A DNA stretch of 59,528 nt from the NCBI GenBank assembly GCA_038065295.1, contig JBBTRG010000007.1:1-59528 (forward strand). Reading direction: 5' to 3'. The translations under genes were made by a program, and so were the position numbers. This DNA is from Patescibacteria group bacterium. Its GTDB lineage: Bacteria > Patescibacteriota > Minisyncoccia > JACROR01. Positions 1-59,528 of the stretch are shown here, one piece after another. Position 1 is the first letter of the stretch; each line of letters begins with the position of its first letter. Under the pieces are notes generated by a model. The model saw only the letters and a program-made list of their open reading frames with translations, was not told the DNA's origin and made no database searches.

Positions 1-585
1 GGGCCGCGCTCCGTCCAAAGAACGCACCAAATCTATTTCTTTTTGCAAAAACGAAACATCAAGACCGGGGCATTCGCCGAACAAAAGAAACGGCTCGTTT
101 TCCACTTGCCAGGCGCTGATATTTGCCTCGTTTTTGTACCGTCCCACCACCTCCGAAAGCAATCGCAAAATTTTTTCCTGCCGGGCGCTTTCATCCAAAA
201 CTCTCGCCCATTCCGGCGCGTGGCATTCCGGCCAACGCGGGACTCTCCTGCCTATCACCAAAACAAGCTCTACGCCGCGGCGCTTGGCTTCGCCAATCAT
301 CCAATCATAATCGCCCCAGGCGTATCGGCCATTTTCCGGCTCCACATCGGTCCAATAAACCGGCAAACGAAGCAATTTGGGATGTAAATCATCCAAAATA
401 GCCAGGTAAGTCTCCCGCCAATCAAGCCCCAAAGATTCACTCCACGGACGGGAAAAAGCCACACCCCATAAAATATCCTGAGAAAATCCTTCTGGCGAAC
501 GCAATGCCAAGCTCGCCAAAAATAGGGCGCCCGAAAACAAAATAAGCGCAATCACCCATAAAATTATTTTTTTGCGCGCGCTCAT
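1..585 (-). CDS. glycoside hydrolase, TIM-barrel type (GH5/GH42-like); N-terminal part only, gene continues beyond window start
   Basis: Not in ORF track because it runs off the edge. My minus-strand translation from ATG 585-583 is MSARKKIILWVIALILFSGALFLASLAL...LPVYWTDVEPENGRYAWGDYDW...ISAWQVENEPFLLFGECPG and stays open to base 1. It has an N-terminal hydrophobic anchor and a VENEP acid/base-like motif. ATGA start/stop overlap with the upstream gene. Confidence 0.6.
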   Translation of the reverse strand, partial: MSARKKIILWVIALILFSGALFLASLALRSPEGFSQDILWGVAFSRPWSESLGLDWRETYLAILDDLHPKLLRLPVYWTDVEPENGRYAWGDYDWMIGEAKRRGVELVLVIGRRVPRWPECHAPEWARVLDESARQEKILRLLSEVVGRYKNEANISAWQVENEPFLLFGECPGLDVSFLQKEIDLVRSLDGARP

Positions 586-1484
586 ACCACCAATAAAGCT
601 AATCCGATGCCGGTTAACAAAATAGCGGATATCTTTTGCATGATTATGCTTCGCGTTATTTTTTCTTCAAAAAACTGCGGTATTCTCGCGGACAAAAAAA
701 TGGAAAATGCCAAAATAAAAAAATATTGCACGCCCTGAAGCGCGTTAACCAAAGTAACGCTTCCCAGATAAATCGCGTAATTTAAAATCAGAAACGCAAT
801 ACCGGCCAAAATCTTATTGGCGATAAAAAAGCCGCCTACCCGCGCGTTAAGCGTCCTGACGGAATTGAAAATAACCTCCCTGTTTGATTTCGGCACAAGT
901 AGAATAAGCGCCCCCGCAAAACTTCCCAGGCGAGTCCAAATAAACCCAGAAAGAAACGGCTGATGCGTAAAAACATATTTAACCGAAACGTAAAAGATCC
1001 CAAAAAGCAAAGCCGCCAAAACCGGCATTAAAATATTATGCCAAGCAGGTATTCCGAAAAAAGACCAGGGAGCGCGCTCCATGGAAATCAAAACTCCTCC
1101 AACAACCAAAAAAACCAAAGCGACCGTCTGCATAAAAGTAAGCTGCTCGCCCAACAACGCGTAAGATCCCAAATAAACAAAAACCGGCGTCAGTCCTCCG
1201 ACAACAGGCAAGACACGGGAGACTTCTCCGGATTTCAACGCCACAAATAAAGCCAGAAGCGCAAAAAGAAAAATGACGCCCGCTACAAGGCTCAATAAAA
1301 ATTGGGCGGTTCCCGGCCAAATCATGTCAAAAGGAAAAAGCAGCGCGGCAAACACGCTCAAAACCCCCGCGTAAAATGCGTAAACCAACGGACTGGTAAC
1401 AATGCGGCTTAGAATCAGCTTATCGCCTATAAAACTCAGCGCTCCGAAAAAATAAGCCGCAACGGCAACTAATATCCAATTCAT
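582..1484 (-). CDS. EamA/DMT-family membrane transporter
   Basis: 300 aa, about 10 hydrophobic helices in two similar halves, typical of the drug/metabolite transporter fold. Overlaps the stop of the GH1 gene by 4 nt. Confidence 0.7.
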   Translation of the reverse strand: MNWILVAVAAYFFGALSFIGDKLILSRIVTSPLVYAFYAGVLSVFAALLFPFDMIWPGTAQFLLSLVAGVIFLFALLALFVALKSGEVSRVLPVVGGLTPVFVYLGSYALLGEQLTFMQTVALVFLVVGGVLISMERAPWSFFGIPAWHNILMPVLAALLFGIFYVSVKYVFTHQPFLSGFIWTRLGSFAGALILLVPKSNREVIFNSVRTLNARVGGFFIANKILAGIAFLILNYAIYLGSVTLVNALQGVQYFFILAFSIFLSARIPQFFEEKITRSIIMQKISAILLTGIGLALLVV

Positions 1485-2734
1485 AAAAACATAAAATTAT
1501 TTCTACAGATTTCAGCGTAGACTCCCGCGCTCGAGCGAAACCTGCGCTCTTGCGTACGATAATTGACTTCCGCTAAGCCGAACCTCGGCCAAAAACCTTT
1601 ATCCCATTCAAAATTATCCAAAAGCGACCAATGAAAATATCCGCGCACATCAGCACCCTCCTTTATCGCAAACGCGACATTTTTTAACGACTCGGCCAAA
1701 AACCACGCACGCCGTGAATCCGCGACATCCGCCAAACCATTTTCGGTAATGTAAACAGGCAATCTATATTTTTTCAAATCAAGCAAGACGCGATACAGCG
1801 CTTCGGGATACAATTCCCAACCCATGTCAGAAACTTTTTTGTTTGCGTTCTTATTAAAACCGTAATTTATCCGATTATGAAAATAATGGTTGAGCCCTAT
1901 AAAATCCAGATGTCCGCTGATTTTATTTAAAAACCTGAAATTCCACCACCAGTCCGCCGCGTATTTCAAAATGCCGTTTACCCATCCGCCCGCCGATTCA
2001 AAATAAATATTATTTTTGGTTATGCCCACTTTTGCGTCCGGCTGAATACTTTTGACGGCCCGATAAGCGGCAATGTGAGCGCGAATCAGATTATTAATAA
2101 CTTTATAATAAGCAAATGGGTTTTGCTTATGCGGAGGCCGTACGCCCCTCAAATAGCCATTGAACGCGTAAATCATGGGCTCATTTAAAGTAAGCCAAAA
2201 TTTGAGACCGGTACCGGAAAATTCTTGAGCCAGCCTGCCCGCCAATCTCGCAAAATCTTGTGGCGCCGCCGAGTTTAACCACGCCCCTTTATCCCGAAAC
2301 CAGAGCGGTTGCGTCCAATGATAAATCGTCAAAAACGGTTCTAATCCCCTTGCGCGTAAGGCCGAAATAACATTACGATAATGCCCGATTTCTTTTGCGT
2401 TATATTCTCCTTCCCGCGGCTCCACCCGCGACCATTCTACGGAAAAACGGTGGGCATTGTTCCCCAGTGAACGTGCCAAATCAAAATCCTCCACATAACG
2501 ATTATAATGATCGCAAGCCGCGCCTGAAATATAATTCTCCCTCTCCAGCGGGTTGGGATGTTGTTTTAGAATGTCATCAGACCATTTTTTATTGCGGGCT
2601 TCTCCGGCCAGGCGATCGGCGTTTTTTTTCTCCCATTCGGACCAGTCATTTACATTGCCTCCCTCAACTTGGTGCGCCGATGTTGCCGCTCCCCAATAAA
2701 AACCTTGCGGAAAATTGAACCTTTTTTCATCCAT
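1481..2734 (-). CDS. GH1 beta-glucosidase
   Basis: FPQGFYWGAATSAHQVEG N-terminus, TLNEP acid/base motif and YITENG nucleophile motif. The track start at 2743 is TTG; the first in-frame ATG is at 2734. Confidence 0.9.
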   Translation of the reverse strand: MDEKRFNFPQGFYWGAATSAHQVEGGNVNDWSEWEKKNADRLAGEARNKKWSDDILKQHPNPLERENYISGAACDHYNRYVEDFDLARSLGNNAHRFSVEWSRVEPREGEYNAKEIGHYRNVISALRARGLEPFLTIYHWTQPLWFRDKGAWLNSAAPQDFARLAGRLAQEFSGTGLKFWLTLNEPMIYAFNGYLRGVRPPHKQNPFAYYKVINNLIRAHIAAYRAVKSIQPDAKVGITKNNIYFESAGGWVNGILKYAADWWWNFRFLNKISGHLDFIGLNHYFHNRINYGFNKNANKKVSDMGWELYPEALYRVLLDLKKYRLPVYITENGLADVADSRRAWFLAESLKNVAFAIKEGADVRGYFHWSLLDNFEWDKGFWPRFGLAEVNYRTQERRFRSSAGVYAEICRNNFMFL

Positions 2735-2742
2735 ATCATCCA

Positions 2743-2751
2743 ATTATATCA
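2743..2751 (-). promoter_or_regulatory. extended -10 element TGATATAAT, 8 nt upstream of the GH1 ATG
   Basis: Minus strand reads GTATGATATAATTGGATGATATG. It is a perfect TGnTATAAT with no room for a Shine-Dalgarno sequence. Confidence 0.4.
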
Positions 2752-2936
2752 TACTTATCCACAGCCCCATTTGTACGCTGAACAAAATTGATATATTCTA
2801 AGCATAGAAAGGATTTGGAAATATGCCCTACACGAGCGCCCAAACGCTTGCACAAAAAGCATAAAATTATCAACGCAATCGTCTACGGTTAGTTTTCAAA
2901 CCCTTTAAAGTTATTTTAAAATCGGCATCAACCAAC

Positions 2937-2970
2937 AAAAAGCCCCAGCCAACGCGCCGGGGTCTTTTTT
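2937..2970 (-). terminator. weak hairpin with flanking A/T runs downstream of the Zn-ribbon gene
   Basis: aaaaAGCCCC...GGGGTCtttttt: short GC stem with a T-run, about 20 nt after the stop at 2989. Confidence 0.35.
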
Positions 2971-2988
2971 ATGCGCGACACGCGCGAT

Positions 2989-3540
2989 TCATTTCAAATA
3001 TTGCATGCTGGCCACCAGCAAATCTCCCCCCTTACCCCTATGCGCCACCGGGCGAGAAAAATCTTTTTTGTATATTTCATGCAATTTTTTGGCAAGTTTC
3101 TGCGCCATCTGATTTTCCGAAGTATAGACCGTAAATTCTTTCGCGTCCGATTTTATTTCCAAAATCCGATCCAGCGGATCTTTTTCGCGTATTTTCTCGG
3201 CTAAAACACTCAAAATATGAACAATTTCTTTCTGTCTTGAAGACGGCAGACCAGAAATCCGAATCTCTCCCTCGTGTTGTTTGCGGCGCGCCATCTGGCA
3301 CGCGGGACACAACTGAAAGGCTACGCGGCGCGCCTTCTCCACATTTTTATGGCTCCGCAAATTATGGTGCCACGACTTGTTATAGTACGCCAATCCGCAA
3401 TCCGAACAAAAAACGATGTCGGTTTTCCCCGGTCCGAATTCCTCGGTTTCTCTACGAGATTCTTTAGGCCGCACGAAATATTCTCTTGGCGCGGGCTCTC
3501 TCCCCTTGCGCGCGGATTTTTGAATGGGTTTATTATTCAT
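2989..3540 (-). CDS. hypothetical zinc-ribbon protein (NMD3-like CxxC...CxxC)
   Basis: 183 aa with a basic N-terminus and CSDCG...CPACQ cysteine pairs. The family assignment is uncertain. Confidence 0.6.
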   Translation of the reverse strand: MNNKPIQKSARKGREPAPREYFVRPKESRRETEEFGPGKTDIVFCSDCGLAYYNKSWHHNLRSHKNVEKARRVAFQLCPACQMARRKQHEGEIRISGLPSSRQKEIVHILSVLAEKIREKDPLDRILEIKSDAKEFTVYTSENQMAQKLAKKLHEIYKKDFSRPVAHRGKGGDLLVASMQYLK

Positions 3541-3544
3541 AAAT

Positions 3545-4702
3545 TTATTTTACAACAATATTCCAAGTTTCGTAAACAGAAGCAACAACAATACCCAACG
3601 CGACTAGCCATTTGAAATACGGATTGAGGCGCGCTCCGCCGGAAGTCGTCATCATCTTGTCCGCCATCTCCAAAATAAAAACTCCAGAGATCCCCAATCC
3701 GGCTGCACCGATAAAACCAAGAATGTCCACCAATCCAATAATATTGCCCCAGAACAATAAAACGGGAGGCAATATGCAAGCCAACCAAGCCAAGTAAATA
3801 TTCACGCCGTAATCCGTTCTAAACAGCTCTTTAAAATCCGCGATCGTAGAAAGATAGGATGTGAACACCGCTAAAAAACCGATAATGGATCCGATAATCA
3901 AACCCTTAGTCCCCAAAAAACCGACTAAGCCGGCGAGCGCTTCTTCGCTCGTATGCATGCCGGTCACGCCCAAAACTCCCAGCGCGAAAATCAGCGAAAA
4001 AACCGCGGCAATCATCGTGCTTATAAATATAACAATCTTAAAATCGCGCAAAGACGTGCTCCGCATTATATCTCTCACTTCCGGAATAACGGAGAAACCA
4101 GTCAACGCGAAAAGCCACACGCCGTACGGCAAGAACCAATTTCCGTTGAAAGAAAAATCCCATACAAAATTATCAATATCTATCCATTGCCACGATGCCG
4201 CGACAAGATAAATTATAAAAAAAAGCAGCGGGATGGTCAGATAAAAATTAATCACTCCGATTTTTTCAAAACGCACGAGAGAAAAAATATTCGCTACTAT
4301 AAAAAATACGATGGAAAAACCAAAAACTCCCACGCCTCCAAAAATCCCGTGAAAAATATTATTCAGAAAAATTCCTCCTAAAATTCCGTACGCCAGTAAA
4401 GATCCGTAATAACCGATAAGCGTCAACACGAGCGCCAAACGGCTGGCGGAAAGCCCCAAATATTTATAAACGTAACCCGTAAAACGATGCTTGCCTTCCG
4501 TTAAAAACGCCACCTCGCCATATAATTCCTGAATAATTAAAACTAGGGCGAGCGCCACTAAAAAATGCGTTAATCCCCAAAAAATGCCGGATTGCGCCAT
4601 AACAAAAGGCAAAGCAAAAATACCGGCTCCGATAATCATCCCGGTTAAAAGGCCGATGCCCTCCAGATAATAAACCCCTTTGGATAATTTAATCTCCTTC
4701 AT
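3545..4702 (-). CDS. amino-acid permease (aromatic amino acid/Trp-Tyr permease-like)
   Basis: 385 aa with about 11 TM helices. N-terminal GxIIGAGIFALP motif typical of APC-superfamily permeases. Confidence 0.65.
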   Translation of the reverse strand: MKEIKLSKGVYYLEGIGLLTGMIIGAGIFALPFVMAQSGIFWGLTHFLVALALVLIIQELYGEVAFLTEGKHRFTGYVYKYLGLSASRLALVLTLIGYYGSLLAYGILGGIFLNNIFHGIFGGVGVFGFSIVFFIVANIFSLVRFEKIGVINFYLTIPLLFFIIYLVAASWQWIDIDNFVWDFSFNGNWFLPYGVWLFALTGFSVIPEVRDIMRSTSLRDFKIVIFISTMIAAVFSLIFALGVLGVTGMHTSEEALAGLVGFLGTKGLIIGSIIGFLAVFTSYLSTIADFKELFRTDYGVNIYLAWLACILPPVLLFWGNIIGLVDILGFIGAAGLGISGVFILEMADKMMTTSGGARLNPYFKWLVALGIVVASVYETWNIVVK

Positions 4703-5144
4703 CCTCTTTGTGCTCCATAATCATCAATTTTTCCTCAACCAGCCAAAGAGCAAAAAGAATAAATATGATAAGCGCCGCGGCTGCCACCGCCACCGCGTAC
4801 ATTTGAAAACCAATGCTCATGCCCATAGCCGCGGTTGCCCAAATGCCCGCCGCGGTAGTAAGCCCCTTTACTTGCCCTCCTTGCAAAAAAATAAGCCCCG
4901 CGCCTAAAAAGCCGACACCAACCACAATTTGCGAAGCAATGCGCGAAGGATCAAGCCCTAACATGCCAAAAGTTGATAATCCTTCATAAGACAACGCGGT
5001 AAACAACGCGGAACCCAGCGCGATTAACGCGTAAGTCCGCATACCCGCGGCTTTGCGCGAATATCTCCTTTCAAAACCGATAAGCGCTCCTAAAAATGCC
5101 GCCAAAGACATTTGAAAAATTATGCGCAACATTACTTGATCCAT
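4689..5144 (-). CDS. MgtC/SapB family membrane protein
   Basis: GFERRYSRKAAGMRTYALIALGSALFT signature region; 151 aa, 4-5 TM helices. Confidence 0.8.
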   Translation of the reverse strand: MDQVMLRIIFQMSLAAFLGALIGFERRYSRKAAGMRTYALIALGSALFTALSYEGLSTFGMLGLDPSRIASQIVVGVGFLGAGLIFLQGGQVKGLTTAAGIWATAAMGMSIGFQMYAVAVAAAALIIFILFALWLVEEKLMIMEHKEDEGD

Positions 5145-5158
5145 AAAATTTAGATTAA

Positions 5159-5710
5159 TTATATTTCCACTATTTTTTCTTTGCGAACCAATTCCAAAAC
5201 TTTTTCTATCAGAAGTTTGGGATCCGAATCGTAAACCACCTTGCCTTCTCCGCGATGCGATTTTTCTATTATCTCCCGCAGAATATCCGCGGTGCCGCCC
5301 GTGCCCAAAAGCACGCCTATGGGCTTGTCATCTTCAAAAGCAATGGTAAATTCATTTAACGTTCCCATTCTGCCACAACCTATAATGACGGCATCCGCCG
5401 CGCGCGTCAAAAGCAAATTGCGCCCGGAATAACCAAAGCCCGTATAAACTATCATGTCAAAATAATCCACCGGCAATTTGTACTTTTCCACGTGCTCTTT
5501 TTCCGAGCCTGCCGGAGACAAACCTATGGATATGCCGCCAGCCTCTTTCGCGCCCATGGCCGCCCAAAAAGGAATGCCAGTCGTCGCGCCCGTAACCAAA
5601 ATGGCGTTATGCCGCACAATCTCCTCTCCCAGAACCTTGGCTTGTTCCAGCGCGTCTGCCGAACAATGTCCGGTCTCGGCCGCTCCGGAAACGCAAATTT
5701 TGAATTTCAT
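5159..5710 (-). CDS. TIGR00725/LOG-like Rossmann protein
   Basis: MKFKICVSGAA...LVTGATTGIP...GTLNEF pattern of the LOG/SLOG-type fold. Start chosen at the internal ATG (MKFKI). Confidence 0.65.
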   Translation of the reverse strand: MKFKICVSGAAETGHCSADALEQAKVLGEEIVRHNAILVTGATTGIPFWAAMGAKEAGGISIGLSPAGSEKEHVEKYKLPVDYFDMIVYTGFGYSGRNLLLTRAADAVIIGCGRMGTLNEFTIAFEDDKPIGVLLGTGGTADILREIIEKSHRGEGKVVYDSDPKLLIEKVLELVRKEKIVEI

Positions 5711-5758
5711 GTGAGAATGCCTGGATGGTTTCATGATTCAATTATATCACAGGATGAT

Positions 5759-7132
5759 TTATTTTAATTCTACCGAATCTTTGTATCGCGGCACCGAGGT
5801 CTCAATACCCAAATAATCTTTAACGCGCTGCGCCATAAATAAAAGCGATTTCGGCTCGCCCTGCACCAACAAAACTTTCTTTAAAGTATCCGCGCTCCTT
5901 TCCGCGAAACGGAACAAAGCTTCGCTGTCCGGATGCGCAGAATATCCGCTGATAGGCACAATTTTGGCGCGCACCTGAATTTCTTCGCCGAACAAAGTTA
6001 CGGTTTTCGCGCCGTCCTGGAGGTGTCTGCCTAATGTTCCGGCCGCCTGGTATCCTATCAAAAGCAGGGTACTTTTAGGATCAGAAAGATAGCGACGCTC
6101 ATGATGCAAAATCCTGCCTCCGGTTGACATGCCGGATCCCGCCATCACTATTTTGGGAGGCAAAACTTCATTGATGGATTTTGATTCTTCGGTAGTCAAA
6201 GTAAAACGAAGTCCGGGAAATTTAAAAATGTCATCGCCCGACGAAATCAAATATGCCGCTTCTTTATTAAAATAATCTTCGTACTTCTTATAAACCTCGG
6301 TTGTATGAATAGCAAGCGGGCTATCCACAAAAACCGGAACTTGCGGTATGCGGCCATTTTCCACCAAACCGTTTAATTCAAACAAAAGTTCCTGCGTGCG
6401 CTCCAGCGAAAACGCCGGAATCATCAAAGTCCCGCCGGCCTTCATCGCGTCTTCTATGGTGCGCTCCAACTTTAATTTGCGCTCTTCCTTGGTTTCATGC
6501 AGGCGGTCTCCGTAGAGCGACTCCATCACTAAATAATCCGCGTCGCGCACCTCGTAAGTCGGGCGTAGAAGCGGTGTTGGGGAATTCCCCAAATCTCCCG
6601 TAACATATATTTTTTTGCCGCTAGCGTGAATTTCAAACATAGTGGATCCTAAGATATGTCCGGAATCCCGCAAAATTATTTTGAAATCTCCCACCGCCAA
6701 CGCCTCATCGTAACGCCGCGTTTCCCAAATTTTTAACGCGCGCACCAAATCTTCCTGGCTGTATAAAAATTTATTCTCACCCTCCTTGCCCGCATGTTCC
6801 GCGCGTTTTTTCTCTTTCTCCATAATATTCAAAGAGTCTTTCAAATTAAGTTCCGCCAAATCCTTGGTAGGCGGCGTAGAATATATTTTGCCGCGAAAAC
6901 CGTCTTTGACCAATTTCGGAATAAGCCCCACGTGATCCAAATGCGCATGCGTTATGAAAAGCGCGTTTATCGTTGCCGGATCAAAAGGAAACGGTAGTTC
7001 ATTGCGTTTGGCGCACTCCCCCAGACACTGAAAAAGCCCGCAATCCACGAGAATTTTGGTGACGTTAGATTCAAACAAAAAACAGCTTCCTGTAACTTCC
7101 TGCGCTCCCCCATAAAATGTAAGTTTAACCAT
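5759..7132 (-). CDS. MBL-fold beta-CASP ribonuclease (RNase J/CPSF-like)
   Basis: HAHLDHVG metallo-beta-lactamase motif, a beta-CASP middle region, and a C-terminal SAH motif in GYSAHPD. Confidence 0.85.
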   Translation of the reverse strand: MVKLTFYGGAQEVTGSCFLFESNVTKILVDCGLFQCLGECAKRNELPFPFDPATINALFITHAHLDHVGLIPKLVKDGFRGKIYSTPPTKDLAELNLKDSLNIMEKEKKRAEHAGKEGENKFLYSQEDLVRALKIWETRRYDEALAVGDFKIILRDSGHILGSTMFEIHASGKKIYVTGDLGNSPTPLLRPTYEVRDADYLVMESLYGDRLHETKEERKLKLERTIEDAMKAGGTLMIPAFSLERTQELLFELNGLVENGRIPQVPVFVDSPLAIHTTEVYKKYEDYFNKEAAYLISSGDDIFKFPGLRFTLTTEESKSINEVLPPKIVMAGSGMSTGGRILHHERRYLSDPKSTLLLIGYQAAGTLGRHLQDGAKTVTLFGEEIQVRAKIVPISGYSAHPDSEALFRFAERSADTLKKVLLVQGEPKSLLFMAQRVKDYLGIETSVPRYKDSVELK

Positions 7133-7210
7133 AAAGACATTATAACAAATAACCATGCCGTTCGTGAACCGAAGATCCCGAACCCGACGAGAAATTAAAA
7201 CCCGGAAAAA

Positions 7211-8368
7211 TTATTTTATTTCTTTTATTTCAGCCGAGGATAGCGCTTTGTCCGCCAATATATTTAATTCTTCGCTCATCCGGCTTTCCACCTTTTTAAC
7301 ATCAATCAAGCGGGAACGTGTAGCGGGAGATCCGGTGGTAAAAAGACCGCAACAATCCCCATAAGGCCGGGAAGAAATATCATAAGTTCCGTAACGCACG
7401 GCCTCCGCGATAATCTCCTCTTTATCAAACCCCGCGAGCGGGCGCAAAATTGGCAAGACGGTTGCTTCGGAAACAGTCAGAATATTCTCTAGCGTTTGAG
7501 ACGCGACCTGGCTCACGGAATCCCCAGTAACCAACGCGAGCGCTTTTTCACGCCGCGCAATTTCTTCCGCGATTTTCAACATCCAGCGGCGATACATAAT
7601 GGTAAGTAGCGCGGAAGGAGCGGATTTCACAATATGCTCTTGCAAACCCAAAAATGGCACCAAATAAAGCTTAATCGGCCGAGGGCTGTAATGAAATATG
7701 ACCCCCGCTAATTTTTCCGCGTTTTCCATGGAATCCCGCGCCGTATAAGGATAAGAATGAAAATGCAGCAACACCGGCTCGCACCCGCGCTTCATCATGC
7801 GCAACACCGCCACCGGGGAATCAAATCCGGACGATAAAAGCGAAACCACTTTCCCCGCGACACCCACCGGCAAGCCTCCCGCTCCTGAAATTTTTTCACG
7901 ATACAAAAAAGCCGCGCTGGCCGCGACTTCAATGAAAACCGCCGCGTCAGGCCGCTTCAAATCAACCTTCATGCCGGTTTTTTCGCCGACATAAGCTCCG
8001 ACTTCTTTCATAAGATCCGCGGAGGTAAAAGCGTAAGTTTTTTCGGAACGCGAAGCCGTTATCCGAAAACTTGCCGGATACGGCTTTTTTAGAATATCCA
8101 ACGCGGTGGTTTTTATGGCTTCCATGTCGGCATCGGTCTTAACCGCGAAAACGAAATATTTTATGCCGAAAACTCTCCGCAAAATTTCGGCTGTAATTTT
8201 TTCATCCCCAAAATTTTCAATCAAAATCCTGCCGCTCGCACGGGAAATTTTCGTACCGGCGAGCATCGCTTCCATATTAGAAACAAGCGCCCTTTCAAAC
8301 AGGGCGCGGTTTTTTCCCTTAAGGGCGATTTCGTGATAATGGGCAACTATAACTTTTCTTTTTTCCAT
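7211..8368 (-). CDS. thiI: tRNA 4-thiouridine synthase ThiI
   Basis: THUMP-type N-terminus (HYHEIALKGKNR) and PP-loop SLLSSGFDSPVA. Start taken at MEKRKV; the longer track ORF overlaps the upstream gene. Confidence 0.85.
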   Translation of the reverse strand: MEKRKVIVAHYHEIALKGKNRALFERALVSNMEAMLAGTKISRASGRILIENFGDEKITAEILRRVFGIKYFVFAVKTDADMEAIKTTALDILKKPYPASFRITASRSEKTYAFTSADLMKEVGAYVGEKTGMKVDLKRPDAAVFIEVAASAAFLYREKISGAGGLPVGVAGKVVSLLSSGFDSPVAVLRMMKRGCEPVLLHFHSYPYTARDSMENAEKLAGVIFHYSPRPIKLYLVPFLGLQEHIVKSAPSALLTIMYRRWMLKIAEEIARREKALALVTGDSVSQVASQTLENILTVSEATVLPILRPLAGFDKEEIIAEAVRYGTYDISSRPYGDCCGLFTTGSPATRSRLIDVKKVESRMSEELNILADKALSSAEIKEIK

Positions 8369-8781
8369 AAAGAACAGAAAAACATTAAACCGGCAAAGAG
8401 CGCCCCCATCCAATCCATAAACAAATCGCCCATAGTGTCTCTGATGCCCAACTGCGCCGGCAACATGGACATTCTCTGAGCCACAAAAGTATCAAATAAA
8501 AACTCAAAAAATTCCCATTGTATGCCCACGAACAGAACGAATCCGGATGTCATTACCAATACCACATACCACGGCCATTGAGGCGCGCCCACGTAGCCTG
8601 ATTTATAAAAAAACCAGAAAAAAAACAGACCGACAGTAAGTCCGCCCAAAAAATGAAGCACAATGTCTAACCACCAAATCATAAAATATCCGGCGTTATA
8701 AACGGACCATCCATGGGTTCCTAAAACCACGGCAAGCAATATGGTTATGGCGTAAGGCAAATGCCTGAAAATAAAATTCAT
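8347..8781 (-). CDS. hypothetical 4-TM membrane protein
   Basis: 144 aa, aromatic-rich with four hydrophobic segments. No recognisable family. Confidence 0.6.
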   Translation of the reverse strand: MNFIFRHLPYAITILLAVVLGTHGWSVYNAGYFMIWWLDIVLHFLGGLTVGLFFFWFFYKSGYVGAPQWPWYVVLVMTSGFVLFVGIQWEFFEFLFDTFVAQRMSMLPAQLGIRDTMGDLFMDWMGALFAGLMFFCSLWKKEKL

Positions 8782-8802
8782 AAATTCAATTTGAACAAAA
8801 CA

Positions 8803-8921
8803 AAACCTCTCCTGGCTTACAGCTAACTTCAGGTGGGTGCCCGCAACATCAATCCGCAGACCGATGAAATATAGGGCTCCCTGACAAAGCTATTTGATCT
8901 ATAAGTCCCCAGGAGAGGTTT
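8803..8921 (-). ncRNA. unclassified structured RNA / cis-regulatory candidate
   Basis: Perfect 13-bp closing stem: aaacctctcctgg (8803-8815) pairs with ccaggagaggttt (8909-8921). Further internal pairings (CTTA/TAAG, AGCT/AGCT, TCAGG/CCTGA, GCCC/GGGC, CATC/GATG) give a rod-like fold in a 190-bp non-coding gap. On the minus strand it is followed by a U-rich tract and lies 21 nt upstream of the membrane-protein ATG. Confidence 0.4.
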
Positions 8922-8971
8922 CAACTGTATTATAGCACGGCAATACCACTCACCCAAAAACTTTTCCACAG

Positions 8972-9466
8972 TTAAGATTGGGCCACAAAGTCAGCCCTCT
9001 TTCCGTTACGCAAAATATTATCAACCAGCTCCAATTCATGCCAGATGCCGTCTATCAAGTCATAATTTCGCGCCTCCGCCAATGTAACCCACGCGTGTTC
9101 GGTCAAATCCTTGCACAACTTCACCTCTCCACTTTTGTAATCTCCCCAGTAAGAAAGAGTTACTACAGGATATCCGTCCGGCCGCATAAAAATCAAATCA
9201 CAAAGATAATGAGGATTGGCTATTTCCAAATTAACCTCTTCTTTAATTTCTTTTCTCAAAACCCACTCCACGATATTATACCAGGCATCTTTCGTGGTTT
9301 TAGGCACGTCTTTATACTCGTGAGTAACTAATTTTCCTCCGGGCACGGTCCATTTATCGGGATAGGCCTTTTCATGCGGCGCCCTTTTGGCAATCAAAAA
9401 CTTGCCATCTTTTACGATTATGCCGGTTACTACCACAAAATGCGAACGAGGATCAACTTGTTCCAT
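8972..9466 (-). CDS. NUDIX hydrolase
   Basis: Nudix box GGKL...LRKEIKEEVNLE. Start taken at MEQVDPRSHF, just after the ndk stop; the longer track ORF overlaps ndk. Confidence 0.8.
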   Translation of the reverse strand: MEQVDPRSHFVVVTGIIVKDGKFLIAKRAPHEKAYPDKWTVPGGKLVTHEYKDVPKTTKDAWYNIVEWVLRKEIKEEVNLEIANPHYLCDLIFMRPDGYPVVTLSYWGDYKSGEVKLCKDLTEHAWVTLAEARNYDLIDGIWHELELVDNILRNGKRADFVAQS

Positions 9467-9477
9467 AAAATTTTTAC

Positions 9478-10083
9478 TTATTCCAAAATGCCGTCCAGAT
9501 CCACATCGTAGAGCACCTTTTCCTGGAATAATTTGTAATTGATCAAATCGCCCTCGGCGAACCAATGTTTTATTTCTTTTTCCGCCTCTTCCACCGATCC
9601 CGAGGCGTGAATCAGGTTTCTGACCGCCCGTCCGTCGGCATCCGACATTTGATAAGAATCCAGCACAAAATCCCCCCTGATGGTGCCGACATCGGAAGTT
9701 AAGGGTTCGGTGCCGCCCACTAACTTTCGCACTATTTTTACGGCGTGAGCGCCTTGCCAGACCATGGCGATGACCGGCCCTTTGATCATATATCGTTTTA
9801 GATTGCTCAAAATCACCTCCGTGATCTTCAGGGGGTCTTCGGAAGGAGGATTTAACCCCTTTTTCCTGTAACTTTCAATGGTTTTTTCGCCGGTAATGCG
9901 GCGCCATTCCGGATCCAGCGTGTAATGTTTTTCTATGTGCTCTTCAGTGGGGACGGTAATTTTTATTCCGACCAGTTTCAATCCTATCCTTTCAAAACGA
10001 CCAATGATTTCACCGACAAGAGAGCGCTGAACTCCGTCCGGCTTGATGATGATCAAAGTTTTTTCTTCTTGAAATTTTGTCAT
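9478..10083 (-). CDS. ndk: nucleoside-diphosphate kinase (long form with insertion)
   Basis: TLIIIKPDGVQRSLVGEIIGRFE N-terminus and catalytic-His region NLIHASGS. At 201 aa it is longer than typical Ndk. Confidence 0.85.
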   Translation of the reverse strand: MTKFQEEKTLIIIKPDGVQRSLVGEIIGRFERIGLKLVGIKITVPTEEHIEKHYTLDPEWRRITGEKTIESYRKKGLNPPSEDPLKITEVILSNLKRYMIKGPVIAMVWQGAHAVKIVRKLVGGTEPLTSDVGTIRGDFVLDSYQMSDADGRAVRNLIHASGSVEEAEKEIKHWFAEGDLINYKLFQEKVLYDVDLDGILE

Positions 10084-10187
10084 AGTATTTTATATTTCCT
10101 AGCGAGTCCGCGCGAAAATTTATTTTCGTGACGGACGAGTGCTAGAAATATATAATATGCCGTATCCTTTCATATATTTATACCCGA

Positions 10188-11063
10188 TTATTTAACTAAA
10201 ATCAAATCACGGCCGTTGCTCTTAAAAATTACCCGGCCATCAATATCGTTTCGTAAAATATCGATCCCCGCCGCCTGCAACCTATTTAAAATTTCCCGAT
10301 GGGGATGCCCGTAGTTGTTGCTTTTTCCGACTTGGATAACGGCGTAACGCGGCCTGACCGCATTCAAAAAATATTCTGAAGAAGAAGTACGCGAACCGTG
10401 ATGCCCCACTTTAAGCACCACGGAGTTAAGTTGATCTCCTCCCGTGGCAAGCTTATATTCCAGCGCCCGCTCCATATCACCGGTAAGCAAAAAAGAAGTG
10501 TCGCCGTAAACCAAGCGCGCGGTCAGCATCACGTCATTTACATTCTTACTCTGCAACAATGCGCCGTCTGCGGGAGACAAAATATCCAAATAAACCCCGT
10601 CCGCCAGATGAAGCCGCATGCCGCCATGCCCTTGCCAATACTTAACGCTATTGTTTTTTATGAGACGCTCCCATTCCGCGTATTCGCCAATGGAATGAGT
10701 AGCTCCAGAATCCATGGCCGCGCCTACTCGGTATCTTTTAAGCGTTTCCACTAATCCGCCCAAATGATCCAAATTGGGATGCGACATTATGGCCAAATCA
10801 AGCGAACGATCATAAAAAGGCATAACCGCGGACAATTCGCGAAGCACCGTTTTATTGGGACCGCCGTCCAAGAGTACCTGATTGCCATTAGGAACATCTA
10901 TGAAAATGGCGTCGCCTTGCCCCACATTTAAAAAAGAAACGGTCAGAATCCCGCCGCGGTCTTCCGCCCAAACCGCGCTCCACACCAAAAGAGCCGCCGC
11001 AAGCAGCAGCCCCAAAAAATACCATTGAAAGTTTTGCTTTAATACACCCATTTTTAATGACAT
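10188..11063 (-). CDS. ComEC-type metallo-beta-lactamase domain protein (stand-alone)
   Basis: N-terminal TM then LNVGQGDAIFI...HPNLDHLGG...GHHGS motifs, as in the C-terminal MBL domain of ComEC/Rec2. Confidence 0.85.
   Translation of the reverse strand: MSLKMGVLKQNFQWYFLGLLLAAALLVWSAVWAEDRGGILTVSFLNVGQGDAIFIDVPNGNQVLLDGGPNKTVLRELSAVMPFYDRSLDLAIMSHPNLDHLGGLVETLKRYRVGAAMDSGATHSIGEYAEWERLIKNNSVKYWQGHGGMRLHLADGVYLDILSPADGALLQSKNVNDVMLTARLVYGDTSFLLTGDMERALEYKLATGGDQLNSVVLKVGHHGSRTSSSEYFLNAVRPRYAVIQVGKSNNYGHPHREILNRLQAAGIDILRNDIDGRVIFKSNGRDLILVK
10903..11000. repeat. 98-bp perfect direct repeat, copy 1 (inside the ComEC-MBL gene 5' region)
   Basis: Base-by-base identical to 13210-13307. Flanking bases differ on both sides. 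Confidence 0.95.
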
Positions 11064-12700
11064 TCTGGTTTATTATGTTTTTTCAAAATATATATTTTTT
11101 TGGTCTTATAGGAATCACTGCCTTCCATAATTTTAATAGTTTCATCTGAAGGCGTATAAAATAAAAAGCCGACGCCTTGTTTTTTATATTCATATTCTTT
11201 TTTAAAAAAATCGTATTCATTTTCAAAAAAAGTTATTAAAGCACTGTTGTTAAATACTTCTCCTTCAAATTTCCAGTCGTATTCAAAATTAGAAAGCAAT
11301 TTATTTTTCCAAGAAGATTTGATTTTATTTCCGTCAATCTCAAACTGGTAAGTAATGTTTTTGTCCGATTTCCAATTTCCTGATATGGATTTTATATCGT
11401 CTTTTTCGTTAAACTTTGCTTCGGTAAAACCTAAAATAAACTTCCTCATTTCTAACGCTGTTTTTTCACATCTCTGTTCGGTTTCTTCTTCTTTTTCTTT
11501 CCTTTTGGGAAGGTCAGAAATAGCAGCCCCCACATTTGGATGTGGTTCATTTTGAATTTTTGCTTTGTTTAATTTCTCCATCGCCTCGTTTGCAAATCCG
11601 GCGTCCATTAAACGATATGCAAGATTTGCACTTGCCAGTGTTTCATTAAGTTTTTCTGCTTCCTTATAACTGGATATGGATTTTATTGGCATACTTAAAG
11701 ATTCGTATTGTACGCCGAGATTGTTTTGAACATTTTCGTTATTAGGATTAATTTGTCTAGCGTTCTTATAATGCAATAATGATAATTCTTCGTATTTGCT
11801 TTGAGAATAAGAATACCCCGCCTTAAATAACAAATCGCTGTCATTTGGTTTAAGTTCTAATGCTTTATCAATCACGAATGCTCTATTTTCATAATCTTTT
11901 TCTTTTTCGTATATGTCTGCCAACTCCACATATATTTTTACCCGACTTTCATTGTCTTTAACCCTAGAAAGACCCTTTATTAAAACTTCAATGGATTTGT
12001 CTTTCTCATTATTGCGATATAAAGAAGAAGCATAGTGAGTTGAAGCTAATGATATGTCTTCATCGGAGTCAGAGGTTTCAAGAGCTTTCGTAAAAAACAG
12101 GTTGGCATTTTCAAAATCATCAGAACTTGCATAACAAAATCCTAAAGCAATATTTGCTTCATAAGTAGTATCTTTTCCGTTTAAGTATTTTTTAAGCTCT
12201 GGTATCGCGAAGGTGTCTCCCAAAGTATGGGATAATTTCAAATACAATATTTCGTTTTTCTTTTTAGACAGCTCGTCATTATCAAGTTCTAAAACTTTCT
12301 TATATGCTTTTTCTGCTCGTTCCTTGTCTTTATCAAGAAAAGCAAACATCATTTCGTACCGCCATTCCTCCAATGTTTGAGGTATAAAGGGTTCTTCTTT
12401 TTTCTCGGTTGCTTTTTTCTCTTCTTCGTATTTTTTTTCAGATACTTGTTCTTCTTTTTTAACTTCTTCTTTTTCATCCGTCCCCATATCAATCGTGTTT
12501 TTACCAAGTCCAACTCGTCTTATTTTGGGAATTAACTCGCCAATTTGTTTTCCGAACTTAACTAAAAATATGATAAAGCAAATCAAAAAAATCAATGAAT
12601 ACCAAAAAGCATCTGTGGTTATTAAACTTTTAAAAATCTCGCTTTGCCATAGTGTTGTCGTTTGATTCATAGGAGAAGTTGTTGTTATTACCTGTTCCAT
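11054..12700 (-). CDS. membrane-anchored TPR-repeat protein
   Basis: 548 aa with one N-terminal TM (FWYSLIFLICFIIFLVKF), a K/E-rich linker, multiple TPR-like repeats (e.g. AGYSYSQSKYEELSLLHYKNARQINPNN) and a beta-rich C-terminal domain. AT-rich codon usage. Confidence 0.75.
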   Translation of the reverse strand: MEQVITTTSPMNQTTTLWQSEIFKSLITTDAFWYSLIFLICFIIFLVKFGKQIGELIPKIRRVGLGKNTIDMGTDEKEEVKKEEQVSEKKYEEEKKATEKKEEPFIPQTLEEWRYEMMFAFLDKDKERAEKAYKKVLELDNDELSKKKNEILYLKLSHTLGDTFAIPELKKYLNGKDTTYEANIALGFCYASSDDFENANLFFTKALETSDSDEDISLASTHYASSLYRNNEKDKSIEVLIKGLSRVKDNESRVKIYVELADIYEKEKDYENRAFVIDKALELKPNDSDLLFKAGYSYSQSKYEELSLLHYKNARQINPNNENVQNNLGVQYESLSMPIKSISSYKEAEKLNETLASANLAYRLMDAGFANEAMEKLNKAKIQNEPHPNVGAAISDLPKRKEKEEETEQRCEKTALEMRKFILGFTEAKFNEKDDIKSISGNWKSDKNITYQFEIDGNKIKSSWKNKLLSNFEYDWKFEGEVFNNSALITFFENEYDFFKKEYEYKKQGVGFLFYTPSDETIKIMEGSDSYKTKKIYILKKHNKPECH

Positions 12701-12807
12701 TTTTTTATTACATTATCATAAAAAGACATATATTTCTATATCTCAAATATAAAAATTTCATCTTCAGGTGTGAGTGGTCTTATGAGAACATTTTTCGTCC
12801 GGTTTTT

Positions 12808-13026
12808 TTATTCCGAAAGTTTATTGTTTTCAAACTTTTTAATGAATCTTTTGATGTTTTCTTCCTTTAAAAAGTATCGTTTCCCAGACCTACTTCCGAT
12901 GATAATAGGTTTAAAAATATCAACATAATCCTTTGAAACATACCTTATTATCGTTTTATGGGTATCCACCCAGTATATTTTTTTACTTCTCCAAAGCTGA
13001 TGGATAGAGAGTGGTTTTTTGTTCAT
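12808..13026 (-). CDS. small excisionase/MerR-like HTH DNA-binding protein
   Basis: 72 aa. THKTIIRYVSKDYVDIFKPIIIGSRSGKRYFLKEENIKRFI resembles the HTH_17/Xis pattern (helix-turn-helix, then G..KRYF..EDI..F). Confidence 0.45.
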   Translation of the reverse strand: MNKKPLSIHQLWRSKKIYWVDTHKTIIRYVSKDYVDIFKPIIIGSRSGKRYFLKEENIKRFIKKFENNKLSE

Positions 13027-13154
13027 ATATGGTTTATATCAGATTTGATAAAAAAGTTAAATCTAGGGGGTTCTAGAAGGTTCTGGCAGTGTTTCTCTAT
13101 GTATCCTATAAAGGTATTGTTTGGTTTTTTATAGTATTTCCCGCCTTCTTTTTG

Positions 13155-13361
13155 TTAAATCAGAGAACTTAACTTTGAATATGAATGGGTATATAGCATC
13201 CACACCGTTAAAATGGCGTCGCCTTGCCCCACATTTAAAAAAGAAACGGTCAGAATCCCGCCGCGGTCTTCCGCCCAAACCGCGCTCCACACCAAAAGAG
13301 CCGCCGCCGCCAAAACCGCCAAAAAATAATATTTAATATAGCTTTTTACGGACACGATCAT
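13155..13361 (-). pseudogene. truncated duplicate of the 5' end of the ComEC-MBL gene
   Basis: Encodes MIVSVKSYIKYYFLAVLAAAALLVWSAVWAEDRGGILTVSFLNVGQGDAI, then runs into island sequence and stops. The identical peptide segment occurs in ORF 10188..11063. Confidence 0.8.
13210..13307. repeat. 98-bp perfect direct repeat, copy 2
   Basis: Identical to 10903-11000. Confidence 0.95.
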
Positions 13362-13435
13362 AAACTAAAATCCAAATCATTATAATGCGCCTGTTTTTGG
13401 ATTATAATATAAACGGTTAATAACTAAAACAAAAT

Positions 13436-13909
13436 ATGGAAGATAAAAATAAATTCATGGAAGAAGCTATACGCCTATCCATAAATAATGTAGCGTCAGG
13501 CAAGGGCGGTCCCTTCGGAGCAGTCGTGGTCAAAAGCGGAAAAATCATAGGAAAAGGGGTCAACAGCGTAACATCGACCAACGACCCCACGGCACACGCC
13601 GAGGTAGTCGCCATCCGCGACGCTTGCCGAACTCTCGGCAGTTTCCAACTGGACGGATGCGAACTTTTCACCAGTTGCGAGCCGTGCCCCATGTGCGTGG
13701 GAGCGATTTACTGGGCGCGGCCGGAAAAAGTTTATTACGGCAACACTGCCGAGGATGCTGCGGCCATCGGCTTTGACGACCAATTTATTTGCGAAGAATT
13801 AAACAAGGAAAAAACCGCGCGCCTTATTCCCATGATCCAGATGATGCGGGAAGAATCCCAAGAGGCATTTCGCGCCTGGAAAGCAAAAACCGATAAAATA
13901 GAATATTAA
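13436..13909 (+). CDS. guaD: guanine deaminase (CDA-fold, GuaD-like)
   Basis: GGPFGAVVVK, HAEVVAIR and CEPCPMCVGAIYWAR zinc motifs. Full-length resemblance to the B. subtilis GuaD architecture (C-terminal ...AFRAWKAKTDKIEY). Confidence 0.8.
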   Translation: MEDKNKFMEEAIRLSINNVASGKGGPFGAVVVKSGKIIGKGVNSVTSTNDPTAHAEVVAIRDACRTLGSFQLDGCELFTSCEPCPMCVGAIYWARPEKVYYGNTAEDAAAIGFDDQFICEELNKEKTARLIPMIQMMREESQEAFRAWKAKTDKIEY

Positions 13910-15414
13910 TCTCCGGCCAATGCGGCCAAAAATTTGTTTTTCCAGTTGCGCAACTGCGGCATAAACACAAAAACCGCCAAACTGGCATAAGCCGCGACAA
14001 GCCACCATGCGGAAAAATCGGAAATCGTAAAACCGGCTCCGGGCAAAGCGGAAAAAAAGTGAACCACGCCCAACTCATAATTTAAAAGCAGCCACGCCAT
14101 CCACGCGAAGGGCAAACTTAAAACATAGCTAAAAATTCCGGCCGCCCACGCCATAAAACCGAAAAACATGGTCGCGGGAACAAACATCAAAACCAAAATA
14201 TTAACCGGCAAAGCAAACGGCGAAACATTGCCGGTCAAATGCAAAATGAGCGGCAAAACGGCAAGCTGCGCGGATAAAGTAGCCGAAACATTGTCGCGAA
14301 ACCCCCACTTCTCCGGCAAAAATCCGACCAAGCCCTTGAGACGCGGCGCCACGAATATCAGACCCAAAGTGGCCAAAAACGACAACTGAAAAGACGGATC
14401 AAACCGCAAAATTTTGGGGTTTTGCAACACCATAAAAAATCCCGCGAATAAAAGCGCCGCGGTAACCTCATAAACTCTGCCCGTGGAGCGGGCGATGAGC
14501 ACCAAAATAGCCATAATGGACGCGCGGACGATGGTCGCCGAAGCTCCGGTCATAATCGCGAAAAAAATTATCCCAAAAATACTGGCTCCGATCCCCACAC
14601 CGAACGGCAAAGGCAAAAATTTCATCATGCGGCCTATATTTTCCGCGATAATCGTGATGTTATAACCGGATAAAACCACCAAGTGAATGATACCGGATTT
14701 TTTAAATTCTTCCAGCACATCCCCAGGCATGCTTTTCTTGGCGCCAATGGTAAGACCCGCCAGGAAACTTGCGTGCGGCTCCGGCAAGGCGCGGGACAAA
14801 CTATCCGTAAAATTTTTCTTAAGCGCAAAAAGTTTTTCTTTAACCCAAAACCCGCCATCGCCCAAGCGCTCAACGCGCGGAGAAAACATTTCTAAAAATA
14901 TATCATCTTTCGCCAGATAATTTTCCCAGTCAAAATCCGAAAAATTCTCTGGCTTTTGGAGCGCGCCATGCACTTCCAAAACATCGCCATAGCTGAATTC
15001 CGGATATTTTTTAACATACAAAAGCATTTTTTCTCCCGCAATTTCGCGCCACGCGCTTCCGTCGTAAATGCTCTCCGCCCGAAAAATCAGACGCGTAGTA
15101 TTTTCCCGTTCATCCGGCTCTCCCAAAATCATACCCCGTAAAGAAACTTGCCGCGACGTAAAATCCGCGATCATCGGCGACAAAATACCGGCATCTTTGA
15201 CATCATAACGAATAATCCCCGAACAAAAAGAAAGCGTTAATAGGCCAAAAACTAAAAATATCCGCTTTTGCTCCGCCAAATAAGCGGAAAAGAGCGCTGC
15301 CACGCCAAGTAGCCCCACAAACGCGACAAAACCCAACGACCACGCAAAAAAAGAGCGCAAAAACACGCCCCCTAAAAATCCTCCGATTACCAACACCAAA
15401 ACATTGAACCGCAT
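13906..15414 (-). CDS. comEC: ComEC/Rec2 DNA internalisation channel (DUF4131 + competence domain, no MBL domain)
   Basis: Multi-TM protein with the HLVVLSGYNITII competence-domain motif. Start taken at MRFNVLVLV, immediately after the rnhA stop. Confidence 0.85.
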   Translation of the reverse strand: MRFNVLVLVIGGFLGGVFLRSFFAWSLGFVAFVGLLGVAALFSAYLAEQKRIFLVFGLLTLSFCSGIIRYDVKDAGILSPMIADFTSRQVSLRGMILGEPDERENTTRLIFRAESIYDGSAWREIAGEKMLLYVKKYPEFSYGDVLEVHGALQKPENFSDFDWENYLAKDDIFLEMFSPRVERLGDGGFWVKEKLFALKKNFTDSLSRALPEPHASFLAGLTIGAKKSMPGDVLEEFKKSGIIHLVVLSGYNITIIAENIGRMMKFLPLPFGVGIGASIFGIIFFAIMTGASATIVRASIMAILVLIARSTGRVYEVTAALLFAGFFMVLQNPKILRFDPSFQLSFLATLGLIFVAPRLKGLVGFLPEKWGFRDNVSATLSAQLAVLPLILHLTGNVSPFALPVNILVLMFVPATMFFGFMAWAAGIFSYVLSLPFAWMAWLLLNYELGVVHFFSALPGAGFTISDFSAWWLVAAYASLAVFVFMPQLRNWKNKFLAALAGD

Positions 15415-15421
15415 AATAACG

Positions 15422-15883
15422 CTACCCAAACATTCCTCCGCCGCCGGCTTCGCGATCCAGCGTCTCATTTACCATTCGATCCGCGTCTTTGTTTTTGTCG
15501 CGTGTGATGTGGCGGACAACAACGCCCCCCAGTTCAATTTTCAAATTCCAGACTTTTATGAAAAGCGGCTGCAGCTTTTCATCCTCTATTTTATATCTGC
15601 CGCTTAACTGACGCTCCACCAATTCGCTGTCCGTATGCAAAATTATTTCCGCGGCTTTCGCGCTTTTCTTTCCCAAAAGCTGTTTGGCTTTTTTCAGGGC
15701 GAAAATTATCGCTTCATATTCCGCTTCATTGTTGGTTTTAATCCCCAGATATTCTCCATATTCCTTGATCAGGCGCCCTTCGGCATCACAGAACACCGCG
15801 CCCAGCGCAGCAGGTCCCGGATTACCGCGCGCTCCCCCATCCGTATAAATATTTATTTTGTTTTTTGTATGATCCATCATCAT
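15422..15883 (-). CDS. rnhA: ribonuclease HI
   Basis: IYTDGGARGNPGPAALG, NNEAEYEA, TDSELV and DADRMVN motifs supply the DEDD catalytic residues of type-1 RNase H. Confidence 0.85.
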   Translation of the reverse strand: MMMDHTKNKINIYTDGGARGNPGPAALGAVFCDAEGRLIKEYGEYLGIKTNNEAEYEAIIFALKKAKQLLGKKSAKAAEIILHTDSELVERQLSGRYKIEDEKLQPLFIKVWNLKIELGGVVVRHITRDKNKDADRMVNETLDREAGGGGMFG

Positions 15884-15886
15884 AAA

Positions 15887-17626
15887 TTAATTTATTTTAT
15901 AATCCACCGCGCGAAGCCTTAATTCTTCCGTGCCATTAAAACGGGACATTTCCACATTGGCCAGCAAATCCACCAGCAATCCTTCGCCCTGCTCAAAAAA
16001 TTTCGCGTCTTTGCCGCGCCAAAAAGCAATCGCGTTTAATTCTCCGCCGCTTAAATTATGAAACGACAATTTCAGATGCAATCCGTCTTTGCCGAAAACT
16101 CCCACATGCTTCAAAGCTAGATTTTTTAACCAAAATACTGGCTTGGGATTCTCCATGCCAAATGGCTCAAACCGATCCAGCCCGCCTAACAGTTCGCGTC
16201 CCACATCCGATATGGCCAATTCTGCGTCGGCCAGCATGTCTTCGCCCGCTCCCGGCTGGCGAGGAGCTTTTTTTGCGGCCTCCGCAATTGCTTTCTCAAA
16301 TTGACCGGCTTTATCCGTTGCCAGACTAAATCCGCCCGCGGCATGATGCCCGCCAAAATCCAAAAAAAATCCTTCCTGGACATTCCGCATGATCTCCACC
16401 ACGCTGATTTCCCCGCGACTGCGCGCCGAACCTTTTACAGTTTCGGATTCTTCCCCCTGTCCCCACAAAAAAACCGGACGCGAATACATTTCCAAAACCC
16501 GGTTCGCGGTTATCCCCAAAACTCCGGGATGCCACGACGCATCCCCCATAATGATAACGTCCGGCACGGGAGATCCTTCCGGATACTTTGCGCGAATGTC
16601 CCGCAAAACCAAATCCACAAAATGTGCCTGTTCCGTCTTGGTGGAAACCATCCTGTCCACCAACCAATGCGCTTTCTCGTACGAATCGGTGGTTAACAAT
16701 TCAAAACTGGTGGTGTCGTTACCCATACGGCTGGCGGCGTTTATATAAGGAGCTACAGAGAAAGCCACATCTTCCGCGGTTAAATGTTCACCATCAATCC
16801 GCAACTTTTTAAAAAGCACGGTAAGCCCCACTCGCCTGGTTTTCCGCAAAACCTTCAGTCCGAAATGTACCAGTGCGCGGTTTTCATCCAAAAGCGGCAC
16901 CATATCCGCCACCGTGGCAATCGCCGCAACATCCAACAGCCACTTTTCCCAGCCCTCCGGCAAATCAAAATTATCTTTACGCAATATCGCTTTGACTGTT
17001 TTAAACGCCATACCAGCGCCGCATAAAAATTTAAAAGGATAAGTTTCCGTTTCTTTCTTGGCATCAATAATGGCAAAAGCGTTGGGCCAGCGCGGAGGAA
17101 CAATATGATGGTCAATTATTATAGCATCAATGCCAAGCGAATTCAGGCGCTCAACTTCATCAAAATTAGTAACCCCGCAATCCACCGTGATAACCACCGC
17201 GGGATTTTCTTTGATTATAGCCTCCACGGCAACGGCAGAAAGCCCGTAACCTTCCTTATACCGGTCAGGAATATAAACACGGAAATTCGCGTAGCCTATC
17301 TGCACGAACAAATCAGAAAAAATCGTGGCTCCGCAAACTCCATCCGCATCATAATCACCGAACACCACTATGCGTTCACCGCCTCTTATAGCCTTTATAA
17401 TCCTTGTCGCGGCTTTTTCCATGTCCCGCAACAAAAAGGGATCGTGTAAATCTTTTTCATAATCAGGCGAAAAAAAATTTGCCTTATCCGCCGCACTTTT
17501 TATTCCGCGACTAAAAAGAAGGGAAGAGCTGACGCGATCTTCGCCTGGAAAAATATTAATAGCGTCTTCCGGCAAGGATTCTTTTAACGCCCATTTTTTA
17601 CCAGTAATGATTCCGGCATCCGACAT
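15887..17626 (-). CDS. recJ: single-stranded-DNA-specific exonuclease RecJ
   Basis: DHH-family motifs VVFGDYDADGV, ITVDCG and IIIDHH, plus a DHHA1 GGHHAAGG motif. ATG at 17626 preferred over the track's TTG at 17662. Confidence 0.9.
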   Translation of the reverse strand: MSDAGIITGKKWALKESLPEDAINIFPGEDRVSSSLLFSRGIKSAADKANFFSPDYEKDLHDPFLLRDMEKAATRIIKAIRGGERIVVFGDYDADGVCGATIFSDLFVQIGYANFRVYIPDRYKEGYGLSAVAVEAIIKENPAVVITVDCGVTNFDEVERLNSLGIDAIIIDHHIVPPRWPNAFAIIDAKKETETYPFKFLCGAGMAFKTVKAILRKDNFDLPEGWEKWLLDVAAIATVADMVPLLDENRALVHFGLKVLRKTRRVGLTVLFKKLRIDGEHLTAEDVAFSVAPYINAASRMGNDTTSFELLTTDSYEKAHWLVDRMVSTKTEQAHFVDLVLRDIRAKYPEGSPVPDVIIMGDASWHPGVLGITANRVLEMYSRPVFLWGQGEESETVKGSARSRGEISVVEIMRNVQEGFFLDFGGHHAAGGFSLATDKAGQFEKAIAEAAKKAPRQPGAGEDMLADAELAISDVGRELLGGLDRFEPFGMENPKPVFWLKNLALKHVGVFGKDGLHLKLSFHNLSGGELNAIAFWRGKDAKFFEQGEGLLVDLLANVEMSRFNGTEELRLRAVDYKIN

Positions 17627-17706
17627 ATTTACATAGTCTAACAGAATAACCTTAACAGCCAAAATTAAGTGTATTATAATAAGATAACGGTTAAAATAGA
17701 AATTTT

Positions 17707-18579
17707 ATGGAAATCATACGCCAAGCTTTTCACGACAAAAAAACAAAAATCTATCACATATTTAACGATATTCTTGGCGTATTGATTTTTTTGTCCGTCA
17801 TAATCATAGTGCTGGAATCGGTGGCGCCACTGGAAACCGCATACCGCCCCTGGTTTGTTATGGCGGAAATGGCGTTCGTCACCATATTTTCCCTGGAATA
17901 TCTGCTAAGAATATATTATGCGGAAGATAAATTAAAATATATATTTAGTCCCTTGGGTCTAGTAGATTTTCTAGCGATACTGCCGAGCTATCTTTTTTTT
18001 ACCGCCCCTCTTCTGTTTGATTTCAGTTCGCTCCGCGCCATCCGGGCTTTCCGCATGCTTCGCCTATTCCGGCTTTTTCGGATATTTAAAATAATCTCTT
18101 ATGCCCAAAAAAACCGCAAAGACACCACTTCGGTGCTTCGCCACATCCCCTGGTATCACATAGAAATTTATCTTTTTGCCTTATTTTCCGTAGTGGTTAT
18201 ATCCGGAACGCTAATGTATTTGGCGGAATACCATATGCCGCAAACTCCTTTTACCAACATTCCGCAGGGACTTTGGTGGGCGGTAGTGACCATAACCACG
18301 GTTGGCTACGGAGATATGGTGCCGGCAACCGTATTGGGAAAATTAATCGCCGTACTGACCATGATCAGCGGTCTTACGCTCTTCGCGCTGCTCATTACCG
18401 TCATGGGAAAAATAGTGCACAGCAAACTTTTCGGAACCGCGCCCAAAGGCTTCGCCTATCCGATAAATTTTGAAGAATGGGACACTGCTCAAGAAAATCT
18501 TCAAGCCCAAAAACAAAGTCCCGCCAACATAACACGGGAAAACAAATTCCACATACTACAGGAACAGGAAGATAAATAA
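17707..18579 (+). CDS. voltage-gated potassium channel (6-TM Kv type)
   Basis: S4 segment RAIRAFRMLRLFRLFRIFK with Arg at every third position; selectivity filter TTVGYGD. Confidence 0.85.
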   Translation: MEIIRQAFHDKKTKIYHIFNDILGVLIFLSVIIIVLESVAPLETAYRPWFVMAEMAFVTIFSLEYLLRIYYAEDKLKYIFSPLGLVDFLAILPSYLFFTAPLLFDFSSLRAIRAFRMLRLFRLFRIFKIISYAQKNRKDTTSVLRHIPWYHIEIYLFALFSVVVISGTLMYLAEYHMPQTPFTNIPQGLWWAVVTITTVGYGDMVPATVLGKLIAVLTMISGLTLFALLITVMGKIVHSKLFGTAPKGFAYPINFEEWDTAQENLQAQKQSPANITRENKFHILQEQEDK

Positions 18580-18582
18580 TTT

Positions 18583-19731
18583 TTATTGCCCTACGCTTTT
18601 CTTTAACGCCTCCAGGCCGGGGAGCGTGCCTTGCGCCAGAAAATCCAGCATCGCCCCACCTCCCGTGGAAACAAAAGTGTATTTATTGAGCAATTTATAA
18701 CGGCGCAAAACGGAAATAGTATCTCCGCCGCCCACAATGGTTTCCGCGTAAGCACGGAACAGTGCTTGGGCCATATCGCGGCTACCGTCCACAAACCCTT
18801 TTTCTATAACGCCAAATGGACCATTCCATAAAATAAACTTACTGCCCCGCATTTGATACTTGAATAATCTGACGGTTTCCGGCCCTATGTCATACATAAT
18901 ATCTTGGGCGGCCAAGTTCCTTACGGGAACAATATGCCTTCGGCCACCACGCAATACCACGGCATCCGAAGGCAAAAACAATTTCGCCGACTTTAGCATT
19001 TTTTTATCGGGCAGCACGCCCGCTTCCACGAAAGATCGTCCTATTTTCAAACCGCGGACTCTCAAAAAAATATTAGCCATGGCTCCGCCGATAAGTACCT
19101 TGTCCGCCCGCACAAATAACTTGGACAGCAAACCTATTTTAGTCGATAACTTTTTTCCTCCCAGAGCCAAAACAAAAGGATGCGGAGGAGTTAGCGCCTT
19201 ACTCAGGCGCCTGACTTCCTCCAAAAAAAGCGGCCCGGCATAAGACGGCAAAAGCCGCGGCACCCCCACCACCGAAGCGTGTTCCCGATGAGAGACGCTG
19301 AAAGCTTCGTTGACATAAATATCGGCGAGTCCGGACAACTTTTTGGAAAATACTCTGCCATTATTTTTTTCACGGCGGTCTTTTCGCAAATTCTCAAGCA
19401 ATAAAACATCTCCTCCGCGCATCAGATTAACCTGTTTTTGCGCATCCTTTCCCGCGACATCCGGCACAAAGCGCAATCGCGGCAGATATTTTTTTCTTAA
19501 ATATCCGGCTATTTTCGCAAACGAAGGAATACCGTCTTCGCCTTCCAAATGGCTCATCAAAATAACCTTGGCGCCCTTCCTTGTTAAACGCCGAATCAGA
19601 GGCAATGTTTTTATAATCCTAAAATCGTCCGTAATTTTACCGCCCTGGCAGGGTACATTAAAATCAACTCGAACCAGGATTTTTTTATCTTTTATCAGCG
19701 CATCGGACAAGTCAAAAATGAATTTTATCAT
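18583..19731 (-). CDS. pgk: phosphoglycerate kinase
   Basis: KKILVRVDFNVP and SHLGxx-type motifs, GGGDT near the C-terminus. True start is MIKFIFDL at 19731; the 75-codon N-terminal extension in the track overlaps tpiA. Confidence 0.9.
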   Translation of the reverse strand: MIKFIFDLSDALIKDKKILVRVDFNVPCQGGKITDDFRIIKTLPLIRRLTRKGAKVILMSHLEGEDGIPSFAKIAGYLRKKYLPRLRFVPDVAGKDAQKQVNLMRGGDVLLLENLRKDRREKNNGRVFSKKLSGLADIYVNEAFSVSHREHASVVGVPRLLPSYAGPLFLEEVRRLSKALTPPHPFVLALGGKKLSTKIGLLSKLFVRADKVLIGGAMANIFLRVRGLKIGRSFVEAGVLPDKKMLKSAKLFLPSDAVVLRGGRRHIVPVRNLAAQDIMYDIGPETVRLFKYQMRGSKFILWNGPFGVIEKGFVDGSRDMAQALFRAYAETIVGGGDTISVLRRYKLLNKYTFVSTGGGAMLDFLAQGTLPGLEALKKSVGQ

Positions 19732-19750
19732 AAAAAATTTTACGGAATGA

Positions 19751-20494
19751 TTATCGCGCCGCTTCCAATATTTTCTTGAACTTTTTCGCGTCCAAACTGG
19801 CGCCGCCCACCAAAAGCCCGTTGACGCCGTCCGCTTCCAAAAATGCGCGGGCATTTTTGTCGTCCACGGAGCCGCCATAAAGCACGGGCATATTATGCGC
19901 CGCTGGCTTGCCGAATATATCCAAAATAATACGCCGTATATAAATAGACATTTCAAACAAATTCTCCGGACTGTCTGGATGGCCCGTCCCTATGGCCCAA
20001 AGCGGCTCGTAAGCGACAATAATATTACGCGCCAATCTTTTGGAAATTCCCGCAAGCCCTGCCACCAGTTCCTGCCTAACCAAAGGAGGCAGTTCATCAG
20101 GCACTCTTTCGCGCTCGCCCACGCACAAAACCACTTTCAAGCCGACCTTAAGCGCCGCTTTTACTTTGTGGTTAATCATTTGGTCGGTTTCTCCAAGATG
20201 TTCCCTTCTTTCCGAATGGCCCAAAATAACATAACTTACGCCCATTTTTTTGAGCATTAAAGGAGAAATCTCTCCGGTAAACGCGCCGAATTCTTTCCAA
20301 AAAGCGTCCTGCGCACCGAGCTTCACGCCCATTCCGACTTTTTTGTATAACGCGCCCAAATAAACAAAAGGCGGACAGAAAACCACCTCCATGCCGCGCG
20401 ATGTCCGGCCCCGCTTTATTTCTTTAAGCAATTTCTCCGCCTCGCCCAAGGTCGCTGGATTCATTTTTAAATTGGCAATAATGATTTTTTTCAT
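19751..20494 (-). CDS. tpiA: triose-phosphate isomerase
   Basis: IIANLKMN, ILGHSERR and AYEPLWAIGTG motifs. Confidence 0.95.
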   Translation of the reverse strand: MKKIIIANLKMNPATLGEAEKLLKEIKRGRTSRGMEVVFCPPFVYLGALYKKVGMGVKLGAQDAFWKEFGAFTGEISPLMLKKMGVSYVILGHSERREHLGETDQMINHKVKAALKVGLKVVLCVGERERVPDELPPLVRQELVAGLAGISKRLARNIIVAYEPLWAIGTGHPDSPENLFEMSIYIRRIILDIFGKPAAHNMPVLYGGSVDDKNARAFLEADGVNGLLVGGASLDAKKFKKILEAAR

Positions 20495-20511
20495 AGAAAT
20501 CTTAAATTAAA

Positions 20512-21549
20512 TTATTTCTTGGCCAACCGAAGCATTTTGGCGGCTTCTTCGGGCGGTACCGACACCACCTCAACGCCCGTGCCGAATTCCAAGCCCGCCC
20601 ACACGCCGGTTTTGGGCAGAATTTCAAAATGCCAGTGATAATGCTCCATGTATTTGACCTTGGCCGGAGCGGTATGAATAAAAAAATTATAATCAGGACC
20701 ATCCAAAACTTTATCCAGGCGGCGCAACGCCTCCACCAGCGCCTCCGCCAGCCAAATGCGCTTGCGCTCATCCAATTCTTCAAAATGCGAAGCATGCCAT
20801 TTGGGATAAATCCTCAATTCAAAAGAAACGCGTGAAGCAAAAGGCGCCAGCACCACAAAATAATCATTTTGGAAAACAATACGGTTTTTTTTTGATAATT
20901 CCCATTCCAGCATGGTGCAATGCACGCAATGCCCGCATTTTTTGAAATAGCGTTCGGAACCCGCGAAACTTCGGGAAACATCCGGCGGAATTATAGGCAT
21001 GGCAATTAATTGCGAATGGGGATGCGCTATGGATGCGCCCGCCCCTGCCCCATGATTATGAAAAATTAAAATATATTCCACGCATTTTTCCTTTTTTAAG
21101 CTCAAATAACGGTTTTGATAGGCACACAAAACAAGCTCCGCCTCCTTGTGGCTCATCTCTCCCAAACTGCGGTCATGCGGACGGGTAATAATAACGTCAT
21201 GAAAACCCACGCCGTTGAAAAAATTATAATGATTGCGCGATATCTGACTCGGACATACCTTGCTCGGCGAGAGCGCGGGAAATTTATTGGGAATAATTTG
21301 CACAAACCAATTTTTAAATTCTGGCTTTTTTACTCCGGACTTTAAATGCTCCAAACCATACCACAAAACAGGATTAGGATTGCCTTTTTTTTGAGGATTG
21401 TCAAAAGGGCAATTTTTTTTGGAAATATTTTTCCAGGAAGAACCTTTTTTATTATTAAACACATTGGGCCTCCTGCCGCGGCGCGAAGCCACCAATATCC
21501 AGTCGCCGCTCACCATATCCTCCCTAAATTCCGAAACCGGTTTTTTCAT
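20512..21549 (-). CDS. galT: galactose-1-phosphate uridylyltransferase-like (GalT/HIT superfamily) nucleotidyltransferase
   Basis: Active-site HPHSQL (HxHxQ), FHNHGAGAGAS upstream, and a duplicated half-barrel architecture. Confidence 0.75.
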   Translation of the reverse strand: MKKPVSEFREDMVSGDWILVASRRGRRPNVFNNKKGSSWKNISKKNCPFDNPQKKGNPNPVLWYGLEHLKSGVKKPEFKNWFVQIIPNKFPALSPSKVCPSQISRNHYNFFNGVGFHDVIITRPHDRSLGEMSHKEAELVLCAYQNRYLSLKKEKCVEYILIFHNHGAGAGASIAHPHSQLIAMPIIPPDVSRSFAGSERYFKKCGHCVHCTMLEWELSKKNRIVFQNDYFVVLAPFASRVSFELRIYPKWHASHFEELDERKRIWLAEALVEALRRLDKVLDGPDYNFFIHTAPAKVKYMEHYHWHFEILPKTGVWAGLEFGTGVEVVSVPPEEAAKMLRLAKK

Positions 21550-21555
21550 GAAATT

Positions 21556-22299
21556 TTATAAATTATATTTTCCACTTATGATGTACCAGCGCACGCGTAC
21601 CGTTTCCCACAGTACCTGAAAATAAGCCGACATTTTCACATGACTCTCCGGATCATTCTGCCAAAAAGCGGGAATAATGCCGATTTTATAATGCAATTGG
21701 CGCGCCAAGGCCAGCGCTTCAACATCAAAGCCCCAACGATCAATTCGGCTCCGAGAAAATATTTCTTTCGCCGCATAATCGCGAAAAGCTTTAAATCCGC
21801 ATTGCGTATCCCAAACCCCCCGCACCGCCACTGTTTGTATAAAAAGGTTTCCCATATGCCCCAATAAGCGCTTTAACGCTCCTTGCGGCACATCCTGACG
21901 CGCCCCCGCCGCGTCGCGGGGATTGCGCGAAGCGATAACCGCGTCATAACCGCCGCCAAACAACGGACGCATTTTATCGAAATGCACGATATCCGTTGAA
22001 TTATCCGCGTCCGTAAAAAGCCTTATCCTGCCGCGAGCGGCAAGCATTCCTTCACGTACCGTGTAGCCCTTGCCGCGGTTTTCCTTGCGGTCAATCACGG
22101 ACAAATGAAAAATTTTTCCAGCCGCATCGCGCGCCACATCAGCCGTTGTGTCTTTAGAGCCATCACTCACGACTATAATCTCATAGGTATAAGCCTGGCG
22201 CGAAAGATGGGCTGATATTTTTTCCAAAGTCTTGCCTATGCGCCGTTCTTCATTATAAGCCGGAATAATTACCGACAAAAAAATCTCACCGCTGTTCAT
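21556..22299 (-). CDS. family-2 glycosyltransferase (polyprenyl-phosphate hexosyltransferase-like)
   Basis: SVIIPAYNEE, VVSDGSKD and FTDADNS (DxD) motifs. Start at MNSGEIF, 13 nt after the ruvX stop. Confidence 0.8.
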   Translation of the reverse strand: MNSGEIFLSVIIPAYNEERRIGKTLEKISAHLSRQAYTYEIIVVSDGSKDTTADVARDAAGKIFHLSVIDRKENRGKGYTVREGMLAARGRIRLFTDADNSTDIVHFDKMRPLFGGGYDAVIASRNPRDAAGARQDVPQGALKRLLGHMGNLFIQTVAVRGVWDTQCGFKAFRDYAAKEIFSRSRIDRWGFDVEALALARQLHYKIGIIPAFWQNDPESHVKMSAYFQVLWETVRVRWYIISGKYNL

Positions 22300-22312
22300 A
22301 TTATTTATTATA

Positions 22313-22696
22313 TCACCCCTTTTTGAGATAGCTATCCAAAATAAGAGCGGCTGCTGATGCGTCAATTTTTTTGTGATGACCCTGAAAATGCTCCGCTTCT
22401 TTGGTTGAAAGCATTTCGTTCTGTAAAATTATTTCCAATCCGATTTCTTCCCGCAGCTTGGCACCAAAGGCACGCACCTCCCTGGTCATGGCGGTTTCCC
22501 TGCCTTGAAGGTCTAATGGCAATCCTAAAATAATCTTTCCCACGGCTTCTTTCTCGCAAAGCTCGCGTATACGGCCCCAAGTTTTGAGATCATTGCTTAT
22601 GATCCCGTGAGGAAAAGCCATGCGTCCGCCTTCGTCGGTCAACGCCACGCCTATTCTTTTTTCTCCGTAATCAATGCCCAAATACCGCATAAACAA
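22313..22696 (-). CDS. ruvX: Holliday junction resolvase-like RuvX (YqgF)
   Basis: YLGIDYGEKRIGVALTD N-terminal motif; 127 aa. Confidence 0.85.
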   Translation of the reverse strand: MFMRYLGIDYGEKRIGVALTDEGGRMAFPHGIISNDLKTWGRIRELCEKEAVGKIILGLPLDLQGRETAMTREVRAFGAKLREEIGLEIILQNEMLSTKEAEHFQGHHKKIDASAAALILDSYLKKG

Positions 22697-22701
22697 AACG
22701 C

Positions 22702-23463
22702 TTATATTTTAGTCAGAATCTCCGCTCCATTTTTGGCAACTACCACCGTGTGCTCAAAATGAGCCGAACGCGCCCCATCGGCGGTCAGCCATGCCCAGCC
22801 GTCTTTGCCCAATTTTATCCTGGGACTGCCCAAAACCACCATCGGCTCTAATGCCAAAACCGTGCCTTCTTTGATTAATTCTCCAAAACCGGCGCGCCCC
22901 CAATTGGGAACCTCGGGATTTTCGTGCACCGCCTTACCCACGCCATGCCCTACCAATTCCCGCACCACATCAAATCCATGATCCTTTACATATGAATGTA
23001 TGGCGCTACCCACATCTCCCAAACGACACCCAGCATGGAGAGCGGCGATGCCCTTGGCCAAAGACGCTTTCGTAACTTCAATTAATTTTTGAGATTCTTT
23101 GTCTATGACGCCTACCGGAACAGTGATCGCCGTATCCGTATATAATCCATCCCAACGCATGCCTATATCCAAACCTATGATATCGCCATCTTTTAACGTG
23201 CGAGGCCCTGGAATCGCGTGTACTATTTCATCGTTTATAGAAGTGCAAAGCACCGCGGGGTAGGGGAAGCGCGCTCCACCGGTACTATAACCCTTGAAAG
23301 ACGGCGCGCCTCCGGCAGAACGGATAAGCTCTTCAGCATATTCATTCAACTCCGAAGTTGAAACTCCCGGAGCCACTTTTTCCGAAATTTTATGCAAAAT
23401 TTGGGCAAGGCGCTTGCCCCCCTCCCGCAAAATAAGCAGTTCGTTTTCTGTTTTTATTTTCAT
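22702..23463 (-). CDS. map: type I methionine aminopeptidase
   Basis: Pita-bread fold motifs: IVHAIP, DIIGLDIG, GHGVG, ALEPM and FEHTV. Confidence 0.92.
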   Translation of the reverse strand: MKIKTENELLILREGGKRLAQILHKISEKVAPGVSTSELNEYAEELIRSAGGAPSFKGYSTGGARFPYPAVLCTSINDEIVHAIPGPRTLKDGDIIGLDIGMRWDGLYTDTAITVPVGVIDKESQKLIEVTKASLAKGIAALHAGCRLGDVGSAIHSYVKDHGFDVVRELVGHGVGKAVHENPEVPNWGRAGFGELIKEGTVLALEPMVVLGSPRIKLGKDGWAWLTADGARSAHFEHTVVVAKNGAEILTKI

Positions 23464-24080
23464 GCTTTTTCCAGTCCCAGGGCAGCCAAAATATTTTTGT
23501 GGATTAATGCCGGATCACGGACATTGCCGTCTATATGAATAAGTTTATTGGCGCTCTCCTTTTCGTAATAATTTATAGCCGGCACCACATATTCCTCGTA
23601 ATACGCCAAGCGATTTTTTATCTGGCTTTCGGTATCATCCGCCCTACCGCGGCTCTTCATGCGGAAAAAAACTTCTTCGGCGCCGACATCCAACCAAATC
23701 GGAAAAACCGAGTTTCTTTCGTAAAAATTAAAAGCTTCGTCCAGCAGTTTCGCTTCAATCACGGTACGAGGCGAGCCATCCAACATAATATGTCGTTTCT
23801 CATCCATTCCCTCCACGAACTTGCCCGACCACACCCATACTGCCACGAAGTCGGGCGCCTTGGCGCCGGCCTTCATAACTTTCTCGTCCACCAAACGCGC
23901 GGTAAGCAATTCCTTACGCTTGGTCAGTTCACGCAATCCTTCTCCGGTATAAATATAGAAGACTCTCCCTTCGCCATCCCGCTTCTCCAAATATTTTTTC
24001 AACAAATCGGCCTGCGTGCCTTTACCGCAGCCAGAACGCCCTATAAAAATAACGTTAACTGGTTTATCCATAGCATACAT
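23460..24080 (-). CDS. adk: adenylate kinase-like NMP kinase, paralogue 1 (short LID)
   Basis: P-loop FIGRSGCGKGTQ, LDGSPRT, and a short LID RGRADDTESQIKNRL. Start taken at an internal ATG (MYAMDKPV). Confidence 0.75.
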   Translation of the reverse strand: MYAMDKPVNVIFIGRSGCGKGTQADLLKKYLEKRDGEGRVFYIYTGEGLRELTKRKELLTARLVDEKVMKAGAKAPDFVAVWVWSGKFVEGMDEKRHIMLDGSPRTVIEAKLLDEAFNFYERNSVFPIWLDVGAEEVFFRMKSRGRADDTESQIKNRLAYYEEYVVPAINYYEKESANKLIHIDGNVRDPALIHKNILAALGLEKA

Positions 24081-24135
24081 TATATCACTTTTTAATATAT
24101 CAAAAACCTCTTGCCGATTGGCAAAAGGTTTTAAT

Positions 24136-24756
24136 TTAAAATGGCACATCTTCAAAATCGCGACCGATCCAAGCAATTACCTCCTGATGCACCTCACGCG
24201 GAGATTTTCCATCAGACTGCAGTAACCTAAAAGTATTCCATGCGCGATAATGCTGTTTTAAAACATCTTGTGCCGGCACCACATGATTTTTATAAAATGC
24301 CATCCGATTTTGAATATTTCCCGGCGTATCATCGGCGCGTCCGCGCAAACTCATGCGCTGCGCGACCTCCTCCGCAGAAACATCCAAAACAAACGGATAA
24401 ACACGCAAACGGCCATAAAACTGTAACGCCTCAATTATGACTTTTGCCTCAAGCTCCGTGCGCGGCGCTCCGTCCAAGATCACATGTTGATCCGCAGACA
24501 AATACTTAACAAAAATGTCGCCCCACGCCCAAATCGGCAAAAATACCGGCGCCAGCCCTCCGGCCCGCATAACCTTTTTATCAATCAGACGCGCGGTTTC
24601 ATTGTTAGACCGCATCACTGTCCGCATCTGGTCGCCCGTAGAAACATGGATCACTTTTTGACCTGTGGTTCTTTCCAGATATTCTTTCAGCAATCTGCTT
24701 TGCGTGCCCTTGCCGCAGCCAGAGCGGCCAATAAACATTACGGTAATTGTTGCCAC
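24136..24756 (-). CDS. adk: adenylate kinase-like NMP kinase, paralogue 2 (short LID)
   Basis: P-loop FIGRSGCGKGTQ, LDGAPRT, and LID RGRADDTPGNIQNRM. GTG start with AAGGAGG 9 nt upstream. Confidence 0.75.
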   Translation of the reverse strand: MATITVMFIGRSGCGKGTQSRLLKEYLERTTGQKVIHVSTGDQMRTVMRSNNETARLIDKKVMRAGGLAPVFLPIWAWGDIFVKYLSADQHVILDGAPRTELEAKVIIEALQFYGRLRVYPFVLDVSAEEVAQRMSLRGRADDTPGNIQNRMAFYKNHVVPAQDVLKQHYRAWNTFRLLQSDGKSPREVHQEVIAWIGRDFEDVPF

Positions 24757-24804
24757 AATTCATCCTCCTTTAAAAGAACATTCCTTCAATGCTACTCCGA
24801 GGCC

Positions 24805-24840
24805 AAATAAAAAACAACCCGCCCTGGGCGGGTTGTTTTA
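24805..24840 (-). terminator. intrinsic terminator after secY
   Basis: 13-bp stem aaaacaacccgcc/ggcgggttgtttt with a 3-nt loop and a T-run on the minus strand, 24 nt after the secY stop. Confidence 0.7.
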
Positions 24841-24863
24841 ATTAAATCCAAAAAATGGTTTAT

Positions 24864-26129
24864 TTAATCGTACTCCCTCATCACTGCCTGCGCTTCTATT
24901 TTTTTGACCGTATCCAACACCACCGATACCACGATCAAAAGCGCGGTGCCTCCGATGGTGAGCGCCGCCATGCCGGTAATAGCTCTCACTGCCAACGGCA
25001 ACACCGCGATGAGCCCCAAAAAAATGGCGCCTATCAAAGTAATACGGCTCAATATTTTTTCTATAAATTCGGCGGTAGAATGGCCAGGACGAATACCGGG
25101 AACAAAAGCCCCGCTTTTCTGCAAATTCTCCGAAATAGCGTGCGGATCAAACGTTACCGCAGTATAAAAATAAGTAAAAAGGAACACTAAAACGAAATAA
25201 AGCGTGGCATAAATCCAGGGATTGTTAAAAAAAGCGAAAATTGATCCGAAAACCGCCTGCGTAGTAGGACCGCCTACTCCGGAAAGCGCGGTAGCAATCA
25301 TCTGAGGAAACAGCAAAATAGACAAAGCGAAAATAATGGGAATCACTCCGGCTTGATTTACTTTCAACGGCAGATAAGTAGACATGCCTCCGTAAACTCT
25401 CATGCCGCGTACTCGTTTCGCATAAGAGACCGGCAACGGACGCTCTCCTTCGGTAATTACCACAACGGCGACCACCGTCGCTATCGCGGCTATCAAAAAT
25501 CCCACGAGCATTGGCGCCATAGCGGGCGTAAAAGAAAATAAAGTCTGGCGTATAGCTTGCGGAATAGCGGAAACTATTCCGGCAAAAATCATAATGGAAA
25601 CGCCGTTGCCTATGCCGTATTCCGAGATCAATTCGCCCAGCCACATCAAAAACACCGCGCCCGCGGTAACTACCACCACATTGGCTATACGATCAAGCAA
25701 AGTAAGATTTATCAAAACACCCTGCCGTTCCAATAAAGACAACAAGGCAAGTCCCTGGAGCACCGCCAAAGGCAGAGTAAAAATGCGCGAATATTGATTG
25801 AATTTTTGCCTCCCCGCCTCGCCCTCTTCATGATAAAGCTCCTTTAACTTGGGGAAAATCATGGTTAAAAGCTGCATAATAATGGAGGATGTGATATAAG
25901 GCCCGACTCCCAACATCACCACGGACAAATTATCCAAGGCTCCACCGGAAAAAATATTTAAAAGCCCGAAAAACTGATTTCCGGCAAAAAATGACTTCAG
26001 CCGTATAATATCCACGCCGGGAATGGGAATAGCCGCTCCCAATCTGAAAATCGCCAAAATGCCCAAAACAAATAAAATCTTTTTGCGCAAATCCGGGTCT
26101 TTAAAAATTATGCGAAGCTTCTCAAACAT
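24864..26129 (-). CDS. secY: preprotein translocase SecY
   Basis: 421 aa, 10 TM helices, conserved LNIFSGGAL and GIGNGVS regions. Sits at the end of the spc operon. Confidence 0.95.
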   Translation of the reverse strand: MFEKLRIIFKDPDLRKKILFVLGILAIFRLGAAIPIPGVDIIRLKSFFAGNQFFGLLNIFSGGALDNLSVVMLGVGPYITSSIIMQLLTMIFPKLKELYHEEGEAGRQKFNQYSRIFTLPLAVLQGLALLSLLERQGVLINLTLLDRIANVVVVTAGAVFLMWLGELISEYGIGNGVSIMIFAGIVSAIPQAIRQTLFSFTPAMAPMLVGFLIAAIATVVAVVVITEGERPLPVSYAKRVRGMRVYGGMSTYLPLKVNQAGVIPIIFALSILLFPQMIATALSGVGGPTTQAVFGSIFAFFNNPWIYATLYFVLVFLFTYFYTAVTFDPHAISENLQKSGAFVPGIRPGHSTAEFIEKILSRITLIGAIFLGLIAVLPLAVRAITGMAALTIGGTALLIVVSVVLDTVKKIEAQAVMREYD

Positions 26130-26141
26130 TCAAATAAAAAA

Positions 26142-26573
26142 TTATTTAACTTTGCCGCCGGCTTTTTCAACGGCCGCTTTCGCCGATTTGGAAATCTGGC
26201 ATTTTACAACCAATAATTTTTTAGACAATTCTCCCGACCCTAAAATCTTGACCGATGGGCGCCTTCCGCCAACCGGTTTCAACAATCCTTTTTCATCCAG
26301 CGTCTTGGGGCTTACCGTTTCCGAATCTTTATAGTGCCGATTTAAAACCTCCAAATTAATCACCGCCGGCTTTTCCTGGATGGAGGGCGCGCGATAGCCG
26401 CGCTTTTTGGGCAGTTTCTTTAAAATATCGCGTAATTCCGGACGCATCCTGTGGCCGGCACGGGCTTTCTGCCCCTTGGTGCCGCGCCCGGAAAATGTGC
26501 CGCGTTTTCCGCCGCGGCCGACGCGCTTTTTAGATTTATTTTTTGTTGTTGGACGCAGTTCGTGCAGTTGCAT
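26142..26573 (-). CDS. rplO: 50S ribosomal protein L15
   Basis: KKRVGRGGKRGTFSGRGTKGQKAR motif and operon position. Confidence 0.93.
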   Translation of the reverse strand: MQLHELRPTTKNKSKKRVGRGGKRGTFSGRGTKGQKARAGHRMRPELRDILKKLPKKRGYRAPSIQEKPAVINLEVLNRHYKDSETVSPKTLDEKGLLKPVGGRRPSVKILGSGELSKKLLVVKCQISKSAKAAVEKAGGKVK

Positions 26574-27060
26574 ATTTAAATGTTTTTAACGCTTCTAGCG
26601 TTGCCTTTGCATTATTAATTTTATTTTTGGTATGGGACAAAATTTTGGCGGTAATGTTCCTGATGCCTCCCAAATCGCATATCACGCGCACCGCGCTGCC
26701 CGCCACAATGCCCCTGCCTTCCACCGCCGGACGCATTAAAATGTGACCCGGCCCCCATTTGGCAAATACCTCGTGAGGAATGGAGCCTTCCTTGGTAATC
26801 GGAATGGAAATTAAATGTTTTTTGGCGTCCCGGAAAGCCTTATCTATGGATATGGCCGTATCCGCGCCCTTGCCCATGCCCAAACCTACGCGGCCATGAC
26901 GGTCTCCGATAATCAAAGTAGCCCTGAAATTAAAACGCCTACCCCCGGACACGACTCTCGCCACCCTGCGCAAGTCTATCAATTTTTGATCAAACTCCGC
27001 GAATTTCGCGCTGTCCTTGCCCGGAAAACGATTTCTTGATTTTTTTGTCTCAAACGCCAT
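26536..27060 (-). CDS. rpsE: 30S ribosomal protein S5
   Basis: LIDLRRVARVVSGGRRFNFRA...GDRHGRVGLGMGKG motif and operon position. Its 3' end overlaps the rplO start. Confidence 0.93.
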   Translation of the reverse strand: MAFETKKSRNRFPGKDSAKFAEFDQKLIDLRRVARVVSGGRRFNFRATLIIGDRHGRVGLGMGKGADTAISIDKAFRDAKKHLISIPITKEGSIPHEVFAKWGPGHILMRPAVEGRGIVAGSAVRVICDLGGIRNITAKILSHTKNKINNAKATLEALKTFKYATARTASNNKK

Positions 27061-27070
27061 ATCTAATAAA

Positions 27071-27445
27071 TTAAAATTCTAATCCTCCTTCGCGGGCTCC
27101 TTCAGCCGCGGCTTTAATCCTGCCATGATAAGCAAAACCTCCCCGATCAAAAACTACTCTTTTAACGCCTTTTTGAATAGCCGCTTCGGCAAAAGACTTG
27201 CCCAACACGCGTGCCGTATCAGTTTTAGCCGTTTTTTTAGCGGACTTTTCTTCTTTCTTTTTTCCGCCTTTTTCAAAATCACCCATACCTAAAACGGTTT
27301 TTTTCGCGTCATCATCTATCAATTGCAAAAAAATATGCTTATTTGACCGGAAAACCGAAAAACGCAGGCGGTCTTTCACTCCTTTTATCTTGCCTCGCAC
27401 GCGCCTGTGGCGCGTAATTCTCATGGCCTGTTTGGTCGCTTTCAT
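27071..27445 (-). CDS. rplR: 50S ribosomal protein L18
   Basis: [20 protein letters not shown]...[14 protein letters not shown]. Confidence 0.93.
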
Positions 27446-27450
27446 AATGT

Positions 27451-27993
27451 TTATGCGGATGCCGCGGCTTTCTTGCCGGCCTTCCTTCTGATAATTTCTC
27501 CCAAATAATGAATGCCTTTGCCCTTGTACGGATCGGGTTTTTTATGGGCGCGGATTTTCGCCGCCATCTCTCCCACCAACTCCTTATCAATGCCAGAAAC
27601 CGTAATAAGATTTTTTTCCACCGTAAATTTTATGCCCTCCGGCGCCAACACTTCCACCGGATGTGAAAAACCGAGATTTAAAATCAGCTTGCCGTTTTCT
27701 TCTTTGGCCTTATAGCCGATGCCTTCTATTTCCAACTTCTTCACAAAACCTTGGGTTACGCCCTCTATCATATTTTGGATATGCGAAGCGTAAGTGCCCC
27801 ACAAAGTAAAAGCCAGCTTGGAATCTTTCCGCACGCTGCAGACAACTTCATTGTCCTTAACCGCAATATTTATATCATCTCTAAATTGCCGGGACATATT
27901 GCCCTTGGGCCCCTTGACTTGCACCATTCCGTCTTCTACGGCAACCGTTACGCCGCTTGGAATGCTTATTGGTTTTTTGCCTATTCTGCTCAT
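27451..27993 (-). CDS. rplF: 50S ribosomal protein L6
   Basis: [15 protein letters not shown] start and a duplicated L6 domain. The track's N-terminal extension overlaps rpsH. Confidence 0.93.
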
Positions 27994-28006
27994 AAAATAT
28001 TTCCAA

Positions 28007-28396
28007 TTACCATATTTCAAAAAATACCTCGCCCCCCAAATGCTTTTTGCGCGCCTCGTCATCGGTTATCAATCCCTTGGAGGTGGAAATTATGGCCATG
28101 CCGGTCCCGTTCCTCACGGGGCGCAATTCACGGCTAGACTTGTAAACTCTCTTGGATAATTTGGACAAACGGCGCAATCCGTTTATTCTGCCCGCCCCAT
28201 CCTCGCCGTACACTAAATTAATACTGATGCTTTTGCGTAATTTTTTCCCGCGCTTGGCTATTTCTCCCACAAAACCACGGGTCTGCAAAATTTTGGCGAT
28301 CTCCATTCTTAATTTTGAATGCGGAACTTCCACGCTGTCTTTTTTGACGGCTTGCGCGTTCTTAATCCTTATTAACATGTCAGATATGGTATCCAT
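28007..28396 (-). CDS. rpsH: 30S ribosomal protein S8
   Basis: DTISDMLIRIKNA N-terminus and GGEVFFEIW C-terminus. Confidence 0.95.
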   Translation of the reverse strand: MDTISDMLIRIKNAQAVKKDSVEVPHSKLRMEIAKILQTRGFVGEIAKRGKKLRKSISINLVYGEDGAGRINGLRRLSKLSKRVYKSSRELRPVRNGTGMAIISTSKGLITDDEARKKHLGGEVFFEIW

Positions 28397-28410
28397 AATT
28401 TAAATCGCGG

Positions 28411-28596
28411 TTACCAGCTGGATTTTTTAATCCCCGGCAATAAACCTTCATTGGCCAACTCCCGAAAACAAATGCGGCACAAATCAAAATCGCGCAAAAA
28501 TCCATGCTTGCGCCCGCAACGAAAACAGCGGCGCACTATGCGCGTGGAATATTTCGGCTTCTTTTTTGCTCTGGCTACGACTGATGTTTTGGCCAT
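28411..28596 (-). CDS. rpsN: 30S ribosomal protein S14, type Z (zinc-binding)
   Basis: 61 aa with CFRCGRKHG...CRIC zinc ribbon. Confidence 0.93.
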
Positions 28597-28614
28597 ACTA
28601 ATTCATTAAAATAT

Positions 28615-29151
28615 CTAATCCTTAATAAAAGGAACGCCCATAATTTTGAATAATTCCAGCGCCTCTTCCCGGCTTTTGGCATTGGTCACAAAAGTAACCT
28701 CCAGACCAAATATGGTCTTTACATCTTCGCCGATAATCTCCGGAAAAACAAGACTCTCCTTGAACCCGAGGCTCAAATTGCCACCCTGATCCACGGATTT
28801 TTTATTAATGCCGCGAAAGTCTCTTATCCTGGGTATGGCGTATCCCACGGTCCGCTCAAAAAAATCATGCATCCGTTTGCCGCGCAAAGTGGCGGAATAA
28901 GCGACTATGCTCCCCTGCCGCGTCTTAAAAGAAGCTATGGCCTGTTTGGCTCCCCTTTCCACGACTTTCTGGCCCACTATTTTCTCAAGCATCTTTTTGA
29001 TGTCCGCGCGCTGCGCGTTATCACTAAAACGTCCTATACCGGTATTAACCGTTATTTTCATCAAACGCGGAACTGCCAGTTTGTTTTTATATCCAAACTT
29101 CTTCATCATAGCGGGGATTATTTCTTTTTGAAAATTTTCTTTAGAATTCAT
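28615..29151 (-). CDS. rplE: 50S ribosomal protein L5
   Basis: PRLMKITVNTGIG and FRGINKKSVDQGGNLSLGFKE motifs. Start at MNSKENF; the track extension overlaps rplX. Confidence 0.93.
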   Translation of the reverse strand: MNSKENFQKEIIPAMMKKFGYKNKLAVPRLMKITVNTGIGRFSDNAQRADIKKMLEKIVGQKVVERGAKQAIASFKTRQGSIVAYSATLRGKRMHDFFERTVGYAIPRIRDFRGINKKSVDQGGNLSLGFKESLVFPEIIGEDVKTIFGLEVTFVTNAKSREEALELFKIMGVPFIKD

Positions 29152-29455
29152 GACTGCATTTTTTACAAACCCTGGCTTTGGCGAATCCTTCCACGACTTT
29201 CCAGGCAATGCGCGTGGCCGCTCCGCATTTCGCGCACTTAAGCAAAACGTTTGAAGCCCGCAAAGGCATGGCAACCTGCACTACGGTTCCTTTTTCTCCG
29301 GAACGTTTCGGGCGCCTGTGCTTGCGCACCGTATTTACGCCATCCACGATTATTTTCTCCAACTTAGGGAACACGCGCACGATCTTGCCGGATTTTCCCC
29401 TGTCTTTGCCGGACAGCACCAATACCATATCATTTTTTTTCAGTCCTTTGATCAT
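29141..29455 (-). CDS. rplX: 50S ribosomal protein L24
   Basis: [23 protein letters not shown] motif. CxxC...CxxC tail. Confidence 0.93.
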
Positions 29456-29820
29456 ATTACTTCGGGAGCTAAAGATATAATTTTGGCAAAACCTCGTTCG
29501 CGAAGCTCTCTTGGCACCGGACCGAAAATACGTCCGCCCTTCGGCTCGTTATTATTATCAATAATAACCACGGCGTTATCATCAAAACGGATAACCGATC
29601 CGTCCTTTCTCCGGTATGGGCTGCGTTGCCGCACCACCACCGCTTTCAAAACTTCTTTTTTCTTGGCAATTTTCCGCGGCTCGGCACTTTTGACGGATAC
29701 AACCACTATGTCACCCAGCCTGGCATAGCGCCTCCGCGTTCCACCCAAAACCTTAATACACGCCACCAGTTTGGCGCCGGTATTGTCGGCCACATTTAAC
29801 ATTGATCTTGGCTGTATCAT
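29452..29820 (-). CDS. rplN: 50S ribosomal protein L14
   Basis: [17 protein letters not shown]. Confidence 0.96.
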
Positions 29821-29822
29821 AA

Positions 29823-30065
29823 TTAGTATTTACTGGTAACTACAAAGCGTTTATCCCTGGAAAGAGGTCTGCATTCCCGAATTAAAACCTTGTCGCCGAC
29901 CTTATACTCGCTCTTTTCATCATGCGCCTTATAGCGCTTGGTTATTCTCATATACTTTTTATATTTGGGATGCTGTACATATCTCGCAACGGCAACAACC
30001 ACCGTTTTTTTCATAGCTGCGGATACCACCTCGCCTTTTAATGTTTTAGTCCCTAAATGCAACAT
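29823..30065 (-). CDS. rpsQ: 30S ribosomal protein S17
   Basis: [20 protein letters not shown]...HPKYKKY...YKAHDE. Confidence 0.93.
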
Positions 30066-30068
30066 TTT

Positions 30069-30254
30069 TTATTTTCCAGATTTAATAACGGTTAAAATGC
30101 GCGCAATATCTCTTCGAAGCGTCCTGGCCTCTTTAACATTCTTTTCTTTACCCAAAGAAACGTTAAATTTGAATTGTATCAGTCTATCCCTGGATTTGTC
30201 CAGCAGATTTTGAAGTTCCGCTTCGGATTTTTGCCGCAATTCTTTTATTTTCAT
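30069..30254 (-). CDS. rpmC: 50S ribosomal protein L29
   Basis: 61 aa; KELRQKSEAELQNLL... helical hairpin pattern and operon position. Confidence 0.9.
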   Translation of the reverse strand: MKIKELRQKSEAELQNLLDKSRDRLIQFKFNVSLGKEKNVKEARTLRRDIARILTVIKSGK

Positions 30255-30664
30255 ACTCGTACTACGAATTTAGTTTTTACCGGGAGCTTGCTGCCCGCCT
30301 TGCGAAGCGCCTCCTTAGCTAATTCCGCCGAAATGCCGTCCACCTCAAACAAAACTTGTCCGGGCTGAACTACGGCAACATATCCTACCGGATCGCCCTT
30401 CCCCTTGCCTAAAGGCACGCCTGGCGCTTTGTTGGTAATCGGCTTATCAGGGAAAATACGGATCCACATTCTGCCGGTTTTCTGCACATAACGAGTAATG
30501 GTTTTGCGAGCCGCCTCTATCTGCCGGGAAGAAATTTCATAAGCATCTTCAGTTTTTAAACCGAAACTTCCAAAAGCAACGGTGGTTCCGCGGCTGGCCA
30601 CTTTGCGGGAATAATTTCTCATTCTCTGCCACTTGCGATGTTTAACTTTTTTAGGAAACAGCAT
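30251..30664 (-). CDS. rplP: 50S ribosomal protein L16
   Basis: [11 protein letters not shown]...[20 protein letters not shown]. Confidence 0.95.
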
Positions 30665-30680
30665 GTTGCTTTAAATATTT

Positions 30681-31355
30681 TTATTGATGAGCGCCGCCTT
30701 CATCGCCACTGAACACCTCGCCCCGGTAAATCCAAACCTTTATGCCGATATCGCCGTACGGCAAATGCGCCTTTTCCTTAGCAAAATCAATATCCGCGCG
30801 CAAAGTCTGCAAAGGTATCTGCCCCTCGCGCAGCCACTCCGATCTGCTCATATCCGCCCCGCCCAATCGGCCATTCAACGCGACTTTAACTCCCTTAACT
30901 TCTCGGGACGCCATGCTTCTTTCAATCACCTGTTTCATAACGCGCCGAAACGGCAAACGCTTCTCCAAACTTTCCGCTACCATTTGCGCTATAATTCTGG
31001 CTCGCGATTCCGGAAACTTGGCTTCTTCCACCGCGACTCTGATTTCTTTAAATTCCCCAAGCTTTAAACGCGCCATTTTCTTAGACAGCTCTTTTTTTAA
31101 TTTCTCAATACCCTCTCCTCCCTTGCCAATAATAACTCCCGGACGGGAAGTTCTTATGGCTAAGCTAAAAAAATTGGGCGAGCATTCTATATCTATTTCA
31201 TCCACGTACATCCCGCGCAATCTCGTTTCCAGCCATTCCCGAATAATCACGCTGGCTTTCAAAAATTGCTTGTATTGCTTAGTACGACCCCAGCGCGATT
31301 TCCAGTCACGTATAGTCTGAAGCCTGTATGCGTATGGATGAACTGTGTGTGTCAT
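30681..31355 (-). CDS. rpsC: 30S ribosomal protein S3
   Basis: KH domain (RPGVIIGKGGEGIEKLK) and C-terminal GRLGGADMSRSEW. Confidence 0.95.
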   Translation of the reverse strand: MTHTVHPYAYRLQTIRDWKSRWGRTKQYKQFLKASVIIREWLETRLRGMYVDEIDIECSPNFFSLAIRTSRPGVIIGKGGEGIEKLKKELSKKMARLKLGEFKEIRVAVEEAKFPESRARIIAQMVAESLEKRLPFRRVMKQVIERSMASREVKGVKVALNGRLGGADMSRSEWLREGQIPLQTLRADIDFAKEKAHLPYGDIGIKVWIYRGEVFSGDEGGAHQ

Positions 31356-31364
31356 ATTAAATAT

Positions 31365-31715
31365 TTATTTTTTCTCCGGCCTATCTTCTAAAATAAGCGA
31401 AATGTGGGAAGTTCTTTTTCGTAAAGTAGTGGCGCGTCCGAAAGCGCGCGGCATAAATCTTTTCAAAACCGGACCTTCATCCACCCTTATTTCTTTTACA
31501 AAAAGCTCGGAGTCATCCTTAATGCTGAAATTATTTCTGGCATTAGCCATAGCAGATTGCAATAATTTTTTCAAAGGCGCCACGGATCGTTGGGCCATAA
31601 AACCAAGCTGCACCAAAGAAACCTTCACGTTCTTTCCGCGAATCAAATCCGCTATCTTGCGCACCTTCCTCGGCGCTATGCGCAAATGTTTCAATTTTGC
31701 AGTGATTTCCATCAT
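31365..31715 (-). CDS. rplV: 50S ribosomal protein L22
   Basis: HLRIAPRKVRKIADLIRGK...VDEGPVLKRFMPRAFGRA. Confidence 0.95.
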   Translation of the reverse strand: MMEITAKLKHLRIAPRKVRKIADLIRGKNVKVSLVQLGFMAQRSVAPLKKLLQSAMANARNNFSIKDDSELFVKEIRVDEGPVLKRFMPRAFGRATTLRKRTSHISLILEDRPEKK

Positions 31716-31726
31716 ATTCTAAATTA

Positions 31727-32047
31727 TTATGCGGCTTTAGCCGCCTTGGCCTTTTCCATTTCAGCCACCTTGGCCTTTGCTTCAATCTCTTTTTGCATTT
31801 TACCTCCGTGTCTAATAAACTTTTTAGTCGGACTAAATTCTCCCAAAACATGCCCGACCATTTCTTCGGCAATCTGCACCTCAATAAAATCTTTTCCATT
31901 ATGCACCGCGAAAGTAAATCCCACCATTTCCGGAGAGATCGTGGAATTTCTCGCCCAAGTCTTAATAGGCTTGCCGTGTACCGCCTTGCCTACTTTTTTC
32001 ATTAATTTAGCGTCCAAATAAGGGCCTTTTTTTGCTGATCTAGTCAT
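31727..32047 (-). CDS. rpsS: 30S ribosomal protein S19 (with K/A-rich C-terminal extension)
   Basis: [10 protein letters not shown]...[23 protein letters not shown]...GHVLGEF. Confidence 0.95.
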
Positions 32048-32050
32048 GTT

Positions 32051-32893
32051 TTATTTTGATTTTGATTGTCTGCGGCTGATGATAAACAAATTGGAATATT
32101 TTTTCGGATGTCTGGTTTTTACTCCTCGTGTTCCTTTACCCCAAAGATTCCTGGTTCTCGCCATTCCCGCTCCCTGACGGCCCTCTCCTCCTCCATAAGG
32201 ATGATCAACAGGATTCATAGCCGAGCCTCTCACCGTGGGACGAACACCCTTCCAGCGCGACCTCCCCGCCTTGCCCAACACCACCAAATTATGTCCGAAA
32301 TTGGAAACCTGACCCACGCTCGCCCAAGCAAGCGAATTGATTTTTCTGACTTCCCTGGAAGGCAGTTTAATCTGCGTTAATCCTTCGTCATGCGCCAGGA
32401 TTATAGCCGCGCTGCCGGCGGATCTCACCATGCGCGCCCCAGTATTGGGTTTTAATTCTATATTATAAACCTGCGTGCCAACCGGAATTCTACCCAACGG
32501 CGTGCGATTGCCTGGAGAAATTTCGGCGGTAGAAGACGCGATCAGCCGATCTCCCTCTTTCACTCCTTCCGGAACCACCACATAGCGTTTTTCACCGTCT
32601 TGATAAACCACGAGGGCGATAAACGCGGTACGATTAGGATCGTATTCCAAGCTTTTTATTTTGGCGAACACGTCTTTTTTATCCAGCTTAAAATCCACCA
32701 TCCTCCAAAGCCGCTTGTGGCCTCCGCCCTTATGACGAACCGTTATGCGCCCATCGGCATTTCTCCCCCCGTGACGGCTAAACCCGGAAACCAGGCTTTT
32801 TTCCGGCCTCTTCTTGCTTAAAACGCCGCGGTATAAAATTCCGCTCATCTGCCTACGCGAAGGCGTGGTTGGTTTGTAAGTCTTTATTGCCAT
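32051..32893 (-). CDS. rplB: 50S ribosomal protein L2
   Basis: GRNADGRITVRHKGGGHKR and VRGSAMNPVDHPYGGGEG. Confidence 0.96.
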   Translation of the reverse strand: MAIKTYKPTTPSRRQMSGILYRGVLSKKRPEKSLVSGFSRHGGRNADGRITVRHKGGGHKRLWRMVDFKLDKKDVFAKIKSLEYDPNRTAFIALVVYQDGEKRYVVVPEGVKEGDRLIASSTAEISPGNRTPLGRIPVGTQVYNIELKPNTGARMVRSAGSAAIILAHDEGLTQIKLPSREVRKINSLAWASVGQVSNFGHNLVVLGKAGRSRWKGVRPTVRGSAMNPVDHPYGGGEGRQGAGMARTRNLWGKGTRGVKTRHPKKYSNLFIISRRQSKSK

Positions 32894-32896
32894 AAT

Positions 32897-33349
32897 TTAT
32901 ACGAATTCAATTCTATCACCTCTTTTCAAAATTACTATAGCCTTTTTGCTGCCTGATTTATAACCATGAACTCCCCTTTTCAATCTCGGCTTTTGTCGTT
33001 TAGCCAAAATCCTTACTTTTTCCACGGAAACTCCGTATATTCCTTCAACCGCCTGCTTCACCATTTGTTTATTGGCGTCATCATTTACCGTAAAAACATA
33101 ATGCCCTCCGGCATTTTCTCCGCGCGGCAGAGATTCGCTCAAATAAGTCGCCTTTTCCGTAATATGCGGAGCGCGAATCACGCCCACGGCACGCCGCCCA
33201 TCCTTAATAAGCAATCTGCCAGAATCCGCCTTGGCTTTCTTTTCCAAAACAACGGTTTCTTCCGCGGGAATAATCTTGCTTTTAGCGCGCTCCGCGTACC
33301 GCTTTCTTTCTTTTTTATCTTTGTCTTTAAATAGATTAAGCAAACTCAT
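32897..33349 (-). CDS. rplW: 50S ribosomal protein L23 (N-terminally extended)
   Basis: IRAPHITEKATYL...YVFTVNDDANKQMVKQAVEGIYGVSVEKV. About 50 extra K/E-rich residues at the N-terminus. Confidence 0.9.
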   Translation of the reverse strand: MSLLNLFKDKDKKERKRYAERAKSKIIPAEETVVLEKKAKADSGRLLIKDGRRAVGVIRAPHITEKATYLSESLPRGENAGGHYVFTVNDDANKQMVKQAVEGIYGVSVEKVRILAKRQKPRLKRGVHGYKSGSKKAIVILKRGDRIEFV

Positions 33350-33358
33350 GATAATGAT

Positions 33359-34027
33359 TTATTTTTTAGCTTTAGCGTGAACTTGTCCGGTAGGCAGCGC
33401 CGCCACGACCGCTGTAGGCAAAATTAAATATTTATAACGCAATATATCCAAAATGCTTAAATTGCGCGCTGAAGCCATATCCGCAAAAGGCAAATTACGC
33501 ATAGCCCGCACCGTATCTAATTCACGCTCCGGCGACAAAACTAGCGTGCTTCCGCCCCGCTTTCCCAATTTGTCCATCCCCTTTATTTTTCTCAAATCCT
33601 TAAAAACAGCATCGGCTGCCTTGGTTTTAGGGCCGGTTTTAAAGGCATCCAAAAACACAATCTCGCCGTCTTTAAATTTTCGGGAAAGCGACACCAAAAA
33701 TGCTTTGGTTTTCATTTTTTTGTTAAGTTTTTGCGCGTAAACTTTTTCTTTAACCGGACCGTGCGTAACGCCGCCTCCCACCCAAATGGGCGAGCGCGTA
33801 GAACCGTGACGGGCGCGTCCGGTGCCTTTTTGCTTCCAGGGTTTTTTACCTCCTCCTCTGACCTCTCCTCTCCCCTTGGCGTGCGCGATAACAGCTCTTT
33901 GATTTGCCTGCAAAGCCAAAACCGCCTGATGGATCAAATTAGCGTTCCAACTCAAACCGAAAACCTCCTTCGGCAATTCCATACTTCCGGTTTTTTCTCC
34001 TTTCTGATTGTAAACAGTGGCTTCCAT
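33359..34027 (-). CDS. rplD: 50S ribosomal protein L4
   Basis: GGGKKPWKQKGTGRARHGSTRSPIWVGGG. Confidence 0.95.
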   Translation of the reverse strand: MEATVYNQKGEKTGSMELPKEVFGLSWNANLIHQAVLALQANQRAVIAHAKGRGEVRGGGKKPWKQKGTGRARHGSTRSPIWVGGGVTHGPVKEKVYAQKLNKKMKTKAFLVSLSRKFKDGEIVFLDAFKTGPKTKAADAVFKDLRKIKGMDKLGKRGGSTLVLSPERELDTVRAMRNLPFADMASARNLSILDILRYKYLILPTAVVAALPTGQVHAKAKK

Positions 34028-34036
34028 GATAAATTA

Positions 34037-34657
34037 TTATTTAGTCCTGATCTCCAAGAGAGAGCCCCGCGCGCCGGGAACCGCTCCGGAAATTACAAAA
34101 AAATTATTTTTCGAATCAATCTGCAATATTTTCAAATTTTTTACGGTAATACGATTCCCGCCCATGCGGCCAGCCATGCGCATACCCTTGGCCACTCTTC
34201 CTCCGGGGCGTCCACCGCCTCCTCCAATAGAGCCGGGCTCGCGTTCCGAATGCTTTTGACCGTGAGTTCGCGGACCGCCGTGAAAGCCGTGTCTCTTAAC
34301 CACGCCCTGAAAGCCTCTGCCTTTTACCGTTCCGGAAATATTTACCTGGTCGCCCTCTTTAAACGCTTCAACCGTAATCTTGTCGCCCAAATTAAAATCC
34401 GCCTTGTCCGTCTCGCTCACCCGAAATTCTTTGACGTGCCGGAAGCTCCCCAAATCTTTGTATTGCGAACGCTGTGGCTTGTTCAAATGCTTTTTAACCC
34501 CGAAGCCTACCTGCACCGCCTTATATCCGTCGCGCTCCTTGGTGCGAAGCTGGCTTACGATGACGGGACCGGCCTCAATTAAAGTAGCCGGCATAGCCAT
34601 GCCTTCTTCGTCAAAAATCTGCAATGTATTCTTTTTTAATCCTAAAATAAATGCCAT
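34037..34657 (-). CDS. rplC: 50S ribosomal protein L3
   Basis: FKEGDQVNISGTVKGRGFQGVVKRHGF...GSIG. Confidence 0.95.
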   Translation of the reverse strand: MAFILGLKKNTLQIFDEEGMAMPATLIEAGPVIVSQLRTKERDGYKAVQVGFGVKKHLNKPQRSQYKDLGSFRHVKEFRVSETDKADFNLGDKITVEAFKEGDQVNISGTVKGRGFQGVVKRHGFHGGPRTHGQKHSEREPGSIGGGGGRPGGRVAKGMRMAGRMGGNRITVKNLKILQIDSKNNFFVISGAVPGARGSLLEIRTK

Positions 34658-34661
34658 ATGC

Positions 34662-34697
34662 TTTTTTTAAAAAAACCCCAGGATACCCGGGGTTTTT
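34662..34697 (-). terminator. terminator-like hairpin between rpsJ and rplC (possible attenuator)
   Basis: Minus strand reads AAAAACCCCGGG-UAU-CCUGGGGUUUUUUU: 9 bp including one G.U pair, followed by a U-run. It ends 4-5 nt before the rplC ATG. Confidence 0.5.
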
Positions 34698-34717
34698 AAA
34701 GTATCCTGATTCAACTT

Positions 34718-35059
34718 CTACATCATCTTTACATCTATGTCCACGCCGGCCGGCAAACTAAGATCCGTCAGCGCATCAATAATCTTGGACGACGGGCTTA
34801 AAATATCCACCAGCCGCTTGTACACCCGCATCTCGAACTGTTCTCTTGCGTTCTTATGCACAAAAGTTGAACGATTAACCGTGTACTTTCTGATCTCGGT
34901 CGGTAACGGAACAGGACCGGTGATTTCCGCTCCGTAACGGAGCGCGGCATCAACAATCTGTTTTACCCCTTTATCCAAAATCTTGTGATCATAAGCCCGC
35001 ACTCTTATACGAAGCTTTTGATGCACAATTTCATTCTTTTTAGATGCAACCTTGCTCAT
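34718..35059 (-). CDS. rpsJ: 30S ribosomal protein S10
   Basis: KLRIRVRAYDHKILD...GPVPLPT...FTVNRSTFVHKNAREQFE. Confidence 0.95.
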   Translation of the reverse strand: MSKVASKKNEIVHQKLRIRVRAYDHKILDKGVKQIVDAALRYGAEITGPVPLPTEIRKYTVNRSTFVHKNAREQFEMRVYKRLVDILSPSSKIIDALTDLSLPAGVDIDVKMM

Positions 35060-35132
35060 TTTTTTAAATCGCTTCTTTTTCTAAGAACTAAGCCGCCTAT
35101 TCGAAGCGAGATGGGCGGCCTTATTCGCAAAA

Positions 35133-36326
35133 TTATTTAAGGATCTTCGTTACCACTCCGGCACCTACCGTCCTACCTCCTTCGCGGATGGCAAATCTTT
35201 GTTTTTCCTCCAACGCGACCGGCGCGATCAATTTCACGCGCAAATTAACCGTATCTCCGGGCATAACCATTTCCATGCCTTCAGGCAACGCCGCGTCTCC
35301 CGTCACATCCGTGGTTCGTATATAGAATTGCGGTTTGTAACCACTGAAAAACGGGGTGTGTCTGCCTCCCTCTTCTTTGGTCAAAATATAAACTTCCGTG
35401 TCAAATTCCGTGTGAGGAGTGATAGAACCGACATGCGCCACAACCTGGCCTCTTTCCACATCTTCTTTTTTCAATCCTCTAAGCAAAATACCCGCGTTGT
35501 CTCCGGCCAATCCTTCGTCCAAAGATTTATTAAACATTTCAATACCGGTAACCACGGTCTTTGCGGTGTCTTTCAATCCCACGATTTCCACGTCTTCATT
35601 AACTTTAACTTTGCCTCGCTCAATCCTGCCCGTAACCACGGTGCCGCGTCCTTCAATAGAGAAAATGTCTTCAATGGGCATCAAAAACGGCTTATCAATG
35701 TCTCGAACCGGCTCGGGAACGTATTCGTCCAGTTGCTTCACTAACTCCAAAATACCCTTAGCATATTGATCATCAATAGATTTGGCTTCCAACGCCTTCA
35801 GCGCAGACCCTCTGATTATAGGAGTCGTATCCCCGGGAAATTTATATTTATTCAAAAGCTCTCTCACCTCTGACTCAACCAAATCAATCAATTCCGGGTC
35901 ATCCACCATATCCACCTTGTTTAAAAACACAACAATGGAAGGAACGCCCACCTGACGCGCGAGCAAAATATGTTCTCTGGTTTGCGGCATGGGACCGTCA
36001 GCTGCAGATACCACGAGAACGGCACCGTCCATTTGAGCGGCTCCGGTAATCATATTCTTTATATAATCGGCATGCCCCGGGGCATCAATATGCGCATAAT
36101 GCCTTTTGGCGGTTTCATATTCGGAATGATGCAAAGAAATGGTGATGCCGCGCTGCCTTTCTTCCGGAGCTTTATCAATATCTTCAATTTTTTCCAGTTT
36201 AACTTTATTGCCTGCCAAATTAAGGACATGCAAAATAGCCGCCGTAAGAGTGGTTTTACCATGATCAACGTGGCCGATAGTTCCTACGTTGACATGCGGT
36301 TTTGTGCGTTCAAATTTTTCTGCCAT
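35133..36326 (-). CDS. tuf: elongation factor Tu
   Basis: [18 protein letters not shown] and NKVD G-motifs; 397 aa. Confidence 0.98.
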
Positions 36327-36365
36327 ATTGTTTAACTTTAATTACTATTTTAATAATTACACTTT

Positions 36366-36394
36366 ATAATAAATAAAATGCTGCAAAATTGCAA
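36366..36394 (-). promoter_or_regulatory. sigma70-like promoter for tuf (TTGCAA-N17-TATTAT)
   Basis: Minus strand reads TTGCAA ttttgcagcattttatt TATTAT, about 40 nt upstream of the tuf ATG, in an AT-rich 208-bp spacer. Confidence 0.4.
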
Positions 36395-36534
36395 CTATGC
36401 TATATTCTATACAAATAAAATTTTCCGTCAATAGCTTTTACAGTTATACGGGTAGACTGGACAGATCGGCGTCAATTTCCAAGTCGTCAGCCAACAATTC
36501 CTCGGATATGTTTTTTTCTTCTTCTTCCATATAA

Positions 36535-38640
36535 TTATTTCTTGCCTTCTATAATAAGCTGAGCTACGCTCTGCGGTACTTCGTCATAACGCAAAAACTC
36601 CATAGTATAGGTAGCCCGTCCTTCGCTCATGGAACGGAGCGCCGTCACATAACCGAACATTTCGGACAGCGGTACTTGCGCGTCAATCACTTTAACATTA
36701 TACCGGTCGCTCATGTTTTCAATACGTCCGCGTTTGGAACTCAAACTGCCTGTGATGTCACCCAAAAATTTTTCCGGAGTCACCACTTCAACTTTCATAA
36801 CTGGCTCAAGGATAATGGGCTGGGCCCGCTTCGCCACCTCCTGCAAAGCCATGGACGCCGCGATTTTGAAAGCAGCCTCGGAAGAATCCACTTCATGATA
36901 AGACCCGTCATAAAGCGCGATACGTATATCAACCAACGGATGTCCGGACAATACGCCGCGATCCAGAGCTTCACGCACGCCTTTTTCAATCGCCGGAATA
37001 AATTCTTGCGGCACAGATCCTCCTTTGATTTCATTTTCAAATTCAAAACCAGCTCCGCGCGGCAACGCCTCAATGCGAAGTCTCACATGCCCATACTGGC
37101 CGCGGCCTCCGGATTGCTTAATATATTTGCCTTCCGCCTCCGCCGTCTTCTTCACGGTTTCTTTGTAGGCCACCTGCGGTTTGCCGGTGTTGGCCTCCAC
37201 TTTAAATTCCCGTCTCATCCTGTCCACCAAAACTTCCAAATGCAACTCACCCATGCCAGAAATAATGGTTTCCAAAGTATCAGGATCGGATTTTACCCTA
37301 AAAGTCGGATCTTCCATGGCAAGTCTTCGTATGGCCATACCCAATTTTTCCTGATCCGCTTTGGTTTTTGGCTCAATCCGCAAAGACACCACGGGCTCCG
37401 GAAATTCAATAGATTCCAAAACTATCGGACGATTTTCATCGCAAAGCGTGTCTCCAGTTTTAGTATTTTTCAATCCTATAATGGCGCCGATGCCGCCCGC
37501 GCTTATTTCCTCCACCTCCTCCCTGTGGTTAGCGTGCATGCGAAGTATTCTGCCTATGCGTTCACGGTCTCCAGTAGTGGAATTCAGCACATACGAACTC
37601 GGCCTCAATACTCCGGAATAAACACGGAAATAAGTCAGCTGCCCCACGAAAGGATCGTTTTGCAATTTAAAAGCGAGCGCCGTAAACGGAGCCTTGCCAT
37701 CCGCTACCAACTCTATCCCTTCTCCGGTTTTAGGATCAATGCCTTTGACTGGCGGCACATCCAAGGGTGATGGCAAAAAATCCACTACGCCGTCCAACAT
37801 AAACTGAACCGCCTTATTTTTTAAAGCCGAACCACAAAATACCGGTATAAGCGCGTAAGCCAGGCATCCTTTGCGGATCGCCGCCTTTAACTCTTTGTCG
37901 GAAATTTCTTTGCCTTCCAAATATTTATTAAGAGTTTCATCATCGCACTCCGCCGCCTTTTCCACGAGCTTGGCGCGCCATTTGTCCGCTTCGGCTTTCA
38001 AATTTTCCGGAATGTCTTTTTTCACCACATTCTCGCCGTGTTCGCCCTCAAAATAATAGGCCTGCATATCCAGCAAATTAACAATGCCTGCAAAATTTTC
38101 CTCCGCGCCGATAGGCAAAGTGATGGGGATGGCGTTGGGAGTCAGCCGTTCCAAAATGGAATTGTAAGATTTTTCAAAACTCGCTCCCATGCGATCCAAT
38201 TTGTTCACAAAACAAATGCGCGGAACTTTATATTTGTCAGCTTGTCTCCACACGGTCTCGGATTGCGGCTCCACTCCGGCCACTCCGTCAAAAACTACGA
38301 CTCCGCCGTCCAACACCCGAAGAGATCTCTCCACTTCTACCGTAAAATCCACATGTCCTGGCGTGTCTATGATATTTATGCGATGTTCGTACTCTTTATT
38401 TCCTCCAGCGTAAGTCGGAGTCCAAAAACAAGTGGTTGCCGCGGAAGTAATGGTAATGCCGCGCTCCTGCTCCTGTTCCATCCAATCCATCACTGCTTCG
38501 CCCTCGTGCACCTCGCCTATTTTATAAGAAACTCCCGTATAAAAAAGCACGCGCTCGGAGACCGTAGTCTTGCCAGCGTCAATGTGGGCGATAATACCTA
38601 TATCGCGAATTTTACTTATGGGATATTCCTCTGCCGCCAT
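36535..38640 (-). CDS. fusA: elongation factor G
   Basis: [17 protein letters not shown] and NKLD motifs; 701 aa with five-domain EF-G length. Confidence 0.98.
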
Positions 38641-38672
38641 GAATAATAAACCAGCTTAAATATTTAGTAATT

Positions 38673-39143
38673 TTACCAGGCAAAATGCGCGAAAGCCCTA
38701 TTGGCTTCGGCCATCCGGTGCGTGTCTTCTTTCTTCTTAATAGCCGTACCCTCGTTTTTGGACGCCAATATGAATTCCTCCGCCAGTTTGCTGGCTATGG
38801 ATTTTCCTTTGCGAGATCGCGCTGCGCCTATAATCCAGCGAAAAGCGAGCGTTTGCGCCCGTTCGCGCCTTACTTCGCGGGGCACCTGATAATTAGCGCC
38901 TCCCACCCGCCGCGAGCGAACTTCAAGCGCCGGAGAAACATTTTTAATCGCTTCTTCCAAAATCGCCATGGGGTTGTCCAGCTTAGTGGTCTTTTTAACT
39001 TCTTCCAACGCATTATAAAAAGCGCGGCGCGCCACTGACTTTTTGCCGTCCCACATCAAAATATTTATAAATTTGGCGGCCATTTCGGAATCATAAATCG
39101 GATCAGCGGCCAATATTCTTTTATTTTTTATTTTTCTTCGCAT
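38673..39143 (-). CDS. rpsG: 30S ribosomal protein S7
   Basis: DPIYDSEMAAKFINILMWDGKKSVA...VRSRRVGGANYQVP. Confidence 0.96.
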   Translation of the reverse strand: MRRKIKNKRILAADPIYDSEMAAKFINILMWDGKKSVARRAFYNALEEVKKTTKLDNPMAILEEAIKNVSPALEVRSRRVGGANYQVPREVRRERAQTLAFRWIIGAARSRKGKSIASKLAEEFILASKNEGTAIKKKEDTHRMAEANRAFAHFAW

Positions 39144-39149
39144 AATTGA

Positions 39150-39563
39150 TTATTTCTTAGGCCTCTTGGCGCCGTATCGGGATCTGCCTTGGCGTCTTTT
39201 CTCCACGCCAGTGGCATCCAATACGCCGCGCACAATATGATACCTTACGCCGGGCAAATCTTTAACCCTACCCCCTCTTATCATAACAATGGAATGTTCC
39301 TGCAAATTATGCCCCTCGCCCGGGATATAAGCGGTTACTTCCATGCCATTAGTCAGGCGCACCCTCGCCACTTTTCGCAAGGCGGAATTCGGTTTCTTCG
39401 GAGTTACGGTTTTCACATTGACGCACACTCCGCGCTTGAAAGGCGAAGCGTAAAAATTCGGCCGGTTTTTAATCAAATTAAAACTGCGCAAAAGCGCCAC
39501 CGCTTTGGATTTCTTGCGGACTTCCTGCCGCTTGGTTTTACACAGCTGATTAATCGTAGGCAT
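39150..39563 (-). CDS. rpsL: 30S ribosomal protein S12
   Basis: MPTINQL start and [17 protein letters not shown] motif. The track's 12-codon extension is unlikely. Confidence 0.96.
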
Positions 39564-39570
39564 ACGAACC

Positions 39571-39599
39571 ACTCTATCAAAATAAAAAAATAGCGTCAA
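39571..39599 (-). promoter_or_regulatory. possible promoter TTGACG-N17-TAGAGT directly abutting the rpsL ATG
   Basis: Minus strand reads TTGACGctatttttttattttgaTAGAGTggttcgtATG. Only 7 nt separate the -10-like hexamer from the start codon. Confidence 0.3.
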
Positions 39600-39714
39600 C
39601 CCCGTTAGAGGTTGCGTAAAAATGCACGATTTCGTCGCTAATAAAGCCGCAGGCGACTTCGCTGACTTTACACAAATTGCCTCAACTTACGGCTGAACCT
39701 CTAACGAGGTCAAC

Positions 39715-39736
39715 CCCGTCATTCACTAATGACGGG
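39715..39736 (-). other. 9-bp hairpin after the M50 protease gene
   Basis: cccgtcatt-cact-aatgacggg, about 26 nt downstream of the stop at 39762. No clear U-run. Confidence 0.4.
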
Positions 39737-39761
39737 ATCAACTCGCGCGCAAAAATAATAC

Positions 39762-40397
39762 CTAAATCCCCATGCCCGTCAACAAACGGAAAATGAAAAA
39801 TACGACGGGCATGATCAAGCTCCAAAAAAAGAAAATGAAGAGCAAAAGCAAAAACATTCCGTATTGTTCCAAAAATACCGTGATATGCTGCCAGCGATAA
39901 GGCATGAGCGCGAAAAGCACTTTGGAGCCGTCCAACGGCGAAATCGGCACCAAATTAAACACCGCCAAAAGTATATTAATAAATACGATCATCGTCACTA
40001 TCTGAATAAAGGCCGGCGGCAAAACCATCCAAGAACTATGCAGCGTAAGCCTCACGAATAATCCAAAAACCAAAGCGATCAAGAGATTCGCCGCAGGACC
40101 GCCTAAAGCTACCATAGCCGGTCCCCATTTTTGGTTGCGAAGATTATACGGATTGTAAGGCACGGGCTTGGCCCATCCAAAAATAAAACCTCCTATCAAA
40201 TAAGTAACGGCCGGCACGATAAACGACCCCAAAAAATCCAAATGTTTCAGAGGGTTTAACGTAAGTCTGCCCGCGTATTTCGCCGTCATATCTCCCAAGC
40301 GGTAAGCGACATAACCATGGGACACTTCGTGCACCACCACGGACATTATGAGCACCGCCACGGAGAAAATAAAATCAAAGCCTGAAATCATAGACAA
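39762..40397 (-). CDS. site-2 protease family (peptidase M50) membrane metalloprotease
   Basis: HEVSHG (HExxH) in the first TM region and an NLVPISPLDG second metal-ligand motif; 211 aa, multi-TM. Confidence 0.85.
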   Translation of the reverse strand: MSMISGFDFIFSVAVLIMSVVVHEVSHGYVAYRLGDMTAKYAGRLTLNPLKHLDFLGSFIVPAVTYLIGGFIFGWAKPVPYNPYNLRNQKWGPAMVALGGPAANLLIALVFGLFVRLTLHSSWMVLPPAFIQIVTMIVFINILLAVFNLVPISPLDGSKVLFALMPYRWQHITVFLEQYGMFLLLLFIFFFWSLIMPVVFFIFRLLTGMGI

Positions 40398-40480
40398 TTA
40401 TTTTGAATTATTATACAGTATACAAATAATATAATACATAGTATAAAATATCTATCCATTAGCAATATTTGAACAAAACC

Positions 40481-40684
40481 ATGACTAAATGCGCTATTTG
40501 TGAAAAAGGATCCCGCATGGGAGGCAAAAGAAATCTTCTTCGCGGAAAATACAACCCCACGCCGCATAAAAGAAAATATCCCAATCTGCAATGGGCTCGT
40601 CTTCCCGCGGGAGGACGCATTAAAATTTGCACGCGTTGCCTGAAAAAAAATCTTCACATGAACATCAAAAGCGCGGCAAAATAG
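40481..40684 (+). CDS. rpmB: 50S ribosomal protein L28
   Basis: MTKCAICEKGSRMGGKRNLLRGKYNPTPHKRKYPNLQW follows the L28 pattern (...KR.f.PNLq). ATG at 40481 preferred over the track's TTG at 40469. Confidence 0.75.
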   Translation: MTKCAICEKGSRMGGKRNLLRGKYNPTPHKRKYPNLQWARLPAGGRIKICTRCLKKNLHMNIKSAAK

Positions 40685-40696
40685 CTCGCGCTTTTT
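40667..40696 (+). terminator. hairpin plus T-run overlapping the rpmB stop
   Basis: aaaagcgcg (40667-75) pairs with cgcgctttt (40687-95); 11-nt loop, then T residues. Confidence 0.5.
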
Positions 40697-40714
40697 GAAT
40701 AAATAAGTGTATTA

Positions 40715-40785
40715 CGGGCTGTAGCGTAACGGCAGCGCACACCCTTGGGGTGGGTGAGGACGGAGTCCGATTCTCCGCAGCCCGA
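40715..40785 (+). tRNA. tRNA-Pro (anticodon GGG)
   Basis: Hand-folded cloverleaf: acceptor CGGGCUG/CAGCCCG (C1:G72), D arm GCGU-AACGGCA-GCGC, anticodon arm CACCC-UUGGGGU-GGGUG with G37, 4-nt variable loop, T arm CGGAG-UCCGAUU-CUCCG, discriminator A73. No encoded CCA. The T-loop has C at position 55. Confidence 0.75.
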
Positions 40786-40849
40786 CATTGCTATACATAA
40801 AAAATAATATCACACTCTTAACCTGGCGCTTTTGAAACACTGGGTTAAT

Positions 40850-40869
40850 CTGCCTACCGGCAAGCAGGT
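40850..40869 (+). repeat. 20-nt palindromic element, copy near tRNA-Pro
   Basis: CTGCCTACCGGCAAGCAGGT matches the reverse complement of 47754-47773 at 19 of 20 positions. Confidence 0.8.
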
Positions 40870-40915
40870 GCGGAAAAATTCTCAAAACGGCCTATTTTTG
40901 CTAAAATGGGGGTAT

Positions 40916-41938
40916 ATGACGCACAAGCTTATATCATTTGTCCTAGCGGAATCTTCCAAGTTAAAAAAGGGTGAATTGGTAATGACACTCCCGCCGCAGA
41001 GTGCGCCGCATTATTTTGCCACCACCATACCGCCCCAGCACACCATTGGTCAGAAAAAGAAAAACATAAACGGCCAGGACATAAATTTTCTCATAAAATC
41101 CTATCATCCGGACATTTTAGTGGTGGAAGCCACGACTGAAATAGACGACGCCTTTTCCATAGACACTTTTGAATTACGGAAAAAATTGATAGACGCCTGC
41201 CAGCAAATAAGCAAAGAGCACGGCGGCAGTTTTGAAATGAGCGAAGAATATTCCGTAGCGGTGGTATCAGGATACCAGGGGGATCCGGAGCAATTCTTTA
41301 ACCAATCTCCCGCCATAGTAAGATTTTTAAAATCAGAACGAATCGCGTTGGACGAATATGAAATAAAACATGCCGTGCAAAATCAGATAAAATACGCGCA
41401 AAACGATCTTTCCATTATAGGGTGGGACGGAGCGTTCGTTTTTGAACCGGGCGAAGAATACCAATCCGATATAGAGCTGTTTCAAATTGCCACCTTGCAA
41501 CTGCTCCGCTACCGCATTTTAGAACAGGATCTGTCTGAACGCCTCACCAAAGCGTCAAAATTAATCTCCAAATCATCGCGCACCGAGCTCGTGGTTTGGA
41601 GCACTAAAGAAGTGGAAAAAGCTTTCAAAGAAGTCATAGCCTTGCGCGGACAATCTATTTCGCAATTTGACGTTATTGAACGTGAAATCAAATTAATCGG
41701 CGACTGGTATTCCGCCAAATTATACGAAATGCTCGCCAAGATGTTTCAATTCAATGAATGGCGAACGATTATCAAGGACAAATTGGAATCCATAGAAGAT
41801 GTCTATAATATCGTGTCCGAAAATTTCAGCATTACGCGCTATCACGCGCTGGAAATGATCCAATTGGTGCTTTTCTTCGTCCTGCAATTAGGATGGTTTA
41901 TCTTAATAGCGCTGGAACTAAAAGGGTTGTTAAAATAA
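40916..41938 (+). CDS. hypothetical protein with C-terminal TM anchor (possibly DUF155/RMD1-like)
   Basis: 340 aa from the ATG at 40916, with a GGGGG purine tract just upstream. Soluble domain then hydrophobic LVLFFVLQLGWFILIAL tail. The family guess is weak. Confidence 0.65.
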   Translation: MTHKLISFVLAESSKLKKGELVMTLPPQSAPHYFATTIPPQHTIGQKKKNINGQDINFLIKSYHPDILVVEATTEIDDAFSIDTFELRKKLIDACQQISKEHGGSFEMSEEYSVAVVSGYQGDPEQFFNQSPAIVRFLKSERIALDEYEIKHAVQNQIKYAQNDLSIIGWDGAFVFEPGEEYQSDIELFQIATLQLLRYRILEQDLSERLTKASKLISKSSRTELVVWSTKEVEKAFKEVIALRGQSISQFDVIEREIKLIGDWYSAKLYEMLAKMFQFNEWRTIIKDKLESIEDVYNIVSENFSITRYHALEMIQLVLFFVLQLGWFILIALELKGLLK

Positions 41939-41975
41939 AATCCAGTACTTTTTTGTTATAAAAAAGTACTGGATT
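41939..41975. terminator. bidirectional intrinsic terminator between convergent genes
   Basis: Perfect 16-bp stem aatccagtactttttt/aaaaaagtactggatt with a 5-nt loop. A/T runs lie within both arms. Confidence 0.85.
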
Positions 41976-41987
41976 ATGATTGAAAAT

Positions 41988-43937
41988 TTATCGCAGAAAA
42001 TCCATAAACGAAAAAAGTGGAATTCCGACAATAAAGGGAATATAAGACGAAGGCGCCGAAGTCGGCTCTGATGCCGGATTCATAATCGGCTGTACAGGCA
42101 TCGGTTCCGTCCCTGGCGCGAACTGCTCAGTCCCGGCCGAAGGAGGTGGAGTCTGCATCACACCTCCCTGAAGCGGCTGTATCATATCAGCCGGTGTCTG
42201 CATAACGCGATATTCTCCCTCTTGAGGTTTAAATGAGTTATAAGGCATATTATCTCCCGGCTTTATCATGCCTTCCGGCATTTTAAATCCCTCTAACGGC
42301 ATCGAAGGCCTAAATTCTCCGGGTTGCATGGGCGCCACTTGTCCCTCGCGTTCTCCTTGCGAGGGTGCTCCAAACATTTGAAACTCTCCGAGCTTACCTT
42401 GAAATTCTTGTGGCGGCATCATACTCCTCTGAGGGTGCGCATCAATTTGCGGCACGCCTTTTTGTGTGGGAACACTGCGACACTCATCCGCGTGCGCCAA
42501 ATCGGCACAATAATCTTCACGCTGTTGAAATCCCTGACGATACCCTTCAAACATCTGCAAACGCTCATTGTATTCGTTTTCCATTCCCGAAGGCGAACCC
42601 ATGCGCGCCCCCGCTCCTTCGCCAAGCATCGATCTTACCCCCTCTCCCTGCCTCATTTCCGTATCCATAAAACTTTTCAGCATCTGCTTCGCCCGATCCG
42701 GACTCATCATGCCGGCTCCCACCGAAAAAGCGGCGCATTCGTCAAAATGTGCGGTATCTTCGCAATACGAACGGCACTCCTGTTCATTTTTGCATCCGCC
42801 CGGACCTCCCTGTTTTTCCAATTTTCCGCGGATGGATTTTTCCTTTTCCATTCTCTGAATGTCATTTTCGGAAATCAAACCGCGTTCTTTGGCAAAAGCA
42901 AAGCATGCTTCGCCGTTTTCCGGACGGGAACAAAATTCATCGCAAGCCTGCCTACCCGTGCATCCTCCTGGGCCTGGCTCTTTGGCTAATTTTGTAAATT
43001 TTCTAGCCTGCTCCGCTTCCGCCGGATCCATAAAACCCTCTCTTACGGCAAAATTAATACACTCTTCTCCATGTTCGGGATTTTGGCAATAATTCTCGCA
43101 CTCCCGCCCGCGGCATCCTCCCGGACCTTCCGCGTTCATCATTTTCTTTGCCCGCTCCAACTCCTGCGCTGGCATCAATCCGTGATCCACGGCAAATTGC
43201 AAACATACCGCGTCATTTCCCGGCGTCCCGCAGAAAGCGTCGCACTCATCCATAGTTTTACAGCCCCCCGGCCCTCCCTCTGTCTCCAGCAACTTTCTGG
43301 CTTTTTCAATGTCAATCTGCGGAGGTTGCGGCCCGCGCGGCTCCATTCCCTCCGGAGGGCCCATTCGCCCCGGCCCGCTGAATTCTTTCATTCGCCCTAT
43401 CATAAAATCCGCCTCTTCCTGGCTTATCTTGCCTTCCTGCACCGCGAAATTTACGCAAACCTCGGCGTTGTCCGGGGTACGACAAAAATCATCGCATTCC
43501 TTCTGCGAATTGCATCCGCCGGGGCCCGTGCGCCGCTCAACTTTCCTCAATTCTTCTTGCGGCGCCAAATCGTGTTCTTTGGCAAAAGCAAAACATGTAT
43601 CGGTATTTTCTTCGCGCGAACAAAACGCGTCGCACTCTTCAAAAGACCTGCATCCGCCGGGACCAGCGTCATTTTTCAGAGTCTCCCGAGCGCGTCTTTC
43701 AAACTGATCGCCTTCCGCGAGACGTTGCTCTTCTTTTACAAAACCGTTGGCTTTGGCCCAGGACAAACATGCCAGAGCATTCGCCGAATCATCGCAAAAA
43801 ACTTTGCATTCATCCATAGAGCCACAGTTCCCAAGCTCGGCCACCGGAAATTTAATGTCAAAGGGATTAATTTGTGCGAAGACCGGAACGGCAAAAAGCG
43901 CGAGAAGCGGCAAAATAATTTTAAATAAATTTTTCAT
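41988..43937 (-). CDS. secreted Cys-rich repeat protein with P/M/Q-rich tail and C-terminal hydrophobic anchor
   Basis: Signal peptide MKNLFKIILPLLALFAVPVFAQ. Seven modules of C-x(4-5)-C-x3-C-x8-C-x2-[FW]-[AS], six of them starting GPGGC, plus a half module. Low-complexity PQGM-rich C-terminal third, ending YIPFIVGIPLFSFMDFLR. Confidence 0.85.
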   Translation of the reverse strand: MKNLFKIILPLLALFAVPVFAQINPFDIKFPVAELGNCGSMDECKVFCDDSANALACLSWAKANGFVKEEQRLAEGDQFERRARETLKNDAGPGGCRSFEECDAFCSREENTDTCFAFAKEHDLAPQEELRKVERRTGPGGCNSQKECDDFCRTPDNAEVCVNFAVQEGKISQEEADFMIGRMKEFSGPGRMGPPEGMEPRGPQPPQIDIEKARKLLETEGGPGGCKTMDECDAFCGTPGNDAVCLQFAVDHGLMPAQELERAKKMMNAEGPGGCRGRECENYCQNPEHGEECINFAVREGFMDPAEAEQARKFTKLAKEPGPGGCTGRQACDEFCSRPENGEACFAFAKERGLISENDIQRMEKEKSIRGKLEKQGGPGGCKNEQECRSYCEDTAHFDECAAFSVGAGMMSPDRAKQMLKSFMDTEMRQGEGVRSMLGEGAGARMGSPSGMENEYNERLQMFEGYRQGFQQREDYCADLAHADECRSVPTQKGVPQIDAHPQRSMMPPQEFQGKLGEFQMFGAPSQGEREGQVAPMQPGEFRPSMPLEGFKMPEGMIKPGDNMPYNSFKPQEGEYRVMQTPADMIQPLQGGVMQTPPPSAGTEQFAPGTEPMPVQPIMNPASEPTSAPSSYIPFIVGIPLFSFMDFLR

Positions 43938-43976
43938 AAAACTATAACAAAAAATTAAGCCAGTTATTTGGCGCGA

Positions 43977-44258
43977 TTATTGGCTAAAAATAGTCTTGCC
44001 GGTTCCTTCAAAAGGATTTTGATATCCGCCCTTGAAGGGGTTGACCGTTTCCGCGGAAAAAGGATTTGCCTCTTTGGCTAATTTTTCCTGCGCGTCTTTG
44101 ATCGCTTGTTCCTCCGCGGATTTTTGTTCCGCGAGCAAAGTGCTCTTGCCAAAGGCTGTTCCTTTGGAAAAACCGTAATAATATCCTCCGACAAGCCCCA
44201 ACGCGAGCGCCGCGGCCACTGTAACGGCTAAAAATACTTTTGATTTGTCTCCCTCCAT
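43977..44258 (-). CDS. small membrane-anchored hypothetical protein
   Basis: 93 aa with one TM (VFLAVTVAAALALGLVGGYYY) followed by a charged helical region. Confidence 0.55.
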   Translation of the reverse strand: MEGDKSKVFLAVTVAAALALGLVGGYYYGFSKGTAFGKSTLLAEQKSAEEQAIKDAQEKLAKEANPFSAETVNPFKGGYQNPFEGTGKTIFSQ

Positions 44259-44297
44259 ATTATTAAAATTTAAACTTATAATTTAATACTAGAAAAT

Positions 44298-44909
44298 TTA
44301 ACGGCGGATATAGCGGCCCATCGCTTCCGCCTCCGTGAGCACATGCCCCTGCATGGCCTGTTTTAATTCTAACGCGCCGGCGCCCGAAGACAAATCAAGC
44401 ATCATATCCAACGCGTAAAGCCGGAAAAAATATCGATGCTCTCCGGAGCGTGGGCACGGTCCTCTGTAGCCGGTATTGCCAAAGCTGTTTATTCCTTCCA
44501 CGATGTTTTCCGGTTTTCCGTTTTCTTTTATTTCCTTTTCATCCGGACGAATATTCCACATCACCCAATGCGCGAAATTGCCGGACGGAGAATCCGGATC
44601 GTCCATAAGCAAAGCGAGGCTTTTCGCCTCCGGCGGAACATCAGAAATTTTCAAAGCCGGACTCGAGTCGTCTCCATCACAGGTATATTGCGCGGGAATG
44701 GCCGCGCCATCTTCAAAACTCGGACTAAAAATTTTCATAAAATTTTCTTGATTAACTCCAACCGCGCCCGAAGATTGTTCTATGGGTGCCGTTTGTGACC
44801 TTTTACTGATAATGCTGGAGCTCGCGGCAAGGACATAAACCGCCGCCGCCAAAGCAAGCAAAAAAATTAACTTAATTAACAGCTTGCTTATGATAATTAT
44901 CTCTTTCAT
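44298..44909 (-). CDS. YbhB/YbcL-family PEBP (Raf kinase inhibitor-like) protein, N-terminally anchored
   Basis: DDPDSPSG...HWVMWNI...GYRGPCPRSGEHRYFFRLYALD signature. Confidence 0.85.
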   Translation of the reverse strand: MKEIIIISKLLIKLIFLLALAAAVYVLAASSSIISKRSQTAPIEQSSGAVGVNQENFMKIFSPSFEDGAAIPAQYTCDGDDSSPALKISDVPPEAKSLALLMDDPDSPSGNFAHWVMWNIRPDEKEIKENGKPENIVEGINSFGNTGYRGPCPRSGEHRYFFRLYALDMMLDLSSGAGALELKQAMQGHVLTEAEAMGRYIRR

Positions 44910-44969
44910 GTTATGAATTTATAATAGCATAAATGGCTCTTTAAAAATTAACGACTGTGAATAAGGAAA

Positions 44970-45383
44970 ATGTCTATGGAACAATTCTATCTTTTTTTAG
45001 AACGGTTTTACTTCGCGTCATACGCGCTTATAGCGTGTTTGGTTATATTTTATTTTTCGCCATTCAAAAGCCGAAATTGGCAAAAATTATTTTTATTTTT
45101 TGCCGTGGCGAGCGTTGCCGACACCATAAGCACGTTATTCGCGGTACATAAATACGGATGGGCAAGCGAAGCCAACCTGGTAATAAAAACCGTGGGGCCG
45201 TATCTCGGTTTTGACTTGACGCTAATTTCCGTCAATCTGCTTATTCCCATCATTATTTACTATGCCGTGGGAAAATTATTTGGCGATAAAACAGAAATTG
45301 TAAAATTCATATTCTTCGCCTCGGCCGCGGCGCGCGGCACAGCGGCAATATTCAATACGGTAATTTATTTATGGACGCCTTAA
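44970..45383 (+). CDS. hypothetical membrane protein (DUF5658-like)
   Basis: 137 aa, 4 TM. ADTISTLFAVHKYGWASEANLV resembles the D..T......G..E.N motif. Confidence 0.6.
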   Translation: MSMEQFYLFLERFYFASYALIACLVIFYFSPFKSRNWQKLFLFFAVASVADTISTLFAVHKYGWASEANLVIKTVGPYLGFDLTLISVNLLIPIIIYYAVGKLFGDKTEIVKFIFFASAAARGTAAIFNTVIYLWTP

Positions 45384-45412
45384 AAACTTCATCTTTTAGA
45401 TGAAGTTTTTTT
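45382..45412 (+). terminator. intrinsic terminator
   Basis: 13-bp stem aaaaacttcatct/agatgaagttttt with a 3-nt loop and a T-run. Overlaps the stop codon of the preceding gene. Confidence 0.8.
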
Positions 45413-45439
45413 AAACACGCGACTGACGAACACATGCAA

Positions 45440-45468
45440 TTGACAAAAATAATTCGCTTCTATAGACT
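45440..45468 (+). promoter_or_regulatory. sigma70-like promoter TTGACA-N17-TAGACT
   Basis: Consensus -35 hexamer with 17-nt spacing to TAGACT, 155 nt upstream of the htrA start. Confidence 0.45.
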
Positions 45469-45557
45469 AATAACAATACCCAAAGGAAAGGGCATTCGTA
45501 AGCATAAGACTGACGAAAACGACTCTATCCTAAAGGGGGCTAATTTGATTTGTGATT

Positions 45558-45587
45558 AAAATCCGGGGCTTTGCCTCGGATTTTTTT
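45558..45587 (+). terminator. terminator/attenuator hairpin in the htrA leader
   Basis: AAAATCCGGGGC-TTT-GCCTCGGATTTT: 12 bp including one G.T pair, followed by TTT. Ends 36 nt before the htrA GTG. Confidence 0.6.
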
Positions 45588-45623
45588 ATAAAAGAACCTT
45601 GAAAACCAAATAAGGGAGGCAAA

Positions 45624-46712
45624 GTGAAGCTGATAATGACTATTCTCTGTGTGGTATTTATGCAAGTGAGTGGCTGTGCCTCCATTCCGGAAAATCAGGA
45701 TCAAAAAACGGAAAAAGTAATCGCGGAAGCCAATAAAGCCGTGGTTTTTATTAAATCTGCTCAGATGGAAAGTATTGATGATAAAGGAATTAAAAAACAA
45801 GAAAGAGGATTTGGCAGTGGCTTTATGATAAGAGAAGACGGATACATGCTGACTGCTTGGCATGTCATAGGCGCGCCAAATGCCGAAATAAAAGCATGCC
45901 TTCAACGTAAAACAACGGGCCGTTATGGAGATCTTGAAATCCCGGATTGCAGGCCCGCTAAAATTGTAGGATTTGATCCTCAAAGAGATGTCGCTTTGCT
46001 GAAAATACAAGGCTCCGGATACCCCACGTTAAAATTAGGAGAAGATCCTCCCGTCGGACATCAAGTCATTGCCCTGGGTCATCCCATGGGATTTTTATGG
46101 ACCGCCACCGTGGGCATAGTGTCCAAAAGTCCCTTAATTCAAGAGGATGAATATTTTACACAAACCGACGCGTCCATATACTTTGGATCTTCAGGCGGAC
46201 CGCTCATTAACACACAGAGCGAAGTAATTGGATTATTGGACAAAATATTAGTACCGAATAGCGCTAAAGCGCCTATAGGCATTTCTCTTGCGATCCCCGT
46301 GGGAGATATTAAAATCCTTCTGCCGAGACTATTGGAGGGCGGCCAAATAAAGCATGGCAGTTTGCATGTTGCATTTGGCTTCATAAACGAACTTGATTTC
46401 CAGGAAATGCCCGCCGATTTCAGAATTCACAAGATATCCGAAAATGTGCCGGGTATGCTTGTCGTAGACATTGATCCGGATGGCATGTCCGCTAAAAACG
46501 GCCTGAAAAAAGGCGACGTGGTCATTAGAGTGAACGGCCAAATGATTAGCAATTTGATAGACGCCACGCGCCTTATCTATTTCCAAAAGCCTGGAACTGA
46601 AGTGGTTTTGGAAGTAATGCGCCAAGGCGAACGCAAATTATTCAAAACGCAATTGGATCAAGAGCCGGAAGCGGACTACAACGTCGCATCCAAATCTAAT
46701 CCCAAAAAATAA
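45624..46712 (+). CDS. htrA: HtrA/DegP-family serine protease with one PDZ domain, lipoprotein-type signal
   Basis: GTG start with GGGAGG SD. Lipobox VSGC; catalytic TAWHV, DVALL and GSSGGPL motifs; C-terminal PDZ (GLKKGDVVIRVNG). Confidence 0.9.
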   Translation: MKLIMTILCVVFMQVSGCASIPENQDQKTEKVIAEANKAVVFIKSAQMESIDDKGIKKQERGFGSGFMIREDGYMLTAWHVIGAPNAEIKACLQRKTTGRYGDLEIPDCRPAKIVGFDPQRDVALLKIQGSGYPTLKLGEDPPVGHQVIALGHPMGFLWTATVGIVSKSPLIQEDEYFTQTDASIYFGSSGGPLINTQSEVIGLLDKILVPNSAKAPIGISLAIPVGDIKILLPRLLEGGQIKHGSLHVAFGFINELDFQEMPADFRIHKISENVPGMLVVDIDPDGMSAKNGLKKGDVVIRVNGQMISNLIDATRLIYFQKPGTEVVLEVMRQGERKLFKTQLDQEPEADYNVASKSNPKK

Positions 46713-46730
46713 GCCGCCAACGCGGCAAAT

Positions 46731-46763
46731 AAAAATCGCGCCAAATCAAGCGCGATTTTTTTA
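46731..46763 (+). terminator. intrinsic terminator after htrA
   Basis: aaaaatcgcgc...gcgcgattttttt: 9-10-bp stem plus a T-run. Confidence 0.75.
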
Positions 46764-46874
46764 TTTTTTGCACTCTTTTAGACAACGTTGGAACCTCTCT
46801 TTTGGATACAAATAAATGGTCTTTATCAAATTCTGTATAAAAAAACCATCCCCGCGAGGATGGCCCTATTTGAA

Positions 46875-47144
46875 TCACATTACAGGGAGGGAATCAATAT
46901 ACAATTCCTGCCTTTCATCGAGTTTCTTCCATCGGCCAGCTTGACCACCGGAACCAACCATTCCTTTCCTCCATACTTTCTTCGTGACTTCACAGCCATC
47001 CCTTCGGCAATTCTTGACTCCTTTTTGAACACCTTCACTCCAAAAGACAAAGTCTAAACCCGTCTCTTTGATCAATTCCTTCACGGACGGCTCCTTTTCA
47101 AATTTATGCAAACCGAATGAGCACAAAAATCCGCCAATCGACAT
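46875..47144 (-). CDS. small hypothetical Cys-containing protein
   Basis: 89 aa with a strong SD AGGGAGGA 8 nt upstream of the ATG. The N-terminal FLCSFGLHKFEKE segment resembles small phage-associated LGxHK[WF] proteins; I am not certain of this. Confidence 0.5.
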   Translation of the reverse strand: MSIGGFLCSFGLHKFEKEPSVKELIKETGLDFVFWSEGVQKGVKNCRRDGCEVTKKVWRKGMVGSGGQAGRWKKLDERQELYIDSLPVM

Positions 47145-47398
47145 ATTTTAAATCCTCCCTTCTCGTTCTGTAAATGTAAAACTTAAACTAGTGTATCATG
47201 CCCATGATTTATTTACAAGGCCTTATGTTAGAACCTCTGCCTAACCATCAAAAAAGCATTTCTTAATCAGAAAAATATATTTTTGATATTTAAAAACTTC
47301 TCTTTCCACGTGCGGACAGCGAGACGATGTTAGAACCTCCGAGATTTCTGAAGTAGAAATGACAATTGGCGCATTGAAGCGCCAAAAGTCCCATAGTG

Positions 47399-47415
47399 TG
47401 CACCCAGTAGGATTC
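47399..47415 (-). repeat. 17-nt duplicate of the tRNA-Lys 3' end (att-like)
   Basis: tgcacccagtaggattc is identical to 47563-47579, which covers the T-loop 3' part, T-stem and acceptor 3' strand. Confidence 0.85.
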
Positions 47416-47562
47416 AGTCACAAATAAATCCGCCTGCCCGGCGGATTTTTCGCTACCCCGGCTCGGCATGCCGATTATGATCGGCATAAGCCTGCGCCCT
47501 TCGAATCCTGCGCGCGACTGAAGCAGTTCAGTCGCTTGGGCGCTAATTCACCATGTTCATTA
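47416..47562 (-). ncRNA. hairpin-rich 147-nt segment between tRNA-Lys and its 3'-end duplicate (unclassified)
   Basis: Three strong stem-loops: gcgactgaa/ttcagtcgc (9 bp), atgccgat/atcggcat (8 bp) and aatccgcc/ggcggatt (8 bp with a T/A run). No credible ORF. Confidence 0.3.
47427..47450. terminator. GC-rich hairpin with A/T runs on both sides
   Basis: aatccgcc-tgccc-ggcggatt followed by ttt on the plus strand, preceded by aaataa. Could terminate the tRNA-Lys transcript. Confidence 0.45.
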
Positions 47563-47635
47563 TGCACCCAGTAGGATTCGAACCTACGACCATCTCCTTA
47601 AGAGGGAGTTGCTCTACCAACTGAGCTATGGGTGC
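47563..47635 (-). tRNA. tRNA-Lys (anticodon CUU)
   Basis: Hand-folded: acceptor GCACCCA/UGGGUGC, D arm GCUC-AGUUGGUA-GAGC, anticodon loop CUCUUAA, variable UGGUC, T arm GUAGG-UUCGAAU-CCUAC, discriminator A. No encoded CCA. Confidence 0.9.
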
Positions 47636-47744
47636 GCAATTAAACTTATTTTACTAGTGATCTTATAAACTTTCTACTCTGACAACTTTTATAGCGTACA
47701 CGAAAAACATTTAACTTCTTCTTGGAGGTCCGCCGGTTGGCGGA

Positions 47745-47786
47745 TACCAACTGACCTGCCTGCCGGTAGGCAGGGCTATGGGTGCG
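47745..47786 (-). pseudogene. 5' fragment of tRNA-Lys interrupted by a 20-nt palindromic insertion
   Basis: Minus strand reads GCACCCAUAGC + CCUGCCUACCGGCAGGCAGG + UCAGUUGGUA. The two flanks equal positions 1-11 and 12-21 of the intact tRNA. No anticodon or T arm follows. Confidence 0.7.
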
Positions 47787-47793
47787 TATATTT

Positions 47794-48276
47794 TTAAGTA
47801 TGCCTGTCCGCCAAAACTGACGCGCCGAACGAATACGGCTTGATCGCCGCCTCAAAACCGAAGCCGTGCACCATCCCCACCAAGCCGTCTATGAATTCAC
47901 GGGTAGGACCGTTCTGCCCCACATCTATGTGCACGGTGATTTTATTATCCCAAAAAAACTCTTCTCCCAACCGCTCGCGGAGCGCGCTTTTCAATTCTTG
48001 CATAAGCATAATGGATTGCATGGCTTCTTTGTAAATGCGGTCTCGCAAAACGGGACATGCCGATTCCGGGGATTTGGTCCAGAAATACCTGCCGCCATGC
48101 CCTACCCGCCAAACGCCGACTGCCGTAACAAAACAGACTTTTTCTGCCGCGCGCGAATCCGTACCCACCACTATCTCATAATGGTTGCGTGGATTTTCAT
48201 CAATATAAGAAACGATCGCGTCTATCAATTCGGCGAAGCTGAAATCATGTTTGAAATTGTGGAATAAAAAATGCAT
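47794..48276 (-). CDS. YkuK/DUF458-family RNase H-like protein
   Basis: 160 aa; IVVGTDS...VTAVGVWRVGHGGRYFW...TVHIDVG pattern typical of the YkuK family. Confidence 0.7.
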   Translation of the reverse strand: MHFLFHNFKHDFSFAELIDAIVSYIDENPRNHYEIVVGTDSRAAEKVCFVTAVGVWRVGHGGRYFWTKSPESACPVLRDRIYKEAMQSIMLMQELKSALRERLGEEFFWDNKITVHIDVGQNGPTREFIDGLVGMVHGFGFEAAIKPYSFGASVLADRHT

Positions 48277-48304
48277 TTTGATTTATGTATGCTGAATACT
48301 TATC

Positions 48305-49129
48305 TCAAAAAAGAGCATCCTGCACATCCTCTTTTATCACATAAGGATTGGGGGTGATTTTCGCGGATAACACGCGGTCAATTTTGAAAATACGGGGTGC
48401 GCGCCGCAGATGGCAATAACCCTCAAAAACCTCCTTGTTTAATTTGTAAACATCCACCAAGCGTATATTGCGCGGCTCATCGGCAGACGAAGAAGCGGTT
48501 CCGGTAACATAATCTATCTCCACGCTCCGCCTCTCCGCGAGCGCTTCGCGCAAAATGGAAGAGACGTCTTTTTGCACCGCGCCACCCCAGGATACGGGGA
48601 TGGCCGTTTTCCGCATTTGATCGCGCGAAAAAAATAAAATATTACCGTGTGCTTTGCCGTGTTCGTACAATTCTTTGGTAACACGCACGTCTTGCGTACA
48701 ATATTTTTTAATCTCGTCTATTTTCCCTTCTTTGTACCATTGGAGCGCCTGCAAGCCGTCCGCGCTCTTTTTCACGCCCAAGGTCGTGCCCGCCAAATTG
48801 TCCAAAGAGATACGGAATCCCGCGCCACGCACCACATCATCCATCAAATCCAAAACCGCCACATTATATGAAGCCGCGGGGATATACGGCTCCATCACCG
48901 GAATGTCAAAGCCCTTTATGTTAAAACCTATCAAAGTTCCAGCCTCGTCTAACATTTTTTTAAATCCAGCAACCTCGTGCTCTTCAAACGCGAAATAAGC
49001 GTCCTTATTATATGAATAAGCGCAAAGCACGGAAATACCCAAAAGATCCATGTGATCCCTGCCCCCCACATCGTCAAAACTTTTTTTGGTTTCTATATCA
49101 AATACGACCGTATCCTTCATCAAAAACAA
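48305..49129 (-). CDS. DEDDy 3'-5' exonuclease (RNase H-like, YprB/PolB-exo type) fused to a C-terminal WYL-like domain
   Basis: Exo motifs VVFDIETKK, FNIKGFDIPVM and YCTQDVRVT. The C-terminal RSVEIDYV...FEGYCHLRRAPRIFKIDRVL matches the WYL-domain core pattern. Confidence 0.75.
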   Translation of the reverse strand: MFLMKDTVVFDIETKKSFDDVGGRDHMDLLGISVLCAYSYNKDAYFAFEEHEVAGFKKMLDEAGTLIGFNIKGFDIPVMEPYIPAASYNVAVLDLMDDVVRGAGFRISLDNLAGTTLGVKKSADGLQALQWYKEGKIDEIKKYCTQDVRVTKELYEHGKAHGNILFFSRDQMRKTAIPVSWGGAVQKDVSSILREALAERRSVEIDYVTGTASSSADEPRNIRLVDVYKLNKEVFEGYCHLRRAPRIFKIDRVLSAKITPNPYVIKEDVQDALF

Positions 49130-49135
49130 TATAAC

Positions 49136-49163
49136 AAAAAACCCGCCGTTTGGCGAGTTTTTT
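49136..49163 (-). terminator. intrinsic terminator after the DoxX gene
   Basis: Minus strand reads AAAAAACUCGCC-AAAC-GGCGGGUUUUUUG. Confidence 0.65.
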
Positions 49164-49183
49164 GTTCAAAAATAAACAACGGC

Positions 49184-49585
49184 CTAAAACATCACATCAA
49201 ACGCGAACGCTCCCGGGCCCAACACAAGCAAAGACAGCGCCATGGCAAGCAATGCCAAATCAAATTCATATCCTCCGGCAAATCCCTTTTTGCGGGTCAC
49301 TAACAAAATTGCCACTATCATATCTATCGCTATCAACGCCGCTGCCACTTGCGTGAAAAGGCCGACTATGAGCAACCATCCGCCAAAAAATTCTGTGATG
49401 CCCACCACCAGTACCCAAAATTTCGCTGGCTTGAGCCCTAACATACCAAAAAATCCGGCGGTTTCCGAAAAATTTTTGAATAATTTCGGATAGCCGTGCA
49501 CAATGAAAACTGTCCCCAAAACAAGCCGCAAAACAAACGGCGCCAGCGCTTGTAACGCGAACAACTGCGGAAAAACACTTAACAT
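49184..49585 (-). CDS. DoxX-family membrane protein
   Basis: 133 aa, 4 TM; LRLVLGTVFIVHGYPKL motif. Confidence 0.8.
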   Translation of the reverse strand: MLSVFPQLFALQALAPFVLRLVLGTVFIVHGYPKLFKNFSETAGFFGMLGLKPAKFWVLVVGITEFFGGWLLIVGLFTQVAAALIAIDMIVAILLVTRKKGFAGGYEFDLALLAMALSLLVLGPGAFAFDVMF

Positions 49586-49705
49586 ATTCTTAATAATTTA
49601 AACTTATAATACAACATCAGTATTTTAACAATTATTCGGACGGCGCGCCACCGCGCAAAAAATCGCGCACTTTTATTCGCCGCGCGATTATACTACCATT
49701 AAATT

Positions 49706-50578
49706 ATGGAAAAGGGTTATGGAACTAAACCAGGAGCCAAACAAGACTACGGATGGCTGATACTATTTTTGCTTATTCTAGCCGTCATGTGGTACTCGCA
49801 AGGAGGCAAATTTGGAAATAATGGCATCATTTTGGAACCTCCGAGCTCTGTCAGCCAATCGCCCGCGAGCGAAACAAAAATCACAGCGGCTCCACCCCAA
49901 CAAGAAACGACGATTTCCAGCGAATCTCCTTATAAAAATCAAATCAATATCGTGGCCGATGCCGTGCGCGCCACCAATCCCAATGAAGAATATATTACTC
50001 TCGCCGCATCCTACGGCAACAAAGAAAGCATCAACATAACCGGCTGGACGCTCGCCAATAAATCCGGCACCATCGTTAAAATAGGACAAGGATCTTATCT
50101 GCCTTATTCCGCGCAAGTTAATCCTCAAACAGATATACGGCTGGAGCCGGGAGGAAAGGCCCTAATACTCACAGGCACAAGCCCGATCTCCACCAACTTT
50201 CAACTGAATGCCTGTACTGGATATTTCAACCAATTCCAAAATTTCTTCCCTAGATTACCGGAACAATGCTCTTATCCTAAAAACCTTATTGGGTTATATG
50301 AAATGAAAGACGACGTCTGCATAGCCTACATTGAAAAACTCCCGCGATGTAGAATGCCGCAAAACATCCCGCTTCTCACCAAAGACGCTTGCCGCGCCGT
50401 CGTAGAATCCAACTTTAGTTACGCCGGATGCGTGGCCAATGAAGAAAACAAAGAAAAATTTTATTCCAAAGAATGGCGGATATATCTAAACAAAGACGCG
50501 GAATTATGGAAGGACAAATACGAAAAAATAATGCTCACCGATCGGGACGATAAAACAGTGTACGAACTTTCCTACTGA
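49706..50578 (+). CDS. membrane-anchored protein with lamin-tail (LTD) domain and Cys-containing C-terminal domain
   Basis: N-terminal TM. EEYITLAASYGNKESINITGWTLANKSGTIVKIGQGSYLP...LEPGGKALILTG fits the LTD pattern. The C-terminal half has 6 Cys. Confidence 0.7.
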   Translation: MEKGYGTKPGAKQDYGWLILFLLILAVMWYSQGGKFGNNGIILEPPSSVSQSPASETKITAAPPQQETTISSESPYKNQINIVADAVRATNPNEEYITLAASYGNKESINITGWTLANKSGTIVKIGQGSYLPYSAQVNPQTDIRLEPGGKALILTGTSPISTNFQLNACTGYFNQFQNFFPRLPEQCSYPKNLIGLYEMKDDVCIAYIEKLPRCRMPQNIPLLTKDACRAVVESNFSYAGCVANEENKEKFYSKEWRIYLNKDAELWKDKYEKIMLTDRDDKTVYELSY

Positions 50579-50594
50579 TTTATTTATCTTTAAA

Positions 50595-51101
50595 TTAAAT
50601 TTCCCGCAATTTAAATAAGGCAATCCCCGCGGCTACCGATACATTAAGCGACTCTTTTTTGCCGCGCATGGGAATCTCTGTAATCGCGTTACATTTTTTG
50701 AGAATTCGCGGCGATATACCGCGGACTTCATTGCCTACAAGCAAGGCGATGCTAGAAAATTTTTTAACAATTTTTCGCTTGCGGAAATAGGCGTCCACTT
50801 TTTCATAATTAAATGCTTTGGGCACCTGCTCCAGCGCCAAAATGAAAATTTTTTCTTTACGTAACTTTTCAATGAGACGCGGCAAATCAATTCGCCCTTC
50901 CCAGGGCACGGCATTTTCCGCGCCCAACGCCACCTTGTGTATGCCTTTGCGCGCGTTGCCCAATTTGTCTTGGGGCGCTCCAGTATATCCAGTTAAAAAT
51001 ATCTTGGAGACTCCTGCCGCGTCCGCGGTCCGAAACATTGAACCCACATTATAAAGGCTCCTGATGTTATGCAGGATCAAATATAAATTTTTTGAGACCA
51101 T
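50595..51101 (-). CDS. SpoU/TrmH-family RNA 2'-O-methyltransferase
   Basis: LILHNIRSLYNVGSMFRTADAAGV, LLVGNEVRGIS and SLNVSVAAGIAL (SPOUT knot motifs). Confidence 0.85.
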   Translation of the reverse strand: MVSKNLYLILHNIRSLYNVGSMFRTADAAGVSKIFLTGYTGAPQDKLGNARKGIHKVALGAENAVPWEGRIDLPRLIEKLRKEKIFILALEQVPKAFNYEKVDAYFRKRKIVKKFSSIALLVGNEVRGISPRILKKCNAITEIPMRGKKESLNVSVAAGIALFKLREI

Positions 51102-51856
51102 TATTTAATCTCGTAAACCACGCTCACATTGACCACAATCTCGTTTTCTCCCACCGGCACTTCGGGCGCCGAATCTCCTTTTGCCATAGGCGCTAAAACT
51201 GTCTCACGGTATATTGGCTGAATCCCTCCGTAAGATTCATTGAAGCTTAAAATATCTCCTAACCTCTCGCCCAAATCCTTGGCCAAAACCCGAGCCTTGC
51301 TCTTAGCATCATTAATCGCTAACTTCCGCGCCTCCGCTTTTATCTGATCGGGGTCTTCCACTGTAAAAGACAACTGGCCCACCTGATTGACTCCGGCTTC
51401 CGCCGCGCCTGTCAAAATTTCTCCCGCCTTACCCAAGTCCCTTATTTTTACATCCAAACTCTGCCTTACTTCATAACCGCGAAAAATCCGTTCTCCGTCT
51501 TTGTAATCATAAAGCGGATTGATGGAATATCCTGCAGTTTTTATGTCTTTTTTCTCAACGCCTGCTTTGTTTAAAAAATCCATGGTCTTATTTATGGAAG
51601 CGGTAGCAAGCGATTGCGCGTCAGCTACGGTCTTGCCCTCGCCCACCACGGATAAAGATACCTGTCCGATATCCGGTTTAGCGAAAACCTTGCCTTCGCC
51701 GAAAACCGTTATACTCGGAATCTGCGTTCCTTTAACGGAAAAAGATTTTACCTCCGAAACTATTTTCGTAAGAACCAAAACGGAAAGCATAACGCTTAAC
51801 GCCGAAAGAGTCCAAATAAAAATTTTTTTATGAAAAAAATGTTTGTCTTCTTGCAT
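51101..51856 (-). CDS. SIMPL-domain (DUF541) protein
   Basis: N-terminal TM then a typical SIMPL layout (...GYEVRQSLDVKIRDL...AKSKARVLAKDLG...). Confidence 0.8.
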   Translation of the reverse strand: MQEDKHFFHKKIFIWTLSALSVMLSVLVLTKIVSEVKSFSVKGTQIPSITVFGEGKVFAKPDIGQVSLSVVGEGKTVADAQSLATASINKTMDFLNKAGVEKKDIKTAGYSINPLYDYKDGERIFRGYEVRQSLDVKIRDLGKAGEILTGAAEAGVNQVGQLSFTVEDPDQIKAEARKLAINDAKSKARVLAKDLGERLGDILSFNESYGGIQPIYRETVLAPMAKGDSAPEVPVGENEIVVNVSVVYEIK

Positions 51857-51910
51857 AAAATTTTTTAAAAATAACCGATATATTCAGTCACGCATAGAGC
51901 GAGACTGAAA

Positions 51911-52117
51911 TTAAAACCTTCCTTCGTCTATGTGCCTTTTGATCTCCGCCTTGAGCAGTTCTACATGTCTTTCATCGTCAGCCTCCAGCGTCTTCCAGAG
52001 TTTTTGGCAAAACTCGCATCCTTCCGCGTTCTTCTTGTAATGTTCACCGTAACGCCAAAGCGCGCTGTTTTTCTTAGACAGAGCGTGAACCAAATCAAAA
52101 TTATGATTTTCTAACAT
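51911..52117 (-). CDS. small hypothetical protein
   Basis: 68 aa, helical, with a CEFC pair. Overlaps the upstream small ORF by 17 nt. Confidence 0.5.
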   Translation of the reverse strand: MLENHNFDLVHALSKKNSALWRYGEHYKKNAEGCEFCQKLWKTLEADDERHVELLKAEIKRHIDEGRF

Positions 52118-52316
52118 GATTTTTTTTCTTTTTAACCTTAGTGGTTTTTACCCGCTTTTTTTCAGACCCGACCACGCCTGATTTTTTCTCCATTTTTTTA
52201 TAAAGTTCCGCGATTCGCTGCTTAAAATCCTCCCCCGCTATGCCAGCCATTCTTAAACGAAGTTTTTCTCCTCGTATATGTTTTCTAACGCTTGCCGCTA
52301 ATTTGTTTTTAGTCAT
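52101..52316 (-). CDS. small basic hypothetical protein
   Basis: 71 aa with a Lys-rich C-terminus. Lies directly downstream of rtcB on the same strand. Confidence 0.45.
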   Translation of the reverse strand: MTKNKLAASVRKHIRGEKLRLRMAGIAGEDFKQRIAELYKKMEKKSGVVGSEKKRVKTTKVKKKKNHVRKS

Positions 52317-52351
52317 AGCAGTATTTTAACAAAAATAAACGCATGATGCCA

Positions 52352-53782
52352 CTATCCCTTAATCGCCGCGAGAGGACGAAGCCGCGCCACCTTTTCCGCG
52401 ATGCCCGCTTCCGCCACGACATCCGCTACCGCATCAATGTCTTTGTAAGCCGCCGGGGCTTCTTCGGCCACGCCTCGAAGAGATCCGGCGAATACCCTAA
52501 TCCCTTCCGCTTCCATGTGCTCTTTTAACGCGCGCGCCTCAATGCTTTTTCTCGCCTCAGTGCGGGACATCTGGCGCCCCGCCCCGTGAGCCGTCGTACC
52601 AAAAGTATTTTTCATAGCACCATCCGCTCCCGCCAAAACATACGAAGCCGTTCCCATGCTTCCGGGAATAAAAACCGGCTGACCCACGCTCCGATAGCGC
52701 GGCGGAATTTCCAGATTTCCCTTGGCAAAAGAACGCGTGGCGCCTTTGCGATGCACCAATAATTCTTTGTCATCATATTTTTCAATTTTTGCCAAATTAT
52801 GCGCGACATCGTACACCGTTTTTAAATCTCCGCCGCTCTCACCCAAAACATCTTTCCACGCCTTACGCACCTCCCATGCAATCAGCTGGCGATTGGCCCA
52901 CGCGAAATTCGCCGCGGCGCTCATGGCTTTAAAATAATTTTGCCCTTCTTCGGAGCGGAACGGCGCGCAAGCCAATTCCCTGTCCGGAATCTGAATGCCG
53001 TATTTCGGCATGGCCGTCATCATGGCACGGATATAATCCGTGGCGACCTGATGCCCCAATCCGCGCGATCCGGTATGTATTAAAACGGTAACTTGCCCCA
53101 AAAAAAGTCCAAAAACTTCCGCCGCATCTTTAGAAAAAATTTTTTCCACAAAACCCACCTCTACGAAATGATTCCCCGCCCCCATGGTCCCCAGTTGATC
53201 TTGTCCCCGCGTTTTAGCGCGAGAAGACACCATCACAGGATCTGCGTCCGGCAATTCTCCGCATGATTCCAAGAAATCCAAATCTTCTTTCCCGCCAAAA
53301 CCTTTTTCCGTTATGCCGCGCGCGCCACGCTTTAAAATTAAATCCAAATCCTTGTCAGATAATTTCAAAATGCCGCTCCTGCCGGTTCCGGATGGAACTT
53401 CCGCAAAAATTCTGTCACCTAAATCGTTTATGCGAGACGAGATCACATCCGCCGATAAATCGGAACGCAATAAACGCACCCCGCAATTTATATCGTATCC
53501 TATGCCACCCGGGGAGATCACGCCCTCCGCGGCATCCATGGCAGCCACCCCACCAATCGGAAAACCATAACCCTCATGAATATCCGGCATGGCAAGCGCA
53601 TACTTATAAATGCCGGGTAGAGTCGCCACATTTAACAACTGCGCCATTGATCGGTCATCCAAAGAAGCTAAGAGTATTTTTTCCGTGGCATAAACTCGCG
53701 CCGGAACGCGCATACCGCCCTGAAAAGATTGGGGAATTTCCCACAGATAATCATTTATCTTTTTAAAATCCTTGATTATCAT
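52352..53782 (-). CDS. rtcB: RNA-splicing ligase RtcB
   Basis: DIHEGYGFPIGGV, GYDINCG, GNHFVE, HTGSRGLGHQ and TAHGAGR motifs; 476 aa. Confidence 0.95.
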   Translation of the reverse strand: MIIKDFKKINDYLWEIPQSFQGGMRVPARVYATEKILLASLDDRSMAQLLNVATLPGIYKYALAMPDIHEGYGFPIGGVAAMDAAEGVISPGGIGYDINCGVRLLRSDLSADVISSRINDLGDRIFAEVPSGTGRSGILKLSDKDLDLILKRGARGITEKGFGGKEDLDFLESCGELPDADPVMVSSRAKTRGQDQLGTMGAGNHFVEVGFVEKIFSKDAAEVFGLFLGQVTVLIHTGSRGLGHQVATDYIRAMMTAMPKYGIQIPDRELACAPFRSEEGQNYFKAMSAAANFAWANRQLIAWEVRKAWKDVLGESGGDLKTVYDVAHNLAKIEKYDDKELLVHRKGATRSFAKGNLEIPPRYRSVGQPVFIPGSMGTASYVLAGADGAMKNTFGTTAHGAGRQMSRTEARKSIEARALKEHMEAEGIRVFAGSLRGVAEEAPAAYKDIDAVADVVAEAGIAEKVARLRPLAAIKG

Positions 53783-53784
53783 GG

Positions 53785-54198
53785 CTATATATCAAACACC
53801 AAGACGGTTGCCAATTTCCCGCTCTCGTTCCTTTTTATCTGAACCTCGTGATAAGTTGCCGCCTTGATATCTTCGTCAAAATCTTTTACGGGTACTCCGA
53901 AAATCTCCGCCACAAGCTCCGTATCGGATAATTTTTGAAACACAGCGCTTAAATAAATTTCCTTGCGGCTGTAAGCGCTGTATAAAACTTCATTTAAAAA
54001 ATCAATCAGCAAAGCTGATTCGTCCGCCGATGAAATTTTAATCCTATGCTTGGAAATTTTCGCGATTTCTTGCGGTGGTTTCTTTTCTTTCAAAACATGC
54101 ATAACGCCGTCAAAAGCGCTTTGAAAAAGTTCCGCCAAAGTCAGGCCGTCCACCCGCATCCGCAAATCCGCCCTATGAGACAACATTATAAAACCCAT
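53785..54198 (-). CDS. archease (RtcB activator)
   Basis: About 135 aa; LSHRADLRMRV N-terminus (HTAD-like) and ATYHEVQIK C-terminal motif. Immediately upstream of rtcB. Confidence 0.85.
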   Translation of the reverse strand: MGFIMLSHRADLRMRVDGLTLAELFQSAFDGVMHVLKEKKPPQEIAKISKHRIKISSADESALLIDFLNEVLYSAYSRKEIYLSAVFQKLSDTELVAEIFGVPVKDFDEDIKAATYHEVQIKRNESGKLATVLVFDI

Positions 54199-54273
54199 TT
54201 GTTTTAATTATATGCCAAAAGTCTCCTCGCCACTATATTCGCCTAAACCACAATCAATGATAAAATAAAAAAT

Positions 54274-55338
54274 ATGAGGTATCTTATACAAAACATAAAA
54301 AAAACCTGCGAAGACATAATCGTTTTGGACTTGATGCCCGCCCTCGGAGAAAAAATAATAAATTTTCTTCCCGGACAATATGCCATGCTCGCTTTTTATG
54401 ACGAATATGGGAAATTAACAAGCCCGCATGCTTTTTCCATATCCAGCTCACCCGAAGAAGTTCCTCTGATACAGTTCGGCATAAAAATAAAAGGCAGCTT
54501 CACCCAAAGCCTGGCCAAACTTACGCCCGGTAAAGAAATATTCGTATACGGCCCTTACGGAACTTTCATTTTTAATCCGGATACGGATCAAAGCGCGGTT
54601 TTTATCGCCGGAGGAGTGGGCATAACGCCGCTCCTAAGCTCTATCCGCTACGCTGCAAATAAAAAACTGCCGAATGAATTGATTCTGGTATATAGCAGCC
54701 GGAATGCCAACACCATCCTTTATTATGAAGAGATAAAAAAACTGGAAGCGGACAATCCCAACTTCAAGGCATTTTTCGCCGTAACCGACAGCGGAATTCC
54801 CGACGGTCAGGAACGCATGATAAACGAACGAGTAAGCGCAAAAATCATAAGCGCCGCCCTGAAAAATCAATTATACGGAAAAACCTTTTTTCTGTGCGGG
54901 CCGGAACCGTTTATGAAAGCCATTTCTGACGATCTTAAAAATTTGGGCGTTCCCCGGCAATTTATCAAAACGGAAGCGTTTTCCATGATACCGGCCTTGC
55001 CCCTTAAAGAAAACCTGCTTAATTTGGCGTTAATCTACGGAGGCTCTGCGGCACTCATGGTCGCCATAACTTTATGGATTTACAATATTGAAAGTGTCCG
55101 CGCCACGGATAATCCCTACGCTAAAACCGACCTGCTCTATAGTCTGCAACAAATGCAAGAACTGCAAAAAAATATGTTCAAAGAGCAAACTTCGGCCAAA
55201 CCGCCTGCCACCCCTCCTGTAAACGAACCGCCGACACCGGCCTACAACATACCGGCCGTTCCCGCGCCGAGTTATACGCCGCCAGCTCCGGCCGTCAATT
55301 ACCAAACGACCATCAAACCGCGCACCACGGTATCATAA
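54274..55338 (+). CDS. FNR-like FAD/NAD(P)-binding oxidoreductase with C-terminal TM anchor and Pro-rich tail
   Basis: PGQYAML, HAFSISS (RxYS-type), GGVGITP and LCGP motifs. Then TM LALIYGGSAALMVAITLWIY and PPATPPVNEPPTPAYNIPAVPAP. Confidence 0.8.
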   Translation: MRYLIQNIKKTCEDIIVLDLMPALGEKIINFLPGQYAMLAFYDEYGKLTSPHAFSISSSPEEVPLIQFGIKIKGSFTQSLAKLTPGKEIFVYGPYGTFIFNPDTDQSAVFIAGGVGITPLLSSIRYAANKKLPNELILVYSSRNANTILYYEEIKKLEADNPNFKAFFAVTDSGIPDGQERMINERVSAKIISAALKNQLYGKTFFLCGPEPFMKAISDDLKNLGVPRQFIKTEAFSMIPALPLKENLLNLALIYGGSAALMVAITLWIYNIESVRATDNPYAKTDLLYSLQQMQELQKNMFKEQTSAKPPATPPVNEPPTPAYNIPAVPAPSYTPPAPAVNYQTTIKPRTTVS

Positions 55339-55352
55339 CCGTAAAAATTTTT

Positions 55353-56288
55353 ATGGACTTTACGGAAAAATTCAAAGCCTTAGGCACGGAAATCATAATC
55401 TGCGCAGAAATCCCACAAAAAAAATGCGGCGTTTTTCCAAACATTAAAAAAATATTTTATGATTTTGAAAAAAAATTCAGTCGCTTCCAGCCTGCAAGCG
55501 AACTAAGCCGAATGAATCAATGTTCTGGAAAAGAATTCAATGCCAGCCCCCTGATGATAGAAATAATGCGCCTCGCGAAAACCGCTCATAAAAAAACTAG
55601 TGGCATATTTAATCCAGCCGTTTTAAATATCTTGGAAAATTTGGGGTACGATAAAAATTTCGAAGATATCGGCGGAATAAATCAAAACCAACCTGCTTCC
55701 GCAAAAATTTATACCGTAAAAAACAGCGCCTTTACCGGCATAAAAATAAATAAAATGGCCGGAAAAATAAAAATGCCAAAGGGATTGAGAATAGACCTGG
55801 GAGGCATTGGCAAAGGCTTCGTAGTCGATTTAGTTTCGCAAAAACTTAAAAAATACTCCGCGAACTTCTGGATTTCGGCCGGCGGAGACATGATTTTTTA
55901 TGGCACCAATCACGGGCAAAAATGGCGCGTAGGCGTGCAAAATCCGCTCCGCCATGAAAATGATATAATGGAGGTGGAGATGCCGGAAAAAATGCCCGCC
56001 ATAGCCACTTCAGGTATTACCAAAAGGGTATGGCGCCAAAACGGCCAAGCTTACCATCATATTATAGATCCGCGCACCAGTCTGCCGGCAAACAACCGCC
56101 TGCTCGCAGCCACCGTGGTAGCTCATAACGCCTGGTGGGCCGATGTTTTAGCCAAGTCAGCGCTTATTTTAGGCGTAGAAGAAGGCTTAAAAATGATTAA
56201 TAACGAAAAAAATGCCGAAGGAGTTTTGATAGACAGCGATCTGCGTATGTATTTTTCTGATAATATGCCAAAATTGGCGCAAATATGA
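55353..56288 (+). CDS. apbE: FAD:protein FMN transferase (ApbE family)
   Basis: FSRFQPASELSRMN, GIFNPAV, DLGGIGKG and HHIIDPRT motifs. Confidence 0.88.
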   Translation: MDFTEKFKALGTEIIICAEIPQKKCGVFPNIKKIFYDFEKKFSRFQPASELSRMNQCSGKEFNASPLMIEIMRLAKTAHKKTSGIFNPAVLNILENLGYDKNFEDIGGINQNQPASAKIYTVKNSAFTGIKINKMAGKIKMPKGLRIDLGGIGKGFVVDLVSQKLKKYSANFWISAGGDMIFYGTNHGQKWRVGVQNPLRHENDIMEVEMPEKMPAIATSGITKRVWRQNGQAYHHIIDPRTSLPANNRLLAATVVAHNAWWADVLAKSALILGVEEGLKMINNEKNAEGVLIDSDLRMYFSDNMPKLAQI

Positions 56289-56929
56289 AGAAAGCTTATA
56301 AAAATATTTTTATAATATATTTTTTAAACTCCGTTCTTCTGGCGGCCCCCTTCGCCTTGATGGCCGCCGACGGGAGCTTTGCGCCCGCCACCCCGTCATT
56401 ACCTTGGGCCTGGATTTTTACCAGAGCCGCGGGCATCGTAGGATATATCCTGCTTTCCGCCTTAACCCTATCTGGGCTGGGCATCAAAACCGGCCTAATT
56501 TATAAATTTATAGATCCCGTACCGGCATGGATCATGCATAAATATCTGGGAATCTCTACCGCATTTGCCATCCTAGTGCATTTGATTTCGCTGCTTTTAG
56601 ATCCGTTTCTTAAATTCAGCCTTTATGAAGTGCTGGTTCCTTTCGCCTCAGGCTATAAAAGCATGTATGTGGCCTTGGGCATAATAGGATTTTACATGTT
56701 TGTGGCTGTTATCTTCAGTTCAATATTTTTATTCATGAAGCCGTACTTATTATGGAGACTGCTCCATTATCTGCCGTATCCGATTTTCGTAGTGATATTT
56801 TTGCATGGCATTTTCACCGGCACGGACAGTTCGGTTCCGTTTATGATATGGCTTTACTGGATAACCGGCTTGCTGGTAGCCGCCTTAAGCGCCTATAGAA
56901 TTTATTTATCCCTTAAACGCACAGCTTAA
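56285..56929 (+). CDS. ferric-reductase-like transmembrane (bis-heme) domain protein
   Basis: 6 TM. His pairs HKYLGISTAFAILVH (13 residues between) and HYLPYPIFVVIFLH (12 residues between), the NOX/FRE heme-ligand spacing. Confidence 0.75.
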   Translation: MKKAYKNIFIIYFLNSVLLAAPFALMAADGSFAPATPSLPWAWIFTRAAGIVGYILLSALTLSGLGIKTGLIYKFIDPVPAWIMHKYLGISTAFAILVHLISLLLDPFLKFSLYEVLVPFASGYKSMYVALGIIGFYMFVAVIFSSIFLFMKPYLLWRLLHYLPYPIFVVIFLHGIFTGTDSSVPFMIWLYWITGLLVAALSAYRIYLSLKRTA

Positions 56930-57427
56930 ATGTGGTCCAAAAAAAATAAAATAATAATCGCCCTGATGTTTACGGCCGTTTTAATCATATCAATAACGGC
57001 GTTTGTTACGGCTAAAAAATTAAACCCGGATTTTAATTTTTATGAATTAATGCGGCCCCATCTTCCCAGCGGCGCGCTGGAAATTATTTTTTCCAAGCCG
57101 CAATATGTTTTGGACGAAGAAATATTTTTCGGCGTATTGAATAAAACCAACCAGGCTCTGCGCATAGAAAACGAATGTCCGGGAGAACCGTTGGAAGTTT
57201 ATCGCCTGGAAAACAATATCTGGACGCACCTTAAAAATCAGGCGAATATTATATGCAAATCAACCAAAGACATAATCATACAGCCTTACGAACTTAAAGG
57301 GTCTTCTTATATGCCATGGCAGGGCGTTATTTTTGCCGTTCCGGGCAAATACAAAATAGAGCTCAAGGTAGAAGGGTACGGCAACAAATTCGAAAAAGAA
57401 TTCGAAATAGTCGCCCGCCCCCTTTAA
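56930..57427 (+). CDS. membrane-anchored hypothetical extracytoplasmic protein
   Basis: 165 aa with an N-terminal TM and a beta-rich body with 2 Cys. Its start abuts the stop of the preceding gene. Confidence 0.6.
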   Translation: MWSKKNKIIIALMFTAVLIISITAFVTAKKLNPDFNFYELMRPHLPSGALEIIFSKPQYVLDEEIFFGVLNKTNQALRIENECPGEPLEVYRLENNIWTHLKNQANIICKSTKDIIIQPYELKGSSYMPWQGVIFAVPGKYKIELKVEGYGNKFEKEFEIVARPL

Positions 57428-57438
57428 TCGCCTAAATT

Positions 57439-58803
57439 TTATTCGTGCGCCGGTTCATGGATCGCCTTGCGCGCTTCACGCCCGTCATTCCACGGCATGC
57501 GCGACCCTTTAGGCCCCATAATGACCGGCTCCGAACCCTTGCCGGTAATAATCACCGTATCTGCGGAGGCCGCAGACCATACGGCTTTTTTAATGGCTTC
57601 TCCTCTGTCTAAAATTTTGTAAAGGCGTGCGGCTTTGTCAGACAAGCTTGCTGCCTGAAAAAAACCCTTCTCTATTTCATCAATAATCGCCTGAGGATCT
57701 TCGTCATAAGGGTCTTCATTGGTTAAAATAACCGTATCGCAATGCTTCGCCGCGATTTTTCCGAATTCTTGCCTCTTCCATTTGTCCCTGCCTCCTCCCG
57801 CGGAACCCAAAACGCATATCATTTTAGCCGACCGCGCGACCGAAAACGGAACGGTTTCTTTAAGCGTTTTGTAAACTTTTTCCAGAGAATCCGGCGTATG
57901 AGCGTAATCCACCACTACCCTGAAGGGCTGGCTTTCATTTATAAACTCCATTCTGCCGGGCACGGTTTTAAAACCAGCAAACGCCCGCTTTATTTTATCC
58001 GAGGAGATATTAAGCACCCTTGCCACGCTCAAAGCCGCCAGAGCGTTATAAACATTAAATTCCCCGACAAGCGGCAAAATAAATTTTTCTTTTTCCACAA
58101 TGAATTCAACGCGTCGGGCGTCCATTTTCACATCCGACGCTTCAATCATCCGCCCGGCCACCAATTTATATTTATTTTCACGGCTAGCTGCCGAAGATTT
58201 TATTCCATAACCTATCTTTTCCGGCGCAATTGATTTTTCAAAAAATAATTCCGCGCTGGGATCGTCCGCGTTTATGACGCTTACTTTGTGCGGAACTTGA
58301 AATAAATTTAATTTGGCGGCGCAATATTTTGCGAAACCGCCGTGCGATTCTATGTGTTCAGGCGTAATGTTGGTAAATACCAATATGTCCCATTTAATAT
58401 TTTTATGGCGAAATTGCCTTATGCCCTCTGATGTTGCCTCAATGATAGCGTGCGTGGCTTTTTCTTTTTTTGCCTGCGCCAAAAATTTTTGCAAGATAAA
58501 ACGGCCGGGCATGGTCATTTTCAATTCATTGGGCCATTCCCGTTCTCCTATTTTGAAACGAACCGAAGACACCGAAGCCGCTTTTATGCCGGATTCGCTT
58601 AAAATCGCGTCAAGTAAATTAACCACGGTGGATTTGCCGTTGGTGCCGGTTACACCTATAATCGTTAAACTCCGCGAAGGATAGCCGTACCAAAACGCGC
58701 CAATCGCCCCCAAAAACCAATGATAAAACGGCTGAAGCATGCTAAATAAACGCCCGGGAATCAATTTTTTCCCTATTCTTAAAAATTTTTCCAACATAAA
58801 CAT
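57439..58803 (-). CDS. murE: Mur ligase, MurE-like (UDP-MurNAc-L-Ala-D-Glu:diamino acid ligase)
   Basis: GVTGTNGKST P-loop, DYAHTPDSL, and LTNEDPYDEDP (counterpart of the MurE DNPR region). Start taken at an internal ATG after the upstream gene's stop. Confidence 0.8.
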   Translation of the reverse strand: MFMLEKFLRIGKKLIPGRLFSMLQPFYHWFLGAIGAFWYGYPSRSLTIIGVTGTNGKSTVVNLLDAILSESGIKAASVSSVRFKIGEREWPNELKMTMPGRFILQKFLAQAKKEKATHAIIEATSEGIRQFRHKNIKWDILVFTNITPEHIESHGGFAKYCAAKLNLFQVPHKVSVINADDPSAELFFEKSIAPEKIGYGIKSSAASRENKYKLVAGRMIEASDVKMDARRVEFIVEKEKFILPLVGEFNVYNALAALSVARVLNISSDKIKRAFAGFKTVPGRMEFINESQPFRVVVDYAHTPDSLEKVYKTLKETVPFSVARSAKMICVLGSAGGGRDKWKRQEFGKIAAKHCDTVILTNEDPYDEDPQAIIDEIEKGFFQAASLSDKAARLYKILDRGEAIKKAVWSAASADTVIITGKGSEPVIMGPKGSRMPWNDGREARKAIHEPAHE

Positions 58804-58825
58804 CAACTTGAAACGAAGGACGCCA

Positions 58826-59320
58826 TCAAGGCTTATGCACAATACTGCCTATATAAATCAAGATGACAGCCACGCCATTAGTCATTATAACTTTAAGCGG
58901 CATCCCTATTACATATTGATCCGAAAAAATGGTAAACAAAAGCGCCAGCGCTAAAAATATCGCCCAAAAAGCCACGAAAAATTCCCCTTTGTGCAAATGT
59001 TCCAGGCGCCCACTTTTTTTGCGGTATTCCTTCAAAATAGTGTACATGGCCACCGCTCCCAAATAAGGCTCGGAGAATGCATTTACGAAAAACGTCAATA
59101 CCTTATGCTCATCCCAGGCTCTGCCGAAATAAAGCCAGGCCAGCGAAAAAAGATAAAAATAAGTGAAAATGCCGAGAAAAAAGAATAAAACATCCAACAT
59201 TTCCTGAAAAAGCGCCCTGGTCATTTCCTTTTTAATGGAAAACTTCTTTTTCTCTTTCTTTTTATGCTTATGACCGACTTCTACGGAGTCCGCATCAAGC
59301 ATTAAGTGAAACCATGTCAT
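58826..59320 (-). CDS. hypothetical membrane protein
   Basis: 164 aa with a K-rich N-terminal segment then 4 TM helices. Confidence 0.55.
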   Translation of the reverse strand: MTWFHLMLDADSVEVGHKHKKKEKKKFSIKKEMTRALFQEMLDVLFFFLGIFTYFYLFSLAWLYFGRAWDEHKVLTFFVNAFSEPYLGAVAMYTILKEYRKKSGRLEHLHKGEFFVAFWAIFLALALLFTIFSDQYVIGMPLKVIMTNGVAVILIYIGSIVHKP

Positions 59321-59321
59321 T

Positions 59322-59528
59322 TTAGTGTTTGCCTAAAACTTTTAATGCCGCTTTTATTCTTTGTTCCACGCTCTTCGCATCCGAACCAACCTCTTGAAGA
59401 GCTCCGCGTATTTCTTTGAGGGAGTAGCCCATGGACTCCAAGGCTCCGATAACATCCCCGTCGCCTTCCAACATGCCAGATGCCGCGCCCAATCCTCTGC
59501 CAAATTTATCTTTCAATTCTACGATGAT
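59322..59528 (-). CDS. ruvA: Holliday junction branch-migration protein RuvA, C-terminal part (5' end beyond window)
   Basis: DVIGALESMGYSLKEIRGALQEV... matches RuvA domain III. The reading frame stays open to the window edge. Confidence 0.7.
   Translation of the reverse strand: MIVELKDKFGRGLGAASGMLEGDGDVIGALESMGYSLKEIRGALQEVGSDAKSVEQRIKAALKVLGKH

What the first reader, a model, noticed from the sequence alone, without database searches (positions are those of the whole stretch)
10903..13307. Perfect 98-bp direct repeat brackets a 2.2-kb low-GC insertion and duplicates the 5' end of the ComEC-MBL gene
Positions 10903-11000 and 13210-13307 are identical at all 98 bases I compared, and the flanking bases differ. 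Each copy encodes LLVWSAVWAEDRGGILTVSFLNVGQGDAI. The left copy belongs to an intact gene (10188-11063). The right copy is a truncated 5' fragment with its own, diverged but homologous N-terminus (SYIKYYFLAVLAAAALLVW versus QNFQWYFLGLLLAAALLVW). The DNA between the copies is markedly AT-rich. It carries a TPR gene whose stop overlaps the start of the intact MBL gene, plus an excisionase-like HTH gene. This looks like an integrative element or recombination cassette that targets the 5' end of this gene and brings a replacement 5' end. The analogy is a tRNA-targeting island that restores its target, yet no integrase is present. A 98-bp perfect repeat also equals k-1 for a k=99 de Bruijn assembly, so an assembly artefact joining strain variants must be excluded.
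Basis: seen in the sequence. Interest (0 to 1): 0.7.

Follow-up and report, generated by a model that had tools for sequence, protein, structure and literature searches.

The report
Decayed integrative-element scar in split comEC gene
The 98-bp repeat marks where a mobile element that uses a serine recombinase once cut into the DNA-uptake gene comEC of a groundwater Patescibacteria bacterium; only the element's first 2.2 kb survives, and the gene is whole again because it has gained a second copy of its own 5' end.

Summary
Positions 10903-11000 and 13210-13307 are identical (98/98) and form the only repeat of 30 nt or more in the window. The 2.2 kb between them has 31% GC, against 46% in the flanks.

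The low-coordinate edge of the repeat is the crossover site (TTTT, the Phe codon of GQGDAIF) of a family of about 11.9-kb AT-rich, phage-like integrative elements. These elements insert with a large serine recombinase (LSR) into the stand-alone ComEC beta-lactamase-domain (MBL) gene of groundwater Patescibacteria. The same element arm (AACGGTGTGGATGC...) is joined to this codon in five different host backgrounds.

Full-length relatives simply split the gene and carry no replacement 5' end. The window has:
- attL, a small DNA-binding-like gene and a TPR cargo gene;
- no recombinase, no attR and no P arm;
- an uninterrupted attB inside the intact gene.

It is therefore a non-excisable remnant. 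The intact gene starts with a foreign but genuine MBL 5' end fused at the TPR stop codon. The orphaned fragment carries the native 5' end. How that second 5' end arrived is inferred, not shown; illegitimate or homologous recombination plus gene conversion is the likeliest route.

An assembly artefact is unlikely. A sister element splits comM.

The parts
13308..13361 (-). Native 5' end (N2; MIVSVKSYIKYYFLAVLAAAA...) of the MBL gene, now orphaned upstream of the element remnant.
   Evidence: It is contiguous with the upstream deaminase gene, as in the closest relative L150. The N2+repeat region aligns to L150 over 130 nt at 87%, reaching about 32 nt beyond the repeat into N2, whereas the N1 side does not align.
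13210..13307 (-). Repeat copy R2: host coding sequence up to and including the crossover core (TTTT on the minus strand, 13213-13210). This is the B-arm side of attL.
   Evidence: 98/98 identical to 10903-11000. It is followed directly by the conserved element arm, as in five host backgrounds. It is fully spanned by the independent contig L016.
13155..13361 (-). Truncated 68-aa ORF: MBL codons 1-50, then LTVWMLYTHSYSKLSSLI* read from element DNA. A pseudogene fragment.
   Evidence: The same tail, LTVWMLYTHSYSKLSS(P/L)I*, follows GQGD(A/S)I in loci L006-L010 and L016-L020.
13186..13209 (-). P' arm of attL (AACGGTGTGGATGCTATATACCC).
   Evidence: The arm is identical at the junction in all the related lysogens; the flanking left-end module is 88-90% identical. 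In full elements its partner CCACCGTT lies at attR, giving attP = CCCCACCGTT-TT-AACGGTGTGG. There is a single copy in the window.
12808..13026 (-). 72-aa small protein (a possible winged-helix DNA binder). It is the first gene of the element, and its role as a recombination directionality factor or regulator is untested.
   Evidence: The family has only 35 clusters and no Pfam domain. Relatives at 80-90% identity sit at or near the left end of LSR elements, beside attL where that junction is on the contig. Relatives at 65-71% identity sit in phage replication modules. AlphaFold pLDDT is 87, with only weak winged-helix matches.
11054..12700 (-). 548-aa membrane-anchored TPR protein. It occupies the element's variable cargo slot.
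   Evidence: Pfam finds TPR repeats and it matches phrog_31809 at E 3e-33. It is 76% identical at the protein level, and 80.6% at the DNA level, to the TPR gene of the full elements L017-L020 and L140. In the same host background the slot instead holds 233-aa and 163-aa genes. PADLOC gave no hit.
11064..11076 (-). Novel joint: homology to the full-length element stops at the TPR stop-codon position of relatives (about 11074). Host-like sequence just upstream of an MBL start codon begins here.
   Evidence: The relatives' TPR ends ...YTLQKA*, whereas the window reads on as ...YILKKHNKPECH*. The joint lies within about 7 nt of the right edge of the cargo slot. It is present in the independent contigs L003, L004 and L005.
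11001..11063 (-). Foreign 5' end (N1; MSLKMGVLKQNFQWYFLGLLLAAA...) of the intact MBL gene.
   Evidence: About 65% identical to N2 (19/29 in the 29 nt next to the repeat). It is a genuine MBL N-terminus, sharing KQN..YFL with L150, but nucleotide homology of the N1+repeat region to L150 starts only 12 nt inside the repeat.
10903..11000 (-). Repeat copy R1, inside the intact gene.
10880..10906 (-). Uninterrupted attB: ...GGCGACGCCATT-TT-CATAGATGTTCCTAATGGC (codons D-A-I-F-I-D-V-P-N-G). There is no P arm here, so this is not an attR.
   Evidence: The B' arm is homologous to the uninterrupted gene of L150. GQGDAIFI, and the TT of the Phe codon, are invariant in 78/78 Patescibacteria MBL genes. The P-arm sequence has 0 matches in the window at up to 3 mismatches.
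10188..11063 (-). Intact stand-alone ComEC C-terminal (metallo-beta-lactamase) domain gene, 291 aa.
   Evidence: Pfam Lactamase_B. TIGR00361 positions 441-663 at E 2.7e-35. PDB ComEC chains at E 7e-35.
13906..15468 (-). Context: ComEC N-terminal part (DUF4131 + Competence domains). ComEC is split into two genes in this lineage.
   Evidence: The arrangement is the same in relative L150.
13436..13909 (+). Context: cytidine/deoxycytidylate-type deaminase between the two comEC parts. It marks the native upstream flank.
   Evidence: It is syntenic in L150.

Best explanation
The locus is the scar of a large-serine-recombinase (LSR) integrative element.

The element family (shown). In groundwater Patescibacteria there is a family of about 11.9-kb, roughly 34%-GC, phage-like elements. 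Their gene order is: small DNA-binding-like gene, a variable cargo slot, a type II restriction-modification system, an amidase, an O-like replication initiator, then the LSR. They integrate by an attP x attB exchange at a TT dinucleotide inside the Phe codon of the invariant GQGDAIF motif of the stand-alone ComEC beta-lactamase-domain gene. Integration splits that gene.

The window (shown). Only the left 2.2 kb survives: attL, the small gene and the TPR cargo gene. The recombinase, the rest of the element and attR are gone. Directly after the TPR stop codon comes a complete MBL gene with an uninterrupted attB. Its first ~21-28 codons (N1) come from another lineage's MBL gene. The native 5' end (N2) remains as a truncated fragment joined to the element arm.

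The repeat (shown). The 98-bp repeat is therefore not an attachment site. It is the host coding sequence just 5' of the crossover, present once in the orphaned fragment and once in the intact gene. It ends exactly at the crossover core.

Origin of the second 5' end (inferred). One illegitimate joint formed between the TPR end and a point about 10-13 nt upstream of an MBL start codon. This could have happened in three ways:
(a) aberrant excision of a mini-circle that later re-inserted by homologous crossover within the repeat;
(b) homology-facilitated illegitimate recombination of imported DNA;
(c) a same-strain duplication later trimmed by an ordinary homologous import.
In (a) and (b), gene conversion or crossover would account for the perfect identity of the two copies; in (c) the identity is what remains of the original duplication.

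Consequences (inferred). The remnant cannot excise site-specifically. The MBL gene is now probably co-transcribed and translationally coupled with the element's TPR gene.
For: Junction and target site
- The repeat edge coincides with the element junction. The identical arm AACGGTGTGGATGCTATATACCC follows ...GQGD(A/S)I-TT in the window and in four other host sequences, five host backgrounds in all.
- A second LSR lineage (L026) abuts the same codon.
- The full element L140 runs attL, small gene, TPR, MTase, REase ... 564-aa LSR, attR, then the MBL remainder (FIETPSGNQILIDGG...) in frame at the LSR stop.
- The LSR matches phrog_95 integrase at E 7.5e-101 and is Ccr/XisF-like.
- The reconstructed attP has perfect 8-nt inverted arms around TT.
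- The attB motif and the TT are invariant in 78/78 genomes.

The window copy is a remnant
- Window homology to L017 runs from 13232 to 11074 (80.6%) and stops at the TPR stop.
- tblastn with all L140 proteins hits only the small gene, the TPR and the MBL in the window.
- The P arm is absent from the window and there is a single P' arm.
- Element GC is 34% against 46-49% for hosts, matching the insert's 31.5%.

Which 5' end is native
- The closest relative, L150, and the other 79 GTDB loci have empty sites.
- L150's 5' end aligns with the N2 side and not with N1.
- The repeat region differs from L150 at 11 of 98 positions, so 98/98 identity next to a 65%-identical N-terminus needs conversion or recombination.

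Assembly support
- Independent contigs and a second long assembly carry the junctions.
Against: - The route by which the second 5' end arrived is not shown. No donor carrying N1 was found.
- No model explains the perfect 98-bp identity without an extra step, either gene conversion or a later homologous import.
- The junction from the repeat into the gene body after N1 is seen only in the two long assemblies, which may derive from overlapping read sets. Raw reads were not available.
- The TPR/N1 joint lies within about 7 nt of the cargo-slot boundary. This could mean a more regular, cassette-type recombination than the illegitimate joint proposed.
- The 10-nt overlap of the TPR stop with the MBL start looks tidy for a random joint.
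Confidence: 0.78

Rival explanations
1. A self-contained integrative or recombination cassette (small gene + TPR + replacement 5' end) uses the 98-bp identity as its attachment site. It restores its target in the way a tRNA-targeting island does, and its integrase acts in trans or has been lost.
For: Direct repeats flank a low-GC insert. The intact gene's 5' end is foreign and sits on the element side. A 2.3-kb circle carrying N1 + repeat + element arm could in principle insert by homologous (Campbell-type) crossover in the repeat, and this is one of the origin routes I cannot exclude.
Against: Relatives with the same left end are 11.9 kb long, end in an LSR and attR, and carry no replacement 5' end. 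attB and attP share only TTTT. The right-hand repeat copy is followed by a normal B' arm and has no P arm. No other contig in the collections shows small gene + cargo followed by an MBL 5' end. The exact TPR protein occurs only in this population.
Confidence: 0.1
2. Assembly artefact. A de Bruijn graph path passes twice through a shared 98-mer (k-1 for k=99), stitching together strain variants or a lysogen and a non-lysogen. The two repeat copies are then not on one molecule in this order.
For: 98 = 99-1. In two other assemblies the insert came out as a separate contig that stops inside the repeat: L003 with a 55-nt overlap and L004 with 30-nt overlaps. The repeat is therefore a branching node at k=55 and k=31. 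The population carries at least one SNP between assemblies, at 13697.
Against: One edge of the repeat is set by the recombinase crossover and the other by N1/N2 divergence, not by k. The TPR-to-N1 joint is not at a repeat and is present in L003, L004 and L005. The junction of N2, the whole repeat and the element arm is in L016, from another well. Two long assemblies that differ in length and by one SNP give the same order. Neither the alternative pairing's products (the N2-hybrid full-length protein, the N1 circle-junction ORF) nor any near-identical cluster member exists among 15 billion proteins. Even the alternative pairing would be a recombination product of the assembled structure.
Confidence: 0.07
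3. Ancestral arrangement with a local duplication. The TPR and small genes are native neighbours of the MBL gene, and only the 5' segment was duplicated.
For: None beyond the repeat itself.
Against: The closest relative has deaminase-MBL with nothing in between, and none of the 80 GTDB loci has these genes. The insert's GC is 15 points lower than the flanks. The same DNA occurs at the same codon in unrelated host backgrounds and continues into an LSR element.
Confidence: 0.02

Closest known systems
Phi1207.3 / Phi10394.4 / Tn1207.1 of Streptococcus pyogenes and S. pneumoniae (PMC4260502)
   Same: Mobile elements encoding serine-family recombinases that integrate at a specific dinucleotide inside the comEC (celB) coding sequence and split it.
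   Different: They are 52-59-kb prophages of Firmicutes with three resolvase-type genes and a GA target. Here the elements are about 12 kb, sit in Patescibacteria, carry a single 564-aa LSR and use a TT target in the GQGDAIF motif of a stand-alone MBL-domain gene. The window holds only a decayed left end. Whether the target positions within comEC correspond was not tested.
Listeria A118/phi10403S in comK, and the Bacillus SPbeta (spsM), skin (sigK) and gin (gerE) gene-intervening elements (PMC7397523, PMC5595907)
   Same: LSR-mediated insertion into a coding sequence. Excision can rebuild the gene. attP lies next to the recombinase gene.
   Different: In those systems the gene is restored by precise excision. 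In the window, excision is impossible because there is no attR and no LSR, and the gene is whole because it has a second 5' end.
Mobile-element insertions in competence genes as intragenomic conflict / chromosomal curing (comYC, comK, comFA, comM; PMC4774983, PMC12637031)
   Same: Elements that target conserved sites in DNA-uptake genes across species. Here sister elements split the comEC MBL-domain gene (L140) and comM (L230).
   Different: This has not, as far as my searches show, been described for Patescibacteria. No functional data exist here.
Integrative islands that carry a copy of their target's end
   Same: Direct repeats flank the insert, and the functional gene copy is completed by sequence on the element side.
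   Different: In those islands the repeat is the att core used by a tyrosine integrase, and it is a constant feature of the element. Here the family's att core is 4 nt, full elements carry no gene end, and the repeat is a secondary duplication.
Specialised-transduction-type aberrant excision (lambda gal/bio; from general knowledge) and homology-facilitated illegitimate recombination in transformable bacteria (from general knowledge)
   Same: They produce one illegitimate joint between element DNA and host DNA next to an att junction, followed by homologous insertion. This is the topology seen here.
   Different: This is purely an inferred origin. No intermediate was observed.

Membership tests
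Integrated large-serine-recombinase element (functional copy) | Encodes a large serine recombinase (Resolvase + Recombinase domains). | tested here: not met
   tblastn of the L140 LSR and all other L140 proteins against the window hits only the small gene, the TPR and the MBL. Genes within +/-10 kb are housekeeping. Full relatives do encode it.
Integrated large-serine-recombinase element (functional copy) | attL junction: host B arm + central dinucleotide + element P' arm, the same in independent hosts. | tested here: met
   Window 13186-13213. The P' arm is identical after ...GQGD(A/S)I-TT in the window and four other host sequences.
Integrated large-serine-recombinase element (functional copy) | attR junction: element P arm + dinucleotide + host B' arm. 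| tested here: not met
   The P arm GTATTGTGTCCCCACCGTTTT has 0 matches in the window at up to 3 mismatches. The second repeat copy is followed by B' and preceded by a B arm, so it is an intact attB.
Integrated large-serine-recombinase element (functional copy) | attP with imperfect inverted-repeat arms around a 2-nt crossover; minimal attB/attP identity. | tested here: met
   This holds for the family, not for the window copy. Reconstructed from L140 attL and attR: CCCCACCGTT-TT-AACGGTGTGG, with a shared core of TTTT only.
Integrated large-serine-recombinase element (functional copy) | Recombinase-catalysed integration and excision. | not testable with these tools
   Needs an in vitro or in vivo attP x attB assay.
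Island with a target-restoring att repeat (tRNA-island type) | The flanking direct repeat is the att core and is a constant part of the element in every host. | tested here: not met
   In L140 the sequences flanking the element share only TTTT, and no MBL 5' end lies at the right end. No repeat of 20 nt or more was found in L006-L010.
Island with a target-restoring att repeat (tRNA-island type) | Integrase gene adjacent to one att site. | tested here: not met
Excisionase / MerR-type HTH (Pfam HTH_17) for the 72-aa protein | Significant sequence or fold match to the family. | tested here: inconclusive
   Pfam: 0 hits for the window protein, and 1 of 34 members at E 0.11. The PDB profile search gave nothing relevant. 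The AlphaFold model (pLDDT 87, strand-helix-helix-hairpin-helix) has PadR/MecI winged helices as best Foldseek hits, at E 0.15.
ComEC/Rec2 C-terminal metallo-beta-lactamase domain | Aligns to the C-terminal domain of ComEC models and structures; partner Competence-domain gene nearby. | tested here: met
   TIGR00361 positions 441-663/663 at E 2.7e-35. This is below the full-length cut-off, as expected for a lone domain. PDB ComEC at E 7e-35. The DUF4131 + Competence gene lies at 13906-15468.
De Bruijn assembly artefact | At least one junction lacks support outside the one assembly. | tested here: inconclusive
   Three of the four junction contexts are present in independent short contigs, and the whole order is present in a second long assembly. 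The N1-repeat-gene-body context is seen only in the two long assemblies. Reads were not available.

The most novel reading that the evidence does not exclude
Groundwater Patescibacteria host a previously undescribed guild of small LSR elements. Their integrases are tuned to invariant motifs of DNA-uptake genes: the comEC MBL domain at GQGDAIF, and comM at ...NGVLFLDEFPEF. These organisms are thought to depend on DNA uptake, so this would be the conflict between mobile elements and transformation playing out in them. On this reading, the window records the host side of that conflict. A lysogen, or a recipient of lysogen DNA, regained an intact comEC MBL gene by recombination that supplied a new 5' end. 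This stranded the element's left end and placed comEC-MBL expression under element-derived control.
Probability: 0.35. Interest if true: 0.7.

Novelty: new member of a known kind. Interest (0 to 1): 0.5.

Why it matters
The window feature on its own is an ordinary kind of object: a decayed integrative-element scar with a duplicated gene end.

What it led to is more useful.
- A defined attB/attP pair and a set of LSRs that target the most conserved motif of the ComEC nuclease domain across several Patescibacteria lineages.
- A sister element in comM.

Natural competence through ComEC has been shown experimentally in cultivated Saccharibacteria (PMC10633639). It is thought to supply nucleotides to these reduced genomes. 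Elements that switch the comEC MBL domain or comM off, and hosts that repair them, would make the 'chromosomal curing' conflict testable in this phylum.

The LSR/att pairs could also serve as integration tools for Patescibacteria genetics.

For annotation, the 68-aa ORF (13155-13361) should be flagged as a pseudogene fragment and the 2.2-kb insert as element-derived.

Tried and rejected
Searches that did not deliver:
- The metagenome scan with the N-terminus of the L017 LSR did not retrieve the L017 contig. It returned mostly unrelated LSRs, and only L026 was informative.
- Two protein searches with LSR fragments did not return the family's own LSRs. One gave nothing. The other gave hits at 56% identity or less, mostly 350-370-aa recombinases.
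The right end of the full element was eventually reached by first obtaining protein ids through the exact-sequence cluster look-up.
- IMG/VR contains no close relative of the 72-aa protein, and only distant LSRs.
- INPHARED phages have no TPR homologue.
- PADLOC has no hit for the TPR, the 72-aa protein, or the 233-aa and 163-aa cargo proteins.
- Rfam finds nothing in 9000-16000.
- The promoter scan was at chance level. The terminator-like hits include the GC-rich repeat itself, and I did not interpret them.
- The exact look-up of the window's deaminase, meant to find empty-site contigs of the same strain, found nothing.

Ideas rejected:
- The repeat as a target-site duplication. Similarity continues beyond it, and the LSR makes no duplication.
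- An in-situ duplication of N2 followed by divergence. That would require 0% divergence over 98 nt next to 35% over 63 nt.
- N1 created by chance from element DNA. It shares KQN..YFL and upstream nucleotides with L150.

Full report
**1. The observation.**
Positions 10903-11000 and 13210-13307 are identical at all 98 bases. Below the low-coordinate edge the two contexts are unrelated. Above the high-coordinate edge similarity falls to 19/29, which is why the repeat finder reports 127 nt at 92%. The pair is the only direct or inverted repeat of 30 nt or more in the window.

The DNA between the copies (11001-13209) has 31.5% GC, against 46% on either side.

All genes of interest are on the minus strand:
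- a ComEC N-terminal gene with DUF4131 + Competence domains (13906-15468);
- a deaminase on the plus strand (13436-13909);
- a 68-aa truncated MBL 5' fragment (13155-13361);
- a 72-aa ORF (12808-13026);
- a 548-aa TM-TPR protein (11054-12700);
- an intact 291-aa MBL gene (10188-11063), whose start overlaps the TPR stop by 10 nt.

The MBL protein is the C-terminal nuclease-type domain of ComEC/Rec2. It matches TIGR00361 positions 441-663 at E 2.7e-35 and solved ComEC structures at E 7e-35. ComEC is therefore split into two genes in this lineage.

**2. Provenance and independent assemblies.**
The window is a Patescibacteria MAG contig from the Hainich groundwater wells. A second assembly (GCA_964364825.1, 61,631-bp contig) has the same structure and differs by one base, at 13697.

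Short contigs from other samples carry parts of the locus at 100% identity:
- L016 (1,201 nt, well H43) runs from the deaminase through the native 5' end and the whole right-hand repeat copy into the element and the TPR start.
- L003, L004 and L005 carry the insert with the joint between the TPR end and N1.
- L003 and L004 stop 55/6 nt and 30/30 nt inside the repeat, as expected for a branching node at k=55 and k=31.

Neither the protein expected from an empty site (N2 + gene body) nor the one expected from a circle junction exists among about 15 billion proteins. The 90% cluster of the MBL protein has a single member.

**3. What the insert is.**
The 72-aa protein belongs to a small family of 35 clusters with no Pfam domain. 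A member in the same 90%-identity cluster (87% identical by tblastn) lies on at least 16 contigs from other aquifers, including Rifle and several JGI and ENA groundwater sets.

Those contigs share about 480 nt with the window (13243 to 12762, 88-90% identity). In each one, this block is joined to the same point of a different host's MBL gene...(D/N)V(G/E)QGD(A/S)I | LTVWMLYTHSYSKLSS(P/L)I*. Five different host 5' ends are involved.

Longer contigs show that this block is the left end of an element of about 11.9 kb at 34% GC. Its genes, in order, are:
- the small gene;
- a cargo slot (a TPR gene in L017-L020 and L140);
- a D12 methyltransferase and an EcoRI-like endonuclease;
- an Amidase_3 endolysin-like protein;
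- an O-like replication initiator;
- several small ORFs;
- a 564-aa large serine recombinase, matching phrog_95 integrase at E 7.5e-101 and Ccr/XisF-like.

No capsid or terminase gene was recognised among the ten proteins scanned. I therefore call it a phage-like integrative element rather than a prophage.

**4. The attachment sites.**
In L140 the recombinase ORF ends in ...CCCCACCGTTTTCATTGA. The host MBL reading frame resumes there (FIETPSGNQILIDGGPDK...).

- attL = ...GACGCGATT-TT-AACGGTGTGGATGC...
- attR = ...GTGTCCCCACCGTT-TT-CATTGAAACTCC...
- attP (reconstructed) = CCCCACCGTT-TT-AACGGTGTGG, with perfect 8-nt inverted arms around TT.
- attB (reconstructed) = GAYGCNATT-TT-CAT..., where the TT is the start of the Phe codon of GQGDAIF.

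attB and attP share only TTTT. This is the anatomy of a serine-integrase system. It is not the anatomy of an island with a long att identity.

The motif GQGDAIFI and that TT are invariant in 78 of 78 Patescibacteria MBL genes examined, which explains the multi-host range.

A second LSR lineage, about 51% identical (L026), abuts the same codon with a related arm (AACGGTGAGGAT). There the recombinase gene lies on the other side of the site.

**5. What the window has and lacks.**
Homology to the full element runs from 13232 to 11074 (80.6%). It stops at the position of the relatives' TPR stop codon, and the window's TPR reads on for a few codons. No other element protein has a match in the window. 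The P arm is absent and the P' arm occurs once, at 13188-13211.

The second repeat copy is followed by ...CATAGATGTTCCTAATGGC. This is a normal B' arm, homologous to the uninterrupted gene of the closest relative.

The window therefore contains an attL followed 2.3 kb later by an intact attB. It has no attR and no recombinase. The unit cannot excise by site-specific recombination.

The low-coordinate edge of the 98-bp repeat (AAAA on the plus strand at 10903 and 13210) is exactly the crossover core. The repeat is host sequence 5' of the crossover, present twice.

**6. Which 5' end is native.**
A scan of GTDB species representatives with the MBL protein returned 80 loci. None contains the small gene, the TPR or an LSR.

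The closest relative is L150, a Ca. Niyogibacteria genome that is about 80% identical and syntenic. It has deaminase, MBL 5' end, repeat-equivalent and gene body with nothing in between. Its 5' end aligns with the N2 side over 130 nt at 87%. It aligns with the N1 side only from 12 nt inside the repeat. N2 is thus the locus's native 5' end.

N1 is a genuine MBL N-terminus. It shares KQN..YFL, and about 12 nt upstream of the start codon, with L150. It comes from a more distant allele.

The repeat region differs from L150 at 11 of 98 sites. Perfect identity next to a 65%-identical N-terminus therefore cannot be simple descent. It requires a recombination junction at 11000/13307 or gene conversion between the copies.

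**7. How the arrangement arose (inferred).**
Any route needs one illegitimate joint: the TPR end joined to about 10-13 nt upstream of an MBL start codon. Three routes give the observed topology.
(a) Aberrant excision from an N1-type lysogen produces a circle of about 2.3 kb (N1, repeat, element arm, small gene, TPR). The circle then inserts by homologous crossover in the repeat region of this host.
(b) A non-lysogen takes up lysogen DNA, or a lysogen takes up non-lysogen DNA. One end is anchored by homology and the other joined illegitimately.
(c) A same-strain event creates a longer perfect duplication, later shortened by an ordinary homologous import that brought in N2 and ended at 13307/13308.

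I cannot discriminate between these. Routes (a) and (b) also need gene conversion to make the two copies identical.

The joint lies within about 7 nt of the right boundary of the element's swappable cargo slot. This may be coincidence, or it may hint at a preferred recombination point.

**8. The artefact question.**
A k-1 coincidence cannot create this structure, for these reasons:
- The TPR-N1 joint is not at a repeat and is independently assembled three times.
- The junction of N2, the repeat and the element arm is independently assembled and has the same form as attL in other hosts.
- The repeat's two edges are set by the crossover site and by allele divergence.

What remains untested is the N1-repeat-gene-body context outside the two long assemblies, and whether the two copies are truly identical at read level.

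**9. The small protein and the TPR protein.**
The 'excisionase-like HTH' label is not established. There is no significant sequence match. A confident model (pLDDT 87; strand, two helices, hairpin, helix) has only weak winged-helix matches.

Where the attL junction is on the contig, the gene sits next to attL. More distant homologues sit in phage replication modules. Both fit a DNA-binding regulator or a directionality factor, but neither role was tested.

The TPR protein matches a phage protein family of unknown function (phrog_31809) and no known defence model.

**10. Comparison with known systems, and novelty.**
The following are all established:
- LSR elements that split genes (skin, SPbeta, gin; A118 and phi10403S in comK);
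- serine-recombinase prophages inside comEC of streptococci (PMC4260502);
- the wider pattern of mobile elements disrupting competence genes (PMC4774983, PMC12637031).

The window is a decayed member of a new family of that kind, in a phylum and at a target site for which my literature searches found no description. It fails the membership test for a functional integrated element, because there is no LSR and no attR. It also fails the test for a target-restoring island.

**11. Verdict.**
The element and the target are correctly identified, but the mechanism is wrong: the repeat is not the att site. Interest is moderate (0.5). It comes mainly from the family context (comEC MBL-domain and comM targeting in Patescibacteria), not from the scar itself.

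Noticed in passing
L230 (whole contig of L021; ENA ERZ27254763 k141_1449977): 1-~450 and 11773-11826: A sister element has a small protein 90% identical to the window's but a different 554-aa LSR, and it is inserted in comM/yifB. Joining its left and right flanks restores a continuous YifB/ComM segment (TIGR00368 positions 155-321, E 2e-62). Related elements thus target two different competence-associated genes.
   Followed up: partly
L007 997-2392 versus L017 3090-4780; window 11074-12762: There is a swappable cargo slot between the small gene (+47 nt) and the D12 methyltransferase (-8 nt). In the same host background (flanks 97% identical) it holds either a TPR gene or 233-aa + 163-aa + 33-aa genes. 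In L021 the small gene is followed instead by a helicase, and in L024 by an HNH gene. The window's TPR/N1 joint falls within about 7 nt of the slot's right edge.
   Followed up: partly
L140 12040-12069; window 13129-13209 (-): The LSR ORF crosses attR, and its stop codon lies in host DNA. In the excised (attP) form it would read on into the P' arm and gain a 26-aa tail (NGVDAIYPFIFKVKFSDLTKRRREIL). The recombinase's C-terminus would therefore differ between integrated and free states. That frame is still open in the window remnant.
   Followed up: no
L026 (JGI Ga0172379_10065395) 1700-1940: A second LSR lineage, about 51% identical, abuts the same GQGDAI codon. Its 3' end converges on the host 5' fragment, and TA rather than TT precedes a related arm (AACGGTGAGGAT). 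This suggests independent or diverged targeting of the same site with the opposite gene layout.
   Followed up: partly
L105-L109 (for example ENA ERZ27247363 k141_1382131, 137.7 kb): Homologues of the 72-aa protein at 65-71% identity sit directly after an SNF2 helicase in large phage-like replication modules (primase/DnaB, PD-(D/E)XK, dUTPase, UDG, RNA and DNA ligases). One contig is binned as 'Methanogenium sp.'.
   Followed up: no
window 13697: This is the only difference (C versus A) between the window and the 61.6-kb NCBI contig over the 20.9 kb compared. It lies in the deaminase gene. The window's exact deaminase protein is not on record in the gene-position index.
   Followed up: no
window 10188-11063, 13436-13909 and 13906-15468; L150: ComEC is split in this lineage. 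The DUF4131 + Competence gene and a separate membrane-anchored MBL-domain gene are separated by an oppositely oriented deaminase gene whose 3' end overlaps the comEC stop by 4 nt. The layout is conserved in the closest relative.
   Followed up: partly
L003 end (window 10995): The contig ends only 6 nt into the repeat, not at the expected 55-mer branch point. This could be a low-coverage dead end (coverage 5) or a hint of a strain SNP at about 10994 in the copy that follows N1.
   Followed up: no
L230 ~440-575: Two similar motifs (...CTTGACGGTAGTTCCACAAATG... and ...CCTGACAGTTGTTCCACAATG...) lie about 100 nt apart, just inside the left end of the comM-targeting element. They may be recombinase-binding repeats or a relic of a second att arm.
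   Followed up: no
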